From contig JAFRCC010000022.1 in NCBI GenBank assembly GCA_017404545.1, positions 86,448 through 150,447 on the forward strand: a stretch of DNA of 64,000 bases, read 5' to 3'. Under the pieces are notes generated by a model, which was given only the letters and a program-made list of their open reading frames with translations, was not told the DNA's origin and ran no database searches. Positions 1 to 64,000 of this stretch are shown piece by piece. Origin of the DNA: Clostridia bacterium. GTDB lineage: Bacteria; Bacillota; Clostridia; TANB77; CAG-508. Position numbers and translations under genes: made by a program. How positions within the stretch are numbered: the stretch's first letter is position 1; each line of letters starts with the position of its first letter.

Positions 1-9395: not shown

Positions 9396-9504
9396 TATTA
9401 TAAAGTTTGTTCACAAAACCCAAATCTTCTGTACATCTTAATAAATTGTAATATATATATTAAATAAGGAAATGATTCTATATAAAACCATTTCCTTATA
9501 AATA

Positions 9505-9930
9505 TTATTTAATTTCAATATGTTTTGCTTCTGGAAGTTCTTTTCTTTCTTCTTTTTTAGGAATACAAACTTTTAGTATACCGTTTTTAAATTCTGCATT
9601 TACATCTTCTTCTTTAATTTGTTCTCCTACATAAAAACTTCTTGAACAATGTCCGTAATATCTTTCCTTATGAACAAATTTGTCCTTTTCTTCATTTTCA
9701 TCTTCTTTATTAACCTCAGCTGCTACTTCCAAATATCCATCTTTCAATGATAGGTTAATGTTTTCTTTTTCATATCCAGGAAGATCCATTTCAATAATGT
9801 ATTTATCTTTTTTCTCTTTTATGTCTGTTTTCATTATTGCACTTTCTCTTCTAATTGGAAAAAAATCATCTCCTTCAAAGAAATCTCTGAACAAATCAAA
9901 TTCGTTCCTTTTTCTTGGTATCATCATCAT
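9505..9930 (-). CDS. Hsp20/alpha-crystallin family small heat-shock protein (start MMMIPRKRNEF, RBS aaaggag).
   Basis: Alpha-crystallin domain (DIKEKKDKYIIEMDLPGYEKENINLSLKDGYLEV...GILKVCIPK). The track ORF extension to 10047 runs through the promoter/CIRCE. Confidence 0.8.
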   Translation of the reverse strand: MMMIPRKRNEFDLFRDFFEGDDFFPIRRESAIMKTDIKEKKDKYIIEMDLPGYEKENINLSLKDGYLEVAAEVNKEDENEEKDKFVHKERYYGHCSRSFYVGEQIKEEDVNAEFKNGILKVCIPKKEERKELPEAKHIEIK

Positions 9931-10034
9931 AAAAACCACTCCTTTTACAAAATAATTTTTTATGTGTTGATACTCTGTTTCAAGGGTATGCACATATATG
10001 TAATTCTCATTACATTTATATTGTATCACTAATT

Positions 10035-10061
10035 TTAGCACTGTCAAGTGTAGAGTGCTAA
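10035..10061 (-). promoter_or_regulatory. CIRCE operator (HrcA site) TTAGCACTG-N9-GAGTGCTAA, overlapping a -35 TTGACA / -10 TACAAT promoter of hsp20.
   Basis: Matches consensus TTAGCACTC-N9-GAGTGCTAA at 17 of 18 positions. Confidence 0.75.
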
Positions 10062-10126
10062 TTTTTGTAAATTTTTTATGAATTTATATTTTATTTAAAC
10101 AAAAAATTACTATTTATATACATACA

Positions 10127-10333
10127 CTATTTCATCATCTGCATTAATAAATCCATATCAGATTCTTCTTTAGTTAATAATGGAAATATAACCTTGTCCA
10201 TATCTAATCCTACGCCTAAACTTTTTATAAGTGTAGTTTTTCCTGTGCATGTTGTACCTAAAACTAATATTCTTTTATCTTTGTTATTATCAAATATTTC
10301 TTTTAATTCTTCTACATATTTGTTATTCATCAT
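10127..10333 (-). CDS. Small P-loop NTPase (possibly truncated).
   Basis: Walker A GTTCTGKTT. Only 68 aa. Confidence 0.35.
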   Translation of the reverse strand: MMNNKYVEELKEIFDNNKDKRILVLGTTCTGKTTLIKSLGVGLDMDKVIFPLLTKEESDMDLLMQMMK

Positions 10334-10706
10334 TTTCTCCCAAAATTTCTTTTTGAATTTTTTTCGAAAAACTTTTTATCACAATATCATATGAATGGTC
10401 TATCATTTCTAATAAAACTTTTTCATCTATTTCGTTTATATAGACTGTATTAAAATGGGCAGCTTGAATTGGTGGACAATGATACCCTTTTACAACTATA
10501 TCTTTATATTGTTTCCTATAAAGTTCAGCTAATAATACATCACATTTCAAAGTTATTTTATAGTCATCTTCTAATGGATATAATTGTGCAAATAATTTGT
10601 TATTTACTTTAAAGCATATTGGTATATCTCCAAATGGATAATCAATATATGCTTTATTTTTGTTTAAACAATATTTTGTTATATCTTCTATCTGCATTAT
10701 TATCAC
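10323..10706 (-). CDS. MmcQ/YjbR-family protein (predicted DNA-binding).
   Basis: Length and motif pattern. Assignment is tentative. Confidence 0.35.
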   Translation of the reverse strand: MIIMQIEDITKYCLNKNKAYIDYPFGDIPICFKVNNKLFAQLYPLEDDYKITLKCDVLLAELYRKQYKDIVVKGYHCPPIQAAHFNTVYINEIDEKVLLEMIDHSYDIVIKSFSKKIQKEILGENDE

Positions 10707-11191
10707 CTTTTTACTTTATATATAACATCAACTTCTTCTCTGCTAGGTTCTTCCCATTTGGATTCTAATTTTTTAAGTAATCCTTCGTCTAAATAGAAAT
10801 CAGAGCCACCTTTTTCCTCATCAATTCTATTATTTCTTTCAATAATATTTTGTTTCCATGTTTCATCATCTACACATACATAATGTATTTCACATTCTAT
10901 ACCTTTATTTTTATAATATTCTCTAATGTTTTCCCTATCTTCTTTTGACCAAAGCCCTCTTTCAAAAATAACATTTGCTCCAGCTTGTGCTATTTCTCCT
11001 ACTTTCTTTGTTAAATACTTATTCAATCTTTCTGAAAAGACATTATAAAATTCTCCTTGTTCATTGTTAATCAATTCATAAGTTGCTTCATCTGGAGAAA
11101 TTATAACTGCATTTAGTGAATCCTTTATTGAATTTGAATAATAGCTTTTACCACTACAAATTTTTCCACATACAATTATTACTTTTCCCAT
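10703..11191 (-). CDS. P-loop kinase / AAA-type ATPase.
   Basis: Walker A CGKICSGKS. Confidence 0.5.
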   Translation of the reverse strand: MGKVIIVCGKICSGKSYYSNSIKDSLNAVIISPDEATYELINNEQGEFYNVFSERLNKYLTKKVGEIAQAGANVIFERGLWSKEDRENIREYYKNKGIECEIHYVCVDDETWKQNIIERNNRIDEEKGGSDFYLDEGLLKKLESKWEEPSREEVDVIYKVKR

Positions 11192-11203
11192 TCCATTACT
11201 TCC

Positions 11204-11737
11204 TTATTTTATTTTCTTCTTATAAAATAGAATTACATCTTCCTCTTTCTTTAAAGGAGCTTCTTGTGATTGTTCATACTCAATTAAAGTTTTAATATAA
11301 TCCCTATATCCCAAATGAAAATAAATTTCCATATTTCTAACTGCTTCTGGACCAACTCCCAAAGATAATTCAGTATAACCTTTTTCTTTTAAATCATTTT
11401 CAACGAAGTTATATAATTTACTAAAATAACCTTTCCCCTCAAATTCTTTATTTGTTCTAAAAGCAGCTAAATATGCCATACTATCATTTAATAAACCTGA
11501 TGAATCACTTATATCTCCTATAAATGCGGAATCTTTTATGTAAGCTGTTATTTCACATATACTTTTGTCATTCAAGAAACCCAAATATGAAATTGTACTT
11601 TTTTCATCAAAATGTTTAAGTGCATTTTCTTTAAATTCTACCCATTTATTATTACCTGGATGAATCTCAATTAAATAATCCCATCTTTTTAATAATTCAT
11701 CTCTATTTGCAATTTTACATATATAATTTTCTTCCAT
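11204..11737 (-). CDS. GNAT family N-acetyltransferase.
   Basis: Acetyl-CoA motif FRTNKEFEGKGYFSKL. Confidence 0.6.
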   Translation of the reverse strand: MEENYICKIANRDELLKRWDYLIEIHPGNNKWVEFKENALKHFDEKSTISYLGFLNDKSICEITAYIKDSAFIGDISDSSGLLNDSMAYLAAFRTNKEFEGKGYFSKLYNFVENDLKEKGYTELSLGVGPEAVRNMEIYFHLGYRDYIKTLIEYEQSQEAPLKKEEDVILFYKKKIK

Positions 11738-11752
11738 TAAAATTACACCTTC

Positions 11753-12469
11753 TTACTTTATTAAATCCTTATATACATAGTTATCATCAAAAATATCTCC
11801 AAAAGATTCAACCCATAATGGTATATAGCAACTTCTATTTGCAACTGCTTGTGAGCCAATATTTGTAGAAGAAGCACACCATATTGGAACAATACCTTTT
11901 TCTAAAATTTTCATTGTTAAATTTTTTGTTAATATTGTTGCAAGTCCATCTTTTCTATACTCTGGCAATACCTCAATTCCAACTTCCCATATATCATCAG
12001 TTCTTTTATCTGCTCCAGCAACTCCTATAATTTTTTCGTTACAATAAGCACAATATGCTATATTAGAAATACATTTTCCTTTCTCATCAAATGTAATTGC
12101 ATTTTCAAAACCACTTGATAATTCTATTTGCTCTGTATTACCATCAAATAATTTAAACTCATAATTTGGTAATTCTTCTTGTTTTTCTAACCTAGTTAAG
12201 TCTGGTATGAAATATATCGATTGACCATATACATAAGGAAATTCAAAGATTTCATATACATTTTTTCCAGTCAATTTTTCTTTTACCATTTTATATAAAT
12301 TTTCTGATGAAGATACTAAAACTAAATCATAAAATAGTAATATTTTTAGTTTGTTTTCTTCATTATTTTTTATAATATTTAGCCCAGTTTTATCTAATTC
12401 TTCAACACTGCAATTATAATTTTGAGATATGTATTGTTTTACTTTTTCTATAATATTTTCTTTATTCAT
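11753..12469 (-). CDS. GNAT family N-acetyltransferase.
   Basis: VLPEYRKDGLATILT motif. Confidence 0.6.
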   Translation of the reverse strand: MNKENIIEKVKQYISQNYNCSVEELDKTGLNIIKNNEENKLKILLFYDLVLVSSSENLYKMVKEKLTGKNVYEIFEFPYVYGQSIYFIPDLTRLEKQEELPNYEFKLFDGNTEQIELSSGFENAITFDEKGKCISNIAYCAYCNEKIIGVAGADKRTDDIWEVGIEVLPEYRKDGLATILTKNLTMKILEKGIVPIWCASSTNIGSQAVANRSCYIPLWVESFGDIFDDNYVYKDLIK

Positions 12470-12480
12470 TTTTTCACCTA

Positions 12481-12882
12481 CTACAATTTCTTATAAAAGA
12501 TTATCTCTAAAGGTTCTCCTGGTAATGTTAGAGCCCCACTATCAATATAATTGTGTTTTCTATAAAAGAATTGAGCTTGTTCGTTTGATTGCGTAGATGT
12601 TAAAACTGCCTCAAATCCTTGCTTTTTCATTTCATCTTCCCAATACTCAACTAATTTACTTCCATTACCTTTTCCTCTTTCATCATCTAAAAAATAAAGC
12701 ATATTCATAAATGGTGTATTGTCCCAAAATAAGTTATATCTTAACCAACCTATGAATTTATCATTTTCATACATAACAATTATTCTATGTAAGTTAATTG
12801 CATTTACTAATTCATCTTTTGATATATGCTTATCATATTTATTTAATATATCTAAATCGCTAATATTAGCATATCTAATCAT
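12481..12882 (-). CDS. GNAT family N-acetyltransferase.
   Basis: LDDERGKGNGSKLVEY motif. Confidence 0.6.
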   Translation of the reverse strand: MIRYANISDLDILNKYDKHISKDELVNAINLHRIIVMYENDKFIGWLRYNLFWDNTPFMNMLYFLDDERGKGNGSKLVEYWEDEMKKQGFEAVLTSTQSNEQAQFFYRKHNYIDSGALTLPGEPLEIIFYKKL

Positions 12883-12942
12883 TAATTATCGCCTCTTTAT
12901 TATATTATTTATTTTACAAAATTTATTGATTTATTTCATCTG

Positions 12943-13758
12943 TTATTTTTTCTTTCCAATATACATTGCATGTCCACACATTTCAATAATTTCTTTTTTA
13001 TTCGATGTCTGTTCTATCAATTCCATTATTTTATTAAATACTTGATGGTCTGATATATTGTATATATTATCCTCTTTCTCATATCCAATTCCCCTAATAG
13101 ATTTAATATCAATTTTTTCAAAGTTACAATTATTAAACAATTCTTCAATTTCATTAGATGTCGGATAATATCCCTCTTGAAATCCTTTATCTTCCATATT
13201 GTTAAATTTACCAGTTTTAAAGACCTCATCTAAATTGTTTTCATTTACTTGCTCTGGGTGTCTAAAATATCTATCTATTATAGCAATACTTCCTGATAAA
13301 TAAGGAATAAAACTTGCAAATATTATTCCTTTATATTTTAATACTCTATTAACCTCATTTAAGCATTTTCTTCTTTCTGATTCTTCTAATAGATGATATA
13401 ATGGTCCAAATAATAACACAACATCAAATTTACTATCTTCATAAATACTTAAATCAATAGCATTTACAACATCACATGATCTTATTTTATTTATCTTGCC
13501 TTCATTTTGCACTTTGGCTTGATTTATTAAATCTTCTGATAAATCTGCAAGATAAACTTTATATCCCATTTCTGCCAAAGGGAAACTATATACTCCTGCT
13601 GCACCACCTAAATCTAATATTTTTGCTTCTTTAGGTAAATACTTACTTAAAATTCTCATTGTCATCTCATATTCAAGTTTCCCACTGTTATCATTTATAA
13701 GCCTATCTTTTTCATTAAAATTTTTATAATAATTTCTAATCTTATCAAAATCTGTCAT
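12943..13758 (-). CDS. Class I SAM-dependent methyltransferase.
   Basis: Motif I ILDLGGAAGVYS. Confidence 0.65.
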   Translation of the reverse strand: MTDFDKIRNYYKNFNEKDRLINDNSGKLEYEMTMRILSKYLPKEAKILDLGGAAGVYSFPLAEMGYKVYLADLSEDLINQAKVQNEGKINKIRSCDVVNAIDLSIYEDSKFDVVLLFGPLYHLLEESERRKCLNEVNRVLKYKGIIFASFIPYLSGSIAIIDRYFRHPEQVNENNLDEVFKTGKFNNMEDKGFQEGYYPTSNEIEELFNNCNFEKIDIKSIRGIGYEKEDNIYNISDHQVFNKIMELIEQTSNKKEIIEMCGHAMYIGKKK

Positions 13759-13779
13759 TTTCTTATCATTTCCATATAA

Positions 13780-14436
13780 TTATTTTTTCTTACATTTATA
13801 TAATTTCGTTTTAGTCCATTCTCTGACAAGTTCTACATCATTAAATCCTGCTTTTCTTAAAACTTCTTTTTCATGTTCAAAGCAAAATGGAACATCAACA
13901 TGTAAACTTGCAAATGGCATATTTTCTTTTTGGTATGTTTGTTCCGCCTCTGCCATAAATTTATCTTCTTCATCATAATTGACTGCCATAGTATCTCCAT
14001 TAACAAATACACCATCTTTTTTTAAACATTTATATACTTTACTGTATATATTCTGCTTTTGCTCTGAATTAAAATGGTGCATAGCATAACATGATAAAAC
14101 AATATCGTATTTCTCTTCTTCAAAATCTAAATCTAAAAAAGAGCCACATACGGTTTTTAAATTAACACCATCATATAGTTTTTTCTTTTCTAAAACTTCC
14201 AACATTTTATCTGAAAGATCCACTCCAACAACATTGCAAGGAAATTTTAATCTTTCTATTTCTAATCCACTACCACAACCTAATACTAATACAGAATTTT
14301 TATATTCACAATTATTTAATACTTCTTCAACTTCATCATAGAACTCTGCCATTCCCATTTTTTCTACAAATAAATCATCATGTTCTACTGCTTCATCATC
14401 AAAAAAATCTTTCATCTTTTTCATAAATTTTCTCAC
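13780..14436 (-). CDS. Class I SAM-dependent methyltransferase.
   Basis: Motif I VLVLGCGSGLE. Confidence 0.65.
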   Translation of the reverse strand: MRKFMKKMKDFFDDEAVEHDDLFVEKMGMAEFYDEVEEVLNNCEYKNSVLVLGCGSGLEIERLKFPCNVVGVDLSDKMLEVLEKKKLYDGVNLKTVCGSFLDLDFEEEKYDIVLSCYAMHHFNSEQKQNIYSKVYKCLKKDGVFVNGDTMAVNYDEEDKFMAEAEQTYQKENMPFASLHVDVPFCFEHEKEVLRKAGFNDVELVREWTKTKLYKCKKK

Positions 14437-15048
14437 CTATTTTTCTTTTTTTAATAACATTTTTATACCAAAGAATACAATTAAAACACCAACTATAATG
14501 TTCATTATTTTTGAAACATTTTCGGGTATAAAACTAGATAACATTGTTCCTAATACAGCTACAAAAGTTAAAAATATTAATGTTGAAGATACAAGCCCTA
14601 CTGAAAATACTATTAGTTCTTTCTTGTTTAACTTATCTTCAATTATTTTTGTAGTTAATACACTTCCCCAAAAAACTATTGTTATTGGATTAGAAAGAGT
14701 AAGTATTAACCCTTGTATAAATATATTACTTGATGTTGGTTTTAAATTTAATCCTGGTATTATATTTATATTAAATACGTTCAAAATAATATTTGCTCCA
14801 AAAATAATCAGTACAAAAGAACCAATTATTTTAAATGCTTTTTTTATCTTTGGTTTATCTAATATTTTGCTCACTCCTAAACTAGCTAGAATAATGTAAA
14901 ACGCATCTACTAAGGCTATTGCCAACACTAATGTAAGAGCCACTAAAAAGCCTACATTTTTTGCAGTATTAAAAACCATTAAGCACATCGGTCCAACTGC
15001 TAACTGCAATAGCATTCCAAATTTTAATCCATCTAAATATTTTTTCAA
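14437..15048 (-). CDS. LysE/RhtB-family amino-acid exporter.
   Basis: Six TM helices. GPM...LSNP motifs. Confidence 0.55.
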   Translation of the reverse strand: MKKYLDGLKFGMLLQLAVGPMCLMVFNTAKNVGFLVALTLVLAIALVDAFYIILASLGVSKILDKPKIKKAFKIIGSFVLIIFGANIILNVFNINIIPGLNLKPTSSNIFIQGLILTLSNPITIVFWGSVLTTKIIEDKLNKKELIVFSVGLVSSTLIFLTFVAVLGTMLSSFIPENVSKIMNIIVGVLIVFFGIKMLLKKEK

Positions 15049-15063
15049 ATATACTCACTTCCC

Positions 15064-15405
15064 TTACTTTATCCACTCTTCTTTTAATAGGCCAGTAATG
15101 TACTCGTCTTCTATTTTTCCAGAGCCTCTTGATACAAATTTTTGTCGTCTAATTCCTTCATCTTTATATCCAAATTTTAATTGCATTTTATGAGATTTTT
15201 CATTTTCTTTGAAATATCCGTTTTCTAATCTTCTTAATCCTAATACTTCAAAAGCGTACTTAATTCTTGCTTCAAAAGCTTCAGGACCATATCCTTTGCC
15301 CTGCTCTACATATTTTTTGTAAGCATTTTTCTTAACTTCATAAATAAAATCAAAGTATTTTTCAGTATATGGAACTAATTGAATTGCATTATGCATTTTT
15401 ACCAC
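15064..15405 (-). CDS. GNAT acetyltransferase (RimJ/RimL-like, possibly truncated).
   Basis: GKGYGPEAFEARIKYAFEVLGLRRLE...KSHKMQLKFGYKDEG. Confidence 0.5.
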   Translation of the reverse strand: MVKMHNAIQLVPYTEKYFDFIYEVKKNAYKKYVEQGKGYGPEAFEARIKYAFEVLGLRRLENGYFKENEKSHKMQLKFGYKDEGIRRQKFVSRGSGKIEDEYITGLLKEEWIK

Positions 15406-15432
15406 TCCATCTCTAAACTTATAATTAAATTA

Positions 15433-16197
15433 TTATAATTCACTAACATAATTAGCAAGTTCTATTGCTATATCAAAATGTGTTGAATCGTGTTGTGTTC
15501 CTTCAAGTTCACCATTTTTATGTCTTTCGTCCCATTTTGGACTATCTAATAAATCTCCACTTGTAAAAAATGTATAAAATTCTAAATTTCTAAAATCACA
15601 CATTGCTTGAACTGCTGAACATTCCATTTCTACAGATATACACCCATCTGCTTTTCTCTTTTCAAAATTATTTAATGTTTCTCTATAAAAAGCGTCGGTT
15701 GTCCAAGTCTTACCTTCAATATAAGGAATTTCATTTATTCTCATAAAATCTGAAACTATATTATGATTTTTAACTTCTATATAATCACTAGCCTCTGCAT
15801 AATGATAAGAAGTGCCCTCATCTCTATATGCTTTTGTTGGCACCATAACTTTACCGTGTGCTATTTCTTTGTTTAAACAACCTGCTCCTCCAAAAACTAT
15901 AAACTTATTCGTTTTTATTTGTGAAGATGATGTTTCAATTGAGCCTACGCAAGATGGGGCACCAACGTAAGTTTTAAAAAAACCTATTTTTTTACCTTTA
16001 TAATCTATTTTATATATAAATCTGGTGTCAGCTGCATCTTTAATCTCGCCTATCTTTTCACATTTATAATTATTTAAAACATATTCTTCAATGACATTTG
16101 AAAATGTCAAAATACATACATCTAACTTATATGCATTTTCATTAAATTTTGGATTAATTTTTGCTTCTGATTTATTATCAAAACTATTTGTTATCAT
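15433..16197 (-). CDS. Nucleoside phosphorylase-family protein (PNP/UDP/MTAP fold).
   Basis: GAPSCVGSIE, IVFGGAGCL, VEMECSAVQ motifs. Confidence 0.6.
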   Translation of the reverse strand: MITNSFDNKSEAKINPKFNENAYKLDVCILTFSNVIEEYVLNNYKCEKIGEIKDAADTRFIYKIDYKGKKIGFFKTYVGAPSCVGSIETSSSQIKTNKFIVFGGAGCLNKEIAHGKVMVPTKAYRDEGTSYHYAEASDYIEVKNHNIVSDFMRINEIPYIEGKTWTTDAFYRETLNNFEKRKADGCISVEMECSAVQAMCDFRNLEFYTFFTSGDLLDSPKWDERHKNGELEGTQHDSTHFDIAIELANYVSEL

Positions 16198-16211
16198 ACT
16201 ATACCTCCATT

Positions 16212-17054
16212 TTATAATGTTTTCTTCTTTTCCTTACTACAGCTGAAATTTATTAATATTCCTTTATCTTCATATCCAGCATTTATGTATGCTTTATTTG
16301 ATGCTGGATAACTATAATCTGTATATAGCAATGGTTGTATATTTTTGTCTAATATTAATTTTGTTAAATCATGTATTAAATTTGCAGCATAACCTTTTCC
16401 TCTTTCATCTTCTAAAGTATATACATGACCTATTCTTGCTGTACCATTTACCACATCATATTTAGCAATACAAATAATTTTCCCATCTTTATTTTTCCAT
16501 GTATATAGTACCTCTTTTTCTATTAAATCTTCTGTTTCTTTCTTTGCTTTTTCAAAAGTAACTTCATCGTTTTCTTTTAGTGTAACCTTCATAAAGTCTA
16601 AAAATTTAAAAACAAATTCTGCAACTATATCCACCTCGTCTTTTGTTGCTTTTTGCATATTACCATCTACTTTTTTTACCTCTTTAACACCATTGCAAAT
16701 TAAGAATCCTAGTTCAAAATAATCTTCTTTGTTTAATTTTTGATAATTATTTTGCAATAAATAATCATAGAATTCCTTTTTACAAGTGAATTGATCATAT
16801 TTTAAATCTGTTAAATATAAACTCATAACATCTATAATTTCTTCTAGTATTTTTTTATCTTTTAAATTATCCTTTGTCCAAATCCAAGTAGGTTTTCCAT
16901 CACGATTTCGTGCAAAGAAATAGTTTTCTTCATCACTATATAATAACACTTCATCTCCAGTTAAAATTTTAGTAACTATATTAAATTTATATTTATCTTT
17001 CAAAAATTCTTCTGAATTAAATATTTTATTATCTCTTTCAATTTTTTTATACAT
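16212..17054 (-). CDS. GNAT family N-acetyltransferase (C-terminal domain).
   Basis: EDERGKGYAANLIHDL. Confidence 0.55.
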   Translation of the reverse strand: MYKKIERDNKIFNSEEFLKDKYKFNIVTKILTGDEVLLYSDEENYFFARNRDGKPTWIWTKDNLKDKKILEEIIDVMSLYLTDLKYDQFTCKKEFYDYLLQNNYQKLNKEDYFELGFLICNGVKEVKKVDGNMQKATKDEVDIVAEFVFKFLDFMKVTLKENDEVTFEKAKKETEDLIEKEVLYTWKNKDGKIICIAKYDVVNGTARIGHVYTLEDERGKGYAANLIHDLTKLILDKNIQPLLYTDYSYPASNKAYINAGYEDKGILINFSCSKEKKKTL

Positions 17055-17071
17055 TTATTATCCCTCTTTAT

Positions 17072-17599
17072 TTACAATTTTATTTTATAATAATTATTCT
17101 TTAATTTGATAGTCCATTCATCACTCAATTTCTTTTCATCATAACTTGTTCTATATAAAATACCACCATTTTTTATAATTGTTTTATTAGATCCATAGTT
17201 ATTTTCATAGCATCCTAAAATTGCTTCTTTCATATTCTTTTCTTTACAAACTTGTAAAGCATATTCTAACATTTTAGTTGCATATCCTTTTCTTCTTTCG
17301 CTAGGTCTTACTCCATAACCAATATCTCCATATAATTCTTTTAGATTATCTGATAAATCATATCTGATATTTAATAATCCAACTAATTTATCTTTATCAA
17401 ATGCTAAATACAAATAGTATCTTCCCCATTCATCATCAGCCTTTTCGCTATTTCTATTTACTTTTTCAACCCAATCTTCATATTTCATATTTGTCATTCC
17501 TAAACTAGCACTAATACTTCTTTCATGATTAGAATAATGTTCTATCACATATTCCTTTAAAATTTCATAATCCTCTAGTGCTGGTAATCTATAATTCAT
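17072..17599 (-). CDS. GNAT family N-acetyltransferase.
   Basis: PSERRKGYATKMLEYAL. Confidence 0.6.
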   Translation of the reverse strand: MNYRLPALEDYEILKEYVIEHYSNHERSISASLGMTNMKYEDWVEKVNRNSEKADDEWGRYYLYLAFDKDKLVGLLNIRYDLSDNLKELYGDIGYGVRPSERRKGYATKMLEYALQVCKEKNMKEAILGCYENNYGSNKTIIKNGGILYRTSYDEKKLSDEWTIKLKNNYYKIKL

Positions 17600-17614
17600 T
17601 TAATAACACCTCTT

Positions 17615-18061
17615 TTAATTTATTTTATCATTTTTCATAGGATAAAAAATCAAACCATTTACACTTTGTTTTTCATCAGTATCTTCAAAACCTAAATGCT
17701 TATATACTTCGTGAGCATACGGAGAAGAATTAACTGTAAAATATCCTGTATTATTTTGTTTAACAGCATATTGATATAACTTTCTTCCAATGCCTCTTTT
17801 ATGATACTTTCCATCAACAAAGAATAGTGCAATATGATTACCATTTTTTGTTGCAATCATTCCAATTAAACTGTTATTCTCAAATGCACCTATAAATCTT
17901 CTTTGTTTTATCCATTCGTTATCAAAAATTGATTTTTTAAATTCCTCGATACCTTCTTGTGTATAATCTGGAGCTTCAAATTCTAAAAATGTTTTCCAAA
18001 CTAAATTTAAGCAATCATTCATCTCTATATCTTTAATTTCTCTTATTTCTATTTCATTCAT
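17615..18061 (-). CDS. GNAT family N-acetyltransferase.
   Basis: YHKRGIGRKLYQYA. Confidence 0.6.
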   Translation of the reverse strand: MNEIEIREIKDIEMNDCLNLVWKTFLEFEAPDYTQEGIEEFKKSIFDNEWIKQRRFIGAFENNSLIGMIATKNGNHIALFFVDGKYHKRGIGRKLYQYAVKQNNTGYFTVNSSPYAHEVYKHLGFEDTDEKQSVNGLIFYPMKNDKIN

Positions 18062-18633
18062 TATATATCCTCTCCCAAAACAATTTTACATATCAATCTA
18101 TATTGTTCTTTATAACTTTCTTTGGTCTTATTGCTCAAATCGTTATAATCTTTTTCAAAACTCTCTTTTAACCAATTTCTTACTTCATTAAGATTAATAT
18201 TATTTCTGTTGTATGCAGAATTAAATAGCATTGGAATATTATCAAAATGAGCAATAATATCAGCATCCGCAACACATAAATCTTCAATATTTGTTGCATT
18301 TTTACTACTTCTATGATTATAGACACAGCTTAATACCCTGTCCATTTTTTCTTTTGGATAACTATATTTATTTAATATTTCTTCTGCCAATATTTTTCCA
18401 TTTATATGATGGTCTTTTCTATCGCCTATCTTACAAATTAAAGCAATATCATGCAGCAAAGCTCCAAGTTTTACAATTTCAATATCAGCCCCATATTGCT
18501 CTGCTAATTTTTGGTTTTCAATATAAACATATTTGATGTGTTCATTCCAAAAATCATAATGATCTTCTGCATTAGCTTTATATTCATCTATTTTTTCTTT
18601 AACTTCTTTTTCTATTATATCTATGATATTCAT
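18061..18633 (-). CDS. HD-domain phosphohydrolase.
   Basis: LGALLHDIAL H...HD motif. Confidence 0.55.
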   Translation of the reverse strand: MNIIDIIEKEVKEKIDEYKANAEDHYDFWNEHIKYVYIENQKLAEQYGADIEIVKLGALLHDIALICKIGDRKDHHINGKILAEEILNKYSYPKEKMDRVLSCVYNHRSSKNATNIEDLCVADADIIAHFDNIPMLFNSAYNRNNINLNEVRNWLKESFEKDYNDLSNKTKESYKEQYRLICKIVLGEDI

Positions 18634-18669
18634 TTATAAATCCCACCTTAATTTTTTCTTTTTATCATC

Positions 18670-18830
18670 TGATAATGAAACTCTGTTTCTCCATTAGGTT
18701 CAAATCCAAGTTTCTTATATAAATTTCTAACTGGATTTTGTTTAAAATATTGTACTTCATATACAAATTCATAATCAGTATTTTATACTTTCTTAAAATA
18801 TAGTTTTCCATATAGTTTCATTCCCTTCGT
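18670..18830 (-). pseudogene. GNAT acetyltransferase C-terminal fragment (PVRNLYKKLGFEPNGETE).
   Basis: Classic GNAT tail motif in a short frame with no start. Confidence 0.4.
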
Positions 18831-19206
18831 ATAAAAAAATAAGCCTCACAAAAGAATCTTTTAAGACTCCTTTGTAAGACTTTATAATCCTACTACGTGT
18901 AAACAACTAACTTATTAATAATTGTCCTTTATCGCTCGGAATATCGTTTCCTAGATAAACTCTTAAATATGTTTCTAATTGTAGCATATTATTTGTCACT
19001 TGTCAAACTTAACATAATTTTTGATGTAACTATTGTTTTAATTTAACCACATTAAAGCCTTTTACTTCTTTAATATTTCTATCATTTTTTCAAACTGACT
19101 TACATTATATTTAATTTCTTTTAATGATTGTATTACTTCATTTTCTGCAAGTTTAATTTCTTCTTTATCATAATTATATCCAATTTTTTCATCTTGTTCA
19201 AAATTA

Positions 19207-28825: not shown

Positions 28826-28878
28826 AAATATGACATCAATTTCACATTTATTATATTTTTTATCAGAATTAAAGTCAA
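28826..28878 (-). promoter_or_regulatory. Sigma-A promoter (-35 TTGACT 28873-28878, 17-bp spacer, -10 TATAAT 28850-28855) with an imperfect 10-4-10 palindrome AAATGTGAAA-TTGA-TGTCATATTT over the transcription start.
   Basis: Read directly. Candidate metalloregulator operator. Confidence 0.4.
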
Positions 28879-28917
28879 TATGTTTATTAATTTTATTTTT
28901 TTTAATCTATAACGCAA

Positions 28918-29670
28918 TTATTTACAGATAATATCCTTAACTACTTCTCCAGCTATTATTAAGCCTGCAACTGATGGCACAAAAGAAACACTTCCTGGTA
29001 CTTGGTTTCTTATAGTGCATTTTCTTTTTGTTCCTGGAGGACATATACAATTATTTTTACAGCTTGCTTCCGATTTATCATCTAGCTTTATAGGCTCTTC
29101 TTTTGAATATACAACTTTTAAATGCTCCACACCTCTTGCTCTTAGCTCTTTTCTCATAACCTTAGCAAGTGGGCATATACTTGTTTTATATATATCTGTT
29201 ACTTCAAATCTTGTTGGGTCAAGTTTATTTCCTGTTCCCATGCTTGATATTATTGGAATATTTAATTTTTTTGCTCTCATAACAAGTTCAATCTTAGCTG
29301 TAACCGTATCTACACTATCAACTATATAATCAACTGTATTATCTAAAATTTCATCGCTGTCTGGCATGAAGAATTCCTGCACAACTTGTACATTAGCATC
29401 TGGGTTAATTTCAAGAATTCTATCTTTTGCAACCTCTACCTTATATTTACCAATCGTTTTTCTTGTAGCAATTATTTGCCTATTAAGATTGGTTAAACAT
29501 ATTTTGTCATCATCAACTAATATAAAATTTGATACACCTGCTCTAACTAAACCTTCTACTACGAATGAGCCAACTCCACCAATTCCGAATACTGCTACTT
29601 TCGAATTTTTTAATTTATCTACTGCATCCTTTCCTATTACTAATTCTGTTCTTGAAAACTGATTCAACAT
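28918..29670 (-). CDS. tcdA: tRNA threonylcarbamoyladenosine dehydratase (TcdA/CsdL, ThiF family).
   Basis: VAVFGIGGVGSFVVEGLVRAGVSNFILVDDDKICLTNLNRQ. Confidence 0.75.
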   Translation of the reverse strand: MLNQFSRTELVIGKDAVDKLKNSKVAVFGIGGVGSFVVEGLVRAGVSNFILVDDDKICLTNLNRQIIATRKTIGKYKVEVAKDRILEINPDANVQVVQEFFMPDSDEILDNTVDYIVDSVDTVTAKIELVMRAKKLNIPIISSMGTGNKLDPTRFEVTDIYKTSICPLAKVMRKELRARGVEHLKVVYSKEEPIKLDDKSEASCKNNCICPPGTKRKCTIRNQVPGSVSFVPSVAGLIIAGEVVKDIICK

Positions 29671-29857
29671 TTATTTTTCTCCTTTTTAATCATATACTAA
29701 TCTTTTCTCAATATATATAATAAACTTTAACACCAAATTATACACTTTTTTTGAATTTTAAGCAATACGCTCAAAAAAAATATACCACAACCATTTAATA
29801 TTAGAACAATAACGAATATTATGATAATTGCGAAAGATAAAATTTAATGCAAAAAAA

Positions 29858-29905
29858 GCGCCCAAACATAGTTTTCCATGCCCAAGCGCTCTTTTTTGTT
29901 TCAGA
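29858..29905 (-). terminator. Terminator-like GCGC-clamped hairpin with flanking A/T runs downstream of the radical SAM gene.
   Basis: aaaaaaagcgc...gcgctctttttt read directly. Confidence 0.4.
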
Positions 29906-29913
29906 AAATAAAT

Positions 29914-30951
29914 TTAATTGATAGTTCCGTCCGAATGCACAATCTTTTCGTTGTTGTAGTTGTAATAGCGTCTGTTTCCTCCTGAAATATCCATGTATTC
30001 TTTGAACGAAATATTAACCGCTTCATCGTCCATAACATGCTCTCCTCCAATAAACAACCCAATTGGGATGCTTACTGTTGTAGTTCGATATCCGGATGAA
30101 TTGTAAACAACGTAAGGCATTCTTCCTGTATGCCACATAACAAACATATCCAGCACGCTCTGAAAAAGATTCGAAGAAATATTCTTGTTACTGTATACGT
30201 CTTGCGGAGTATAGTGTATATCGAGATCCGAGAACAATATATCTTTAAACCCAAGCTTAATTGCCCAGTCGATATAATTAAAAATCTCTTCTCTGCTATC
30301 AATACCACCGCTCTGACACACACAATGAAGTAAGATTTTGCTTTTTTGTCCAGAGCAAAGTCCACGCATATCGGATGTTCTCAGTAAATCGACACCAGCT
30401 CCGAAAATTGCTTCATTCGCATGATCGTCATAGTGATGTCTACTAAGAATGATTCTGTCAAACATATGGCAAATATCGCACTTTGCATTCTCTGCTACCT
30501 CATCTGCTCTCTTCTCACCCAACAGAATTCCAATAATAGCCTGCCTAACACCATTGTGGTTATACAGATGTTTCAGATAAAGGTCTCTTGCTCCGTTTGT
30601 AACAATCTGACACTTGATATAGTTATACTCCGACAATTCATCAAAACGCACAAAGTTATCAGGCTCAGAGCACTGCTCTTTTATTTTCCGTACAAGAGCC
30701 AAGATTTTGTCAAACTGAAGAAGTGGCTCTCCTCCTCCAAAGACAATACGTTTGCAGTATGGTGCATACTGAAGTACAGTTTCATCCACTTTTTCTAAGC
30801 AAACAGTTTTGCAATTCTGGGCCTTCACCTTATTATGGCAAAAGCTACAATTGCACGGACATTCCACTCCGTATTCCACGTAAAGCTGGTTTTTCTGCAT
30901 CGTACAATTGTCGTTTACCCGCTCTCTTTTGAAATCGAACATGGTTTTCAT
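29914..30951 (-). CDS. Radical SAM domain protein (CX3CX2C as CPCNCSFC, GGEP motif), ~40% GC versus ~28% in flanks.
   Basis: Motifs plus composition shift read directly. Confidence 0.65.
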   Translation of the reverse strand: MKTMFDFKRERVNDNCTMQKNQLYVEYGVECPCNCSFCHNKVKAQNCKTVCLEKVDETVLQYAPYCKRIVFGGGEPLLQFDKILALVRKIKEQCSEPDNFVRFDELSEYNYIKCQIVTNGARDLYLKHLYNHNGVRQAIIGILLGEKRADEVAENAKCDICHMFDRIILSRHHYDDHANEAIFGAGVDLLRTSDMRGLCSGQKSKILLHCVCQSGGIDSREEIFNYIDWAIKLGFKDILFSDLDIHYTPQDVYSNKNISSNLFQSVLDMFVMWHTGRMPYVVYNSSGYRTTTVSIPIGLFIGGEHVMDDEAVNISFKEYMDISGGNRRYYNYNNEKIVHSDGTIN

Positions 30952-31064
30952 TCCTCCCTTAAAATTTAATTACCTTAAACGGATTTCGCTATTATATCAA
31001 GAAATACAAATTATGTCAAATTATAAACTCATTTTTTTAAATATACAGTTCCATACACTTGAAA

Positions 31065-31352
31065 TTATACAATTTCTTTCAATTTATCTACAAATTTGTC
31101 ATAATACTCTTTTACACAACTTGAAATTTCAATGTACATTTTACATTCTTCAGGAAAAGTATGCACAGCAAAATGGCTTTCTGAAAGCAACCATAGTGCA
31201 GTGTATCCCTGAACCTCAAAATAGTGCTCAGCTTTTTTTACAATTTTAAAACCACTTTCTACTAATATATTTTCTAATCGATCTATTATTTCCTTTTCCT
31301 TTGTTACATCATAAGTTATCCACTTATTGTAGTTATACATAATAGCTTTCAC
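31065..31352 (-). CDS. Small pyruvoyl-type S-adenosylmethionine decarboxylase-like protein.
   Basis: LLSESHFAVHTFPEE matches the AdoMetDC processing/active-site motif (ES|H...HTWPE). Confidence 0.6.
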   Translation of the reverse strand: MKAIMYNYNKWITYDVTKEKEIIDRLENILVESGFKIVKKAEHYFEVQGYTALWLLSESHFAVHTFPEECKMYIEISSCVKEYYDKFVDKLKEIV

Positions 31353-31418
31353 TTCGCCATCTCCTTTGAACTAAAGCTAAACTGTAGTTTATTTTCTTAA
31401 TTCTTAAAATTTCAAATG

Positions 31419-32939
31419 CTACCAATTTTGTACTTCTTCGTTATAGTATGTAATTAATGAGGGCTCGAACATGTTATTCTCACTAATTTTCTCAAGGTCC
31501 ACACTCTCGTCTTTTCCAAATACAAATAATGAATCTATATTATCAGCACTAAGGTATTTCGTATCTACAACCAAGTCATGTCTATTATGCTCTCCATTAA
31601 ATGCCATATTAAATCCCCATTCTCCAAATGAAGGAACTTGTATATGGTATGGAATAACATTTTCAAATTGTGTTTTTATTGTTTTATTTATACACCAATA
31701 TGATTTAGGTGCATAGTATGGACTGGTAGACTGGCAAACCATCACACCTTCTGGTGTTAAAATGTTTTTTACATAGTTATAAAAAACATCGGTGTACAAT
31801 TTATTTAATGTTGTATTATTTGGATCTGGAAAATCAATTATTATAACATCAAACAATTCTGTGTTCTCTTGTACAAACATATACGCATCTTGATTAATAA
31901 TAGTTAATTTTTCATTATCTAACGAACCACCATTTAATTTTGTTATCTCACTATTGTTTCTACACAAATCAGTCATATCTTTGTCAATATCTACTAATAC
32001 AATTTTCTGCACATCATTATATTTTAATATTTCCCTTGCTGCCAACCCATCTCCGCCACCTAATACAAGTACATTATGATGAGACTTAGCATACATCATT
32101 GGTATATGTACCAATGCTTCATGGTATCTGTACTCATCCATAGAGCTAAACTGTAAGTTTCCATCTAGAAATAATCTAACATCATCCTTGTGTTTAGTCA
32201 TTACAATCTTTTGGTATGGTGTTTGCTCCGACAAGATAATATCGTCCCTGTATAATCCAGCTTCTATCTTTTTTGTAATTATATTTGCAGAGCACAAAAA
32301 AGCTATAATTATAGATAAACATGTAATTGATATTGTTAAAACTTTTTTAAAACCTTCTATCTGTGACTTATATTTTATAATTATTAAAATTGCGGTAATT
32401 ACATTTATAGAGCCTACTAATAGTGCCGTTGTTATAAAACCAAGTTTTGGAAATAAAAATAGCGGAAAAGCAATAGATCCAACTAATCCACCTATGTAGT
32501 CAAAAGTGAATATATTAGCCAAATTTTTTCTTACATCACTATTATTCCCTTCAATTATTCTTGTTAGTATAGGTATTTCTAATCCAACGAAAATTCCTAT
32601 TAAAATGATTAATACATACATTACCAAATCATATATTTCTGTATATATATTTGCCATAAATAGAATGAATGTAGAAAATCCACCTAGCAAGCCTATACTC
32701 ATTTCTACAAAAATAAATTTGTTAAACAGTTTATTTTTTACATATTTTGACAAATAAGAGCCAATTCCCATTGCACTCATATATAAACCAATTGTTATTG
32801 AAAATTGTGTTATGCTATCGCCTTGAATATATGAACTAATGGCACTTATTAATAATTCATATATAATTGAGCAAATCGATATTAAAAGTGTTGTTATAAA
32901 TAAAAGCTTTATATCGAATTTTATACTTTTCTCTTCCAT
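31419..32939 (-). CDS. Membrane-anchored polyamine aminopropyltransferase (spermidine synthase)-like protein. N-terminal polytopic domain (~7 TM) plus C-terminal SpeE-like domain.
   Basis: VLVLGGGDGLAAREILKY, VDIDKDM and IIDFPDP SpeE motifs. The start could instead be at 32954. Confidence 0.65.
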   Translation of the reverse strand: MEEKSIKFDIKLLFITTLLISICSIIYELLISAISSYIQGDSITQFSITIGLYMSAMGIGSYLSKYVKNKLFNKFIFVEMSIGLLGGFSTFILFMANIYTEIYDLVMYVLIILIGIFVGLEIPILTRIIEGNNSDVRKNLANIFTFDYIGGLVGSIAFPLFLFPKLGFITTALLVGSINVITAILIIIKYKSQIEGFKKVLTISITCLSIIIAFLCSANIITKKIEAGLYRDDIILSEQTPYQKIVMTKHKDDVRLFLDGNLQFSSMDEYRYHEALVHIPMMYAKSHHNVLVLGGGDGLAAREILKYNDVQKIVLVDIDKDMTDLCRNNSEITKLNGGSLDNEKLTIINQDAYMFVQENTELFDVIIIDFPDPNNTTLNKLYTDVFYNYVKNILTPEGVMVCQSTSPYYAPKSYWCINKTIKTQFENVIPYHIQVPSFGEWGFNMAFNGEHNRHDLVVDTKYLSADNIDSLFVFGKDESVDLEKISENNMFEPSLITYYNEEVQNW

Positions 32940-32940
32940 T

Positions 32941-33147
32941 TTACAAAACACCACTCATTACTATGGCTATTGCTATAAACATGCCACCTACCATTATTCC
33001 TACAGCTTTATTGTGATTATCTATTTCCTCCGTTAAGCTAAAGTCTTTTTTAAAAATCAATGCTGTAGTGAAATATCCTAAAATACAAAATATTAAACCT
33101 ATTGCAACATATATAACTATCTCAATAATACTTGATAAAAATGTCAT
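32941..33147 (-). CDS. DUF350 small membrane protein.
   Basis: 68 aa, two TM helices, NKAVGIMVGGMFIAIAIV motif. Confidence 0.5.
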   Translation of the reverse strand: MTFLSSIIEIVIYVAIGLIFCILGYFTTALIFKKDFSLTEEIDNHNKAVGIMVGGMFIAIAIVMSGVL

Positions 33148-33162
33148 AAAAATACCTCCCTC

Positions 33163-33369
33163 TTATCTAATTACAGTTCTAATTATTATTGCCACAGCAA
33201 TAAATATACCAGCAATTATAAAACCTGCTCCAACATTTTTTTCTTTTAATTCTTTGTTGAAATTATATGGAACACATAAGTCAAAAATAAACATACAAAT
33301 CATCATAAGAATAATTCCTATTGTTGCATATCCTATGCTCCTTAAAATTTCCATCCAATCAATATTCAT
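33163..33369 (-). CDS. DUF350 small membrane protein (paralog).
   Basis: 68 aa. NVGAGFIIAGIFIAVAII. Confidence 0.5.
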   Translation of the reverse strand: MNIDWMEILRSIGYATIGIILMMICMFIFDLCVPYNFNKELKEKNVGAGFIIAGIFIAVAIIIRTVIR

Positions 33370-33430
33370 ACTATTTTCCTTTCTTGCGCATTACACATGC
33401 ACATGCTATATTTTTATTATAAATATATCT

Positions 33431-33991
33431 TTATTTTCCAGAGCTGGTTCCCCCTCCAGAGCTACTTCGACTATTTATACTACTTTGCCTTGCTGATGTA
33501 GCATAACTTCTGTATTTTGAATTTTCATTGCTTGAACTATAAGTTCTGTAATAATAGCTTCTATGCGAACTATGATATGTTGATCCAGAGCTTTCTACAT
33601 ACTTCTTTTCTGAAACCTGAACATAAACTTTTCCGTTTTCCATATATACATATGCGTACTCTTTTGACGTTTCTAGCCCAATTCCATCTTCATCAGTAGT
33701 TTCATCTAAGTCCTTTGTCTTAGTTATACCTTCCGGTACACCATCTATAATATCCTTTACGGTTTCATCGATTGTTGAAAAAGATGATTTATATAACTGA
33801 GCTTTTTTATTGTTCTCATTGCTTGTAACTGACGTTACATATTCGTACTTAGATGATTGTTTCTTTAGGTACGTTCTCATAGACTTATTTGTTAATAAAC
33901 CTGGAACCATTGAAAAAATACAAATTATAAAATATACTGATATTACACCAATAAATGTCGTTACTCCGTTTTGTATTTGCTTTCTTAGCAT
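33431..33991 (-). CDS. Membrane-anchored protein with a Ser/Tyr/Arg-rich low-complexity tail. The start codon sits at the end of an A8 run and overlaps the upstream DUF4178 ORF by 107 nt.
   Basis: N-terminal signal-anchor MLRKQIQNGVTTFIGVISVYFIICIF. The tail is SHRSYYYRTYSSS...SRSSSGGGTSSGK. Confidence 0.4.
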   Translation of the reverse strand: MLRKQIQNGVTTFIGVISVYFIICIFSMVPGLLTNKSMRTYLKKQSSKYEYVTSVTSNENNKKAQLYKSSFSTIDETVKDIIDGVPEGITKTKDLDETTDEDGIGLETSKEYAYVYMENGKVYVQVSEKKYVESSGSTYHSSHRSYYYRTYSSSNENSKYRSYATSARQSSINSRSSSGGGTSSGK

Positions 33992-34448
33992 TTTTTTTGT
34001 CTATCTCTTCAGTAACATTCAATTCATTATCGTAAATTTTGTAACCAATACTAACTTCTCTTTCACCATCCCAGTTTTCAACGGAAATTATTGTATTATC
34101 TTCTTCACATAAGTAGTCAAAAAAATTACATAGTTCATGTATATCTACATCAGCATTTCCAAAGTAGCTTTTTACATAAGCATTTCCACTTTCATATAGT
34201 TTATATTTCTTTTCATTAACATTAAATTCTATATTACTCTCATTTACGAATCCTCTGTATGGTTCATAAACATAGTATTCTAGCCTATTATTTTCATCTG
34301 GCTCAATGCTAAGCCACGTATGCTTATGTGTTTGTACATTTACAATTTCGTATTCTTGCCACACCCATGTACCTTCTTTAAATTCTATCATGTTAATTAC
34401 TACATTCTTTTCGCCTCGAATATATATAACTTGTCCCTTTTTTAGCAT
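33885..34448 (-). CDS. DUF4178-like protein.
   Basis: GTWVWQEYEIV...WLSIEPDE pattern. The C-terminal ~35 residues look non-coding (overlap). Confidence 0.45.
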   Translation of the reverse strand: MLKKGQVIYIRGEKNVVINMIEFKEGTWVWQEYEIVNVQTHKHTWLSIEPDENNRLEYYVYEPYRGFVNESNIEFNVNEKKYKLYESGNAYVKSYFGNADVDIHELCNFFDYLCEEDNTIISVENWDGEREVSIGYKIYDNELNVTEEIDKKNAKKANTKRSNDIYWCNISIFYNLYFFNGSRFINK

Positions 34449-34463
34449 TACACCAAATCTCCT

Positions 34464-34922
34464 CTACTCATCAAATTCATTTAATATTTTTATATCTGAC
34501 TTTTTTATTACCTTTCCAATACTTATTTCTGTTATATTTCTCCATTTTTCTATTGATAGAACTCTATTTAAATTTTCTTTACTTTCATATTCATAATATT
34601 CGTCCACATCTCCAACGGCAACATCAGTTAATCCATAATATGTTTCCACTTTTCCCTGTCCTTTCTCAAATAAAGAAAACTCCTCGCCATGAAAATTAAT
34701 ATTCATTTTTAATTCTATTGCACTTTCATCTTGTATTTCATATAGAATTGCCTTTTGAGACAATTCTACATTTAAATAATAGCATTTAAAACTCTCCATA
34801 TTTTGCAATTTGTACTCTATCCAATACGAAGACTTTTCCACAAATTTTGTCATATTTAACACCTTATATCTATTGCCTTCAATTCTTATGATTTGGCTCT
34901 CTTTCAAACTCAATACATCCAT
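34464..34922 (-). CDS. DUF4178-like protein (paralog).
   Basis: SSYWIEYKL...YYLNVELSQ pattern. Confidence 0.45.
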   Translation of the reverse strand: MDVLSLKESQIIRIEGNRYKVLNMTKFVEKSSYWIEYKLQNMESFKCYYLNVELSQKAILYEIQDESAIELKMNINFHGEEFSLFEKGQGKVETYYGLTDVAVGDVDEYYEYESKENLNRVLSIEKWRNITEISIGKVIKKSDIKILNEFDE

Positions 34923-34943
34923 TAACTTATGCCTTTCTTTGAG

Positions 34944-36275
34944 CTATTTAAAATTTTTTATTTCTTCCCTTAAGCTTTTAAAATCAACTAATTTCCAAGA
35001 CCAATTTTCTGCTCTATCTACTCCTGGAAGATTAATTCTTGCACTATCATCCAGGCCTAAAATATCCTGTACAGTGAATACATCTATTTTTGATTTAGAC
35101 TTATTAAAATACTGCATCATACCAATATTAATATTTATATCATTACATTCATTATTTCTAAGAAATTTTTTTACATTCTCCTTATGTTCATCACTCAATG
35201 ACTTATACCATCCATATAAAGTTTGGCAATCATGGTTTCCTGGAAATGCTAGTACATTCTCATCATCATTATCAATATCAAATGAATTATTCAAATCTAG
35301 TGAAAATTGCAATATCTTTTGCCTTGTAAACCCATAGTGCTCTCTTAGTCTTTCAGTTTCGGCTCTTATATCGCCCAAATCTTCAACAATCAAGTCATCT
35401 GGATTTATATTTTTATATTTAAATAGTTCGTCGAAGAATCCATAACTAAATCCATCTGTATATTCACCATCTTTACCTGTAAGTCCAAACGGAATCCTAA
35501 AGAAAGAATCGTATCCTCTAAAATAATCTACTCTCAATTTATCAAATAATTTTAGCTGATATCTAAACCTATGTACAATATACTCGTAGTTATCCTTCTT
35601 TATATTTTCAACATTATATACTGGTGCATTCCATTTTTGCCCGTTATTATTATAATAATCTGGCGGAGTTCCTGCTTCAAAAGTATACTTTTTATCTTTT
35701 ATTTCATAGTATTTTGGATAGTAGATTGTTTCGACTGAATCAAAAACGGGATAGAATGGTAAATCTCCAATTATGTACACATTCTTTGCATTTGCATATC
35801 GCTTAAGCTCTATCCATTGTCTATTTAGTATAAATTGTAAAAATAAGTAGTACTCTACATCTTCCCCTTCAGTTTTATTCATATACTCGGCATATTGTCG
35901 CATTTCTTTATGTGTAATAAATCTATCGTATTTATCATTTTTCTTAAAATTTGCATATGCTTCTTTATAGTATTTTATTTTAAAATTATCATACACAGCT
36001 CTATCTGTAATTGGTCTTTCTTCTGGGTTACCAATTAATCCAGAGCTCTTTAATTTATCAAGTGATATAAAATCTTCTTCAAGTGCGTAGTAACTTATTG
36101 GTGAATATGGTAATCTATTACATGCATTAATTGGTAGAATTTCCCAATATTTTATTCCATTTTCACTTAATATATCTATAAATTCATATGCCTCATATCC
36201 AAAATCTCCAATTCCATATTTGCTTGGTAATGAATAGATTGGAAGTAATATACCTTTTTCTTTCATAATCTTCAC
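34944..36275 (-). CDS. malQ: 4-alpha-glucanotransferase (amylomaltase, GH77).
   Basis: N-terminal LLPIYSLPSKYGIGDFG motif. Length fits the short-form MalQ. Confidence 0.65.
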   Translation of the reverse strand: MKIMKEKGILLPIYSLPSKYGIGDFGYEAYEFIDILSENGIKYWEILPINACNRLPYSPISYYALEEDFISLDKLKSSGLIGNPEERPITDRAVYDNFKIKYYKEAYANFKKNDKYDRFITHKEMRQYAEYMNKTEGEDVEYYLFLQFILNRQWIELKRYANAKNVYIIGDLPFYPVFDSVETIYYPKYYEIKDKKYTFEAGTPPDYYNNNGQKWNAPVYNVENIKKDNYEYIVHRFRYQLKLFDKLRVDYFRGYDSFFRIPFGLTGKDGEYTDGFSYGFFDELFKYKNINPDDLIVEDLGDIRAETERLREHYGFTRQKILQFSLDLNNSFDIDNDDENVLAFPGNHDCQTLYGWYKSLSDEHKENVKKFLRNNECNDININIGMMQYFNKSKSKIDVFTVQDILGLDDSARINLPGVDRAENWSWKLVDFKSLREEIKNFK

Positions 36276-36326
36276 TCTTTCTTTTGTTTATTTATATTTT
36301 TCTTATGTTTATAATTTAATTAAATT

Positions 36327-36983
36327 TTACATATAAAATTCCCCATTATTTAGCTTCTTTATATATTCAAAGTCATCTATATGCATCAAATATACATTTG
36401 TTCCATTTGCTTTTATCTCTTTTAATTTATCAATTATATCTTCAAATTTTAAATGAACTCCACCAAACTTTGATGTATCCACGTAAAATTCATCACAATC
36501 GTCTACATATGGCATGTATGGATCCAATGTACATGTATCTCCTGTATATACAAGTTTTCTACCATTTACATCAATTTTGAATCCATATGCATCCATTTGT
36601 GCTACATGCTCTGTTTTTATAAATTTAATTCCAAGAGCGTTATCTGTTATTTCATATCCTTCGTCTACAGTTCCAGAAATTTCTAAAAATTCTCTCATTT
36701 TGTCACATTTAGTAACTACTATTACCTTTTTATGATATATAAACCAGCAATATAATATAAACTGGCTAAGTGATCCTGCATGGTCGTTGTGTAGATGCGT
36801 AATTACCACGTATATGTTGTTGTACTTGTTATAATCAAATCTATTTTTTATATTATTAAAAACTGCAAATCCACAGTCTATTATCATTAAATCATTTCCA
36901 ATTTCAATATATCCAGAATTATTATTATCTCCAAATCCCGAATCTTTTCCTAAAAAATTAATTGTTGAACTCATAATTATCAT
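36327..36983 (-). CDS. MBL-fold metallo-hydrolase.
   Basis: HxHxDH as ITHLHNDHAGSL. Confidence 0.65.
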   Translation of the reverse strand: MIIMSSTINFLGKDSGFGDNNNSGYIEIGNDLMIIDCGFAVFNNIKNRFDYNKYNNIYVVITHLHNDHAGSLSQFILYCWFIYHKKVIVVTKCDKMREFLEISGTVDEGYEITDNALGIKFIKTEHVAQMDAYGFKIDVNGRKLVYTGDTCTLDPYMPYVDDCDEFYVDTSKFGGVHLKFEDIIDKLKEIKANGTNVYLMHIDDFEYIKKLNNGEFYM

Positions 36984-37140
36984 ATCCCTTCACTAATATA
37001 AACTAGACACATTATATCACTTTGAAAAAAAAAATAAACCCATATTATATAACAATATTATTTCATTTGATGCTCTAAGAGCTGAGACAGGCAGGGAAAA
37101 TTTCCCCGCCCGCTCCATCAGCTTATGCAATTGTTATCCG

Positions 37141-37815
37141 TCAGCTCTGGCTCATCATGATAAGAATATTGTTGCTAAGTTCATTCGGAAGCTGCCAGTT
37201 GTTTGCTCTACCATATTTTTTTGAATACAGCTCAGTTCCAACCAGCGCTCTCTTGAACACTTCCGGATACTTAACGCCAACATCCTTAAGATACTGCTCG
37301 CAAAGATTCGTCTTGAATATACGTCTGGATTCCCACGCCTGCATCATGTAATACAGAATATACTGGGCCTCAATGGGGCATGTGGGAATGTTCAGGTCCT
37401 GCCGGAGCGTAAACCATTCAATTTCCTCCAACTCGTAGCGATACACCGTGCCATATGTTTCAATGGTAATATCACCAATCAAGTCAAACGGAACACCATC
37501 CATCTCAGCTTCCTTGTAGTACGGACTGGTAAATGCGGCCTTCTGAATCGTATTGTGGTTAATTTTTCCACCCAAAGATTCAAAAACCTCTTCAAAGGCA
37601 GGAACGTCTTCCGGGGCAATGAGCAAATCAAAGTCATTGAAGTGGTCGTGAATACCACGAAGGAACAATGAGAGCGACATGCTTACCGCCCAACGTACGT
37701 TTTTTGTAGCCAGTTCAGTACAGAGCTTCTTAAGAATTGCCGTTTTGTCTACAAACTTGTGGCTCGTAAAGAGCGACATCTCGTTTGCAGCCCGCTGATA
37801 GTCGTATCTTTTCAT
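37141..37815 (-). CDS. Nucleotidyltransferase-fold protein (antibiotic nucleotidyltransferase-like) on a ~45% GC islet.
   Basis: SMSLSLFLRGIHDHFNDFDLLI resembles the NTase GS-x9-DxD core. The composition is strongly atypical. Confidence 0.4.
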   Translation of the reverse strand: MKRYDYQRAANEMSLFTSHKFVDKTAILKKLCTELATKNVRWAVSMSLSLFLRGIHDHFNDFDLLIAPEDVPAFEEVFESLGGKINHNTIQKAAFTSPYYKEAEMDGVPFDLIGDITIETYGTVYRYELEEIEWFTLRQDLNIPTCPIEAQYILYYMMQAWESRRIFKTNLCEQYLKDVGVKYPEVFKRALVGTELYSKKYGRANNWQLPNELSNNILIMMSQS

Positions 37816-38012
37816 TTTACATCAACCTTTCTTCTTGAGATTTTTTGATATCGACTGCTTAAATTTTAACATAAATTGTTAATTTATTCAAGGTATTATG
37901 TAAAACATTCTAATTATATTATTACTATTTAATAGTTATGATAATAATAAAACCATAGAACAACCCTTTCTCTGACCTTATTAAATAAAAAGTGTTAAAA
38001 TGTAACATTATA

Positions 38013-39884
38013 TTAATTTTTCCCGCACATAATCCTATATTGTGGGTATTTATAAAATCCTTCACTATACTTAGATTCTTGTAATTTTTTTATAATTGTA
38101 CTTTCCTCCACGTCTTTTTGAACTTGCGCATATACATCCGCTTCTTTTGGAACATTTGTCTTGATTCCTCTTGCTTTATCCATCTTACATTTTTCTTTAG
38201 CTTCTACCATCCTGCTATTTACAATAGCTCTAATCATGGTTTGTCTTGATGATTCAGAAAGTGCATATGTACTTCGAACTGCACCATCAAGAGTTGCAAT
38301 ATCTTCTAGTGTTATACTTAAATCTAATGGTTTTTTTTCATTATTTTTATATACAAAGTGCATATTTTTCATATCTCTTTTGTATATATTTTGACAAGAT
38401 TCTTCTTCCACCCTACTATTATTAGCAAGTTTTGCTCTTTTAAATATTCTGCTCATTTCAATATTTGTGCTCTTATCATATATTCTCGAATCTGTATGAA
38501 CATATATTTTTGGCATTTGCTTAGTAGATTTTGCAGAAACCTTTTCTGCATCTGGACTTTCTTCATTTTCTCTTATAATACATAGTCCATCGTCATTCAT
38601 CTTTATTTCTATCGCTTGTTTTAATTTAGTATTACCTTTCCTATCATATTCAAACTTAATTCCTTCTGGCATTTCTAAAAATGCTAAACCTTGTCTAATT
38701 GTATCAAAGTTTTTAACTTTCATTTCATCAGATTCATGGTTAGATTCCTTAAAGCATTGGATATATTCAAATATTGCATCATATACAACTGGATTTGCTA
38801 AGTATATTTGTGGAACTCCTAGCTCTTCTACAATAAATTTCTTTATTAACTCGTTTTCGGTAAGTACTGGCTCTGTAGTTTCTTTAACAGTAATTTGTTT
38901 ACCCGCGTTAAGAAGCTTTTGTCTCTTTTGATTTTTCTTAATAACTTTAGCATCTTCTTTATTCTGCGATTTCATTTCTTTAATAATTGTTCTATATTCA
39001 TTAGCTAACTCTTTTATTTCAGCAAGTGCCTTTTTTATTACAGCATCATTTTTTTTCTTAATTTTTTGGGAAATTTTCTTACTAGACATATCAGTCTCTA
39101 TATTTTTCATACACACATTAATTGCATCAACAATTTTAGTCTTTGTAATTAGATATTGTAGTTTATATCCAAGAATTTTTTGAGGGAAAAATTCTTTATT
39201 TTGAGCCGCAATTGTACCTTTGTCCATTTTATCTAAGAAACTACCATACTCCTTATAAACCTGATTAACCGCCTCTTGTTTTCTAATATTAGAGCCAATT
39301 CTATTGCTCTCCATTGAACCAAAATATTTACTAATGAGCTCTGGTTTTATTACGATATTCGCATTATGTACTCTTTCAAACTCTTTCACCCACTCCTCAA
39401 GCTCCTTTAAATATACATTATTCAAGCCATTTATATGATTTTCTATTATTGTAATATACTCATCACACGTACACCTTTGATTCATCATATGACTAAAATG
39501 CTCTTGATTTAAATAATTTATTCTTTCATAGGATTCTATCTCAAAGTTAGCTCTCTCAATATCTCCATTTACAGGAATCTTTTGAGAATAACAACCATAT
39601 ATCCTTGATTGTAATTTCTTACTAAGCTCTATTCTTTTGTTATATACATTAAGGACTTTTTCGATAATTGTTTTTGCTCTTTCATTACCTACTATTACTT
39701 TTAATTGATTAAGTGTAAAAATACATTCCTTTGCATCTGTTTTCTTACCACTTAAATAATCATTTACCTGAAATAACCTCTTAGGAATTCCATCCTTCCC
39801 CGTTCCTGTTACATACGATCCACTAAGCTCTCCTACTATATCTTCGAGCAGGTCAATCAATTCAACTTCTTGTCTTTTGTCCAT
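38013..39884 (-). CDS. Hypothetical 623-aa protein with no recognisable domain.
   Basis: Long ORF. Divergent from the HTH gene. Confidence 0.5.
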   Translation of the reverse strand: MDKRQEVELIDLLEDIVGELSGSYVTGTGKDGIPKRLFQVNDYLSGKKTDAKECIFTLNQLKVIVGNERAKTIIEKVLNVYNKRIELSKKLQSRIYGCYSQKIPVNGDIERANFEIESYERINYLNQEHFSHMMNQRCTCDEYITIIENHINGLNNVYLKELEEWVKEFERVHNANIVIKPELISKYFGSMESNRIGSNIRKQEAVNQVYKEYGSFLDKMDKGTIAAQNKEFFPQKILGYKLQYLITKTKIVDAINVCMKNIETDMSSKKISQKIKKKNDAVIKKALAEIKELANEYRTIIKEMKSQNKEDAKVIKKNQKRQKLLNAGKQITVKETTEPVLTENELIKKFIVEELGVPQIYLANPVVYDAIFEYIQCFKESNHESDEMKVKNFDTIRQGLAFLEMPEGIKFEYDRKGNTKLKQAIEIKMNDDGLCIIRENEESPDAEKVSAKSTKQMPKIYVHTDSRIYDKSTNIEMSRIFKRAKLANNSRVEEESCQNIYKRDMKNMHFVYKNNEKKPLDLSITLEDIATLDGAVRSTYALSESSRQTMIRAIVNSRMVEAKEKCKMDKARGIKTNVPKEADVYAQVQKDVEESTIIKKLQESKYSEGFYKYPQYRIMCGKN

Positions 39885-40146
39885 TTAATATCCCCCAAAT
39901 TAAATCTCTTTTGTTTCCAAGTTTTATTTTCCGAGCCAATTTTATCATTTATATTAATTTCGAGTCAAGGGGGCAATTCTGTTTTCTAACAAAATGGTTA
40001 TAGTTTAACAATTTTTTAATCCGACTAGAGAAATGGATATTATTATCATAAGTATTGTTCATGGTTTAGCTTGCCCCCCATCCTCGCACATTCCTTCAAC
40101 TTGACTTAGACAAAAAAAGTTATATAATTTTCATGAGGTGTAGCAT

Positions 40147-41532
40147 ATGAATTTTAGTGAAGAATTATCAAAATATATGGAATTATTAAAATGTACAGCA
40201 AAAGATATTTGCAATAAAACTAATCTATCGCCTGCTTTAGTAAGTAGATATCTTAACAATAAAAGAACCCCAAAAGCTAACAGCAAATATGTTGAGCAAT
40301 TGGCATCTGCTCTTTCTCAAATTGCTACTGAAAAAAATATTGAGTTAACAATGCAAGAAATACAAAACAATTTAAATTCTGGTTTGAACTACACAAGTGC
40401 AGATTATAATACACTTGCTGATAATTTAAATATATTATTAGACAAACTTAAAATTTCAACTATAGATTTATCTAAATCAATTGGATATGACCCATCTTTT
40501 ATTTCTAGAATAAAAAACAAAGAAAGGCGCCCTGCAGATGTAGATAACTTTATTAAAGCTCTTAGTGATTATATTGAAAATTTATATAGTGATGATAATT
40601 CTAAAGATATCATTCTTTCACTATTTAGTTGTAAGAGCTCTCAGATAGAAACTCATGAAGCCTTTGAAAAGAATTTCTTTGATTGGATTCGAACACCTTC
40701 TACAGAGAATAATGAGCAAAGTATAGCAAGCTTTCTAAATAAGCTTGATGATTTTAAATTAGAAGATTATATTTCTAAGGACTTTAGTAAAATAAAAGTA
40801 CCAACTAGTCCTGTTATTTTAAAGAATAGTAGAGCATTCTTTGGGGCTGAAGGTAGAAAAAAAGCCGAAAGTGAATTTATGAAAACCACACTTATTTCAA
40901 AGTCAAAAGAGTCTATATTCTACTACAATAATTTACCAATTGCAACAGCTGCTGAAGATGAAAACTTTAAAAATAAATTTGTTTTAGCTATTACTATGTT
41001 ATTAAAAAAAGGTCTTCACCTAAATATAGTTCATAATGTAGATAGACCTTTAAATGAAATGCTCCTTGGGCTTGAAAATTGGATTCCTGTATATATGACT
41101 GGGTCAATTTCACCATATTACTTTGATAATCCACCATCAAACATGTTCCTTGGATCACATTGCGTATCTGGCTCTGTTGCATTATATGGTGAATGTGTTA
41201 AGCAAAAGGAAAGTACAAGTATGTTCTATGTAACTACAAAAAAGGAAGAGCTTAGTTATGCTAAGGAGAAAGCCAAATTTTTACTTTCTAAAGCTAAACC
41301 TTTGATGAAAATATACAAAGAAAAGGATGAAGAAGACTTTAAGAAGTTTATGGCCCTTACAGATAATAAAAAATCAATAGAGCTAAAAAAAGATATATAC
41401 AAAAATATTGATTTTTCTATTAATGATAATAATTGGATTATGATTAATAAAAATAATAATCCTAAAATGCATTTTGTTATATATAATAAAAAACTAATGC
41501 AAGCAGTAAAGAGCTTTCTAGAGCAAAATTAA
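40147..41532 (+). CDS. Transcriptional regulator with two tandem XRE-type HTH domains plus a ~300-aa C-terminal domain of unknown function.
   Basis: HTH1 LKCTAKDICNKTNLSPALVSRYLNNKRTP. HTH2 LKISTIDLSKSIGYDPSFISRIKNKERRP. RBS tgaggtg. Confidence 0.55.
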   Translation: MNFSEELSKYMELLKCTAKDICNKTNLSPALVSRYLNNKRTPKANSKYVEQLASALSQIATEKNIELTMQEIQNNLNSGLNYTSADYNTLADNLNILLDKLKISTIDLSKSIGYDPSFISRIKNKERRPADVDNFIKALSDYIENLYSDDNSKDIILSLFSCKSSQIETHEAFEKNFFDWIRTPSTENNEQSIASFLNKLDDFKLEDYISKDFSKIKVPTSPVILKNSRAFFGAEGRKKAESEFMKTTLISKSKESIFYYNNLPIATAAEDENFKNKFVLAITMLLKKGLHLNIVHNVDRPLNEMLLGLENWIPVYMTGSISPYYFDNPPSNMFLGSHCVSGSVALYGECVKQKESTSMFYVTTKKEELSYAKEKAKFLLSKAKPLMKIYKEKDEEDFKKFMALTDNKKSIELKKDIYKNIDFSINDNNWIMINKNNNPKMHFVIYNKKLMQAVKSFLEQN

Positions 41533-41615
41533 TATTCTACTTTAATACGAATTATTAATAATAACACAATGAATAGCTAAAAGAAGAACAATATCTAAAT
41601 TGTTCTTCTTTATTT

Positions 41616-43343
41616 TTATCTTTGTTTTTTATTTTTCTTAACTTCTGCCCAAGCAAGTATTGCTATTGCAACTGCTCCTACTGCTCCATATAGGATAAAC
41701 ATATCTCCAGTCTTTGCACCTTTAGATTTCTTTCCGTCACCTTTTGTAGCTATAGCGTAGTTAGAGAATGATTTCGTTTTGAATGTAATTGTATTTGTAG
41801 ATGCATCATAAGATTCGATTTGAATTATTTCGTATTCGTCTCCATCATGAACATTGTGAACAATAACAATATCATCTATGTTAACACCATCAGCAAGTTT
41901 TAATGTTATTGTTGCTTCTTTATCTAATTCATCAATCTTATTTTCCCATACATCACTATCATCATCTTTACCTTTGTAGAATACTTGATATAAATCAATA
42001 TCTAAATAATTTGATATTGTATAATCACCTGCTGCATCTTCAAATCCTTTAATTTTGTCAGATGATAATTCTACATTGTTAACAGTTAATTGTGCTGTGC
42101 CGCCATCAAGCTCTCCACCTAAAGTAATACTTCCTTCTGTAACCGCATCGGCATTTGCCTTAACTATATCATCTACTTTTTTGAATTCTGCTGCGAAGTG
42201 GATATTTGTTTCTGGCATTATATATGTGTATTGGTTTGTTTCTTCTTGTGGTTCAAGCTCAAATCCGTTTGCACTAACGTTTGTTAATTGGTATCCATAT
42301 TCTGGAACAAATTCAAATACTACTTGATAACCTGGCTCAATTAAAGCCCATCCCATACCTTCTGATTCATCAACACCATATATATCACTACGTTCACCAA
42401 TGTACGCCTCTGGTGGAACTAAATTTCCTTCTCTATCATAAACAGCAATTATTCTTGCTGCTCCATGCTCTAGAAGCATATCTTCATCAAAGTCTTCAGC
42501 ATTCTTATCTGCACCTACATTAGCCCAAATTATAGTATGAGCTGTAATTTGGCTTGCTACACCAGTACCTGTTATTGTATATTTTGCTGCTCCCGGTACT
42601 GTAATTGTATATTCATCACCATTATTTGCTACCACAACACCTTCAGAATCCTTGTTATATACAACACCATTTATTGTGAATTCTGTAATTTGATTAGCCA
42701 TAAATGGAACACAGAATCGCAATTTATTTGTTTTAGTTGGATCTGTCGTACCAGCGTCTTCAATTGTTCCTTCAAAAGATGCAGTACCATTATCGTTATC
42801 ATAAACGGCTTTATTATTGATGAAAATCATCTCAGTTGCATTGGTAAATTTTGCATCAATAACAATATCATCTTCTCCACCAACTGAATCACCTTCATTT
42901 TCTCCCTGCCCATCTCCCGGGTTTGGATTTTGCTCGGCATCTCTAATTGTTAATGTAATATCCCCATTAATTTCAGTATCATTTCCAACTAGTGTGTCTC
43001 CATTATATAGAGAAAATGCTCCACTATTATAATTTGGTTTTACTGTTGTTCCTACTGGTACTTTTATTAAAATATTTCCATTATCTTCATCATACGAAAC
43101 TGTACCGACAAAATCATTTCCATTCTTAACACCAGAATAGTTATTTGTACCGACTATAAACTCGCCATCTCTAAATTTTTCAGCTTGATTATCCCAATTT
43201 CCAGCAACTGTATAATTTCCACTTGGAGTTATTGTTATTGTATATGTTTCTCCTGTTGCTGAAACCCTTGATACTACTAGTGATAGTAGCATAGCAACTA
43301 TTAGGGTTAATGCTATTATTCCTTTACTTTTTGTTTTTCTCAT
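41616..43343 (-). CDS. Surface protein with signal peptide, Ig-like/repetitive ectodomain and a C-terminal TM anchor with basic tail.
   Basis: N-terminal MRKTKSKGIIALTLIVAMLLSLVVS. C-terminal MFILYGAVGAVAIAILAWAEVKKNKKQR. Confidence 0.55.
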   Translation of the reverse strand: MRKTKSKGIIALTLIVAMLLSLVVSRVSATGETYTITITPSGNYTVAGNWDNQAEKFRDGEFIVGTNNYSGVKNGNDFVGTVSYDEDNGNILIKVPVGTTVKPNYNSGAFSLYNGDTLVGNDTEINGDITLTIRDAEQNPNPGDGQGENEGDSVGGEDDIVIDAKFTNATEMIFINNKAVYDNDNGTASFEGTIEDAGTTDPTKTNKLRFCVPFMANQITEFTINGVVYNKDSEGVVVANNGDEYTITVPGAAKYTITGTGVASQITAHTIIWANVGADKNAEDFDEDMLLEHGAARIIAVYDREGNLVPPEAYIGERSDIYGVDESEGMGWALIEPGYQVVFEFVPEYGYQLTNVSANGFELEPQEETNQYTYIMPETNIHFAAEFKKVDDIVKANADAVTEGSITLGGELDGGTAQLTVNNVELSSDKIKGFEDAAGDYTISNYLDIDLYQVFYKGKDDDSDVWENKIDELDKEATITLKLADGVNIDDIVIVHNVHDGDEYEIIQIESYDASTNTITFKTKSFSNYAIATKGDGKKSKGAKTGDMFILYGAVGAVAIAILAWAEVKKNKKQR

Positions 43344-43407
43344 TTGTTTTCCTCCTAACTACTTATATTATGATTTTATACTATCATAATGATTTTTAGA
43401 AGAAAAT

Positions 43408-43452
43408 AAAATTACCAAAATTGGCAATGACAATTTTGGTAATTTTTTTATC
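43408..43452. terminator. Bidirectional terminator (13-bp perfect stem attaccaaaattg / caattttggtaat) with T-runs on both strands.
   Basis: Read directly. Confidence 0.65.
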
Positions 43453-43473
43453 TTATTTAGTTAAAATCTCTTC

Positions 43474-44097
43474 TTATCGCTCTAATCCTTTATTATACTC
43501 ATCTTGTTCCTGATTTTCTGATTGTTGCTGCAATTGTAGTCTTTGATCCTTAGCCTTTTGTATAATTTCGTTCTGTTGCTCATTAACTATTTGTATTTCA
43601 TCCTCACTCAAAATCCAGCTTTGGCTTCTATCTCCAACGGAACTTTTGACTTCTTCGTCTCTCACATGTTCTTCTCCAGCAGGCAATGCGTTTTCATATA
43701 ATTTTTTTAATTTATTATTTTCTCTATTAATTTTAAATAAATTCCATCTAGTTCTTATCGATATATGACCTTCTGCTGTCCCCTTCCAAAACTCTGGTCC
43801 TCTATCTGAAAATAATAATATAGCTCTTCTTATTAAACCATTTGCTGCACCATTTGGTTTTATTTCCTCTAACATTTTTTTTGCATCTTCAATAGACTTC
43901 CCCTTACCAAGAGCCTCTATTATGGTTAGAGCCTCTACTGCGTCTTTCCCTCTATATTCTTCTTGGAATCTACTTTTTACGTATTCTTCCCACTGATCTG
44001 CTCTTTCAGGAAAAATAATCTTTTGGCCACTTTTTATTACTTCTTCCATCTGTTGTTTTTCTTCAGCTGTTAGAACATTATCTTTATTATCGCTCAT
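43474..44097 (-). CDS. Hypothetical protein.
   Basis: ORF only. Confidence 0.4.
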   Translation of the reverse strand: MSDNKDNVLTAEEKQQMEEVIKSGQKIIFPERADQWEEYVKSRFQEEYRGKDAVEALTIIEALGKGKSIEDAKKMLEEIKPNGAANGLIRRAILLFSDRGPEFWKGTAEGHISIRTRWNLFKINRENNKLKKLYENALPAGEEHVRDEEVKSSVGDRSQSWILSEDEIQIVNEQQNEIIQKAKDQRLQLQQQSENQEQDEYNKGLER

Positions 44098-44142
44098 AAA
44101 AACCTCCGTTCATCTATCGTTCTGCTATAATTATATCACATA

Positions 44143-44943
44143 TTATTTTTGATGCACATCAATTTGTTTATATGGTACATCAATTTTATTTTTTTCTAAT
44201 CCCTGCAAAATACATCTTAATGAATTTCTTCTAGCTTGAAGTTTTTCTATTGGCATACACTCAATTTTTAATTGATAATTAACACTAGAATCTGCTAATT
44301 CGTTTACGCCTCTATATTCACAAGAATAGATAAGTTCATCATTATTTATCAAATTAATAATATCTGAAATTGCTTTTTCGGCTTTTTCTAATGAAACTTC
44401 ATATGGCATTGGAACATCTAAAAATATGAAATTTGATACAACTTCTACTTGCTCTATATTTCTATTTGAAATAGATACAATATTTGATGTTTTTAATTCT
44501 TCGACTTTGGTAGTTTTTATTCCAATTGAAATAACTTTTCCTTCAAGCCCATTATACTTTATCACATCTCCAACATTGTAATATGAATCAGATATTATAT
44601 CAAACCCCTTTATAATATCTTTCAAAGCATCTTGAATTGCAAAACCTATAACTACACTAATAATTCCAACACCAGCAAGCATAGAGCTTACATTAACACC
44701 ATTAACTTGTAGTAAAATTAATATTGTTATTATTATAAATACATATCTTATAATACTTTTTATTAATCTATAATAAGTCTTTCCTTTTTTGCTTTTAAAC
44801 ATTTTTAAATTGCTATTCTTTTCTTTATTATTAAAAAAATGTGCTATAAATTCATATAATACTAAGCTTATTACTATTACAACTATGGAATTTATGAGCT
44901 GCATCTGCATTATTTTTTCCATAAAGTTTTTTAACTGCTCCAT
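44143..44943 (-). CDS. Mechanosensitive ion channel (MscS family).
   Basis: GVGIISVVIGFAIQDALKDIIKGFDIISD...GKVISIGIKTTKV. Confidence 0.7.
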   Translation of the reverse strand: MEQLKNFMEKIMQMQLINSIVVIVISLVLYEFIAHFFNNKEKNSNLKMFKSKKGKTYYRLIKSIIRYVFIIITILILLQVNGVNVSSMLAGVGIISVVIGFAIQDALKDIIKGFDIISDSYYNVGDVIKYNGLEGKVISIGIKTTKVEELKTSNIVSISNRNIEQVEVVSNFIFLDVPMPYEVSLEKAEKAISDIINLINNDELIYSCEYRGVNELADSSVNYQLKIECMPIEKLQARRNSLRCILQGLEKNKIDVPYKQIDVHQK

Positions 44944-44952
44944 TTTAACCTC

Positions 44953-45609
44953 CTATTTTTCGTTCAACATCTTCTTAACGACTCCTGTATACAACATTAA
45001 ATATGATAGTGCTATGCAAAATCCTCCGAATACGTCACTCGCATAATGAACTCCCAAATAAATTCTGCTTAAACCGATTAAGATAATTAATGCACCTAAT
45101 ACAATTGTTGATATTATTCTTACACTTTTACTTTTAACATTACTATTAATAATGAATATCAAATACCCATAAAAAGCCATGCTTACCATTGAATGCCCTG
45201 AAGGAAAACTGTATCCACTTTCATCAATTAACCTGTGACCTACAGGTCTCGGTCTTTGAATTATATTCTTTATTGTAAAGTTCAATAACGTTGCAACTAC
45301 TAGATTTGTAACAATAGAATATTTTATTTTTTTATTTTTTAACGCTGAGTATAACGTATATGCTATTAAAATTAGAACTACTGGACTTGCCATTTTTGTT
45401 ATAATTTTAGCAATCCATGTTATACTATCCGTCATTCGCATTGTAACAAGCTCATACCCAGTTACATCAAACTTATATATTTCTTGATTCATTACATTAT
45501 CAAGTATTGTTATAAACATAATTGCAAATATTAGCATAAAAATCCATCTTAAATTTTTAACTACTATATTTTTCAAACCTCTAATATTCTCTTTTAAATT
45601 AATTTCCAT
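44953..45609 (-). CDS. PAP2-family phosphatase (undecaprenyl-diphosphatase-like).
   Basis: KX6RP, PSGH and SRX5HX3D motifs (RPRPVGH, SFPSGHS, SRIYLGVHYASD). Confidence 0.7.
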   Translation of the reverse strand: MEINLKENIRGLKNIVVKNLRWIFMLIFAIMFITILDNVMNQEIYKFDVTGYELVTMRMTDSITWIAKIITKMASPVVLILIAYTLYSALKNKKIKYSIVTNLVVATLLNFTIKNIIQRPRPVGHRLIDESGYSFPSGHSMVSMAFYGYLIFIINSNVKSKSVRIISTIVLGALIILIGLSRIYLGVHYASDVFGGFCIALSYLMLYTGVVKKMLNEK

Positions 45610-45656
45610 ATTTTCCTCTTTTATGAATTTATATTATATTACATTATAATTGTTCG

Positions 45657-45687
45657 TGCGCGAAAATTTCGCAGAAATTTTCTGTGC
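45657..45687 (-). promoter_or_regulatory. Two adjacent 13-bp near-palindromes GCGAAAATTTCGC and CAGAAATTTTCTG just upstream of a TATAAT box in the PAP2 gene leader.
   Basis: Read directly. GC-containing palindromes stand out in the AT-rich background. Confidence 0.3.
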
Positions 45688-45766
45688 CATGTTGGCCAAA
45701 CCTTTATATTATAGGAATTCCGAAGCATTTCCTGTAATATAAAAAAAGGCTCATTTGGGCCCTTTT

Positions 45767-46126
45767 TTATTGTCTTTTGTAGGTTAGATCATTTCCAAAT
45801 CCGTCCTTAATTATAAGCGAATCACCTTCAATTCTATATTCAAATTCGCTTTCGACGGTATTTCCTTGGAAAGTAATTGAAACTTTATCTCCTCTATCTT
45901 TATATGAAAAACTCAATTCTGAACCATAATATGAATAGCTTCCTGTACCATCATCATTGAAGGTATAAATATAAACTAAATCTGTATCTGCTTCTAATTT
46001 CCATGAGCCAACTAATGTATATTTTTCTTCTTTTTGTTTTTCATTTCCACATCCTGAAAATGTTAATACTACCATAAGTATAGCAACTAAGCTTATTACC
46101 GATGTAATTTTTTTCATTAATTTCAT
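45767..46126 (-). CDS. Lipoprotein (start MKLMKKITSV, RBS gggagg; lipobox LTFSGC).
   Basis: Signal peptide plus Cys lipobox. Track ORF trimmed. Confidence 0.55.
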   Translation of the reverse strand: MKLMKKITSVISLVAILMVVLTFSGCGNEKQKEEKYTLVGSWKLEADTDLVYIYTFNDDGTGSYSYYGSELSFSYKDRGDKVSITFQGNTVESEFEYRIEGDSLIIKDGFGNDLTYKRQ

Positions 46127-46215
46127 ATCTATTCCTCCCTTATTTAGTACATCAAGTATATACAAAAATGCCTATAAATGCAACATTTTTTTTACTATTA
46201 AGTGTAACGAAACTA

Positions 46216-48834
46216 TTACAACCATTTTTTATTCTTCTTTATATAAAATTTTTTGTATATCTGTATGAATAAAACATATACAAACAATAGGGCTACAATC
46301 CAAAGCATGTACTGAATTGGCAATCTTTGTAAGTCGAAAATTGTTGCTATATCTGTAAATGTAATTATTAATGTAATAAAAACAATTGAAAATGTTGAAA
46401 TAAGCAACTGTTTTGATGCTCTGCTCTTCACAAATGGAATTTTGTGTGTTCGAATCATATGAATAATTAATGTTTGAGATATTATACCAAAGGCAAACCA
46501 ACCAGTTTGAAATGACACTGCTCTCTCAACCGAATTAAATTTTAACACATACCATAACACTACAAAGCACATTATATCTAATAAGGTACTTATAAATCCA
46601 AAAGCAAACATAAAGCTCTTAATTCCTTTTGTGTTCCATTTTTTAGGCTTACCAATATATTCTATGTCAACGTTATCAAATGGCATACCAATTTGTGCAA
46701 AATCGCACAATAAATTTTGTATTAATATATGAATTGGCAACAATGGTAAAAAAGGTAAAAAGATACTTGCAATAATTATTGAAATCATATTTCCAAAATT
46801 TCCACTCGTAGCCATCTTTATATACTTTAAAACATTTGTAAATGTTTTTCTTCCGTTTACAACACCTTCTTCTAAAACGTTTAAGTCCTTCTCTAATAGA
46901 ATTATATCTGCCGTTTCTTTTGCTATGTCAACTGCCGTATCTACAGAAATACCAACATCTGCCTGCTTTAATGGTGGACTATCATTTATTCCGTCACCCA
47001 TGTACCCAACAGTATTTCCAAGCTCTTGGTATATTCTTACTACCCTTTGTTTTTGCAGTGGGGATAACTTAGAATACAAGTGGCATGATGGAACTTTTTT
47101 CTTTAATTCGTCGTCCGACATATTTTCAATATCTTTTCCTGTCATTCTGTTTACTACATTTATTCCAACTTTTTTACATACGTTTAATGCAACACCTTCA
47201 CTATCTCCTGTTAATACAACAGTATCTACACCATGTTTTTTTAGTGCTTCTATGGCTTGTTTTGCACTACTTTTTGGTGGATCTAAAAAACCAACAAATC
47301 CAATCAAAACCATCTCAGATTCATCTGCTACACCAAATGTTTCAACCCCATGAATGTTGTTTTTTTGAGCAACTGCTAAAACTCTTAGCCCATCGTTATT
47401 GTATTTTTGATATACCTCATATGCTTTTCTTCTGTGTTCATCTGTCATTTTTACAGCTGTACCATTTATATCAATATATGAACAAATAGAAATAATCTCG
47501 TCAACCGCACCTTTGGTTATTAACTGCCTTTTTCCTGTCTCATCTTTTAGCACTACACTCATTCTTCTTCTTGCAAAGTCAAAAGGTATTTCGTCCTCTC
47601 TTACATATTTTTCTTTAAGTATATTAAGATTTTCTTTTTCAGCTCTTGCAATGATTGCAACATCAATTAAATTTTTTAATCCGGTCTGAAAATAACTATT
47701 CAAAAATGCATGTTTTAAAATTCTTAAATTTTCATTTCCTTCAACATCCATATATTTTTCTAAAACAATTTCGTCTTCTGTAAGGGTTCCTGTTTTATCT
47801 GTACAAAGGATATTCATTTCCCCAAAGGTTTGAATTGCGCTTATTCTCTTTACTATAGTCTTCTTTTTAGACATATCTACTGCACCTTTTGCCATTGTAG
47901 AGGTCATAATAACTGGAAGCATTTCTGGTGTTAGTCCAACTGCTATTGTAATAGCAAAAACAAGTGAATCCCACCAGTTACTTTTTGTAAACAGATTTAC
48001 AATTAAAATAATTGGCAACATAACTAGCATGAACTTTATTAATAATTTACTAACATCATCTATTCCTTTTTCAAAACTATTTTTTTCATTTACACTATAT
48101 AGAGATTTAGCCATACTTCCAAAGTATGTGTTATTACCGGTTGTTAAAACAACTGCTGTTGCTCTACCGCTTACAATATTGGTACCCATAAAACCTATAT
48201 TTGGTATATCGGTTACGCTCTCACATTCTTCATATTTTGAAAATTTTTCGACAGGATTTGACTCTCCAGTAAGCGACGCTTGATCTATAAATAAATCTTT
48301 TACATCTATAAACCTAACATCTCCTGGAATCATGTCTCCTGATGAAAGTTTAACAATATCTCCTGGAACTACTTCTTCAACATCTATAATTGATGGAACC
48401 TCGTCTCGTATTACATCAATCTTATTTGAAATCATTTTCTTTAATTTTTTTGCTGCTTTATCCGATTTATTTTCTTGTTTTAGTGAAATTATTGCTGAAA
48501 TTATAATTGTACTTACTATCAATACAAAAGTAGCATAGTCTTTTTGAACTGGTATTATTACATCGGTTATAAATGTAATAATTGCTACTAATATAAGTAC
48601 TATGTTGAATGGATTTATTACCGCATCTTTTATTTTTTTAAATAATGTATTATTATTCTCAAGCTCTATAGAATTTTTCCCATATTCATTAAGTTTCTCT
48701 TCAATTTCAACAACACTTAAGCCATTCTCAGATGTTCCAAATTCTTTGAATAGCTCATTCATATTTTCTTTACTATATTTTCTAAGATTTTTCTCAGCCA
48801 AATTGTTATTTTCTATATTTTTTTTATTATTCAT
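46216..48834 (-). CDS. mgtA: Magnesium-translocating P-type ATPase MgtA.
   Basis: CTDKTGTLT, DGINDSPPLKQADVGISV motifs. 872 aa with ten TM helices. Confidence 0.8.
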   Translation of the reverse strand: MNNKKNIENNNLAEKNLRKYSKENMNELFKEFGTSENGLSVVEIEEKLNEYGKNSIELENNNTLFKKIKDAVINPFNIVLILVAIITFITDVIIPVQKDYATFVLIVSTIIISAIISLKQENKSDKAAKKLKKMISNKIDVIRDEVPSIIDVEEVVPGDIVKLSSGDMIPGDVRFIDVKDLFIDQASLTGESNPVEKFSKYEECESVTDIPNIGFMGTNIVSGRATAVVLTTGNNTYFGSMAKSLYSVNEKNSFEKGIDDVSKLLIKFMLVMLPIILIVNLFTKSNWWDSLVFAITIAVGLTPEMLPVIMTSTMAKGAVDMSKKKTIVKRISAIQTFGEMNILCTDKTGTLTEDEIVLEKYMDVEGNENLRILKHAFLNSYFQTGLKNLIDVAIIARAEKENLNILKEKYVREDEIPFDFARRRMSVVLKDETGKRQLITKGAVDEIISICSYIDINGTAVKMTDEHRRKAYEVYQKYNNDGLRVLAVAQKNNIHGVETFGVADESEMVLIGFVGFLDPPKSSAKQAIEALKKHGVDTVVLTGDSEGVALNVCKKVGINVVNRMTGKDIENMSDDELKKKVPSCHLYSKLSPLQKQRVVRIYQELGNTVGYMGDGINDSPPLKQADVGISVDTAVDIAKETADIILLEKDLNVLEEGVVNGRKTFTNVLKYIKMATSGNFGNMISIIIASIFLPFLPLLPIHILIQNLLCDFAQIGMPFDNVDIEYIGKPKKWNTKGIKSFMFAFGFISTLLDIMCFVVLWYVLKFNSVERAVSFQTGWFAFGIISQTLIIHMIRTHKIPFVKSRASKQLLISTFSIVFITLIITFTDIATIFDLQRLPIQYMLWIVALLFVYVLFIQIYKKFYIKKNKKWL

Positions 48835-48959
48835 ATTTAATCTCCAATCATATTTTTTGGATATGACAAAATTATATACTAAAAATACATAAAAACAAAG
48901 GGCACTGGAAAATTTTTTCCCTACGTACTTAGTTTTAAGAAGACTTTGCTCTATATGTA

Positions 48960-49310
48960 AAATCTAAGCATTTTTTCTCGCCACTACTAAGATACTTTTC
49001 AATCTCAGAATACGACATGAACTGTATTTCACCTGAAATAACTAACTTTAATAATTTTACGACGATTTTCAAAAGCCTCTTCGCCAATGCAAATTGTTCC
49101 ATCTAAAACGTTATATGAGCTTTGGTCTTTTCCAGATGGATAACGAACAAGCTCTGTTTTATCTTTATTATACAATACACCATTTAAATGCACTTTCTCC
49201 AATTACCGTTACTCCATCGGCTATTATAAATTTATTATCCTTATTTTGAAAGGTAGAAATAAAAAGATTTTTCGTGTTCTTATTCGAGCTTTCTTGGCTC
49301 ACTTTACACT
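48960..49310 (-). pseudogene. Remnant of a BspA-type leucine-rich-repeat surface protein N-terminus (frameshifted pieces FIIADGVTVIGESAF and VLDGTICIGEEAF).
   Basis: Hand translation of the minus strand. No intact ORF. Confidence 0.4.
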
Positions 49311-49437
49311 TTAACTTATAAATAATTTATAAAAAAACTTACATAAAATTCAAAAAAATGATAAAATATTCTTTACGTGAAAAAGTAAAAAATTGTTATT
49401 AGTTATAATATTTTCACGAATTAAGGAGGAAAAATAT

Positions 49438-49944
49438 ATGAATGAAAAAAGGTTACCACAAACGAAAAAAGAAGGAATTTTATATGGAAGTATAATTTGC
49501 TTAATTACTGTAATTGTAATGTTATTACTAAATATCGGTACAGCTTTTGGTGGTTTTTCGAAAGAAACAATGCTTATCATTTTAAAGCTTATACCAATTA
49601 TATGGATTGTTGCAATGTTAATTGAAAGTCTTTTTATTGGAAAAGTAGCCGAATTTCTTGTTTCAAAATTTACTGAGAATTCCGATAGCTTTAATACAAA
49701 AATTCTTTTTAACATTTTATTTTGTGTTACTGGAATGTCCGCAATTATGACGATAGTTGGTGGATTAATTGGAACAGGAATAAGCTTAGAGCCATTTAAA
49801 ACGTTTTTTTTGCACTGGCCTCGCAATTTTTGTGTAGCATTTTGGTGTGAAATTATATTAGCACAACCAATAGCTAGATTTACTATGAAATCAATTCACA
49901 AAAAACAAGAGCAAAAAAAAGCTTTACCAGAATTGTCTAAATAG
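49438..49944 (+). CDS. DUF2798-like membrane protein (start MNEKRLPQ, RBS aaggagg).
   Basis: C-terminal HWPRNFCVAFWCEIILAQPIARF motif. Coordinates follow the ORF-track frame. Confidence 0.5.
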   Translation: MNEKRLPQTKKEGILYGSIICLITVIVMLLLNIGTAFGGFSKETMLIILKLIPIIWIVAMLIESLFIGKVAEFLVSKFTENSDSFNTKILFNILFCVTGMSAIMTIVGGLIGTGISLEPFKTFFLHWPRNFCVAFWCEIILAQPIARFTMKSIHKKQEQKKALPELSK

Positions 49945-49966
49945 TATATACATATTATCTTTTATC

Positions 49967-50003
49967 TAATTGATAAAATTTAGTGTATGCCACATCACTT
50001 ATG
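49967..50003. terminator. Bidirectional terminator (14-bp perfect stem tttagtgtatgcca / tggcatacactaaa) between the convergent DUF2798 and pyrB genes.
   Basis: Read directly. Confidence 0.7.
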
Positions 50004-50030
50004 GCATACACTAAATAGTAGTCACTTCAT

Positions 50031-51113
50031 TTACTTTATTTCATGATCACAGAATATGCATCTTAATTTATTATCATTACATTTTACTGCAAGTTGCTTT
50101 AATCCCCTTTCGATAGAAGTTATACACATGGAATTCTCGCATTTACAATTATTGCTTTCTATAGCATCATTTAAGTGTTTATATTCATAATTTAAATTTT
50201 TCTCGTCCAGCAATTTAAGTATTATTGCCATACGCATATATCTGCCGTTTTCTGCTTGCCTAAAGTATGCTGCTCTTCTCTTATCGTCATCAACCTCTAC
50301 CGCAATTTCATTAACACGTGGTAATGGGTGGAGTATACTTAAATCTTCTTTCGCATTATCCAGCTTTTTCTTATCTAAAATATATACATCTTTTAATCTT
50401 TCATATTCTTCTACATCTGTAAAACGCTCTCTTTGTATTCTTGTCATATATAGTATATCTAATTCAGGTATGCTCCCTTCTAAGTTATTTGTTTCCACAT
50501 ATTCAATATTCTTTTTATCAAGTATTTCATTTATGTATTCCGGCATTTTTAATTCTTCTGGAGAAATAAATACAAATTTTACATTACTATATAGTGATAA
50601 TGCTGTTACTAAAGAATGTACAGTCCTTCCATATTTCAAGTCCCCACATAAACCCACTGTTAGATTATCTATATGACCCTTCTCTTTACTAATTGTTAAT
50701 AAATCTAATAAAGTTTGAGTAGGATGATTGTGTCCTCCATCACCAGCATTTATAATTGGTACGTTTGAATGCATAGAAGCAACCAGTGGAGCTCCCTCTT
50801 TTGGATGTCTCATAGCTATTATATCTGAATAACCACTTACAACAGTTATTGTATCTGCAAGTGATTCCCCCTTTGATGTAGATGAACTATTTGCATTCGA
50901 AAAACCAAGAATACTACCTCCCAAACTAAGCATTGCAGACTCAAAACTAAGCCTTGTTCTTGTACTTGGTTCAAAAAATAAAGTAGCCAAAATTTTTCCT
51001 TTACACATTTCACTATATTTTTCTTTATTATCCATTATATCCTTAGAAATTTCTATTAATTCGTCAATCTCTTCTTTTGAGAAGTCTTCTATACCTATTA
51101 AATCTCTCATCAA
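50031..51113 (-). CDS. pyrB: Aspartate carbamoyltransferase catalytic chain fused to a C-terminal PyrI-type zinc-binding regulatory domain.
   Basis: STRTR and HPxQ ATCase motifs. C-terminal [16 protein letters not shown]...LRCIFCDHE four-Cys zinc domain. 360 aa versus ~305 for a plain PyrB. Confidence 0.75.
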
Positions 51114-51123
51114 AACTCTCCTT

Positions 51124-51207
51124 TAATTTTGGGGACGGAGCAAAAAATTTCACAAATTCCTCTATAATTTTGGAGACAGAGCAAAATATTTCACAAATCC
51201 CTCTATA
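51124..51207 (+). repeat. Two tandem ~41-bp units each containing the REP-like core TTTTGG(G/A)GAC(G/A)GAGCAAAA(A/T)ATTT, directly upstream of the pyrB RBS.
   Basis: Units 51124-51166 and 51165-51207 differ at five positions. Confidence 0.7.
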
Positions 51208-51296
51208 TTTTTTATCTATTTTAGAAAATGCTCACAATTAAAGGACCGAGCATATTCTACGTTTTCGTATAATATACCCAATCCTTTAATATTTAA

Positions 51297-51935
51297 CTAT
51301 TTAATCCAGCTTTCATCACTTGGATTATTTCTAAATTTAATTAATCTTTCTTTATCTTCTTCTTTGATATATCCCTTTTCTGCTGCAACTTCAACCATTA
51401 CATCGAAGTTTGATAAGCTTATATTTTTTACATTAGCTTCTTTAAGTGCTTCTTTGCTCTTAGCCATGTTATATGTGAAAATACTTACTATACCTAGAAC
51501 ATTTGCTCCAGCTTCTCTTAAAACATTAACAACGTCAATAACACTTCCACCTGTTGAAATTAAATCTTCTACAACAACAACTTTTTGTCCTGGAATTAAT
51601 CTTCCTTCGATTTGGTTCTTTCTTCCATGATCTTTGCTACTTCCTCTAACGTATCCCATTGGAAGTCCTAGTATATCAGCAGTAATAGCTGCATGTGCAA
51701 TACCTGCAGTACTTGTTCCCATCAAGACTTCTGCTCCAGCAAAATTTTCTTGAATTATAGTAGCTAGCCCTTCCTCAACGTCATTTCTAACAATTGGTGA
51801 TGTTAATGTTAATCTGTTATCACAATAAATAGGGCTCTTAATTCCACTTGCCCATGTAAAAGGATCATCTGGCTTTAAAAATATAGCCTCTATAGATAAT
51901 AAATCCTTTGCAATTTTTTGTTCCATGTTTTCCAT
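51297..51935 (-). CDS. pyrE: Orotate phosphoribosyltransferase.
   Basis: PRPP-binding VVVVEDLISTGGS. Length fits PyrE. Confidence 0.8.
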   Translation of the reverse strand: MENMEQKIAKDLLSIEAIFLKPDDPFTWASGIKSPIYCDNRLTLTSPIVRNDVEEGLATIIQENFAGAEVLMGTSTAGIAHAAITADILGLPMGYVRGSSKDHGRKNQIEGRLIPGQKVVVVEDLISTGGSVIDVVNVLREAGANVLGIVSIFTYNMAKSKEALKEANVKNISLSNFDVMVEVAAEKGYIKEEDKERLIKFRNNPSDESWIK

Positions 51936-51953
51936 AATAAAATATCCTCCTTA

Positions 51954-52059
51954 AATTTTGGGGACGGAGCAAAAAATTAAAGTTACCATAATTTTTTGCT
52001 TTCCCCAAATAATCTATTTATATATTTTCTGAAGACTCAAATTTTTTGCTCCGTCCCCA
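51954..52059. repeat. Three REP-like copies in the pyrF-pyrE intercistronic region: forward 51954-51979, degenerate reverse 51989-52009, perfect reverse 52040-52059 abutting the pyrF stop codon.
   Basis: Core GGGGACGGAGCAAAAAATT and its reverse complement read directly. Confidence 0.75.
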
Positions 52060-52761
52060 TTAATCAATAAAATCTATTACACATTTTCTATATGCTTCAA
52101 CCGGGTTTTCAGCTTGAGTTATTGGTCTACCAACAACTATATAATCTGAACCTAATTCTTTTGCTTTAGCAGGTGTTGTAATTCTAACTTGGTCTCCTGC
52201 ATCCTTAGCAGCGAATCTAATTCCTGGTGTTACGGTAATAAAATCTTTTCCACATTTTGCTTTAACAGCTTGTACTTCAAGTGGTGAACAAACTACACCA
52301 TCAAGTCCTGCTTCTTTTGTATTTTGAGCATAATGCATAACTACATCCTCTATTGGCTCTTTAATTAGAAGTTCATTTTCCATTCTTTCTTGGCTTGTAG
52401 ATGTTAACTGTGTTACGCCAATTAGGATTGTATTTCTACTTCCATCCTCTTTTGTAAGACCCTTAAGTCCTGCTGCCATCATATCTTTTGTTCCAGCAGC
52501 ATGAACATTTGTCATGTCAACATCTAATCTTGAAAGAGATCTCATTCCCTTTTCAACTGTATTTGGAATGTCATGAAGCTTAAGATCTAAGAATATCTTA
52601 TGCCCCCTATTTTTTATTTCTCTTACAATATCTGGTCCCTCACTATAAAATAGCTCCATACCAATTTTAAGAAATAACTTTTCATCTTTAAATTTATCTA
52701 AGAATGCAAGCGTATCTGCTTTATCTTTAAAATCGCAAGCTATAATAACTCCTTTTCCCAT
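52060..52761 (-). CDS. pyrF: Orotidine 5'-phosphate decarboxylase.
   Basis: [13 protein letters not shown] motif and length. Confidence 0.8.
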
Positions 52762-52780
52762 CTTACATACTCCTTTACTA

Positions 52781-53080
52781 TTATCTATTATTATTTAATT
52801 TTTCTTTAATGTATTTTAATTCTTCTTCATTTAGTTTTTCTACACGATGTTTTTGACCATATTCTTTTTGTTTTTCTGGAGAAAGCTCTGCAGTTAAATC
52901 CTCAAGCTCTCGTGCAAAAATCTTATTTTGAAAAACATTCTTGTATACAATTAGATTTTCTATTGGTTTATCTGAATTATCACCAGAATACTTAACACCA
53001 ATCTCTAGTACCTCACATATGTTTTTATCATCTAAACTTGTACCTTTAAAATGTTTAAAATAGTCACCTTTTTGTAGCAT
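52781..53080 (-). CDS. DUF1653-like small protein embedded in the pyr operon.
   Basis: GDYFKHFKG...LIVYKN pattern. Confidence 0.4.
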
Positions 53081-53119
53081 TTCTTTACCTCTTTCGATTT
53101 TACTTTTTCACATTAAATA

Positions 53120-54040
53120 TTAGTGTGCAGCTCCAATTATATCTTTCAAGCTATCAATTTCATATTTTTCCATAGCTGCTGGTAAATTATCAATAATTTC
53201 TTTACAAGCATATGGATTTTTTAAGTTAGCAGCACCTACTTCAATAGCAGAAGCTCCTGCAAGCATCATTTCTATAACATCTTCTGCAGATTCAATTCCT
53301 CCAACACCAATGATTGGAATCTTAACTGCTTCATATACTTGGTAAACCATTCTAAGTGCCACTGGAAATATTGCAGGACCCGAAAAACCTCCCATTTTAT
53401 TGGCTATAACTGGCTTTTTATTTTTTAAATTAATTCTCATTCCAAGTAATGTATTTATTAAAACAATACCATCTGCTCCAGCAGCTTCAACCGCTTTAGC
53501 TATTTCAACAATATTTGTAACATTTGGTGTTAATTTTACATATACAGGTTTTGTAGTAACAGCTTTAACAGCTCTTGTTACTTCAGCAGCTGCCTCTGGA
53601 TTTGTTCCAAAGGTCATACCACCATTATGTACGTTTGGACAGCTTATATTTACTTCTATAATTTCAACTTGCTCTTCTTTATCCATTAGCTTGCAGCAAT
53701 GAACATATTCATCTATAGCGAATCCACTTATATTTGCTATTAACGGTTTCTTAAAGCAGCTTCTTAATTTTGGAAGCTCTTCAGAAATTACTTTATCAAC
53801 TCCTGGATTTTGAAGACCAATTGCATTTATTAATCCTGATTTACAATCTGCAATACGTGGTAATGGATTACCATATCTTGGCTCTTTAGTTGTTCCTTTG
53901 AAAGAAATAGATCCTAAAATGTTAATATCATAAAAGTCAGTGAATTCATATCCAAATCCAAATGTTCCACTTGCTGGAATTACTGGATTATCTAGCTTTA
54001 CTCCACTTAAAGTTGTTGTTAAATCTTTATTTATTCCCAT
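53120..54040 (-). CDS. pyrD: Dihydroorotate dehydrogenase catalytic subunit (class 1B).
   Basis: N-terminal LSGVKLDNPVIPASGTFGFG plus FMN-binding motifs. Confidence 0.8.
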   Translation of the reverse strand: MGINKDLTTTLSGVKLDNPVIPASGTFGFGYEFTDFYDINILGSISFKGTTKEPRYGNPLPRIADCKSGLINAIGLQNPGVDKVISEELPKLRSCFKKPLIANISGFAIDEYVHCCKLMDKEEQVEIIEVNISCPNVHNGGMTFGTNPEAAAEVTRAVKAVTTKPVYVKLTPNVTNIVEIAKAVEAAGADGIVLINTLLGMRINLKNKKPVIANKMGGFSGPAIFPVALRMVYQVYEAVKIPIIGVGGIESAEDVIEMMLAGASAIEVGAANLKNPYACKEIIDNLPAAMEKYEIDSLKDIIGAAH

Positions 54041-54771
54041 ATTAAGCTCTCCTTTCTGAACACTGGTCCTTCTTTACAAACTCTTCTATAACCATCTTTA
54101 GTTTTAATTGTACATCCCATACATGCTCCAAATCCGCATCCCATACGCTCTTCTAAACTTACTTGTCCAGACTTGTCTGTTGCTCCGCATATTGCTTTAA
54201 GCATAACCATTGGACCACATGCATAGAAGTATGTATAATCGTTTAAATCTTTCATTACATCTGTAACAAAACCTTTTGTACCAACACTTCCATCATTAGT
54301 TGAAACGTATACATCAACACCTAGCTTTTTGAATTCTTCTTCAAAGAATAAGTCATCTTTAGAGCCAAATCCTAATATAACTATTGGTTTCTTTCCTTTA
54401 GCTATTAAATCTTTACACAGTCTGTACATCGGAGGTGTACCGACGCCTCCCCCAATAACAAGTGGTCTATCTCCATCACAATCTAAATCAAATCCATTCC
54501 CTAATCCTGTTAATACGTCTAGCTCGACACCATTTTTTAGATTTGCCATTATCTCAGTACCTTTACCTACTACTTTGTAGATAATTGTAACTGTTTTATC
54601 ATCATAATCGCATATTGAAATTGGACGTCTCAAATATAGTGATTCAAGCTCTATATTTATAAATTGTCCTGCATTTTTTATGTCTTTTGTATCGCCCTCA
54701 AGAACAATCTTGAATACATCTTTAGCAATATTCACATTTTCAATAATCTTAAATTTTGCTCGTTTATTCAC
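54031..54771 (-). CDS. pyrK: Dihydroorotate dehydrogenase electron-transfer subunit (GTG start).
   Basis: FAD/NAD fold. C-terminal 2Fe-2S cysteines CGFGACMGC. Confidence 0.75.
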   Translation of the reverse strand: MNKRAKFKIIENVNIAKDVFKIVLEGDTKDIKNAGQFINIELESLYLRRPISICDYDDKTVTIIYKVVGKGTEIMANLKNGVELDVLTGLGNGFDLDCDGDRPLVIGGGVGTPPMYRLCKDLIAKGKKPIVILGFGSKDDLFFEEEFKKLGVDVYVSTNDGSVGTKGFVTDVMKDLNDYTYFYACGPMVMLKAICGATDKSGQVSLEERMGCGFGACMGCTIKTKDGYRRVCKEGPVFRKESLIWE

Positions 54772-54787
54772 TCAGCTTCCTCCTTTA

Positions 54788-54868
54788 ATTTTAGGGACGT
54801 ACTCATTTTTTTGAGTTTACTATCCCACTTTTATGGTTAACTTTATTTTTTTGCTCCGTCCCCAAAAA
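54788..54868. repeat. REP-like pair in the pyrC-pyrK junction: degenerate forward copy 54788-54815 upstream of the pyrK RBS, and reverse copy 54846-54868 lying inside the last six codons of pyrC.
   Basis: Reverse copy tttttttgctccgtcccc encodes G-D-G-A-K-K-stop of PyrC on the minus strand. Confidence 0.7.
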
Positions 54869-56117
54869 CTAACTTTCCATCGCAGAATGTCATTTTGCAT
54901 CTACCAAATACGTGGTTTCCGTCAAATGGAGTTGCTTTACCCATTGATACAAATGTAGATGAATCAATGTCATATTCTTCATTTAAATCATATACAGTCA
55001 TATCAGCAGGAGCTCCTACTTTTAATTCTGAACCAATTCCAAATATCTTTGTAGCATTTGAATTCATAAGCTCTAATAGTTTTTCTAAAGTAATTATTCC
55101 TGGTTTTACTAAGTTTGTATATAAAACTGGGAAACAAACCTCTAAACCAACAACTCCCATTGCGCTTCCAGCTAATCCTTTTGATTTTTCTTCAGCAGAA
55201 TGAGGAGCATGGTCTGTTATTATTAGATCAATTGTTCCATCTTTTATTCCTTCAATTAAAGCAAGTCTATCTTCTTCAGATCTTATTGGAGGATTCATTT
55301 TAAATCTTCCTTCTTCTTTAATTTGCATATCATTCATTGTTAAGTAGTGTGGACCAGTTTCGCAAGTAATTGGAACCCCTTCTTTTTTAGCTTGTCTAAT
55401 TAGTTCAACACTTTCCTTTGTAGATATGTGACATACATGATAGTGGCATCCAGTTTGTCTTGAAAGCTCTATATCTCTCTTGATTGGAACCCACTCACTT
55501 GCTGAGCAAATACCTTTGTGTCCATGTAATTTAGCATACTCCCCATCATGTATATATCCACCGTTTAAGAGAGAATTCTCTTCGCAATGAGCAACAACCA
55601 TTTTACCAAGTTCTTTTGCTTGTTTCATTGCCTCTAACATCATTCCTTCTTTTTGGACTCCATGTCCGTCGTCAGAAAAAGCAATAACTTTATCAGCTAT
55701 ACCTTTTAAGTCTGCTAGCTCTTCACCTTTTTCTCCGACTGTTATAGTTCCATATGGATAAACATGTATTTTAGCATCTTTTTCGATTGCATCAAGCTCT
55801 ATTTGTAAGTTTTCCATACAGTCTGGTGTTGGATTTAAGTTTGGCATTGCACAAATGCTTGTGTAACCACCTTTAGCACCTGCATAGCTACCAGTTGCAA
55901 TGGTCTCCTTATAAATAAAACCAGGTTCCCTTAGATGTGTATGAACATCAATTAAACCTGGTAATAAATACATATTATTCAAATCGTAAACTACATCGAA
56001 TCCGTTAGCTTCGATGTTTGCAGAAATATTAGTAATAACTCTATCAGTAATTTCTAAATCACTTTTAGTGAATTTTCCTTCTGTAAAAATCATAGCATTC
56101 TTTAATAATGTTTTCAT
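54843..56117 (-). CDS. pyrC: Dihydroorotase (start MKTLLKN).
   Basis: DVHTHLREPG metal-binding motif. Track ORF trimmed from 56174. Confidence 0.8.
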   Translation of the reverse strand: MKTLLKNAMIFTEGKFTKSDLEITDRVITNISANIEANGFDVVYDLNNMYLLPGLIDVHTHLREPGFIYKETIATGSYAGAKGGYTSICAMPNLNPTPDCMENLQIELDAIEKDAKIHVYPYGTITVGEKGEELADLKGIADKVIAFSDDGHGVQKEGMMLEAMKQAKELGKMVVAHCEENSLLNGGYIHDGEYAKLHGHKGICSASEWVPIKRDIELSRQTGCHYHVCHISTKESVELIRQAKKEGVPITCETGPHYLTMNDMQIKEEGRFKMNPPIRSEEDRLALIEGIKDGTIDLIITDHAPHSAEEKSKGLAGSAMGVVGLEVCFPVLYTNLVKPGIITLEKLLELMNSNATKIFGIGSELKVGAPADMTVYDLNEEYDIDSSTFVSMGKATPFDGNHVFGRCKMTFCDGKLVFGDGAKK

Positions 56118-56218
56118 TTTAATCCTCCCTTCAATCTCATCTATGATATAAGAAATGGAACAAAATGTCAACATTTTTTTATTTTAAAGAAAAAAATAGA
56201 AAAAATTTTATAAAATAA

Positions 56219-56248
56219 AAAGACCCCCCAGCATATTCGCGGGGGGAT
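56219..56248 (-). terminator. GC-rich terminator (C6 agcatattcg G7) followed on the minus strand by a U-rich run.
   Basis: Read directly. Confidence 0.6.
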
Positions 56249-56362
56249 CATGACCATTTGGCTTAGAAACAATCAGCTCGTTAAGGACTCCTAACGTATT
56301 AAAGCAGTATGGAAATAGCTTACTACATAGTTTTCCATTTACTCATAGACACGTACCTTGGT

Positions 56363-57256
56363 TTAGCGAAGGCACGCTGGTTCAACCAATTCGATGAGCA
56401 ACCCGCCTCCATGCTTAAAAACACCTAACGTATTATAGCTGTATGGAAGCCTCCTTTCAACTACCCAGCTTGCTCGGTTGTTTATACCATTGCCCTTCTG
56501 ACGGGTAACAAATGTATATTCTGCATCATGATCACTAAAAAGCAGTTGGTGGGCGTTGGTATTGAATTTTCCTGTAGACGTTCTTTGCCAAGCCTCAAAT
56601 GTGTCGGTGGAAGTCATAGTAACTTCATATTGTGTTTTTGCATATACATCAGCCTTAACAATTTTGAAGATTACGTACAATCCAGCAACAATCGCAAGAT
56701 TCTTCATTTCATTAAATGTCCAGCCAGTTTCCTCGCAAAGTTCAATTTCAAGACCTGGAATTTTAATCACCAGGCTATAACCTCCGATGATAGACCATTT
56801 GTAGAAGTTTACAGTCAAGTGCCGCAGACGAGACTCCGTCCAGTCACTTTTAATTTCATCCACATCCATCTCAAAAGGACCAAATAAACTCAGTCCCATC
56901 ATGAAAACCGGTTTTTCATTGAAACAATCATTTCCTTTTGCACCTGCGTGAACATTACGACTTCTTACACCATCATACTCATCATACAAAACACATTTAC
57001 CTTTCACAAGCAATCTTTCCAACATAGCAATAAAAAGCTTTTCTACATAGCTCTTATAAGCCTCAGAAACGCTAATTAAGTCAGATGCCTCCATTGTGAT
57101 TGGCTCCACTTTTGGTGCGGTATTTGTTTTCGCTTCGTGTGTAGTGTTTGTTACTGCCTTGGGTGCTGCAATTGTTGTTGTCGCACTTGCTGTGCTTGTA
57201 GCTGCAGCTGTTACATTGTTTGCTCTAGCCTTCCGGCCTTTGAAAAAGTCCATCAT
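56363..57256 (-). CDS. Hypothetical protein on a ~42% GC islet (start MMDFFKG). N-terminal Ala/Thr-rich low-complexity region.
   Basis: ORF with atypical composition. A partial duplicate of its 3' end lies at 56275..56345. Confidence 0.45.
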   Translation of the reverse strand: MMDFFKGRKARANNVTAAATSTASATTTIAAPKAVTNTTHEAKTNTAPKVEPITMEASDLISVSEAYKSYVEKLFIAMLERLLVKGKCVLYDEYDGVRSRNVHAGAKGNDCFNEKPVFMMGLSLFGPFEMDVDEIKSDWTESRLRHLTVNFYKWSIIGGYSLVIKIPGLEIELCEETGWTFNEMKNLAIVAGLYVIFKIVKADVYAKTQYEVTMTSTDTFEAWQRTSTGKFNTNAHQLLFSDHDAEYTFVTRQKGNGINNRASWVVERRLPYSYNTLGVFKHGGGLLIELVEPACLR

Positions 57257-57511
57257 TTTTGATGACCTCCTTAAAAAAATTTTTTTGGTTAACTTCAGTT
57301 CAGGAACTTCCTTTACCGAATTCTTCTTGACCAATTTCTCTGTGCCAAAATGCCTTAATTACGGCTCAACGGCGGAGATTTAATTCAAAAATATTAACCT
57401 ATACACATTATATCATGTTTACATAATCGTGTCAAAATTTGGCAAAAAAATTCAACATGTCAATATATTTATCAACTTGCTGAATTTAAATCTCTACCTT
57501 TATAAAATTAA

Positions 57512-58153
57512 TTATTTAATTGTAATTCCTAATAATTTCGATAATTCCAAAGCTTGTAACTCACTTACAATAACTCCTTTTAAGCTATCTGGTGTTATTG
57601 CAATTCCAGTAATATCACAGCTAGACAAATCTATATTATTTAAACTTGTTCCCATTAGCTGTGATGCTATTAGATTATTGTTTACAAATTCTACATCTTT
57701 AAAATGTACTTCTTGGAAAACCGAATTAGACATCTTATTTTCATTAAAACAAACCTCTTTATATGTACCAAGCGACATACTTGAATATGAAATATTCGAA
57801 TTATCCATTAATATGTTATACATATTTACATTGCAGAAATTTGATCCAACTAATTTGCAGTTTACAAATGTGACTCTTACAAAATTACATTCATAAAAAA
57901 ATGTATTTGAGAAATCACAGTTTTCAAACAACACATCCGTAAAGTAAACTCTTTCAAACTTGCTATTAGGGCTAATGCACTCTCTAAATTCACAAGAGCT
58001 AAACTCCATGCCCTGAGCTTCAATATTCCCCTCATAGCATTTATTAAAATAACAGCATGCCACATCCATATCGTGGTTAACCGCTTCTCTTATTACTCCT
58101 TTAATTGTATTACATTCTGTTGTTCCATCTAAATTTGGTTTAATAACTTCCAT
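57512..58153 (-). CDS. Pentapeptide-repeat protein (Qnr/MfpA-like).
   Basis: Tandem A(D/N)LXX pentapeptide repeats across 213 aa (NCDFSNTFFYECNFVRVTFVNCKLVGSNFCNVNM). Confidence 0.65.
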   Translation of the reverse strand: MEVIKPNLDGTTECNTIKGVIREAVNHDMDVACCYFNKCYEGNIEAQGMEFSSCEFRECISPNSKFERVYFTDVLFENCDFSNTFFYECNFVRVTFVNCKLVGSNFCNVNMYNILMDNSNISYSSMSLGTYKEVCFNENKMSNSVFQEVHFKDVEFVNNNLIASQLMGTSLNNIDLSSCDITGIAITPDSLKGVIVSELQALELSKLLGITIK

Positions 58154-58227
58154 TGTATATTCCTCATCTTTCTTGTGTGACTATGTTGCTTTATGCTCTA
58201 AATTTAAGTTATAAAGCCGATTTTAAA

Positions 58228-58803
58228 TTAAAATCCTATAATACTTCTAAGCTCTGCCTGGGTTTCTTCAAGTGTTTTACTATTTTCAACGTTAAATACT
58301 TTTATTGATGGGTATCTTTTCTTAATATCTTCTGCCATCTCTAAGTACACCCTTTGTTGATTTATACTATTTTCTGCTTCAAATTTTGAATTGTGAAAAC
58401 TTGCTTTTTCAGGTCTTTTTAGTCTTTCATTGTATAAATCCTCATTTTCTAGGTACAAAGTAATATAGTAGATTTCGAAATCTAATTTACTAAATTCATC
58501 AAGTAATCTTTCATACACATCCGAAAAAGTATATTCCTTTTTTCCTAATCTACAATAGTTCTCCTCCGTAAAAAATGTTCTGTCAAATACTAAATTAATG
58601 CTCTTATTTTCTAAACCTTTTATGTACTCCATTAGATGGTCATACATCTCCTCGGCTTTCTTTTTCCCCGTTGGAGTACTATCTGAAGTACCACACAATC
58701 TATATAAATTTGTATAACTTAATGAATGTCTTAAAAAGTCTGTAATTGTTGTTTTTCCTGCTCCTTGAGCTCCTTCTATTACAATTAATTTTGAATTTGC
58801 CAT
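58228..58803 (-). CDS. P-loop nucleoside/nucleotide kinase-like protein.
   Basis: Walker A IVIEGAQGAGKTT. Confidence 0.5.
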   Translation of the reverse strand: MANSKLIVIEGAQGAGKTTITDFLRHSLSYTNLYRLCGTSDSTPTGKKKAEEMYDHLMEYIKGLENKSINLVFDRTFFTEENYCRLGKKEYTFSDVYERLLDEFSKLDFEIYYITLYLENEDLYNERLKRPEKASFHNSKFEAENSINQQRVYLEMAEDIKKRYPSIKVFNVENSKTLEETQAELRSIIGF

Positions 58804-58851
58804 GCCTTACGCCTCCTACGTTATATTACATCAAAGCTATTGTATATGTCA

Positions 58852-58882
58852 ATTAAATTTTGGGGACGGAGCAAAAAATTTA
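58852..58882 (+). repeat. REP-like copy (forward) flanking the downstream side of the RAYT gene.
   Basis: aattaaattttggggacggagcaaaaaattt. Confidence 0.7.
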
Positions 58883-58885
58883 AGT

Positions 58886-59650
58886 TTACATATTTTCTTC
58901 TGCAGCACGTACTACTTTCCAGTAACTAATATTTAACTTCTTTTGAATATCTTTTTTACATATAAATTCTGACTTTAGTAGCAATCTAATCAAGTCATTT
59001 CTCTTATCTTTTTCATTTAAAACTTCCTCTAAACTCATTTTTTTTGATTGGCAAAATTTCATTATATATTCTTCCATTACATAATCCTTGTCGTATTCAA
59101 CGTCAAGAAAATCATTACATACATCAACGGATTCAATTTGAGTGATATCTGTTTTTCCGAAAAAATGCTCTAAAAATGGTGATTCTCTTAAAAATATATT
59201 TCTTGAAAAATTATTATACGAGGAATACTCATAATCACTACATTTTTTTACTATTTTAGCTTTTACGGGATTTTTATGTATATAATTAATACACTGAAAT
59301 AAATATTTCTCATCATATATTGGTTGACTTTTAAATCTATCTCGAAATACAAAGCCTACTCTCTCCATTTTCCAGTTATAAAATTGAGCGAATTCTGTGT
59401 TTATGCATTTCATATATTTAGACATTTGCGCAATGCTTTCTGTATGTATTAATATATGTGTATGGTTAGACATAATACAATAACATATAATATCTAAATC
59501 CACATCATTGATATATTTTTTCATCAAAGCCAAATACTTTCTTTTTAACATATCATTTGCGAAAATCATTTCTTTGTTAATTCCTTGGCACATAACATGA
59601 AAAAAAGATGCATTTAACTCTTCTCTAGAGCGTCTTGACAAATTTTTCAT
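58886..59650 (-). CDS. REP-associated tyrosine transposase (RAYT; IS200/IS605-like HuH Y1 transposase) with a C-terminal extension.
   Basis: FHVMCQGINKEMIF, HuH motif SNHTHILIH and catalytic-Tyr motif YIHKNPV. Confidence 0.65.
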   Translation of the reverse strand: MKNLSRRSREELNASFFHVMCQGINKEMIFANDMLKRKYLALMKKYINDVDLDIICYCIMSNHTHILIHTESIAQMSKYMKCINTEFAQFYNWKMERVGFVFRDRFKSQPIYDEKYLFQCINYIHKNPVKAKIVKKCSDYEYSSYNNFSRNIFLRESPFLEHFFGKTDITQIESVDVCNDFLDVEYDKDYVMEEYIMKFCQSKKMSLEEVLNEKDKRNDLIRLLLKSEFICKKDIQKKLNISYWKVVRAAEENM

Positions 59651-59726
59651 CTCCTTTATTGATAATTTGCCCCCTAGTTTGCTGTTATATACACCTTTTC
59701 CCCTATTGTTTAATTATTGTAAACTT

Positions 59727-59748
59727 TAATTTTTTGCTCCGTCCCTAT
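59727..59748 (-). repeat. REP-like copy (reverse orientation) overlapping the metG stop codon and flanking the upstream side of the RAYT gene.
   Basis: taattttttgctccgtcccta. Minus RNA reads ...AUG CAA AAA UAG GGACGGAGCAAAAAAUU. Confidence 0.7.
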
Positions 59749-61340
59749 TTTTGCATCGAAGCTTTTATAAATTCAATTTCTTCGTCTCTGTCAAGTCTTA
59801 CAAATAATGGCTCTCCTTGAGTAATTACCTTTGTACCTTCCTTGATTACATTATCTACTTTGGCTAAATCCCATGCTTTGTTTTCTGTATCTATGCCAAG
59901 TTGTGATAACATTTTATCTGCTGTTTCTGGCATAAATGGTGCCAATAAGATAGCTACTTTTCTTAGATTTTCTGCTAAGTGGAACATTACAGATTTTAAT
60001 TTTTCTTTATCCGCTTCTTCCTCAGATTTAGCTAATGCCCATGGTGCTGTTTCGTCTATATATTTATTGGTTCTTGCAATAATAGCCCACAATTCAACTA
60101 GAGCATTGCTTACATGATATGTGTCCATTGCTTCCTCTACTTTAACAATTTGTTCCTTTGTAAATTGCTCTAAGCTATCATCAAATTCCGTTCTTGTTGC
60201 AAGGTCTTCTTTAGTTGGAATAACCCCTCCACAATATTTATTCATCATTCCTATTGTTCTATTTAATAAGTTACCTAAATCATTTGCTAAGTCTGAATTA
60301 AATCTATCAACAAAATCCTCTGGTGTAAACATGCTATCCTGTGCAAAACTCATCAGTCTTAATAAGTAATACTTTGTCGCATCTAAGCCATATCTTTTTA
60401 TTAATGTTTCTGGATATACTACGTTACCTACAGATTTAGACATTTTTCCATCTTTCATTACAACCCAGCTATGTGCATAAATTTGTTTTGGTAGCTCTAA
60501 TCCTAAAGCATGTAAGAATATTGGCCAATAAATTCCGTGGAATCTTATAATTTCTTTACCAACAACATGTAAATCAGCTGGCCAGTACTTGTTAAATAAT
60601 GTCTCATCGTCACCTTCATATCCAAGAGCTGTAATATAGTTTGTTAATGCATCTAACCACACATATAAAACGTGATCTGGATCATTTGGAAGTGGAATTC
60701 CCCAGTCAAATGTATTACGGCTTATGCATAAATCCTCTAATCCTGGATCTATAAAGTTTTTGAATATCTCATTCTTTCTCGATTCTGGTACAATAAACTC
60801 TGGATTCTTTGCATAAAATTCTCTTATCCATGGCTCATATTTTTTCATATTAAAGAAGTATGCATCCTCACTCATCTTTTTTACTTCTCTACCACAATCA
60901 GGACATTTTCCATCTACTAATTGTGTTTCTGTAAAATAGTTTTCACAAGGCATACAGTACCAATCTTCGTATTTTCCCTTGTATATATCTCCATTATCTA
61001 AAAACTTTTGAACAATTTTTTGAACTGCTTTGCAGTGATAATCGTCTGTAGTTCTAATAAATTTATCGTAACTTATATCCATCAATTTCCATAATTTTTT
61101 TGCGTCTTCTGCCATTTCATCAACATGCATTTGAGGAGACATGCCTCTTTTTTCCGCCACTGTTTGAATTTTTTGACCGTGTTCATCTAAACCAGTTAGC
61201 ATGAATGTGTCGTAACCTCTTGCTTGTTTGTACCTTTTGATAGCATTTGTAAGAACTTCACAATAAGCTGTACCTATATGAAACTTTCCACTTGGATAGT
61301 ATATAGGTGTTGTTATGTAAAACTTTTTGTTGTTTTCCAT
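59745..61340 (-). CDS. metG: Methionine--tRNA ligase (short form).
   Basis: HIGH motif PSGKFHIGTAY, KMSKS, CPDCG zinc knuckle. Confidence 0.85.
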   Translation of the reverse strand: MENNKKFYITTPIYYPSGKFHIGTAYCEVLTNAIKRYKQARGYDTFMLTGLDEHGQKIQTVAEKRGMSPQMHVDEMAEDAKKLWKLMDISYDKFIRTTDDYHCKAVQKIVQKFLDNGDIYKGKYEDWYCMPCENYFTETQLVDGKCPDCGREVKKMSEDAYFFNMKKYEPWIREFYAKNPEFIVPESRKNEIFKNFIDPGLEDLCISRNTFDWGIPLPNDPDHVLYVWLDALTNYITALGYEGDDETLFNKYWPADLHVVGKEIIRFHGIYWPIFLHALGLELPKQIYAHSWVVMKDGKMSKSVGNVVYPETLIKRYGLDATKYYLLRLMSFAQDSMFTPEDFVDRFNSDLANDLGNLLNRTIGMMNKYCGGVIPTKEDLATRTEFDDSLEQFTKEQIVKVEEAMDTYHVSNALVELWAIIARTNKYIDETAPWALAKSEEEADKEKLKSVMFHLAENLRKVAILLAPFMPETADKMLSQLGIDTENKAWDLAKVDNVIKEGTKVITQGEPLFVRLDRDEEIEFIKASMQK

Positions 61341-61381
61341 ATAAAATCTCCTCCTTCTTTTTATAAATATATAATAATATA

Positions 61382-61436
61382 GACTTTCCGTTTGGAAAGT
61401 CCTTGTTATTATATATTTTTAGTTTTGTTTAGTCAA
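61382..61436 (-). promoter_or_regulatory. Consensus sigma-A promoter for metG (-35 TTGACT 61431-61436, 17-bp spacer, -10 TATAAT 61408-61413), then a 9-bp perfect 5' stem-loop GGACTTTCC-aaac-GGAAAGTC in the short leader.
   Basis: Read directly. The leader (~60 nt) is too short for a T-box. Confidence 0.5.
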
Positions 61437-61481
61437 CATTATATTTGGTGTTTTTAATAAAATTACTTAGATAACCTTGTA

Positions 61482-63752
61482 TTAACGTTCATAATCATCT
61501 TGAGAAACTTCAGCTACAATATTTTGCTTTTTTACTCCTCCATTAACATTTAATGCCCAATTAGGCTCTGCTGGAAGCTCGCATAAATTTTCTGGCATAT
61601 TCTCAAATACAGGAATTTTAAACTCATATGGTGCATCCAAATTAGCACCACTGTATACAACATCTGCCTCGTTATATGCACCTAAGAAGTTTGACATATA
61701 AATTTCCCAACCATTTGCTAAGTCGAATTTCTTAAGATATTTACAATCTCTGCCACCTTCAACAAATTTGCTAATTTCATGCTCTATATATCCGCGTATA
61801 GCAGCCTCAGGACTATCCCATCCTTCTGATCTAGCTCTAATTAACCCACATTCACCTGCAGATTCAATATCAGAATATGCATATGCGTACGCACCAATAT
61901 TTCCATAATTATATAATCCTTCATAACCAGGAATTGTACCACGTCCAGTCATTGCTCCTGGCACATCTCCATTTCCTTGCTCTATTTTTATTGAAGATGC
62001 AGCCTGTAGTGGATTAAAGTTATATTCTATGCAAACATCATATAATAATTCTGCAAATGATTTGTCTAGCGTTACGATATTTTTGTTTGTATCCATATAA
62101 GAAAATTTATCAGCATTTGCCCATTTTACATCGCTAAATACTTTTTTTACATCCTCAAGCGAAACATTTTCAGCTGTTCTTTTTGGCACTTCAAATTGGA
62201 AAATTTGAGCTTCATTTAAAAAATTCCTTGGATCCATCATAGCAGCTGTACATTCTCTTGATGCTTTGTACCATGGTCCAGAATCTATGAAAATTAAAGC
62301 TCCATTTTCATCGTATGAATACCATTCTTTACCCCATCCTGCAGGAACAGATACAGCATTTGCATTATTAGATTTATCCACGCAATTTTGAAAATCTTCT
62401 CCAGTTTTATACATCTTGAAAGACCAGTTTGGATGTTGTTTCTTTAATTTAGATAAATACTCATAATATCCAGGATATTCTTTGAAGGCCTCAAGATCAT
62501 CAGCCACATAATTATCAGCCTCATTTGCAACTAGCTCAGTATTCTCACTACTTTCTACTTCCTCTGTAACATCTTGAGCACTTTCTAATTGTTGCTCATT
62601 ATTTTGTACTGTTTCTATTATTTGAGTTTCAGGCTCTGTACTTTCAGTTTCAGGTTCAATATTTTCTACATATGGAGCATTAGCTCTAATTTGAGTTCCA
62701 GCACATCCTACCTTTGTTATTAAATATTGATTATCTACATAACCATTTCTGTATACTTCTCCATCATAAAATATAGCATGTCGCCAATCATGAGCTTCGT
62801 CCTCTGGAACAACATCTGAATTATCATATGTATAAATTGTATTTCCCTCTTCTTGCTTCGATACTACAGAGCCATATTGAGTTGATGGTTCATATCTAAT
62901 ATTTAACACTGGAGCATTAACCTTTTTTGCTTTAAGCTCTAATAAATCTTCTTGATTATATTCACTGCTCTCCTCGTCATTATATGATACAATATCATCA
63001 TTTTTTATAATTATTTGCTCTTCTTCATTTTCTGGATACGCTAAAAGATTAGCATCAACAAAACCTTCCATTGGCTCCCCATTTTCAGAATAATATATAG
63101 CTCTTTGCCAATTATGACCATTATTATCAGAGTTTTCCACATTTTCGTCACTTGATTGTACATATAAAGTCTCATCCTCTAATACTTTACGAATTATATT
63201 ACTTTCATTTCCTGTTGATGGATAATCTCTAAAATTTATAAATCCAGCTGAATTATTTACTTTCATTCCCTTATATATATTTCTCATGTCTACAGCATGA
63301 TGTATAACTTCCTCTGCTTTAGTTTCGATTGTTGCTCTTTCAGTATCATCCCTTAGAGAATCTTCAACCCCTATGTTAGCGTCTTTAATATTTTCTTTTT
63401 GATTTTTTTGATTTAAACCAATGTTCATAGAAAATCCAACAACACCAGCAATTGCAATTGCAGAAATAAGTGAAGCTAAACTAAATTTCTTTTCTCCAGC
63501 CAATTCCTTTATTTTAGCTATTTCCTTTGCACTAGAAATAATTGAATCTTTAAAATTTTTAGCAAATTCCTTAACTTTTTCCATTTGCTTTTCTTTTACT
63601 ACAGCTGCCTTTTTACCGAATAGTTTTGTTTCACTAGTTCTTGCCCCTTTAAATTTAGCTAACTTTTCTTGTAAGCGAACAAGAAAACTTTCTTGCTTTG
63701 ATGCCTTTTTTATTTCATCATCAATTTTATTATTATCCATAATATCCTCCAT
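61482..63752 (-). CDS. Membrane-anchored cell-wall hydrolase (putative GH73-like N-acetylglucosaminidase C-terminal domain with repeated SH3-like segments).
   Basis: N-terminal TM helix. C-terminal YNYGNIGAYAYAY and conserved Glu region. Functional call is tentative. Confidence 0.45.
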   Translation of the reverse strand: MEDIMDNNKIDDEIKKASKQESFLVRLQEKLAKFKGARTSETKLFGKKAAVVKEKQMEKVKEFAKNFKDSIISSAKEIAKIKELAGEKKFSLASLISAIAIAGVVGFSMNIGLNQKNQKENIKDANIGVEDSLRDDTERATIETKAEEVIHHAVDMRNIYKGMKVNNSAGFINFRDYPSTGNESNIIRKVLEDETLYVQSSDENVENSDNNGHNWQRAIYYSENGEPMEGFVDANLLAYPENEEEQIIIKNDDIVSYNDEESSEYNQEDLLELKAKKVNAPVLNIRYEPSTQYGSVVSKQEEGNTIYTYDNSDVVPEDEAHDWRHAIFYDGEVYRNGYVDNQYLITKVGCAGTQIRANAPYVENIEPETESTEPETQIIETVQNNEQQLESAQDVTEEVESSENTELVANEADNYVADDLEAFKEYPGYYEYLSKLKKQHPNWSFKMYKTGEDFQNCVDKSNNANAVSVPAGWGKEWYSYDENGALIFIDSGPWYKASRECTAAMMDPRNFLNEAQIFQFEVPKRTAENVSLEDVKKVFSDVKWANADKFSYMDTNKNIVTLDKSFAELLYDVCIEYNFNPLQAASSIKIEQGNGDVPGAMTGRGTIPGYEGLYNYGNIGAYAYAYSDIESAGECGLIRARSEGWDSPEAAIRGYIEHEISKFVEGGRDCKYLKKFDLANGWEIYMSNFLGAYNEADVVYSGANLDAPYEFKIPVFENMPENLCELPAEPNWALNVNGGVKKQNIVAEVSQDDYER

Positions 63753-63769
63753 AAATATAATTGCAGTGT

Positions 63770-63846
63770 ATTATATCGCATTTTTATAATTATGTCAACT
63801 CATTGATGATTCATTTTGGGCACCTTATGATTCATTTTGTGCACCC
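63770..63846 (-). promoter_or_regulatory. Perfect consensus sigma-A promoter (-35 TTGACA 63793-63798, 17 bp, -10 TATAAT 63770-63775) preceded by two 20-bp direct repeats ATGATTCATTTTG(G/T)GCACC (63805-63824 and 63827-63846).
   Basis: Read directly. Repeats are spaced 22 bp centre to centre. Confidence 0.55.
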
Positions 63847-63885
63847 CAAATTTAACTCATATTTAGAAAACTACAATAAATTTAT

Positions 63886-64000
63886 TTAGCCAACACCATT
63901 CTCAATTTCTACTACGTATTTATCTTGTGGAATAATTAAGTCATCTCTATTATAATTTCCAATCGGAGTAATAATATGAATTACCGATAATCGTTTAAAT
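63886..64000 (-). CDS. 3' end of a gene running in from beyond the window (…SVIHIITPIGNYNRDDLIIPQDKYVVEIENGVG, stop at 63886-63888).
   Basis: Only one of three minus-strand frames is open across 63889..64000. Not in the ORF track because there is no start. Confidence 0.3.
   Translation of the reverse strand, partial: FKRLSVIHIITPIGNYNRDDLIIPQDKYVVEIENGVG

What the first reader, a model, noticed from the sequence alone, without database searches (positions are those of the whole stretch)
29914..34922. Uncharacterised co-oriented cluster with polyamine-like enzymes and DUF350/DUF4178 membrane-associated proteins
Eight co-oriented, tightly packed genes sit here. In transcription order they are:
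- two DUF4178-like proteins
- a membrane-anchored protein with a Ser/Tyr/Arg-rich tail
- two DUF350 small membrane proteins
- a SpeE-like aminopropyltransferase fused to an N-terminal ~7-TM domain
- a small pyruvoyl-type AdoMetDC-like protein (ESH...HTFPE)
- a radical SAM enzyme
DUF350 and DUF4178 proteins recur next to envelope-stress (PspA-type) modules and polyamine-like enzymes in other bacteria. Here there is no PspA, and a radical SAM enzyme is appended. An AdoMetDC product (decarboxylated SAM) could feed the membrane-bound aminopropyltransferase, suggesting aminopropylation of a membrane-associated or exported substrate. The radical SAM partner may add a further modification. I am not aware of a characterised function for this ensemble.
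Basis: partly seen in the sequence, partly recalled or inferred. Interest (0 to 1): 0.8.

Follow-up and report, generated by a model that had tools for sequence, protein, structure and literature searches.

The report
Known orphan aminopropyl-transfer membrane gene cluster
This is a gut or rumen Clostridia copy of a widespread, already described but still unsolved gene cluster that pairs a SAM decarboxylase with a membrane-anchored aminopropyl-transferase and DUF350/DUF4178 proteins; the neighbouring radical SAM gene is an unrelated, probably foreign gene, not part of it.

Summary
All eight ORFs and all eight domain calls are real (Pfam/NCBIfam). Seven of them form a known orphan system, not a new one. 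Its parts are a class-1b AdoMetDC, an MFS-like membrane domain fused to a spermidine-synthase-like domain, DUF350 and DUF4178. Ravi et al. 2024 describe it and cite Li et al. 2019.

In 54 species with enough flanking DNA, from many phyla:
- DUF4178 sits beside the fusion gene in 54.
- DUF350 does so in 52.
- AdoMetDC does so in 44.
- This radical SAM family does so in 0.

Several results separate the radical SAM gene from the cluster:
- It has its own perfect sigma-70 promoter and a strong terminator.
- Its GC3 is 0.40, against 0.17-0.24 for its neighbours.
- It evolves much faster: 55-59% identity where SpeE keeps 88-89%.
- It stays beside the cluster only in very close syntenic relatives.
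- More distant homologues sit in unrelated contexts.

The "membrane protein with Ser/Tyr/Arg tail" is the C-terminal half of the second DUF4178 gene, split by one extra A in an A8 run. PspA-less clusters are the norm (1 of 80 has PspA).

The likely function is dcAdoMet-dependent aminopropylation of an unknown, non-putrescine acceptor at the membrane. Interest is modest.

The parts
34464..34922 (-). Small soluble DUF4178 protein (152 aa). It is a variable accessory copy.
   Evidence: Pfam DUF4178, 52.8 bits. No TM segment. A small DUF4178 gene is present in L008, L009, L027 and most Gram-negative loci, but absent in the closest relatives L002 and L006.
33885..34448 (-). 5' half of the large DUF4178-TM gene. 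It holds the DUF4178 beta-rich domain, followed by 36 out-of-frame codons after the frameshift.
   Evidence: Pfam DUF4178, 67.4 bits. Colinear with residues 1-150 of the 342-348-aa orthologues. AF2 of orthologue P0136 gives an all-beta domain over residues 1-150 with pLDDT around 90.
33993..34000 (-). A8 homopolymer where the large DUF4178 gene is frameshifted (+1 A).
   Evidence: Deleting one A gives a 338-aa ORF that aligns end to end with orthologues. Of the 120 best homologues, 119 are 333-361 aa and only this lineage's protein is 187 aa. The A-run is absent in relatives.
33431..33991 (-). 3' half of the large DUF4178-TM gene. It holds one TM helix, an alpha/beta domain of about 100 aa, and a Ser/Tyr/Arg-rich tail that ends in the conserved ...SARQSSINSRSSSGGGTSSGK.
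   Evidence: One TM helix, at residues 166-184 of the repaired protein. The tail motif is conserved in the Firmicute-type cluster loci, including two from Bacteroidota genomes. The AF2 domain at residues 194-290 has pLDDT 76-94. An in-frame ATG lies directly after the A-run, so separate translation is possible.
33163..33369 (-). DUF350 (YjfL-type) 2-TM protein. It corresponds to the N-terminal half of the 4-TM form.
   Evidence: Pfam DUF350, 52.8 bits, model positions 6-65 of 133. Two TM helices. DUF350 lies directly upstream of the fusion gene in 52 of 54 loci.
32941..33147 (-). Second DUF350 2-TM protein. It corresponds to the C-terminal half of the 4-TM form.
   Evidence: Pfam DUF350, 44.5 bits, model positions 70-132 of 133. 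Most Clostridia loci have a single DUF350 gene of about 140 aa instead.
31419..32939 (-). N-terminal MFS-like multi-TM domain (about 7 helices, residues 1-220) fused to a C-terminal aminopropyltransferase (spermidine-synthase-like) domain. 506 aa.
   Evidence: Spermine_synth 146.8 bits; NCBIfam PRK03612 611 bits (cutoff 472); MFS_SpdSyn 57 bits (cutoff 40); canonical speE TIGR00417 165 bits, below its 249.55 cutoff. GGGDG, VDID and DxPDP are invariant and align to solved aminopropyltransferases. More than 8000 homologues.
31065..31352 (-). Short (95 aa) class-1b AdoMetDC (SpeD) homologue, the presumed dcAdoMet supplier.
   Evidence: Pfam AdoMet_dc 52.2 bits. NCBIfam TIGR03330 scores only 42.3, below its 75.65 cutoff. 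The ES processing site, HTFPE and Cys align to 2III and 1TLU. It lacks the last 20-30 residues found in other cluster-linked homologues and, in this clade, lies downstream rather than upstream of the cluster.
30991..31019 (-). Consensus sigma-70 promoter (TTGACA, 17 nt with TG, TATAAT) in the gap before the radical SAM gene.
   Evidence: 12 of 12 match. It is the only perfect site in 8.5 kb.
29914..30942 (-). Orphan radical SAM protein (342 aa from the second ATG). It is a neighbour, not part of the cluster.
   Evidence: Radical_SAM 39.5 bits. Only 12 homologues were found. GC3 is 0.40 against 0.17-0.24 for neighbours. The AF2 model resembles MoaA, viperin and SuiB only generically, TM about 0.5. 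It is absent from all 54 informative cluster loci.
29848..29896 (-). Intrinsic terminator after the radical SAM gene.
   Evidence: 21-bp hairpin, -25 kcal/mol, z = -4.9, followed by U7.

Best explanation
Positions 31065-34922 hold a Clostridia version of the widespread orphan 'AdoMetDC / membrane-fused aminopropyltransferase / DUF350 / DUF4178' cluster.

Proposed working:
1. The small pyruvoyl SpeD homologue decarboxylates SAM to dcAdoMet.
2. The spermidine-synthase-like domain is held at the cytoplasmic face of the membrane by its MFS-like domain. It transfers the aminopropyl group to an amine acceptor that is not putrescine.
3. The acceptor is most plausibly a membrane-associated molecule, such as a lipid head group, or a compound handled or translocated by the MFS-like domain.
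4. The DUF350 membrane proteins and the membrane-tethered DUF4178 proteins are obligate accessory subunits, acting as scaffold, sensor or carrier.

In this organism the system is rearranged but probably functional. DUF350 is split into two half-genes. The large DUF4178 gene is split by an A8 frameshift. speD is shortened and moved downstream.

The radical SAM gene at 29914-30942 is a separate, probably horizontally acquired, monocistronic gene that lies next to the cluster only in a narrow clade.

Shown: gene content, family membership, conservation of the four-family core, intact catalytic motifs, and the independence of the radical SAM gene. Inferred: the direction of metabolite flow, the cytoplasmic location of catalysis, and the nature of the acceptor.
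For: - All domain calls pass curated cutoffs.
- The core is conserved across Bacillota, Bacteroidota, Acidobacteriota, Gemmatimonadota, Proteobacteria, Planctomycetota and others. There were at least 600 genome hits. In 54 loci with enough flank, DUF4178 is present in 54, DUF350 in 52, AdoMetDC in 44 and all three in 44.
- The dcAdoMet-binding and catalytic motifs are invariant and align to solved enzymes: GGGDG, VDID and D369-x-P-D372-P.
- The SpeD processing motif is conserved.
- PMC11237479 describes the operon with the 7TM-spermine-synthase fusion, DUF350 and DUF4178, and suggests 'aminopropylation of other substrates'. PMC12803844 states that the bacterial fusion proteins are experimentally uninvolved in spermidine or spermine synthesis.
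- Radical SAM independence: consensus promoter; terminator; GC3 outlier; 55-59% identity where SpeE keeps 88-89%; an extra 226-aa gene inserted between it and speD in L002; absent at 73% SpeE identity in L008; homologues in four unrelated contexts with no shared neighbour.
Against: - No acceptor is known for any member, and nothing here identifies one.
- I could not read Li et al. 2019 directly. Its content comes from citing papers and from my own memory.
- This clade's SpeD homologue is truncated at the C-terminus and scores below the NCBIfam equivalog cutoff, so its activity is not assured.
- The frameshift could mean the system is decaying here.
- There is no terminator between speD and the radical SAM gene, so read-through co-transcription cannot be excluded.
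- 10 of 54 loci lack an adjacent AdoMetDC.
Confidence: 0.6

Rival explanations
1. The cluster is a genuine polyamine machine. It makes spermidine or another polyamine at the membrane and exports it directly through the MFS-like domain (vectorial synthesis).
For: NCBIfam names the protein 'polyamine aminopropyltransferase' and it passes that equivalog cutoff. Both active-site Asp residues that bind a diamine acceptor in canonical enzymes are kept. Many Gram-negative versions carry a flavin amine oxidase directly downstream (45 loci). Deleting a fungal homologue was reported to lower spermine.
Against: PMC12803844 reports that the bacterial homologues were experimentally shown to be uninvolved in spermidine or spermine synthesis. 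It also reports that the fungal APT-like domain made no spermine in E. coli. The canonical speE model TIGR00417 scores 165, below its 249.55 cutoff. The obligate DUF350 and DUF4178 partners have no role in known polyamine pathways.
Confidence: 0.13
2. In this narrow clade the radical SAM enzyme has been recruited as a working add-on. It is co-transcribed by read-through and further modifies the aminopropylated product or a cluster protein.
For: It lies directly downstream and is co-oriented. No terminator lies between speD and it, and the first strong terminator comes after it. The adjacency is kept in at least three related species (L002/L003, L006, and probably the contig carrying P0003).
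Against: These relatives share synteny over the whole region, so the adjacency is not independent evidence. The gene has its own consensus promoter. A 226-aa gene is inserted between it and speD in L002. It is absent from 54 of 54 other cluster loci. Family members elsewhere lack the cluster. Its base composition looks foreign.
Confidence: 0.08
3. The cluster is decaying in this organism and is non-functional. The large DUF4178 gene is frameshifted and speD is truncated.
For: A +1 frameshift in an A8 run splits a gene that is intact in 119 of 120 homologues. SpeD is 95 aa and lacks the C-terminal strand.
Against: All other ORFs are intact. Both halves keep the family's invariant residues, including the C-terminal tail. 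An ATG lies exactly at the junction, so both halves can be made. The 95-97-aa SpeD form is shared with L002, L006, L008 and L009, and so is maintained across species. The split alleles occur on 6-7 contigs.
Confidence: 0.12

Closest known systems
[quoted passage not shown] Cited; details of the abstract are from my own memory.
   Same: The same three families are adjacent. The fusion architecture is the same, with a multi-TM N-terminus and a SpdSyn-like C-terminus. The AdoMetDC type is the same. The function is unknown and the acceptor is presumed not to be putrescine.
   Different: Here speD is a shortened 95-aa form placed downstream. DUF350 is two half-size genes. The activity of this particular set was not tested.
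PspA-CesT/Tir operon with the 7TM-spermine-synthase fusion, DUF350 (YjfL), DUF4178 and the Ctha_1186 lipoprotein, e.g. Shewanella oneidensis AAN56744-AAN56747 (Ravi et al. 2024, PMC11237479).
   Same: 7TM-aminopropyltransferase fusion, DUF350 and DUF4178 in one operon, with a proposed membrane-related role.
   Different: No PspA, no CesT/Tir and no lipoprotein here. PspA is rare among the nearest 80 species, 1 of 80. The Firmicute large DUF4178 protein has an extra C-terminal domain and a conserved ...RQSS.N.R.SSGGG.S.GK tail.
Canonical SpeD/SpeE spermidine pathway
   Same: The same two enzyme superfamilies and the same cofactor logic (dcAdoMet donor). Catalytic motifs are conserved.
   Different: SpeE here is membrane-fused and below the speE equivalog cutoff. 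SpeD is below its equivalog cutoff. Homologues are reported not to make spermidine.
E. coli yjfIJKLMC-type operons: PspA-like YjfJ, DUF350 YjfL and the glutathionylspermidine-synthetase-like YjfC (described).
   Same: DUF350 is paired with a polyamine-type enzyme.
   Different: The enzyme differs (ATP-grasp ligase, not an aminopropyltransferase). No DUF4178. PspA is present.
MprF (lysyl-phosphatidylglycerol synthase/flippase). Functional analogy only, from my own knowledge.
   Same: A multi-TM domain fused to a cytoplasmic transferase that could place a cationic group on a membrane component.
   Different: No sequence relationship was tested or claimed. Donor and chemistry differ. No lipid product is known for this system.
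Pyricularia (Magnaporthe) oryzae membrane-protein/APT-like fusion, reported as a spermine synthase (discussed in PMC12803844).
   Same: The same fusion architecture. It is said to be homologous only to the bacterial fusion proteins.
   Different: It is eukaryotic, with no cluster context, and its claimed spermine synthase activity is disputed.

Membership tests
Orphan AdoMetDC / MFS-aminopropyltransferase / DUF350 (/DUF4178) cluster | Multi-TM (MFS-like) N-terminal domain fused to a C-terminal spermidine-synthase-like domain | tested here: met
   About 7 TM helices in residues 1-220. Spermine_synth at residues 275-457. NCBIfam PRK03612 611 bits (cutoff 472) and MFS_SpdSyn 57 bits (cutoff 40).
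Orphan AdoMetDC / MFS-aminopropyltransferase / DUF350 (/DUF4178) cluster | Adjacent class-1b AdoMetDC homologue with a self-processing Glu-Ser site | tested here: met
   Pfam AdoMet_dc 52.2 bits (cutoff 25). SESH, HTFPE and Cys align to 2III and 1TLU. Caveats: the C-terminus is truncated and the protein is below the TIGR03330 cutoff.
Orphan AdoMetDC / MFS-aminopropyltransferase / DUF350 (/DUF4178) cluster | DUF350 membrane protein directly upstream of the fusion gene | tested here: met
   Two DUF350 genes at 33163-33369 and 32941-33147. The second ends 1 nt before the fusion gene's start codon. The same position is seen in 52 of 54 loci.
Orphan AdoMetDC / MFS-aminopropyltransferase / DUF350 (/DUF4178) cluster | DUF4178 protein(s), one of them membrane-anchored, upstream of DUF350 | tested here: met
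   Present in 54 of 54 loci.
Orphan AdoMetDC / MFS-aminopropyltransferase / DUF350 (/DUF4178) cluster | Does not make spermidine or spermine (acceptor is not putrescine) | not testable with these tools
   Known only from the literature on homologues. It needs biochemistry or genetics.
PSP (PspA-CesT/Tir) envelope-stress operon variant of Ravi et al. 2024 | PspA/IM30 homologue, with a CesT/Tir-like chaperone, in the operon | tested here: not met
   No PspA homologue in the window. Only 1 of 80 related loci has one. No PspA-like cluster appeared among the conserved neighbours.
Canonical spermidine synthase SpeE | Passes the speE equivalog model (TIGR00417); soluble protein of about 290 aa | tested here: not met
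   165.4 bits, below the 249.55 cutoff. The protein is 506 aa with a membrane domain.
Bona fide AdoMetDC (TIGR03330 SAM_DCase_Bsu equivalog) | Passes the equivalog cutoff; full-length class-1b fold | tested here: not met
   42.3 bits, below the 75.65 cutoff. It lacks the C-terminal 20-30 residues. The catalytic motif is nevertheless present.
Radical SAM superfamily | CxxxCxxC cluster motif and a partial TIM-barrel core | tested here: met
   C31, C35 and C38 are invariant. Pfam Radical_SAM 39.5 bits (cutoff 29.5). The AF2 model matches MoaA, viperin and SuiB with Foldseek probability 1.0.
Any named radical SAM family (MoaA, viperin/pVip, PFL/NrdG activase, HxsC, SPASM maturases) | Passes the family's curated model cutoff | tested here: not met
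   All NCBIfam hits are far below cutoff and cover only the N-terminal 60-90 residues. PADLOC pVip scores 21 bits on the N-terminus only. TM scores are about 0.5.

The most novel reading that the evidence does not exclude

Caveats: the fold is a very common SH3/Tudor-like barrel. Across phyla the only near-universal DUF4178 residues are Trp, Glu, Leu and Gly. There is no conserved Lys, so support is weak.
Probability: 0.06. Interest if true: 0.85.

Novelty: new member of a known kind. Interest (0 to 1): 0.3.

Why it matters
The four-family core sits in thousands of genomes from many phyla, and its product is unknown. It is one of the clearer cases of orphan chemistry built on polyamine-type enzymes, and it may bear on membrane charge or envelope stress.

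This window adds nothing fundamentally new to that question. It does document a compact Firmicute layout without PspA, oxidase or lipoprotein, which narrows the minimal system to four families: SpeD, the TM-aminopropyltransferase, DUF350 and DUF4178. It also shows that the DUF4178-TM protein may tolerate being split, that a 95-aa 'mini' SpeD is maintained in one clade, and that Firmicute versions share a sharply conserved C-terminal tail that could be followed up.

The radical SAM hook that made the finding look novel does not hold.

Tried and rejected
- Radical SAM as a cluster member: rejected.
- Radical SAM as a defence gene or viperin: PADLOC gives only a 21-bit N-terminal match, and structural matches are generic. 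No assignment is possible.
- A shared partner gene for the radical SAM family: none across four independent contexts.
- Programmed frameshift or phase variation at the A8 run: unlikely. The run is not conserved in relatives, which encode the fused protein without it.
- PspA linkage: not present.
- A second speD or speE copy in the window: none.
- Reading Li et al. 2019 directly: the paper is not held, and a search for newer functional work on the fusion found nothing relevant.
- First look-up of the fusion protein from the GTG start failed. The ATG at 32939 is the annotated start.
Full report
**What is there**

The region lies on the minus strand of a low-GC contig (29.7% GC). The contig is identical to a 306-kb metagenome scaffold and to NCBI MAG proteins annotated 'Clostridia bacterium'. 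The organism is a spore-former, with cotJA/B/C nearby.

- two DUF4178 proteins
- an ORF with one TM helix and a Ser/Tyr/Arg-rich tail
- two 68-aa DUF350 proteins
- a 506-aa protein with about 7 N-terminal TM helices and a C-terminal Spermine_synth domain. It passes NCBIfam PRK03612 (611 bits, cutoff 472) and 'fused MFS/spermidine synthase' (57 bits, cutoff 40).
- a 95-aa AdoMet_dc protein
- a radical SAM protein

Co-orientation alone is not informative, because nearly every gene in the 64-kb window is on the minus strand.

**Anatomy corrections**

- Genes 2 and 3 overlap by 107 nt. The junction is an A8 run at 33993-34000. Removing one A gives a 338-aa ORF that aligns end to end with 342-348-aa orthologues.
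- Of the 120 best database homologues of the repaired protein, 119 are 333-361 aa. Only this lineage's own entry is 187 aa.
The frameshift is therefore probably real rather than an assembly error.
- The A-run is absent in relatives, so programmed slippage is unlikely. An ATG sits exactly at the junction, so both halves could still be made.
- AlphaFold of orthologue P0136 gives four parts: a confident all-beta DUF4178 domain (residues 1-150), a TM helix, a confident alpha/beta domain (residues 194-290) and a helical or low-complexity tail.
- The Firmicute-type cluster loci, including two from Bacteroidota genomes, share a sharply conserved C-terminus...S-x-RQSS-x-N-x-R-x-SSGGG-x-S-x-GK. Gram-negative versions instead end with a TM helix, FExxRWxESDY and an acidic tail.
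- The two DUF350 genes match the two halves of the Pfam model. Most Clostridia carry one gene of about 140 aa and Gram-negatives one of about 70 aa.
- The radical SAM gene most likely starts at the second ATG (30942), which lies 10 nt after a GGGAGGA Shine-Dalgarno sequence and matches homologue N-termini.

**Conservation**

A scan of one genome per species gave at least 600 confirmed hits. I kept the best 80 loci, which span Bacillota, Bacteroidota, Acidobacteriota, Gemmatimonadota, Proteobacteria, Planctomycetota and others.

I called ORFs in these loci and searched them with iterated profiles built from the window's proteins. Among the 54 loci with at least 4 kb upstream and 1.5 kb downstream:

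| Partner beside the fusion gene | Loci (of 54) |
|---|---|
| DUF4178 | 54 |
| DUF350 | 52 |
| AdoMetDC | 44 |
| all three | 44 |
| this radical SAM family | 0 |

The usual gene order is speD, small DUF4178, large DUF4178-TM, DUF350, then the fusion gene. In the window's clade speD has moved downstream of the fusion gene.

De novo clustering of the other neighbours found two recurrent partners in Gram-negative versions: a flavin amine oxidase directly downstream in 45 loci, and a Band-7/zinc-ribbon protein in 13. Clostridia versions have no further conserved partner. A PspA homologue was found in only 1 of 80 loci and nowhere in the window. Lack of PspA is therefore the norm for this branch.

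**The radical SAM gene is not part of the system**

- Rarity: only 12 homologues were found in 5.8 billion clusters.
- Synteny only: the homologues at 55-59% identity lie in close relatives whose whole region is syntenic (GH77 upstream; P-type ATPase, LPG_synthase_TM and GT8 genes downstream). In one of them an extra 226-aa gene separates speD from the radical SAM gene.
- Faster evolution: in those same genomes the fusion protein is 88-89% identical, so the radical SAM gene evolves much faster.
- Early loss of the adjacency: at 73% fusion-protein identity (L008) it is already absent.
- Unrelated contexts: homologues at 44, 40, 32 and 30% identity lie in unrelated neighbourhoods, and these contexts share no neighbour.
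- Own signals: the 113-nt gap before the gene holds the only 12-of-12 sigma-70 consensus promoter in 8.5 kb. The gene ends at a 21-bp hairpin of -25 kcal/mol (z = -4.9) followed by U7.
- Composition: its GC3 is 0.40, against 0.17-0.24 for every neighbour, which suggests horizontal acquisition.
- No family assignment: the AlphaFold model (pLDDT 77.7) resembles MoaA, viperin and SuiB only at TM about 0.5. No curated family model is passed. The family keeps extra invariant cysteines (C158, C161, C199, C212) and an SRHHYDD motif.
- Caveat: no terminator lies between speD and this gene, so read-through is possible.

**Mechanism**

The aminopropyltransferase domain keeps GGGDG, VDID and D369-x-P-D372-P, invariant among 12 homologues. 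These align to the dcAdoMet-binding and catalytic positions of solved enzymes 7XIF, 1IY9 and 6BQ2. It is probably catalytically active.

The SpeD homologue keeps the Glu-Ser processing site, HT[FW]PE and the Cys of class-1b AdoMetDC (2III, 1TLU). In this clade it lacks the last 20-30 residues and scores below the NCBIfam equivalog cutoff.

dcAdoMet is a cytoplasmic metabolite, so catalysis is inferred to occur at the inner face of the membrane.

The literature gives the current view:
- Ravi et al. 2024 describe the operon with the 7TM-spermine-synthase fusion, DUF350 and DUF4178, and propose 'aminopropylation of other substrates' that affects membrane structure. They cite Li et al. 2019.
- A 2025 JBC paper states that the bacterial fusion proteins were experimentally shown to be uninvolved in spermidine or spermine synthesis.
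- From my own memory of the Li et al. 2019 abstract, which I could not read here: the associated AdoMetDCs are active, spermidine is absent, and the fusion protein does not complement an E. coli speE mutant.

My best estimate is a dedicated dcAdoMet-dependent aminopropylation of a non-putrescine, membrane-associated acceptor, with DUF350 and DUF4178 as obligate partners.

| Claim | Confidence |
|---|---|
| Membership in the known orphan cluster | about 0.9 |
| Radical SAM gene is not part of it | about 0.85 |
| General mechanism | about 0.55 |
| Any specific acceptor class | no more than 0.3 |

**DUF4178**

Across 111 domain instances from 76 loci, only four residues are near-universal: a Trp, a Glu (together a W-x-E motif), a Leu and a Gly. 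There is no conserved Lys and no obvious catalytic set.

**Verdict**

It is a new member of an already described orphan system, in a slightly rearranged Firmicute layout. The feature that made it look new, the radical SAM partner, is a chance and probably foreign neighbour.

Noticed in passing
window 33993-34000 (minus strand): An A8 homopolymer carries a +1 frameshift that splits the conserved DUF4178-TM gene of about 340 aa into 187-aa and 186-aa ORFs. The same split alleles occur on 6-7 contigs, and relatives lack the A-run.
   Followed up: yes
window 33431-33500 (C-terminus of gene 3); L002, L006, L008-L026, L029: The Firmicute-type large DUF4178 proteins end in a near-invariant tail, ...S-x-RQSS-x-N-x-R-x-SSGGG-x-S-x-GK-COOH, predicted to lie outside the membrane. 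Gram-negative versions end differently: TM, then FExxRWxESDY, then an acidic tail. The tail's function is unknown.
   Followed up: partly
window 29914-30942: Orphan radical SAM family with only 12 homologues found. It has extra invariant cysteines (C158-x2-C161, C199, C212) and an SRHHYDD motif, GC3 of 0.40 in a genome with GC3 near 0.2, and its own consensus promoter and strong terminator. No conserved partner gene appears in four independent contexts.
   Followed up: yes
window 37141-37815: A 224-aa gene with a weak NTP_transf_5 match has GC 0.44 and GC3 0.53, the strongest compositional outlier nearby. It is probably another horizontally acquired gene.
   Followed up: no
window 31065-31352; L002, L006, L008, L009: A 'mini' AdoMetDC of about 95-97 aa (true length in L008 and L009 uncertain). 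It lacks the C-terminal strand found in other class-1b enzymes, has moved downstream of the fusion gene, and is maintained across several species of this clade.
   Followed up: partly
L030-L087 (Gram-negative loci), directly downstream of the fusion gene: A flavin amine oxidase of about 540 aa (Amino_oxidase/NAD_binding_8) follows the fusion gene in 45 loci. A Band_7_1 plus zinc-ribbon protein lies upstream in 13. Small 61-68-aa ORFs sit between the large DUF4178 gene and DUF350 in about 19 loci.
   Followed up: partly
window 22580-26469: About 3.5 kb downstream of the cluster lies a set of membrane-lipid or glycolipid-type genes: LPG_synthase_TM, two GT8 glycosyltransferases and an acyltransferase. 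The set is syntenic in close relatives. No link to the cluster was tested.
   Followed up: no
window 34944-36275: A GH77 4-alpha-glucanotransferase gene ends only 21 nt before the first DUF4178 gene and is kept there in the closest relatives only. It may share a transcript with the cluster but is not conserved with it elsewhere (4 loci).
   Followed up: partly
L017 (Paludibacteraceae) and L021 (Dysgonomonas): Two Bacteroidota genomes carry Firmicute-type versions of the cluster. Their fusion proteins are 52-57% identical to the window's, and L021 has the Firmicute C-terminal tail and a split DUF350. This suggests inter-phylum transfer or MAG contamination.
   Followed up: no

Follow-up and report, generated by a model that had tools for sequence, protein, structure and literature searches.

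The closest described counterparts of the locus reported here are the TIRtron/TIRYT systems (Di Nocera et al. 2013, PMC3733652), which correspond to TnpAY1 subclass 2.1 (Quentin et al. 2018, PMC6006769) and to RAYT Group 1 (Bertels et al. 2017, PMC5581495). Published reports place RAYT Group 1 in Clostridia (Bertels et al. 2017, PMC5581495), and some TIR families combine moderate abundance with a dimer arrangement (Di Nocera et al. 2013, PMC3733652). A Y...NP motif marks class 2 (RAYT) and Y...Q marks IS200; subclass 2.1 is further characterized by the motifs NHVH or NH[YF]H, W[EQ] or FQ, YIELNP or Y[IV]HLNP, and SS, and no REP-like sequences were found for it (Quentin et al. 2018, PMC6006769).

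The window, the whole 64-kb stretch of DNA analysed here, contains a RAYT/TIRYT-type gene beside metG and nine copies of a short repeat, several of them in the pyr operon. Repeats and HUH-Y1 gene very probably constitute a REP/REPIN-type non-autonomous family with its cognate transposase-like gene (a REPtron/TIRtron). On this reading the repeat is a mobile family found throughout genomes of related gut Clostridia rather than a control element specific to the pyrimidine genes.

Scanning the window with the 19-mer GGGGACGGAGCAAAAAATT at up to three mismatches gave seven matches, against 0.02 expected from shuffles: 51131-51149, 51172-51190 (three mismatches), 51960-51978 and 58862-58880 on the plus strand, and 52040-52058, 54845-54863 and 59728-59746 on the minus strand. 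The same scan of the remaining ~55 kb of the window gave zero matches, and a shorter core scan returned the same distribution. Two degenerate copies also align to the unit, one (51989-52009, minus strand) with a 2-nt core deletion and one mismatch, the other (54788-54815, plus strand) along all 38 nt; the latter retains both the arms and the inner extension but has a different loop (GGGACGTACTCATTTTT), of a type also seen where pyrF meets pyrE in L139. The total of nine, all inside 51.1-59.7 kb, agrees with the at least nine copies within 9 kb, degenerate ones included, that a sequence-only reading had listed. Repeat finding on the window recovered the same families and a 41-nt tandem duplication. 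The features are as follows (SD, Shine-Dalgarno sequence).

51113-51194, plus strand: copies A and A', tandem 41-nt units in the same orientation, immediately upstream of the pyrB SD; copy A has a perfect core, copy A' three mismatches
51946-51990, plus strand: copy B, matching the consensus at 34 of 35 positions; inverted partner of copy D, with its outer arm continuing into the pyrE SD (AAAATTTAAGGAGG)
51946-52072: REPIN doublet of copies B and D, at the pyrF-pyrE junction
51984-52016, minus strand: copy C, degenerate, oriented like copy D
52030-52072, minus strand: copy D, without an outer arm; its core begins 2 nt past the pyrF stop codon
54780-54822, plus strand: copy E, diverged, forming a weak doublet with copy F; the pyrK SD follows directly
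54832-54876, minus strand: copy F, entered by the pyrC reading frame
58853-58890, plus strand: inverted repeat on the right (downstream) side of the RAYT gene, a full unit matching the consensus at 37 of 37 positions
58886-59641, minus strand: RAYT/TIRYT-type HUH-Y1 gene, 251 aa, TTG start
59718-59746, minus strand: inverted repeat on the left (upstream) side of the RAYT gene, without an outer arm

Each repeat unit forms a hairpin: an A/T-rich stem of 9-10 bp (9-12 bp in the covariation analysis) around a conserved 13-nt loop, GGGGACGGAGCAA. The stem sequence varies between genomes with complementarity kept: in a set of 122 distinct copies, pairing is found in 78% of cells (64.5% after shuffling), and the covariation score is 0.368, where shuffling gives 0.147 and sliding the register 0.17 at most. 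Folding as ssDNA yields the 13-nt-loop hairpin with z-scores of -2.2 to -4.9. Doublets (REPINs) consist of two inverted units with their GGGG ends outward. Short extragenic hairpin units in inverted doublets, and a RAYT bordered by its own repeat, are shared with canonical REP/REPIN-RAYT systems such as E. coli TnpA-REP with its BIMEs and the Pseudomonas fluorescens REPINs. In contrast to canonical REPs, the unit has no 5' GT[AG]G tag; its feet are A/T-rich and variable, and the conserved block GGGGACGG lies within the loop. The weak A/T-rich stem and large loop likewise differ from the G+C-rich conserved stem and small loop of the canonical element.

The 251-aa protein carries an NHTH (HuH) motif, the Y...NP motif YIHKNPVKAKIV and YSSY. 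Beyond these motifs, its C-terminal part is a helical domain (residues 185-248, confidently modelled). Its start in the list of open reading frames is an ATG at 59650, three codons upstream of the TTG, and the exact 251-aa product is annotated on public contigs. NCBIfam REP_Tyr_transpos scores 69 bits, under the cutoff of 80, and Pfam Y1_Tnp 37 bits. No Pfam HTH match reached significance in the window protein (NUMOD1, E 0.011); PF02954 is present in two homologues. The AlphaFold model (pLDDT 92.7) is closest among PDB folds to E. coli TnpA-REP (4ER8; E 1e-7, TM 0.72), which is also the best sequence match.

Judged by sequence motifs, length and GGGG-initiated inverted repeats rather than by a tree with reference sequences, the system appears nearest to TIRYT / TnpAY1 subclass 2.1. 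The length is close to the subclass median (238 aa), the SS tail motif is shared, and an extra helical domain is modelled at the C-terminus. Most homologues have NHVH where the window protein has NHTH, and homologues show RFKSQ, YSSY and the Y motif YIHLNP, which reads YIHKNP in the window protein. The flanking repeats begin with GGGG, GGGGACGG fitting seven of the eight positions of the published GGGGWSAS with G for A at position 7, and the repeat on the 3' side extends over the end of the gene, as in TIRYT. Subclass 2.6 (YIH[QN]NP, 'atypical secondary structures') is a conceivable alternative placement. Unlike in subclass 2.1 as described, the flanking repeat here clearly belongs to a family of hairpins, of which related MAGs contain dozens of scattered copies; a loop that is conserved while the stem covaries and the host, uncultured low-GC gut Clostridia, also set the system apart. 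The sequence is absent from the published supplementary tables.

The RAYT gene is flanked by inverted copies that are 96% complementary over 28 nt, and the same layout, plus-oriented upstream and minus-oriented downstream, is found at homologues of 57, 50, 49, 46, 40 and 38% identity; the L144 homologue (40%) has no recognisable flanking copy. On the right, the repeat overlaps the RAYT stop codon and adjoins the -35 box of the promoter-like site of the next gene (58852-58823). On the left, the first bases of the repeat are the metG stop codon (AAATAGGGACGG), an overlap also present in L139 and L149. Gene and repeats could also be read as a conventional IS200/IS605-like insertion sequence, autonomous and with terminal inverted repeats at its ends, the short copies being MITE or PATE derivatives. 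The HUH-Y1 catalytic core, the Pfam assignment to the IS200-like family, the next-best fold matches (IS608 and ISDra2 transposases), the short non-autonomous derivatives and hairpin ends that, by homology, would be recognised on ssDNA all fit such an element. We nevertheless regard it as very unlikely: the motif is Y...NP instead of Y...Q, tnpB is absent, each homologue is seen in a single genomic context with no evidence of a multicopy gene, and the chromosomal locus is conserved, adjoining metG at the same place in the window, L137, L139 and L149, and on its other side in L141. This position beside metG in five lineages would fit vertical inheritance at one locus.

Genome-wide dispersal of the repeat was established in relatives, including the congeneric MAG JAFWDV01 (L099, L105, L124); in the ~70 kb of the window's own genome covered by the analysis, all nine copies fall within 8.6 kb around the RAYT. 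A 16-mer scan of species genomes gave multi-copy matches on many contigs in ~30 low-GC gut Clostridia MAGs; related MAGs hold at least 7-13 copies each, on several contigs. In a MAG with window-type arms, copies lie next to rdgB/rusA, mnmA/cysS, rpoD and dnaE, and the functions of neighbouring genes are unrelated. Outside ORFs, which leave 22% of the sequence, lie 129 of 147 copies (88%; p 5e-65), most of them between co-directional genes and mostly downstream of stop codons; canonical REPs similarly favour positions between co-directional or convergent genes near stop codons. Doublets account for 78 of the 147 copies, with a modal spacing of 77-82 nt, and all 39 have the (+,-) arrangement, none (-,+). 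The sequence-only reading had named a motif confined to the pyr operon and missing near the RAYT in relatives as an argument for a regulatory attenuator. The motif is instead dispersed and flanks RAYT homologues. Its other proposal, colonisation of the operon by mobile REPs in REPIN-like doublets, is supported by a cognate RAYT between inverted copies, extragenic copies next to unrelated genes in many related MAGs, strict doublet orientation, and copies that are missing or polymorphic in syntenic relatives.

The constant core with variable flanks, and the copies that adjoin -35 boxes, might instead mark a dsDNA binding site of a regulator or nucleoid protein, the spread being its regulon. This is the least probable of the explanations considered: covariation of the flanks as a stem is not required of a dsDNA site, the positions 3' of stop codons and the unrelated neighbours do not fit, and the doublet orientation rule and the flanking of the RAYT suit a transposable unit. 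For the REP/REPIN-type family, analogy with TnpA-REP, IS608 and ISDra2 suggests that the enzyme would bind the hairpin on ssDNA, read the loop or foot sequence, cut and rejoin, and so spread the repeats, as doublets or singlets, to intergenic spacers that are short and A/T-rich. In the lineage of the window, copies would have landed in three pyr junctions, with others flanking the RAYT beside metG.

The operon runs pyrC-K-D-orf99-F-E-B, with copies at pyrC-pyrK, pyrF-pyrE and pyrE-pyrB and none at the pyrK-pyrD, pyrD-orf99 and orf99-pyrF junctions inspected. The layout proposed for every intercistronic region, stop - copy - spacer - inverted copy - SD - start, is complete at pyrF-pyrE and is present with a degenerate second copy at pyrC-pyrK, but pyrE-pyrB has two tandem copies in the same orientation instead of an inverted pair, three junctions are copy-free, and the remaining inverted pair flanks the Y1 gene. 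In the RNA fold, the pyrF-pyrE doublet pairs over 20 bp (-39.2 kcal/mol, z -4.8), matching the predicted ~20-bp pairing of the two halves. The hairpin starts 2 nt past the pyrF stop codon, and 7-8 nt separate its end from the pyrE SD. The fold does not bear out the occlusion of the ribosome-binding site that had been expected from this pairing: the SD, 3' of the stem, stays single-stranded in the centroid structure. Copies E and F at pyrC-pyrK fold at -23.1 kcal/mol (z -3.8), and the tandem copies at pyrE-pyrB without significance (z -0.6).

Intercistronic position in a pyr operon and an mRNA stem-loop recall the PyrR attenuators of Firmicute pyr operons (RF00515). However, the repeat also adjoins genes of unrelated function and is found in either orientation, the PyrR binding-site model gave no match even at E up to 10, and neither a terminator-like site at the repeats nor a terminator/antiterminator pair was found. 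No Rfam family matched the repeats at its gathering score, and the earlier observation that a PyrR binding-loop consensus is missing therefore stands. For an element that extends beyond pyr, the proposed pyr-specific attenuator or mRNA-processing structure is unsupported as the primary identity. The repeats could still have an additional effect on pyr mRNA: transcribed doublets would form strong hairpins in the polycistronic message, which may change mRNA stability or termination-reinitiation. REPs stabilise upstream mRNA, and E. coli REPs near stop codons reportedly lower upstream translation (Liang, Rudd & Deutscher 2015).

The suggested comparison with relatives revealed compact pyr junctions in the closest of them. 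L146-L150, with pyr genes 91-95% identical in nucleotide sequence, have repeat-free junctions of 12 nt (pyrC-pyrK) and 42 nt (pyrF-pyrE); L153 also has a compact pyr operon, and 80 further PyrE loci examined had no repeat. At pyrE-pyrB, L148 carries a single orthologous copy and L146 none. Insertions are lineage-specific, because their presence is polymorphic among syntenic relatives. In L146-L148 the RAYT is lost with repeats remaining, and the outlasting of RAYT loss by repeats is a further feature of canonical REP/REPIN-RAYT systems. L139 retains a decayed hairpin at pyrF-pyrE. In L151, a distant lineage with a different loop variant, copies occupy pyrC-pyrK, pyrD-orf96, pyrF-pyrE and pyrE-pyrB, that is, four of six pyr junctions against one of 16 others (Fisher p 0.009). 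Neutral spread alone is an insufficient explanation of this recurrent occupation.

The pyr copies might have been co-opted, with intercistronic RNA hairpins that tune how segments of the pyr mRNA are expressed relative to one another, or how stable they are, or that act in response to a factor binding the GGGGACGG loop; such a role would add to a REP origin and replace nothing. The strong stem tightly placed between stop codon and SD at pyrF-pyrE, the filling of the same junctions in L151 and the decayed hairpin kept in L139 speak for it. We consider it improbable, since the closest relatives run the operon with repeat-free junctions, as do the further PyrE loci, the SD is not sequestered, the pyrE-pyrB copies lack significant structure, and both orientations are present, as expected of a DNA-level element.

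The RAYT itself is ~100 aa longer than canonical RAYTs and diverges far faster than its neighbours, being only ~50% identical between species where neighbouring genes are 89-98% identical, whereas RAYTs have been described as housekeeping-like in their evolution. This divergence may mean that the gene was replaced. A combined scenario, in which the family is more than selfish DNA, doublets were repeatedly recruited as pyr mRNA hairpins and the metG-side RAYT is rapidly diversifying or has been cassette-replaced together with its repeats, seems to us rather unlikely; if true, it would represent host-element co-evolution unlike that of the slow, housekeeping-like RAYTs described so far.

At the pyrC-pyrK junction, PyrC ends in ...KLVFGDGAKK* (stop codon at 54845-54843) because its reading frame runs into copy F. 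In relatives with the 12-nt junction the protein ends in ...GKVVYKD* or ...GKEVWNIL*, which suggests that one repeat copy replaced the last pyrC codons.

All genes of the region lie on the minus strand, in the order metG, a 251-aa Y1 transposase-like gene (RAYT), a small NTPase-like gene whose N-terminus weakly matches dTMP-kinase, a pentapeptide-repeat gene, an unknown ORF and pyrC-pyrK-pyrD-orf99-pyrF-pyrE-pyrB. The window belongs to a metagenome scaffold of 306 kb from an uncultured Clostridia bacterium. The sequence-only reading had described a repeat family between the pyr cistrons, and this observation is confirmed: within the A/T-rich window (29.7% G+C), the 19-mer GGGGACGGAGCAAAAAATT has seven matches at ≤3 mismatches spanning 51131-59746, where shuffled sequences lead one to expect 0.02, and no match at this threshold in the remaining ~55 kb. 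Repeat finding recovers the same families, including a 41-nt tandem duplication (51113-51194) and a 28-nt inverted pair (58863-58890 / 59718-59745) that is 96% complementary. Both copies previously called degenerate are genuine; the one at 51989-52009 has a core with a 2-nt deletion, and in the one at 54788-54815 the loop differs although arms and inner extension are retained. The copies fall into five sites.

Repeat sites in the window
Site 1 of 5: overlaps the metG stop
Site 2 of 5: overlaps the stop of the Y1 gene
Site 3 of 5: lies across the pyrC stop, with a diverged partner before the pyrK Shine-Dalgarno (SD)
Site 4 of 5: begins 2 nt past the pyrF stop, followed by a degenerate copy and, ahead of the pyrE SD, an inverted one
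Site 5 of 5: two tandem units in one orientation before the pyrB SD

A separate, independent assembly of this region (L002, window 51124-59743) has both ends exactly inside repeat copies. This would be expected if the assembler had been stopped by the repeat, and it supports multicopy status only weakly, because the shared exact stretch is only ~28 nt.

The 16-mer core was scanned against one genome per species (596 Gb), and more than 119 stretches were listed. The matches listed include about 30 gut MAGs of low-GC Clostridia/Eubacteriales, which usually have several copies each on different contigs. Here the core is constant, TTTT-GGGGACGGAGCAA-AAAA, while the outer flanks vary by genome yet remain self-complementary.

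Arm pairs of the unit
GATGATTTT / AAAATCATC
GCTGTTTTT / AAAAACAGC
AATGATTTT / AAAATCATT
CTTAAATTTT / AAAATTTAAG (window)

In an alignment of 122 distinct copies, 78% of the cells of the 12-pair stem are paired (64.5% when shuffled), with 211 double-sided stem changes against 90 in shuffled data and a covariation score of 0.368 against 0.147 shuffled and ≤0.17 in slid registers. Copying within a genome relates the copies and inflates these covariation counts, although several independent arm types exist. Folding of the unit as single-stranded DNA (z −2.2 to −4.9) gives the same hairpin, with 13 nt in the loop. Loop variants follow lineages, with AGC, AGG, AGT, GGC or TTCC after GGGGACGG.

High-GC matches (Pseudomonas, Paraburkholderia and others) are armless singletons and were disregarded as chance, because by our own arithmetic a few hundred chance matches of a 16-mer are expected in 596 Gb. 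Most of the 12 single matches in viral contigs likewise lack the T-run, A-run and arms and were attributed to chance; two or three of the 12 are possibly genuine. In two Bacteroidaceae MAGs with 46-49% G+C, the 16-mer core recurs at three loci (L066:4014-4059, L084:2768-2925, L102:4194-4239) as tight inverted doublets whose arms, GGGCTATTT...AAATCGCCC, are richer in G+C; no Y1 gene was found within these 8-kb loci. A variant unit at L117:6063-6075, in another of the compared loci, has a palindromic loop, GGGGACAGTCCCC, within the usual arms GATGTTTTT/AAAAACATC.

The Y1 gene is the cognate enzyme of the repeat. Its product matches Pfam Y1_Tnp and scores 69 bits against the NCBIfam REP-associated tyrosine transposase model, under the cutoff of 80. 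It contains NHTH (HuH) and YIHKNPVKAKIV motifs; a Y...NP signature denotes class 2 (RAYT), not IS200, in the motif table of Quentin et al. 2018 (PMC6006769). The sole meaningful PDB sequence match is E. coli TnpA-REP, and the best fold match of the protein model (pLDDT 92.7) is 4ER8, TnpA-REP with a REP hairpin (E 1e-7, TM 0.72), followed by the IS608 and ISDra2 transposases. The public record of the product has a TTG start; the ATG-start version has no exact match. On its sense strand, the gene has GGGACGGAGC... upstream and ...GCTCCGTCCCC downstream, an arrangement that recurs at the homologues L137 (57%), L139 (50%), L149 (49%), L141 (46%), L046 (40%) and L069 (38%). The flanks of a further 40% homologue, L144, have no recognisable copy.

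The low-GC loci total 776 kb and contain 147 copies, 129 of them outside called ORFs, although non-ORF sequence makes up only 22% of the total (p 5e-65). The genes flanking copies are mostly co-directional (75, with 11 convergent and 8 divergent), and for 44 of 97 cores the upstream stop codon is ≤35 nt away. Of the doublets made by neighbouring copies, 39 are in (+,-) order and none in (-,+) order (p 4e-12), with a modal core-to-core spacing of 77-82 nt, and the RAYT gene itself sits in a (+,-) doublet arrangement. In CAMUZZ01, a MAG with window-type arms, copies adjoin rdgB/rusA, mnmA/cysS, rpoD and dnaE; the congeneric MAG JAFWDV01 has copies on three contigs, and further copies occur elsewhere between aspS and fur and ahead of a miaB-like gene. 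With copies near unrelated genes in several related MAGs, the element is therefore neither tied nor restricted to pyr. Of the two identities proposed earlier, a mobile REP family is the correct one, given the dispersed extragenic copies in related MAGs, the (+,-) doublets and a cognate RAYT inside inverted copies.

The pyr junctions were compared with those of relatives, as had been suggested. In the nearest loci (L146-L150; pyr genes 91-95% identical at the nucleotide level), the pyrC-pyrK junction is 12 nt long with the stop overlapping the SD, and the pyrF-pyrE junction is 42 nt long, both without repeat. Between pyrE and pyrB there is a single copy in L148 and none in L146, and L146-L148 lack the RAYT at the metG locus and retain a doublet elsewhere. 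In the more distant L139 (86-89%), a doublet separates a terminator from the pyrC promoter and the pyrF-pyrE junction has a decayed hairpin, with no copy at pyrC-pyrK or pyrE-pyrB. L153 has a compact pyr operon with no copy, and no copy is present in a further 80 metagenomic PyrE loci. By this comparison, the insertions in the window are recent and lineage-specific. Empty and filled junctions gave no clean answer on insertion boundaries or target site: the stop-to-SD sequence is not just interrupted but exchanged, and none of the relatives is a direct ancestor.

Insertion appears to have altered one protein. At 54843-54863 the pyrC frame enters the repeat, which encodes the last seven residues (FGDGAKK) and the stop codon, so that PyrC ends in ...KLVFGDGAKK* in the window and in ...GKVVYKD* or ...GKEVWNIL* in relatives. 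Repeat copies also contain the stop codons of metG (59747-59745) and of the RAYT.

L151, an independent and more distant lineage retrieved via PyrE and not via the repeat, has copies at 4 of 6 pyr junctions and at 1 of 16 others (p 0.009). These copies (L151:6918-10812, also in L152) have their own loop variant, GGGGACGGTTCCAAAAA, and occupy pyrC-pyrK, pyrD-orf96, pyrF-pyrE (as a doublet) and pyrE-pyrB. The pyr junctions therefore appear to be favoured, either as targets of the repeat or as places where its copies survive. The same locus contains a different perfect palindrome of 30 nt, AGAGACAGAGGGACGGACCATTTGTCTGCA, with its reverse complement and a partial third copy (L151:15636-15735), also with GGGACGG, possibly a second family of such repeats.

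A regulatory element of the pyr operon had been the other proposed identity. As RNA, the pyrF-pyrE doublet folds into a perfect 20-bp stem (−39.2 kcal/mol, z −4.8), the pyrC-pyrK pair into a weaker 9-bp stem (−23.1, z −3.8), and the tandem copies at pyrE-pyrB give no significant fold (z −0.6). The suggestion that the stem would occlude the ribosome-binding site is ruled out by folding, as the pyrE SD is unpaired, 7-8 nt downstream of the doublet stem. No terminator-like site in the window coincides with a repeat. Rfam searches found nothing real at E up to 10 (50-60.5 kb) or at the gathering score (whole window), neither a PyrR site, in agreement with the earlier reading, nor another family; weak miRNA-like matches merely reflect the long hairpin. 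With copies not tied to pyr and no PyrR site, the regulatory reading lacks support as the element's identity. The analogy of E. coli REPs makes it plausible that the repeat influences mRNA stability or termination at the stop codon upstream.

The candidate new pyr regulator thus gives way to a documented class, RAYT/TIRYT genes with repeats. TnpAY1 subclass 2.1 has a median length of 238 aa, an NHVH HuH motif, Y[IV]HLNP, an SS motif and a C-terminal HTH-like domain, and is equated with Group 1 of Bertels and the TIRYTs of Di Nocera et al. 2013 (Quentin et al. 2018, PMC6006769). Group 1 RAYTs occur in Clostridia among others (Bertels et al. 2017, PMC5581495). TIRYT genes have flanking inverted repeats with GGGGWSAS in common; some of these repeats belong to families of moderate abundance and occur as dimers (Di Nocera et al. 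2013, PMC3733652). The proteins here fit the published motifs and GGGGACGG agrees with GGGGWSAS at 7 of 8 positions, for which reasons the element is assigned to this kind; the repeat itself is absent from both papers' tables. On motifs and length alone, the protein would belong to subclass 2.1 rather than 2.6. In contrast to subclass 2.1, for which no REP-like sequences were found (Quentin et al. 2018, PMC6006769), the repeat here is a clear hairpin population with REPIN doublets. The unit architecture is also non-canonical: unlike canonical REPs, it has no GT[AG]G tag, and its loop is conserved while the A/T stem covaries. A sequence search of the literature for GGGGACGGAGC returned unrelated papers only, and the repeat sequence is absent from the supplementary tables of two REP surveys.

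The class is thereby extended to uncultured low-GC gut Clostridia, and a subclass 2.1 / Group 1-like RAYT is linked to clear hairpin repeats with REPIN doublets. The conserved loop and freely varying stem offer a simple substrate for testing how such enzymes read DNA, and presence or absence among close relatives provides a natural series for measuring the effect of an intercistronic REPIN on an operon. Novelty rests on two unexplained points, the apparent preference for pyr junctions and the divergence of the RAYT. At the same metG-adjacent locus, the RAYT (58886-59641) is only ~49-50% identical to its counterparts L149:1857-2609 and L139:10001-10750, whereas the MetG, NTPase-like, pentapeptide and Pyr proteins of these genomes are 89-98% identical (PyrB lower, 79-81%). 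Such low identity would mean that the RAYT either evolves very fast or has been replaced as a cassette.

Several other features of the operon were observed. A promoter-like TTGACA-17-TATCAT (56171-56143) lies ahead of pyrC, the real start of which is 56117. Directly upstream of this promoter, a G+C-richer stretch (56175-56420, minus strand) covering the 3' end of the unknown ORF and the sequence just downstream has no Rfam match and ends with a strong terminator-like hairpin, GAUCCCCCCGCG...CUGGGGGGUC, and a U-run. A hairpin unrelated to the repeat, AAAGGAUUGGG...CUCGGUCCUUU (51240-51287, minus strand), directly follows the pyrE stop, without a U-run or Rfam match, and is kept in the window, L146-L150 and L139. 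The 99-aa ORF between pyrD and pyrF (52781-53080) has no family match; with a counterpart in L147 and L151 (96 aa) and none in L146, L139 or L153, it is a variable operon insert. PyrB (50031-51113, 360 aa) is the least conserved operon protein (79-81% against close relatives), and over its last ~50 residues it has a weak match to PyrI, the aspartate carbamoyltransferase regulatory subunit, in the C-terminal part of the latter; the PyrB products of relatives also match PyrI_C.

Follow-up and report, generated by a model that had tools for sequence, protein, structure and literature searches.

A TIRYT-like Y1 transposase gene enclosed by inverted copies of a dispersed hairpin repeat in uncultured gut Clostridia

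Results

A single-copy Y1 transposase gene lies next to metG

We analysed a stretch of clostridial DNA of 64,000 nucleotides (the window), which has a low GC content of 29.7%. The GC skew of the plus strand is strongly negative across the whole window, indicating that the minus strand, which bears all genes between 50 and 64 kb, is the leading strand. A transposase gene on this strand is bordered by metG (59745..61340) on one side and by a gene for a 191-aa P-loop protein on the other. Beyond the P-loop gene stand a pentapeptide-repeat protein gene and then the pyrimidine operon, pyrC-pyrK-pyrD-(99 aa)-pyrF-pyrE-pyrB. The gene, its parts and the two repeats at its borders are as follows.

58886..59641, minus strand: gene for a Y1 HUH tyrosine transposase of TIRYT / RAYT group 1 type, 251 aa from a TTG
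58886..59650, minus strand: longer form of the open reading frame, 254 aa from an upstream ATG at 59650
59210..59623, minus strand: catalytic Y1 HUH domain, residues ~10-147 (invariant columns, Foldseek, phmmer)
58898..59089, minus strand: predicted C-terminal helical DNA-binding domain with a DnaA-domain-IV-like helix-turn-helix (HTH), residues ~188-251
59651..59717, minus strand: leader, from the upstream repeat to the start codon (alignments with relatives)
58851..58885, plus strand: complete REP/TIR hairpin (covariance model, 50.2 bits, E 1.8e-9; arm of an inverted repeat)
59718..59747, minus strand: truncated upstream REP/TIR (arm of the inverted repeat; loop-only covariance match; no hairpin on folding)

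An AAGGAG ribosome binding site (RBS) directly abuts the ATG of the 254-aa reading frame. The database protein P0001 has 251 aa and starts at the TTG three codons past this ATG. Because P0001 and all homologues begin with MSR or MPR at that point, the TTG at 59641 is the likely start. In the leader, the motifs AGGGGAAA(A)G and GGGGGCAAAT are kept in relatives whose proteins share only ~50% identity. The dN/dS of the transposase is ~0.2-0.3, and the gene is therefore under purifying selection.

P0001, which is 100% identical to the window protein, was found in seven of seven contigs from different samples, each time as a single copy and in an identical context. Neither the 64 kb nor any other retrieved stretch of DNA holds a second or near-identical copy of the transposase, and TnpB is absent from its vicinity among the open reading frames of the window and of the contigs carrying P0001. 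Likewise, the homologue P0112 occupies one context, dnaB-gene-tilS, in all six places where it occurs, and the gene of another homologue sits after spoIIE.

The protein combines an HUH-Y1 domain with a conserved C-terminal extension

A first-pass annotation, made from the sequence alone, had proposed a Y1 HUH protein of the REP-associated branch, and the domain evidence bears this out. The protein scores 37 bits against Pfam Y1_Tnp (PF01797; cutoff 23). Its HUH motif is H63-T-H65 within SNHTHILIH, its Y motif is Y123-IHK-N127-P128, and an S143-S144 motif is also present. An alignment of 55 homologues (32-57% identity) shows that H63, H65, R103, R105, Y123, N127, P128 and S143 are invariant. 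YIHKNP, invariant in the same alignment, is an instance of the Y---NP signature, which is assigned to class 2 (PMC6006769).

The AlphaFold (AF2) model of the protein (pLDDT 91.5, pTM 0.87) predicts a beta-sheet with flanking helices, as in solved TnpA structures. The best PDB match of this model in Foldseek is 4ER8, the E. coli TnpA_REP with a REP hairpin (E 1.2e-6, TM 0.68 on the target), which phmmer likewise retrieves; the TnpA structures of IS608, ISDra2 and IS200 follow with E-values of 2e-4 to 4e-3. All homologues have lengths of 245-255 aa, indicating that the family as a whole conserves the C-terminal 100 residues. Single family members match Sigma70_r4, HTH_23 and HTH_28 in searches.

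The protein is closest to TIRYTs

REP-associated Y1 proteins have been split into subclasses, of which 2.1 is the second largest, with members in 14.9% of strains (Quentin et al. 2018, PMC6006769). Its members are the longest proteins and carry a C-terminal HTH related to Bac_DnaA_C, HTH_23 or HTH_28 (PMC6006769). The window protein has a C-terminal extension with an HTH of this relationship, so that the extension, which the first-pass annotation had called atypical, is a defining property of TnpA_REP subclass 2.1, here in a DnaA-domain-IV-like form. Subclass 2.1 equals RAYT group 1 of Bertels et al. 2017 (PMC5581495), and probably the TIRYTs, whose genes are flanked by terminal inverted repeats (TIRs) carrying GGGGWSAS (Di Nocera, De Gregorio and Rocco 2013, PMC3733652). 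RAYT group 1 has already been recorded in Clostridia, with flanking 16-mers occurring ~12 times per replicon (Bertels 2017, PMC5581495); a clostridial example is thus less notable than had been thought. Quentin et al. saw no REP-like secondary structures beside subclass 2.1 genes (PMC6006769), and in the literature we found neither biochemical evidence nor a defined substrate for subclass 2.1 / TIRYT proteins.

The window protein stays under the cutoffs of two NCBIfam models, with 69.1 bits for REP_Tyr_transpos (NF047646; cutoff 80) and 15.6 bits for the transpos_IS200 equivalog (cutoff 55). TIRYT/RAYT reference sequences were rebuilt from Additional file 5 of PMC3733652 and compared by blastp. 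Long TIRYTs matched with E-values of 1e-30 to 1e-15 (tkm_1558 1e-30, hch_1378 3e-25, pca_3049 5e-25, sml_1152 7e-22). Canonical REP-flanked RAYTs gave 3e-6 (eco_b228, E. coli b228), 5e-9 (pfs_3939) and 6e-5 (sml_2816, Stenotrophomonas). Since blastp puts the protein far closer to the TIRYTs, we assign it to TIRYT / RAYT group 1 / TnpA_REP subclass 2.1. Together, the sequence comparisons support its membership of the REP-associated class 2 branch (Y---NP) and not of the IS200/IS605 TnpA proteins.

The repeat brackets the gene and recurs in the pyrimidine operon

The gene is bracketed by an inverted repeat whose 28-nt arms, 58863-58890 and 59718-59745, are 96% complementary. The repeat core GGGACGGAGCAAAAAATT has seven matches in 64 kb at up to 3 mismatches, versus 0.06 expected, and none of 100 shuffles reached seven. 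The motif GGGGACGG in this repeat agrees with GGGGWSAS at seven of eight positions, having G for A at position 7, and one degenerate copy reads GGAGACAG at the corresponding motif. A covariance model built from repeat units of other genomes recovered four full hairpin units in the window, all with E ≤ 5e-7, as well as two loop-only copies, at 52045-52059 (-) and 59733-59747 (-); it returned nothing convincing in 1-51 kb. All 6-7 copies lie at most 9 kb from the gene, and the other 51 kb hold none.

The complete hairpin at 58851-58885 stands directly past the stop codon of the transposase gene and antisense to it, and the TTGACA -35 box of the neighbouring gene comes next; as DNA this hairpin folds with -4.9 kcal/mol (z -2.1). 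The upstream copy (59718-59747) retains the loop core, the 3' stem arm and a GTTTACA tail, and its 5' arm is replaced by the coding end of metG, whose stop codon it overlaps. The proposal that inverted REP copies bracket the gene thus holds for the complementary arms, but the upstream copy is truncated. Stems are weak in this genome (TTAAATTTT/AAAATTTAA): only the copy just past the stop codon of the gene folds cleanly, and several copies in the window have lost their 5' arm and are unfolded.

The further copies confirm the earlier observation that the REPs lie in a biosynthetic operon, where they occupy intergenic regions of the pyr genes.

51120..51195, plus strand: pair of REP copies in tandem just before the pyrB RBS, repeating every 41 nt; the second copy is degenerate, and the pair is absent from the relative L007
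51120-51154, plus strand: full hairpin unit within the tandem pair (covariance model)
51949..52059, both strands: REP doublet between pyrF and pyrE
54786..54874, both strands: REP doublet between pyrC and pyrK; absent from L007

The doublet between pyrF and pyrE consists of a full copy at 51949-51983 (+), a degenerate inverted one at 51992-52006 and a loop-only one at 52040-52059 (-), which abuts the pyrF stop codon. That between pyrC and pyrK has a full copy at 54840-54874 (-), which encodes the last six codons of pyrC (GDGAKK*), and a degenerate partner with GGGACGTACTC at 54794-54804 (+). Copies in the sense of the genes (those reading GGGGACGG...) are placed at or right past the stop codons of metG, pyrF and pyrC, and antisense copies immediately precede an RBS (pyrB, pyrE, pyrK) or a TTGACA -35 box (the 191-aa gene).

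An Rfam search of 50-60.5 kb (E ≤ 10) gave only matches on the doublet at the level of chance miRNA/snoRNA hits and no known family. GTAG is absent from the feet of the hairpins, where we also found no other conserved tetranucleotide tag of this kind outside the hairpin; it is the loop that holds the conserved bases. A GTT(T/A)AC tail 3' of the 3' arm is clade-specific, occurring only in this genome and its closest relatives. Because the ends of the repeat (AAAATTTAAG) merge with RBS-like sequence, making alignments ambiguous, the footprints do not fix exact insertion targets.

The repeat is a hairpin with an almost invariant loop and covarying stems

Scanning one genome per species (GTDB) for the 17-mer GGGACGGAGCAAAAAAW yielded at least 119 stretches. 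About 35 of the listed stretches hold one match each, a chance event, in unrelated genomes that mostly have a higher GC content. The remaining listed ones come from at least 25 low-GC (25-32%) MAGs labelled Clostridium, Eubacteriales, Clostridia or Bacillota. Among the matches listed, the copies per MAG rise to at least 13, on up to 7 contigs in the retrieved pieces, and two Bacteroidaceae MAGs carry copies as well.

The repeat unit is ~35 nt long and consists of an AT-rich stem of 10-11 bp, which varies by genome, and a 13-nt loop, G-GGGACGGAG-CAA, which is almost invariant. A perfect stem-loop reads GTGATGATTTT-G-GGGACGGAG-CAA-AAAATCATCAC. Genome-specific stems are GATGATTTT, GATGTTTTT, AGCTGTTTTT, AACTGTTTT, GGTGTTTTT, GAAATTTT and TTAAATTTT, with an A-run that always exceeds the T-run by two. 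Folded as single-stranded DNA, the units form stems of 10-11 bp, and their z-scores range from -3 to -7.7. In a hairpin model of 87 distinct units, 89% of the cells are paired and seven of the eleven pairs have changed on both sides. The covariation score is 0.394, versus 0.132 for shuffled units (0 of 500 reach the observed value) and 0.04-0.11 for slid controls, a score in which pair 8-30 is partly fixed by the rule used to select units and copies within one genome are non-independent; differing stems across genomes represent independent events.

The orientation of neighbouring copies is strictly ordered. Among 156 cores in the retrieved clostridial stretches, pairs less than 200 nt apart comprise 40 in +/- orientation, none in -/+ and 3 in tandem. 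The start-to-start spacing of the doublets has its mode at ~74-83 nt, and their spacers differ in sequence and length even inside one genome. The transposase gene occupies the place of the spacer in such a +/- pair.

Gene and repeat travel together

A hairpin with the GGGAC-G loop flanks the homologous gene in ten of ten loci, with a sense copy upstream and an antisense copy downstream (window/L001, L005, L007, L010, L047, L065, L130, L131, L133 and L135; proteins down to 38% identity). In L005 and L010 the two flanking copies are the only ones in 20 kb. The variant that flanks the gene is the variant dispersed in the same genome, namely GATGATTTT in CASFHP and AGCTGTTTTT in CALXFC. Likewise, the loop reads GGTTCC in L130 and GGAGCA in L131, and the dispersed copies of each genome match the flank of its own gene; the MetRS proteins of this pair are 97% identical and the alleles of the gene 51%.

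Whole doublets are present in one relative and absent from another. This is seen at the pyrC-pyrK and pyrE-pyrB sites when the window is compared with L007, at the pyrC-pyrK and pyrD-pyrF sites when L133 is compared with L007, and at one 170-nt doublet that distinguishes L130 from L131. Since doublets come and go between relatives and variants are homogenised within each genome, a copying or spreading process is called for.

Alleles of the gene vary widely although its site after metG is fixed

In six relatives the gene immediately follows metG. Across them the transposases are 45-57% identical in every pair, whatever the relatedness of the hosts, while their MetRS proteins are 82-97% and their pyr enzymes ~89-95% identical. 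Nucleotide similarity between the window and L007 breaks off at the core of the upstream repeat and resumes at the start codon of the next gene. For the closest pair, L130 and L131, MetRS has a dN of 0.018 and a dS of 0.36, and the transposase a dN of 0.40 and a dS of 1.35.

Judged by this divergence, the transposase alleles look older than the species split. Fast evolution in situ is a less likely source of the differences than allele replacement, because synonymous divergence in the closest pair, the one that is informative, is ~4-fold above that of the adjacent metG. What this single pair suggests is that the cassette was exchanged or has long been polymorphic, and not that it evolved quickly where it stands.

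Discussion

We propose, with a probability of roughly three in four, that the locus is TIRtron-like: a transposase gene that looks domesticated, is present once and is fixed in the chromosome belongs to TIRYT / RAYT group 1 / subclass 2.1 and is enclosed by two inverted copies of its cognate repeat. The resemblance to TIRYTs and TIRtrons extends over the protein, the flanks and the dispersed repeats. In both, a long Y1 HUH protein of ~220-250 aa carries ...HV.QRGN......F as its N-terminal signature, further motifs (C.M.NH.H, G..W..R.KS and Y....NPV......Y.(W/Y)SS) and, at its C-terminus, an HTH akin to DnaA domain IV. TIRs with a GGGG(A/T)(C/G)A(C/G)-like motif (here GGGGACGG, which departs from the consensus at position 7) border the gene; they are moderately abundant, dispersed and often dimeric, and the copy number of the gene is low. 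Unlike in published TIRYTs, the TIR here is a stem-loop that has its conserved motif in the loop and covarying stems; the C-terminal domain cannot be aligned with that of the proteobacterial TIRYTs of 2013, blastp alignments ending at about residue 165; and the hosts are uncultured gut Clostridia, where the gene, fixed in its place after metG, is hypervariable. The earlier REP-associated interpretation was thus largely correct and needs a finer filing, as TIRYT / RAYT group 1 / subclass 2.1.

That interpretation had also spoken of a canonical RAYT/REPIN arrangement, as known from E. coli and Pseudomonas (groups 2/3, subclasses 2.2/2.5), in which a short RAYT mobilises GTAG-tagged REPs as doublets with a conserved spacer. 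There is real common ground. Like TnpA_REP/RayT of E. coli (YafM, 4ER8), which is the top structural match, the window protein has an HUH-Y1 fold and is encoded by a single-copy gene between inverted hairpin repeats, its presumed targets; as with E. coli REPs and BIMEs, the repeats are intergenic and often directly past stop codons; and as in REPINs (Bertels and Rainey 2011, PMC3116915), two inverted units form a palindromic doublet of strictly fixed +/- orientation beside a single-copy RAYT. However, TnpA_REP of E. coli has 165 aa, shares ~17-22% identity with the window protein and is without the additional C-terminal HTH domain of ~100 aa, and the E. coli RAYT reaches an E-value of 3e-6 where TIRYTs reach 1e-30. 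The score for REP_Tyr_transpos (69.1 against a cutoff of 80) points the same way. E. coli REPs are GC-rich palindromes present in hundreds of copies, and outside the hairpin they carry GTAG as a conserved 5' tag, whereas the foot of the hairpin here is without GTAG and the conserved sequence is in the loop. The spacers of the doublets, moreover, are unconserved (38-149 nt between core starts, of unrelated sequence and varying length), and many copies are singlets. We consider the canonical arrangement quite unlikely. An ordinary autonomous IS200/IS605 insertion sequence with TnpA only, in which the flanking repeats would be the ends of the element, is very improbable. Such elements share the HUH-Y1 fold, and hence the Pfam Y1_Tnp match and the match to the IS608 and ISDra2 TnpA structures, and recognition of a hairpin on single-stranded DNA would be expected of both. 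But their TnpA proteins are of class 1, ~130-150 aa long, multicopy and often accompanied by TnpB, and their ends are subterminal hairpins of the same sense with cleavage sites outside the hairpins. The window protein carries the Y---NP signature of class 2 and gains 15.6 bits of the 55 demanded by the IS200 equivalog; TnpB is absent, there is one locus per genome with no near-identical paralogues in the DNA retrieved, and the ends are inverted copies of one hairpin. The protein therefore does not side with ordinary IS200 TnpA, and the flanking repeats accompany it at every one of the loci compared, the two points on which the first-pass annotation had staked its reading.

A different explanation is that the protein has been domesticated as a DNA-binding protein that does not transpose, and that the hairpins are cis-elements of the host, regulated or processed in place as mRNA stabilisers, attenuators, promoter UP-like elements or fork-associated sites. 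The fixed positions beside housekeeping genes (after metG in six relatives, between dnaB and tilS, after spoIIE), the DnaA-domain-IV-like HTH, the purifying selection (dN/dS ~0.2-0.3), the conserved leader and the placement of the repeats exactly at stop codons or just before an RBS or -35 box would all fit such a role. We nevertheless regard it as unlikely, since none of 55 homologues departs from the catalytic HUH and Tyr residues, close relatives differ by the presence of whole doublets, and variants are homogenised within each genome and differ between genomes whose MetRS proteins are 97% identical.

Under the TIRtron-like reading, and by analogy with TnpA_REP and IS608 TnpA, the protein would recognise the hairpin and its conserved loop on single-stranded DNA, and would cleave and rejoin DNA at the hairpin by means of Y123 and a metal bound by the HUH motif. 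In this way singlet and inverted-doublet copies in intergenic DNA could be spread, deleted or homogenised while the gene itself stays unmoved; the gene no longer acts like a multicopy insertion sequence. We infer that the protein is catalytically active, where it cleaves and that it mobilises the repeat. Because the loop is the only invariant sequence, we suspect that the recognition site, and possibly the nick site, lies there. Excision of the whole cassette from one strand in the manner of IS608 would not be straightforward, since the flanking copies are inverted and each strand offers the sense loop on one copy only. The modest number of copies seen, the departure of GGGGACGG from GGGGWSAS at one of eight positions and the loss of the 5' arm from several copies in this genome likewise count against the TIRtron-like reading. 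The DnaA-like HTH could read the core in its duplex form or could tether the protein at the replication fork, as Quentin et al. speculated (PMC6006769).

A broader scheme is conceivable, and we offer it tentatively. Gut Clostridia, and apparently some Bacteroidaceae, might harbour a REPIN-like system run by group 1 RAYTs with a DnaA-type HTH, in which recognition and cleavage would take place within the 13-nt loop, as at rolling-circle Rep origins, and not at the foot of the hairpin as in IS608 and E. coli REPs. The cassette would then be an exchangeable, hypervariable module after metG, and a change of allele would lead to the rewriting of the dispersed hairpins to the matching loop variant.

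The locus is a further example, from uncultured gut Clostridia, of a known but little-studied kind, TIRYT / RAYT group 1 / subclass 2.1. Beyond the literature that we found, it adds to subclass 2.1 an explicit hairpin whose loop is invariant and whose stems covary, the spread of the repeat across many Clostridia MAGs, and a hypervariable cassette at a fixed site after metG. The 35-nt hairpin, with that loop and those stems, is the constant companion of the gene in this clade and makes a clean candidate substrate. The clade also has natural pairs of alleles, L130 and L131 among them, that differ in both the protein and the loop variant. With substrate and alleles at hand, binding and cleavage experiments and tests of co-evolution between protein and repeat can be designed directly. 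REP-like elements also shape the intergenic regions of uncultured gut Clostridia, and one of them alters the C-terminus of a protein, the dihydroorotase encoded by pyrC.

Sequence context of the transposase gene and its repeats

We compared the region around the transposase gene with loci in related genomes that carry a homologous gene and flanking repeat. Sequence features lie in the leader and downstream of the gene:

59651-59717, minus strand: leader running from the upstream repeat to the start codon, with two conserved G-rich motifs
58840-58862, plus strand: antisense repeat downstream of the gene, followed by the -35 box of the next gene (TTGACA, CCCCAAAATTTAATTGACA)

The leader motifs, AGGGGAAA(A)G...GGGGGCAAAT, are kept in the window and in L005, L007, L130, L131, L133 and L065, though the encoded proteins are only ~50% identical. 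GGGGGCAAAT, the second motif, is similar to the 3' half of the loop (GGAGCAAAA) in the repeat. The conserved leader may be structured or may serve as a site of autoregulation.

Downstream of the gene, the TTGACA box of the next gene directly follows the antisense repeat in the window (CCCCAAAATTTAATTGACA), and the same juxtaposition is found in relatives (L007 10800-10830, L133 ~6810-6850, L131 ~6790). Other antisense copies end directly in an AAGGAGG ribosome-binding site (RBS). Since these signals adjoin antisense copies, the repeat may supply part of the promoter or RBS context. One repeat unit also reaches into the pyrC coding sequence:

54843-54874, minus strand: repeat unit over the 3' end of pyrC (dihydroorotase), encoding the last six residues and the stop

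Here the repeat unit gives PyrC the C-terminus GDGAKK*; the protein ends in ...VYKD* in L007 and in ...VFEE* in L133.

Repeat variants and subfamilies

Bacteroidaceae MAGs (GC 0.46-0.49) carry the same 17-nt repeat core as tight inverted pairs (L076 and L091, CAZLVK; L062, CAZRHE) with GC-rich stems, e.g. GGGCGATTTGGGGACGGAGCAAAAAATCGCCC; thus, the loop motif is common to different phyla. Some copies in CALXUX (L083, L116) form direct tandem arrays with a 25-nt period (TGCCAAAGGGGACGGAGCAAAAAAT) instead of hairpins or doublets. The window also holds such an array:

51120-51195: direct tandem repeat array, 41-nt period

Upstream of the homolog in L047 (CASFHP, 5330-5400), the repeat retains its stem (ATGATGATTTT...AAAAGTCATCAT) but has lost the conserved loop, a natural 'loop-less' variant beside an apparently intact gene.

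A second subfamily shares GGGACGG, followed by ACTCAT... (GGGACGGACTCATTTTTT) in place of AGCAAAAAA:

Window 54794-54804; L007 16516-16554 and 4479; L133 10707: second-subfamily copies

In several relatives it occupies orthologous pyr intergenic sites. Its members may be older than the other copies, or may serve another allele as its substrate.

Gene content and strand context

The 191-aa gene directly adjoins the transposase gene in the window, unlike in L130 and L131, where extra genes separate the two (2267-5060 and 6923-9865, respectively). These genes (472-478 aa and others) had no Pfam match. Gene content, too, seems to vary at the site after metG. A 170-nt doublet, an inverted repeat pair, is present in L130 and absent from L131; its spacer (L130 5071-5217) contains an intrinsic-terminator-like hairpin, then a T-run (GAGCTA...TAGCTCTTTTTTT).

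Plus-strand GC skew is uniformly and strongly negative across window positions 1-64000 (-0.13 to -0.36), with no switch along them. A single replichore spans the entire window, and its leading strand here is the minus strand.
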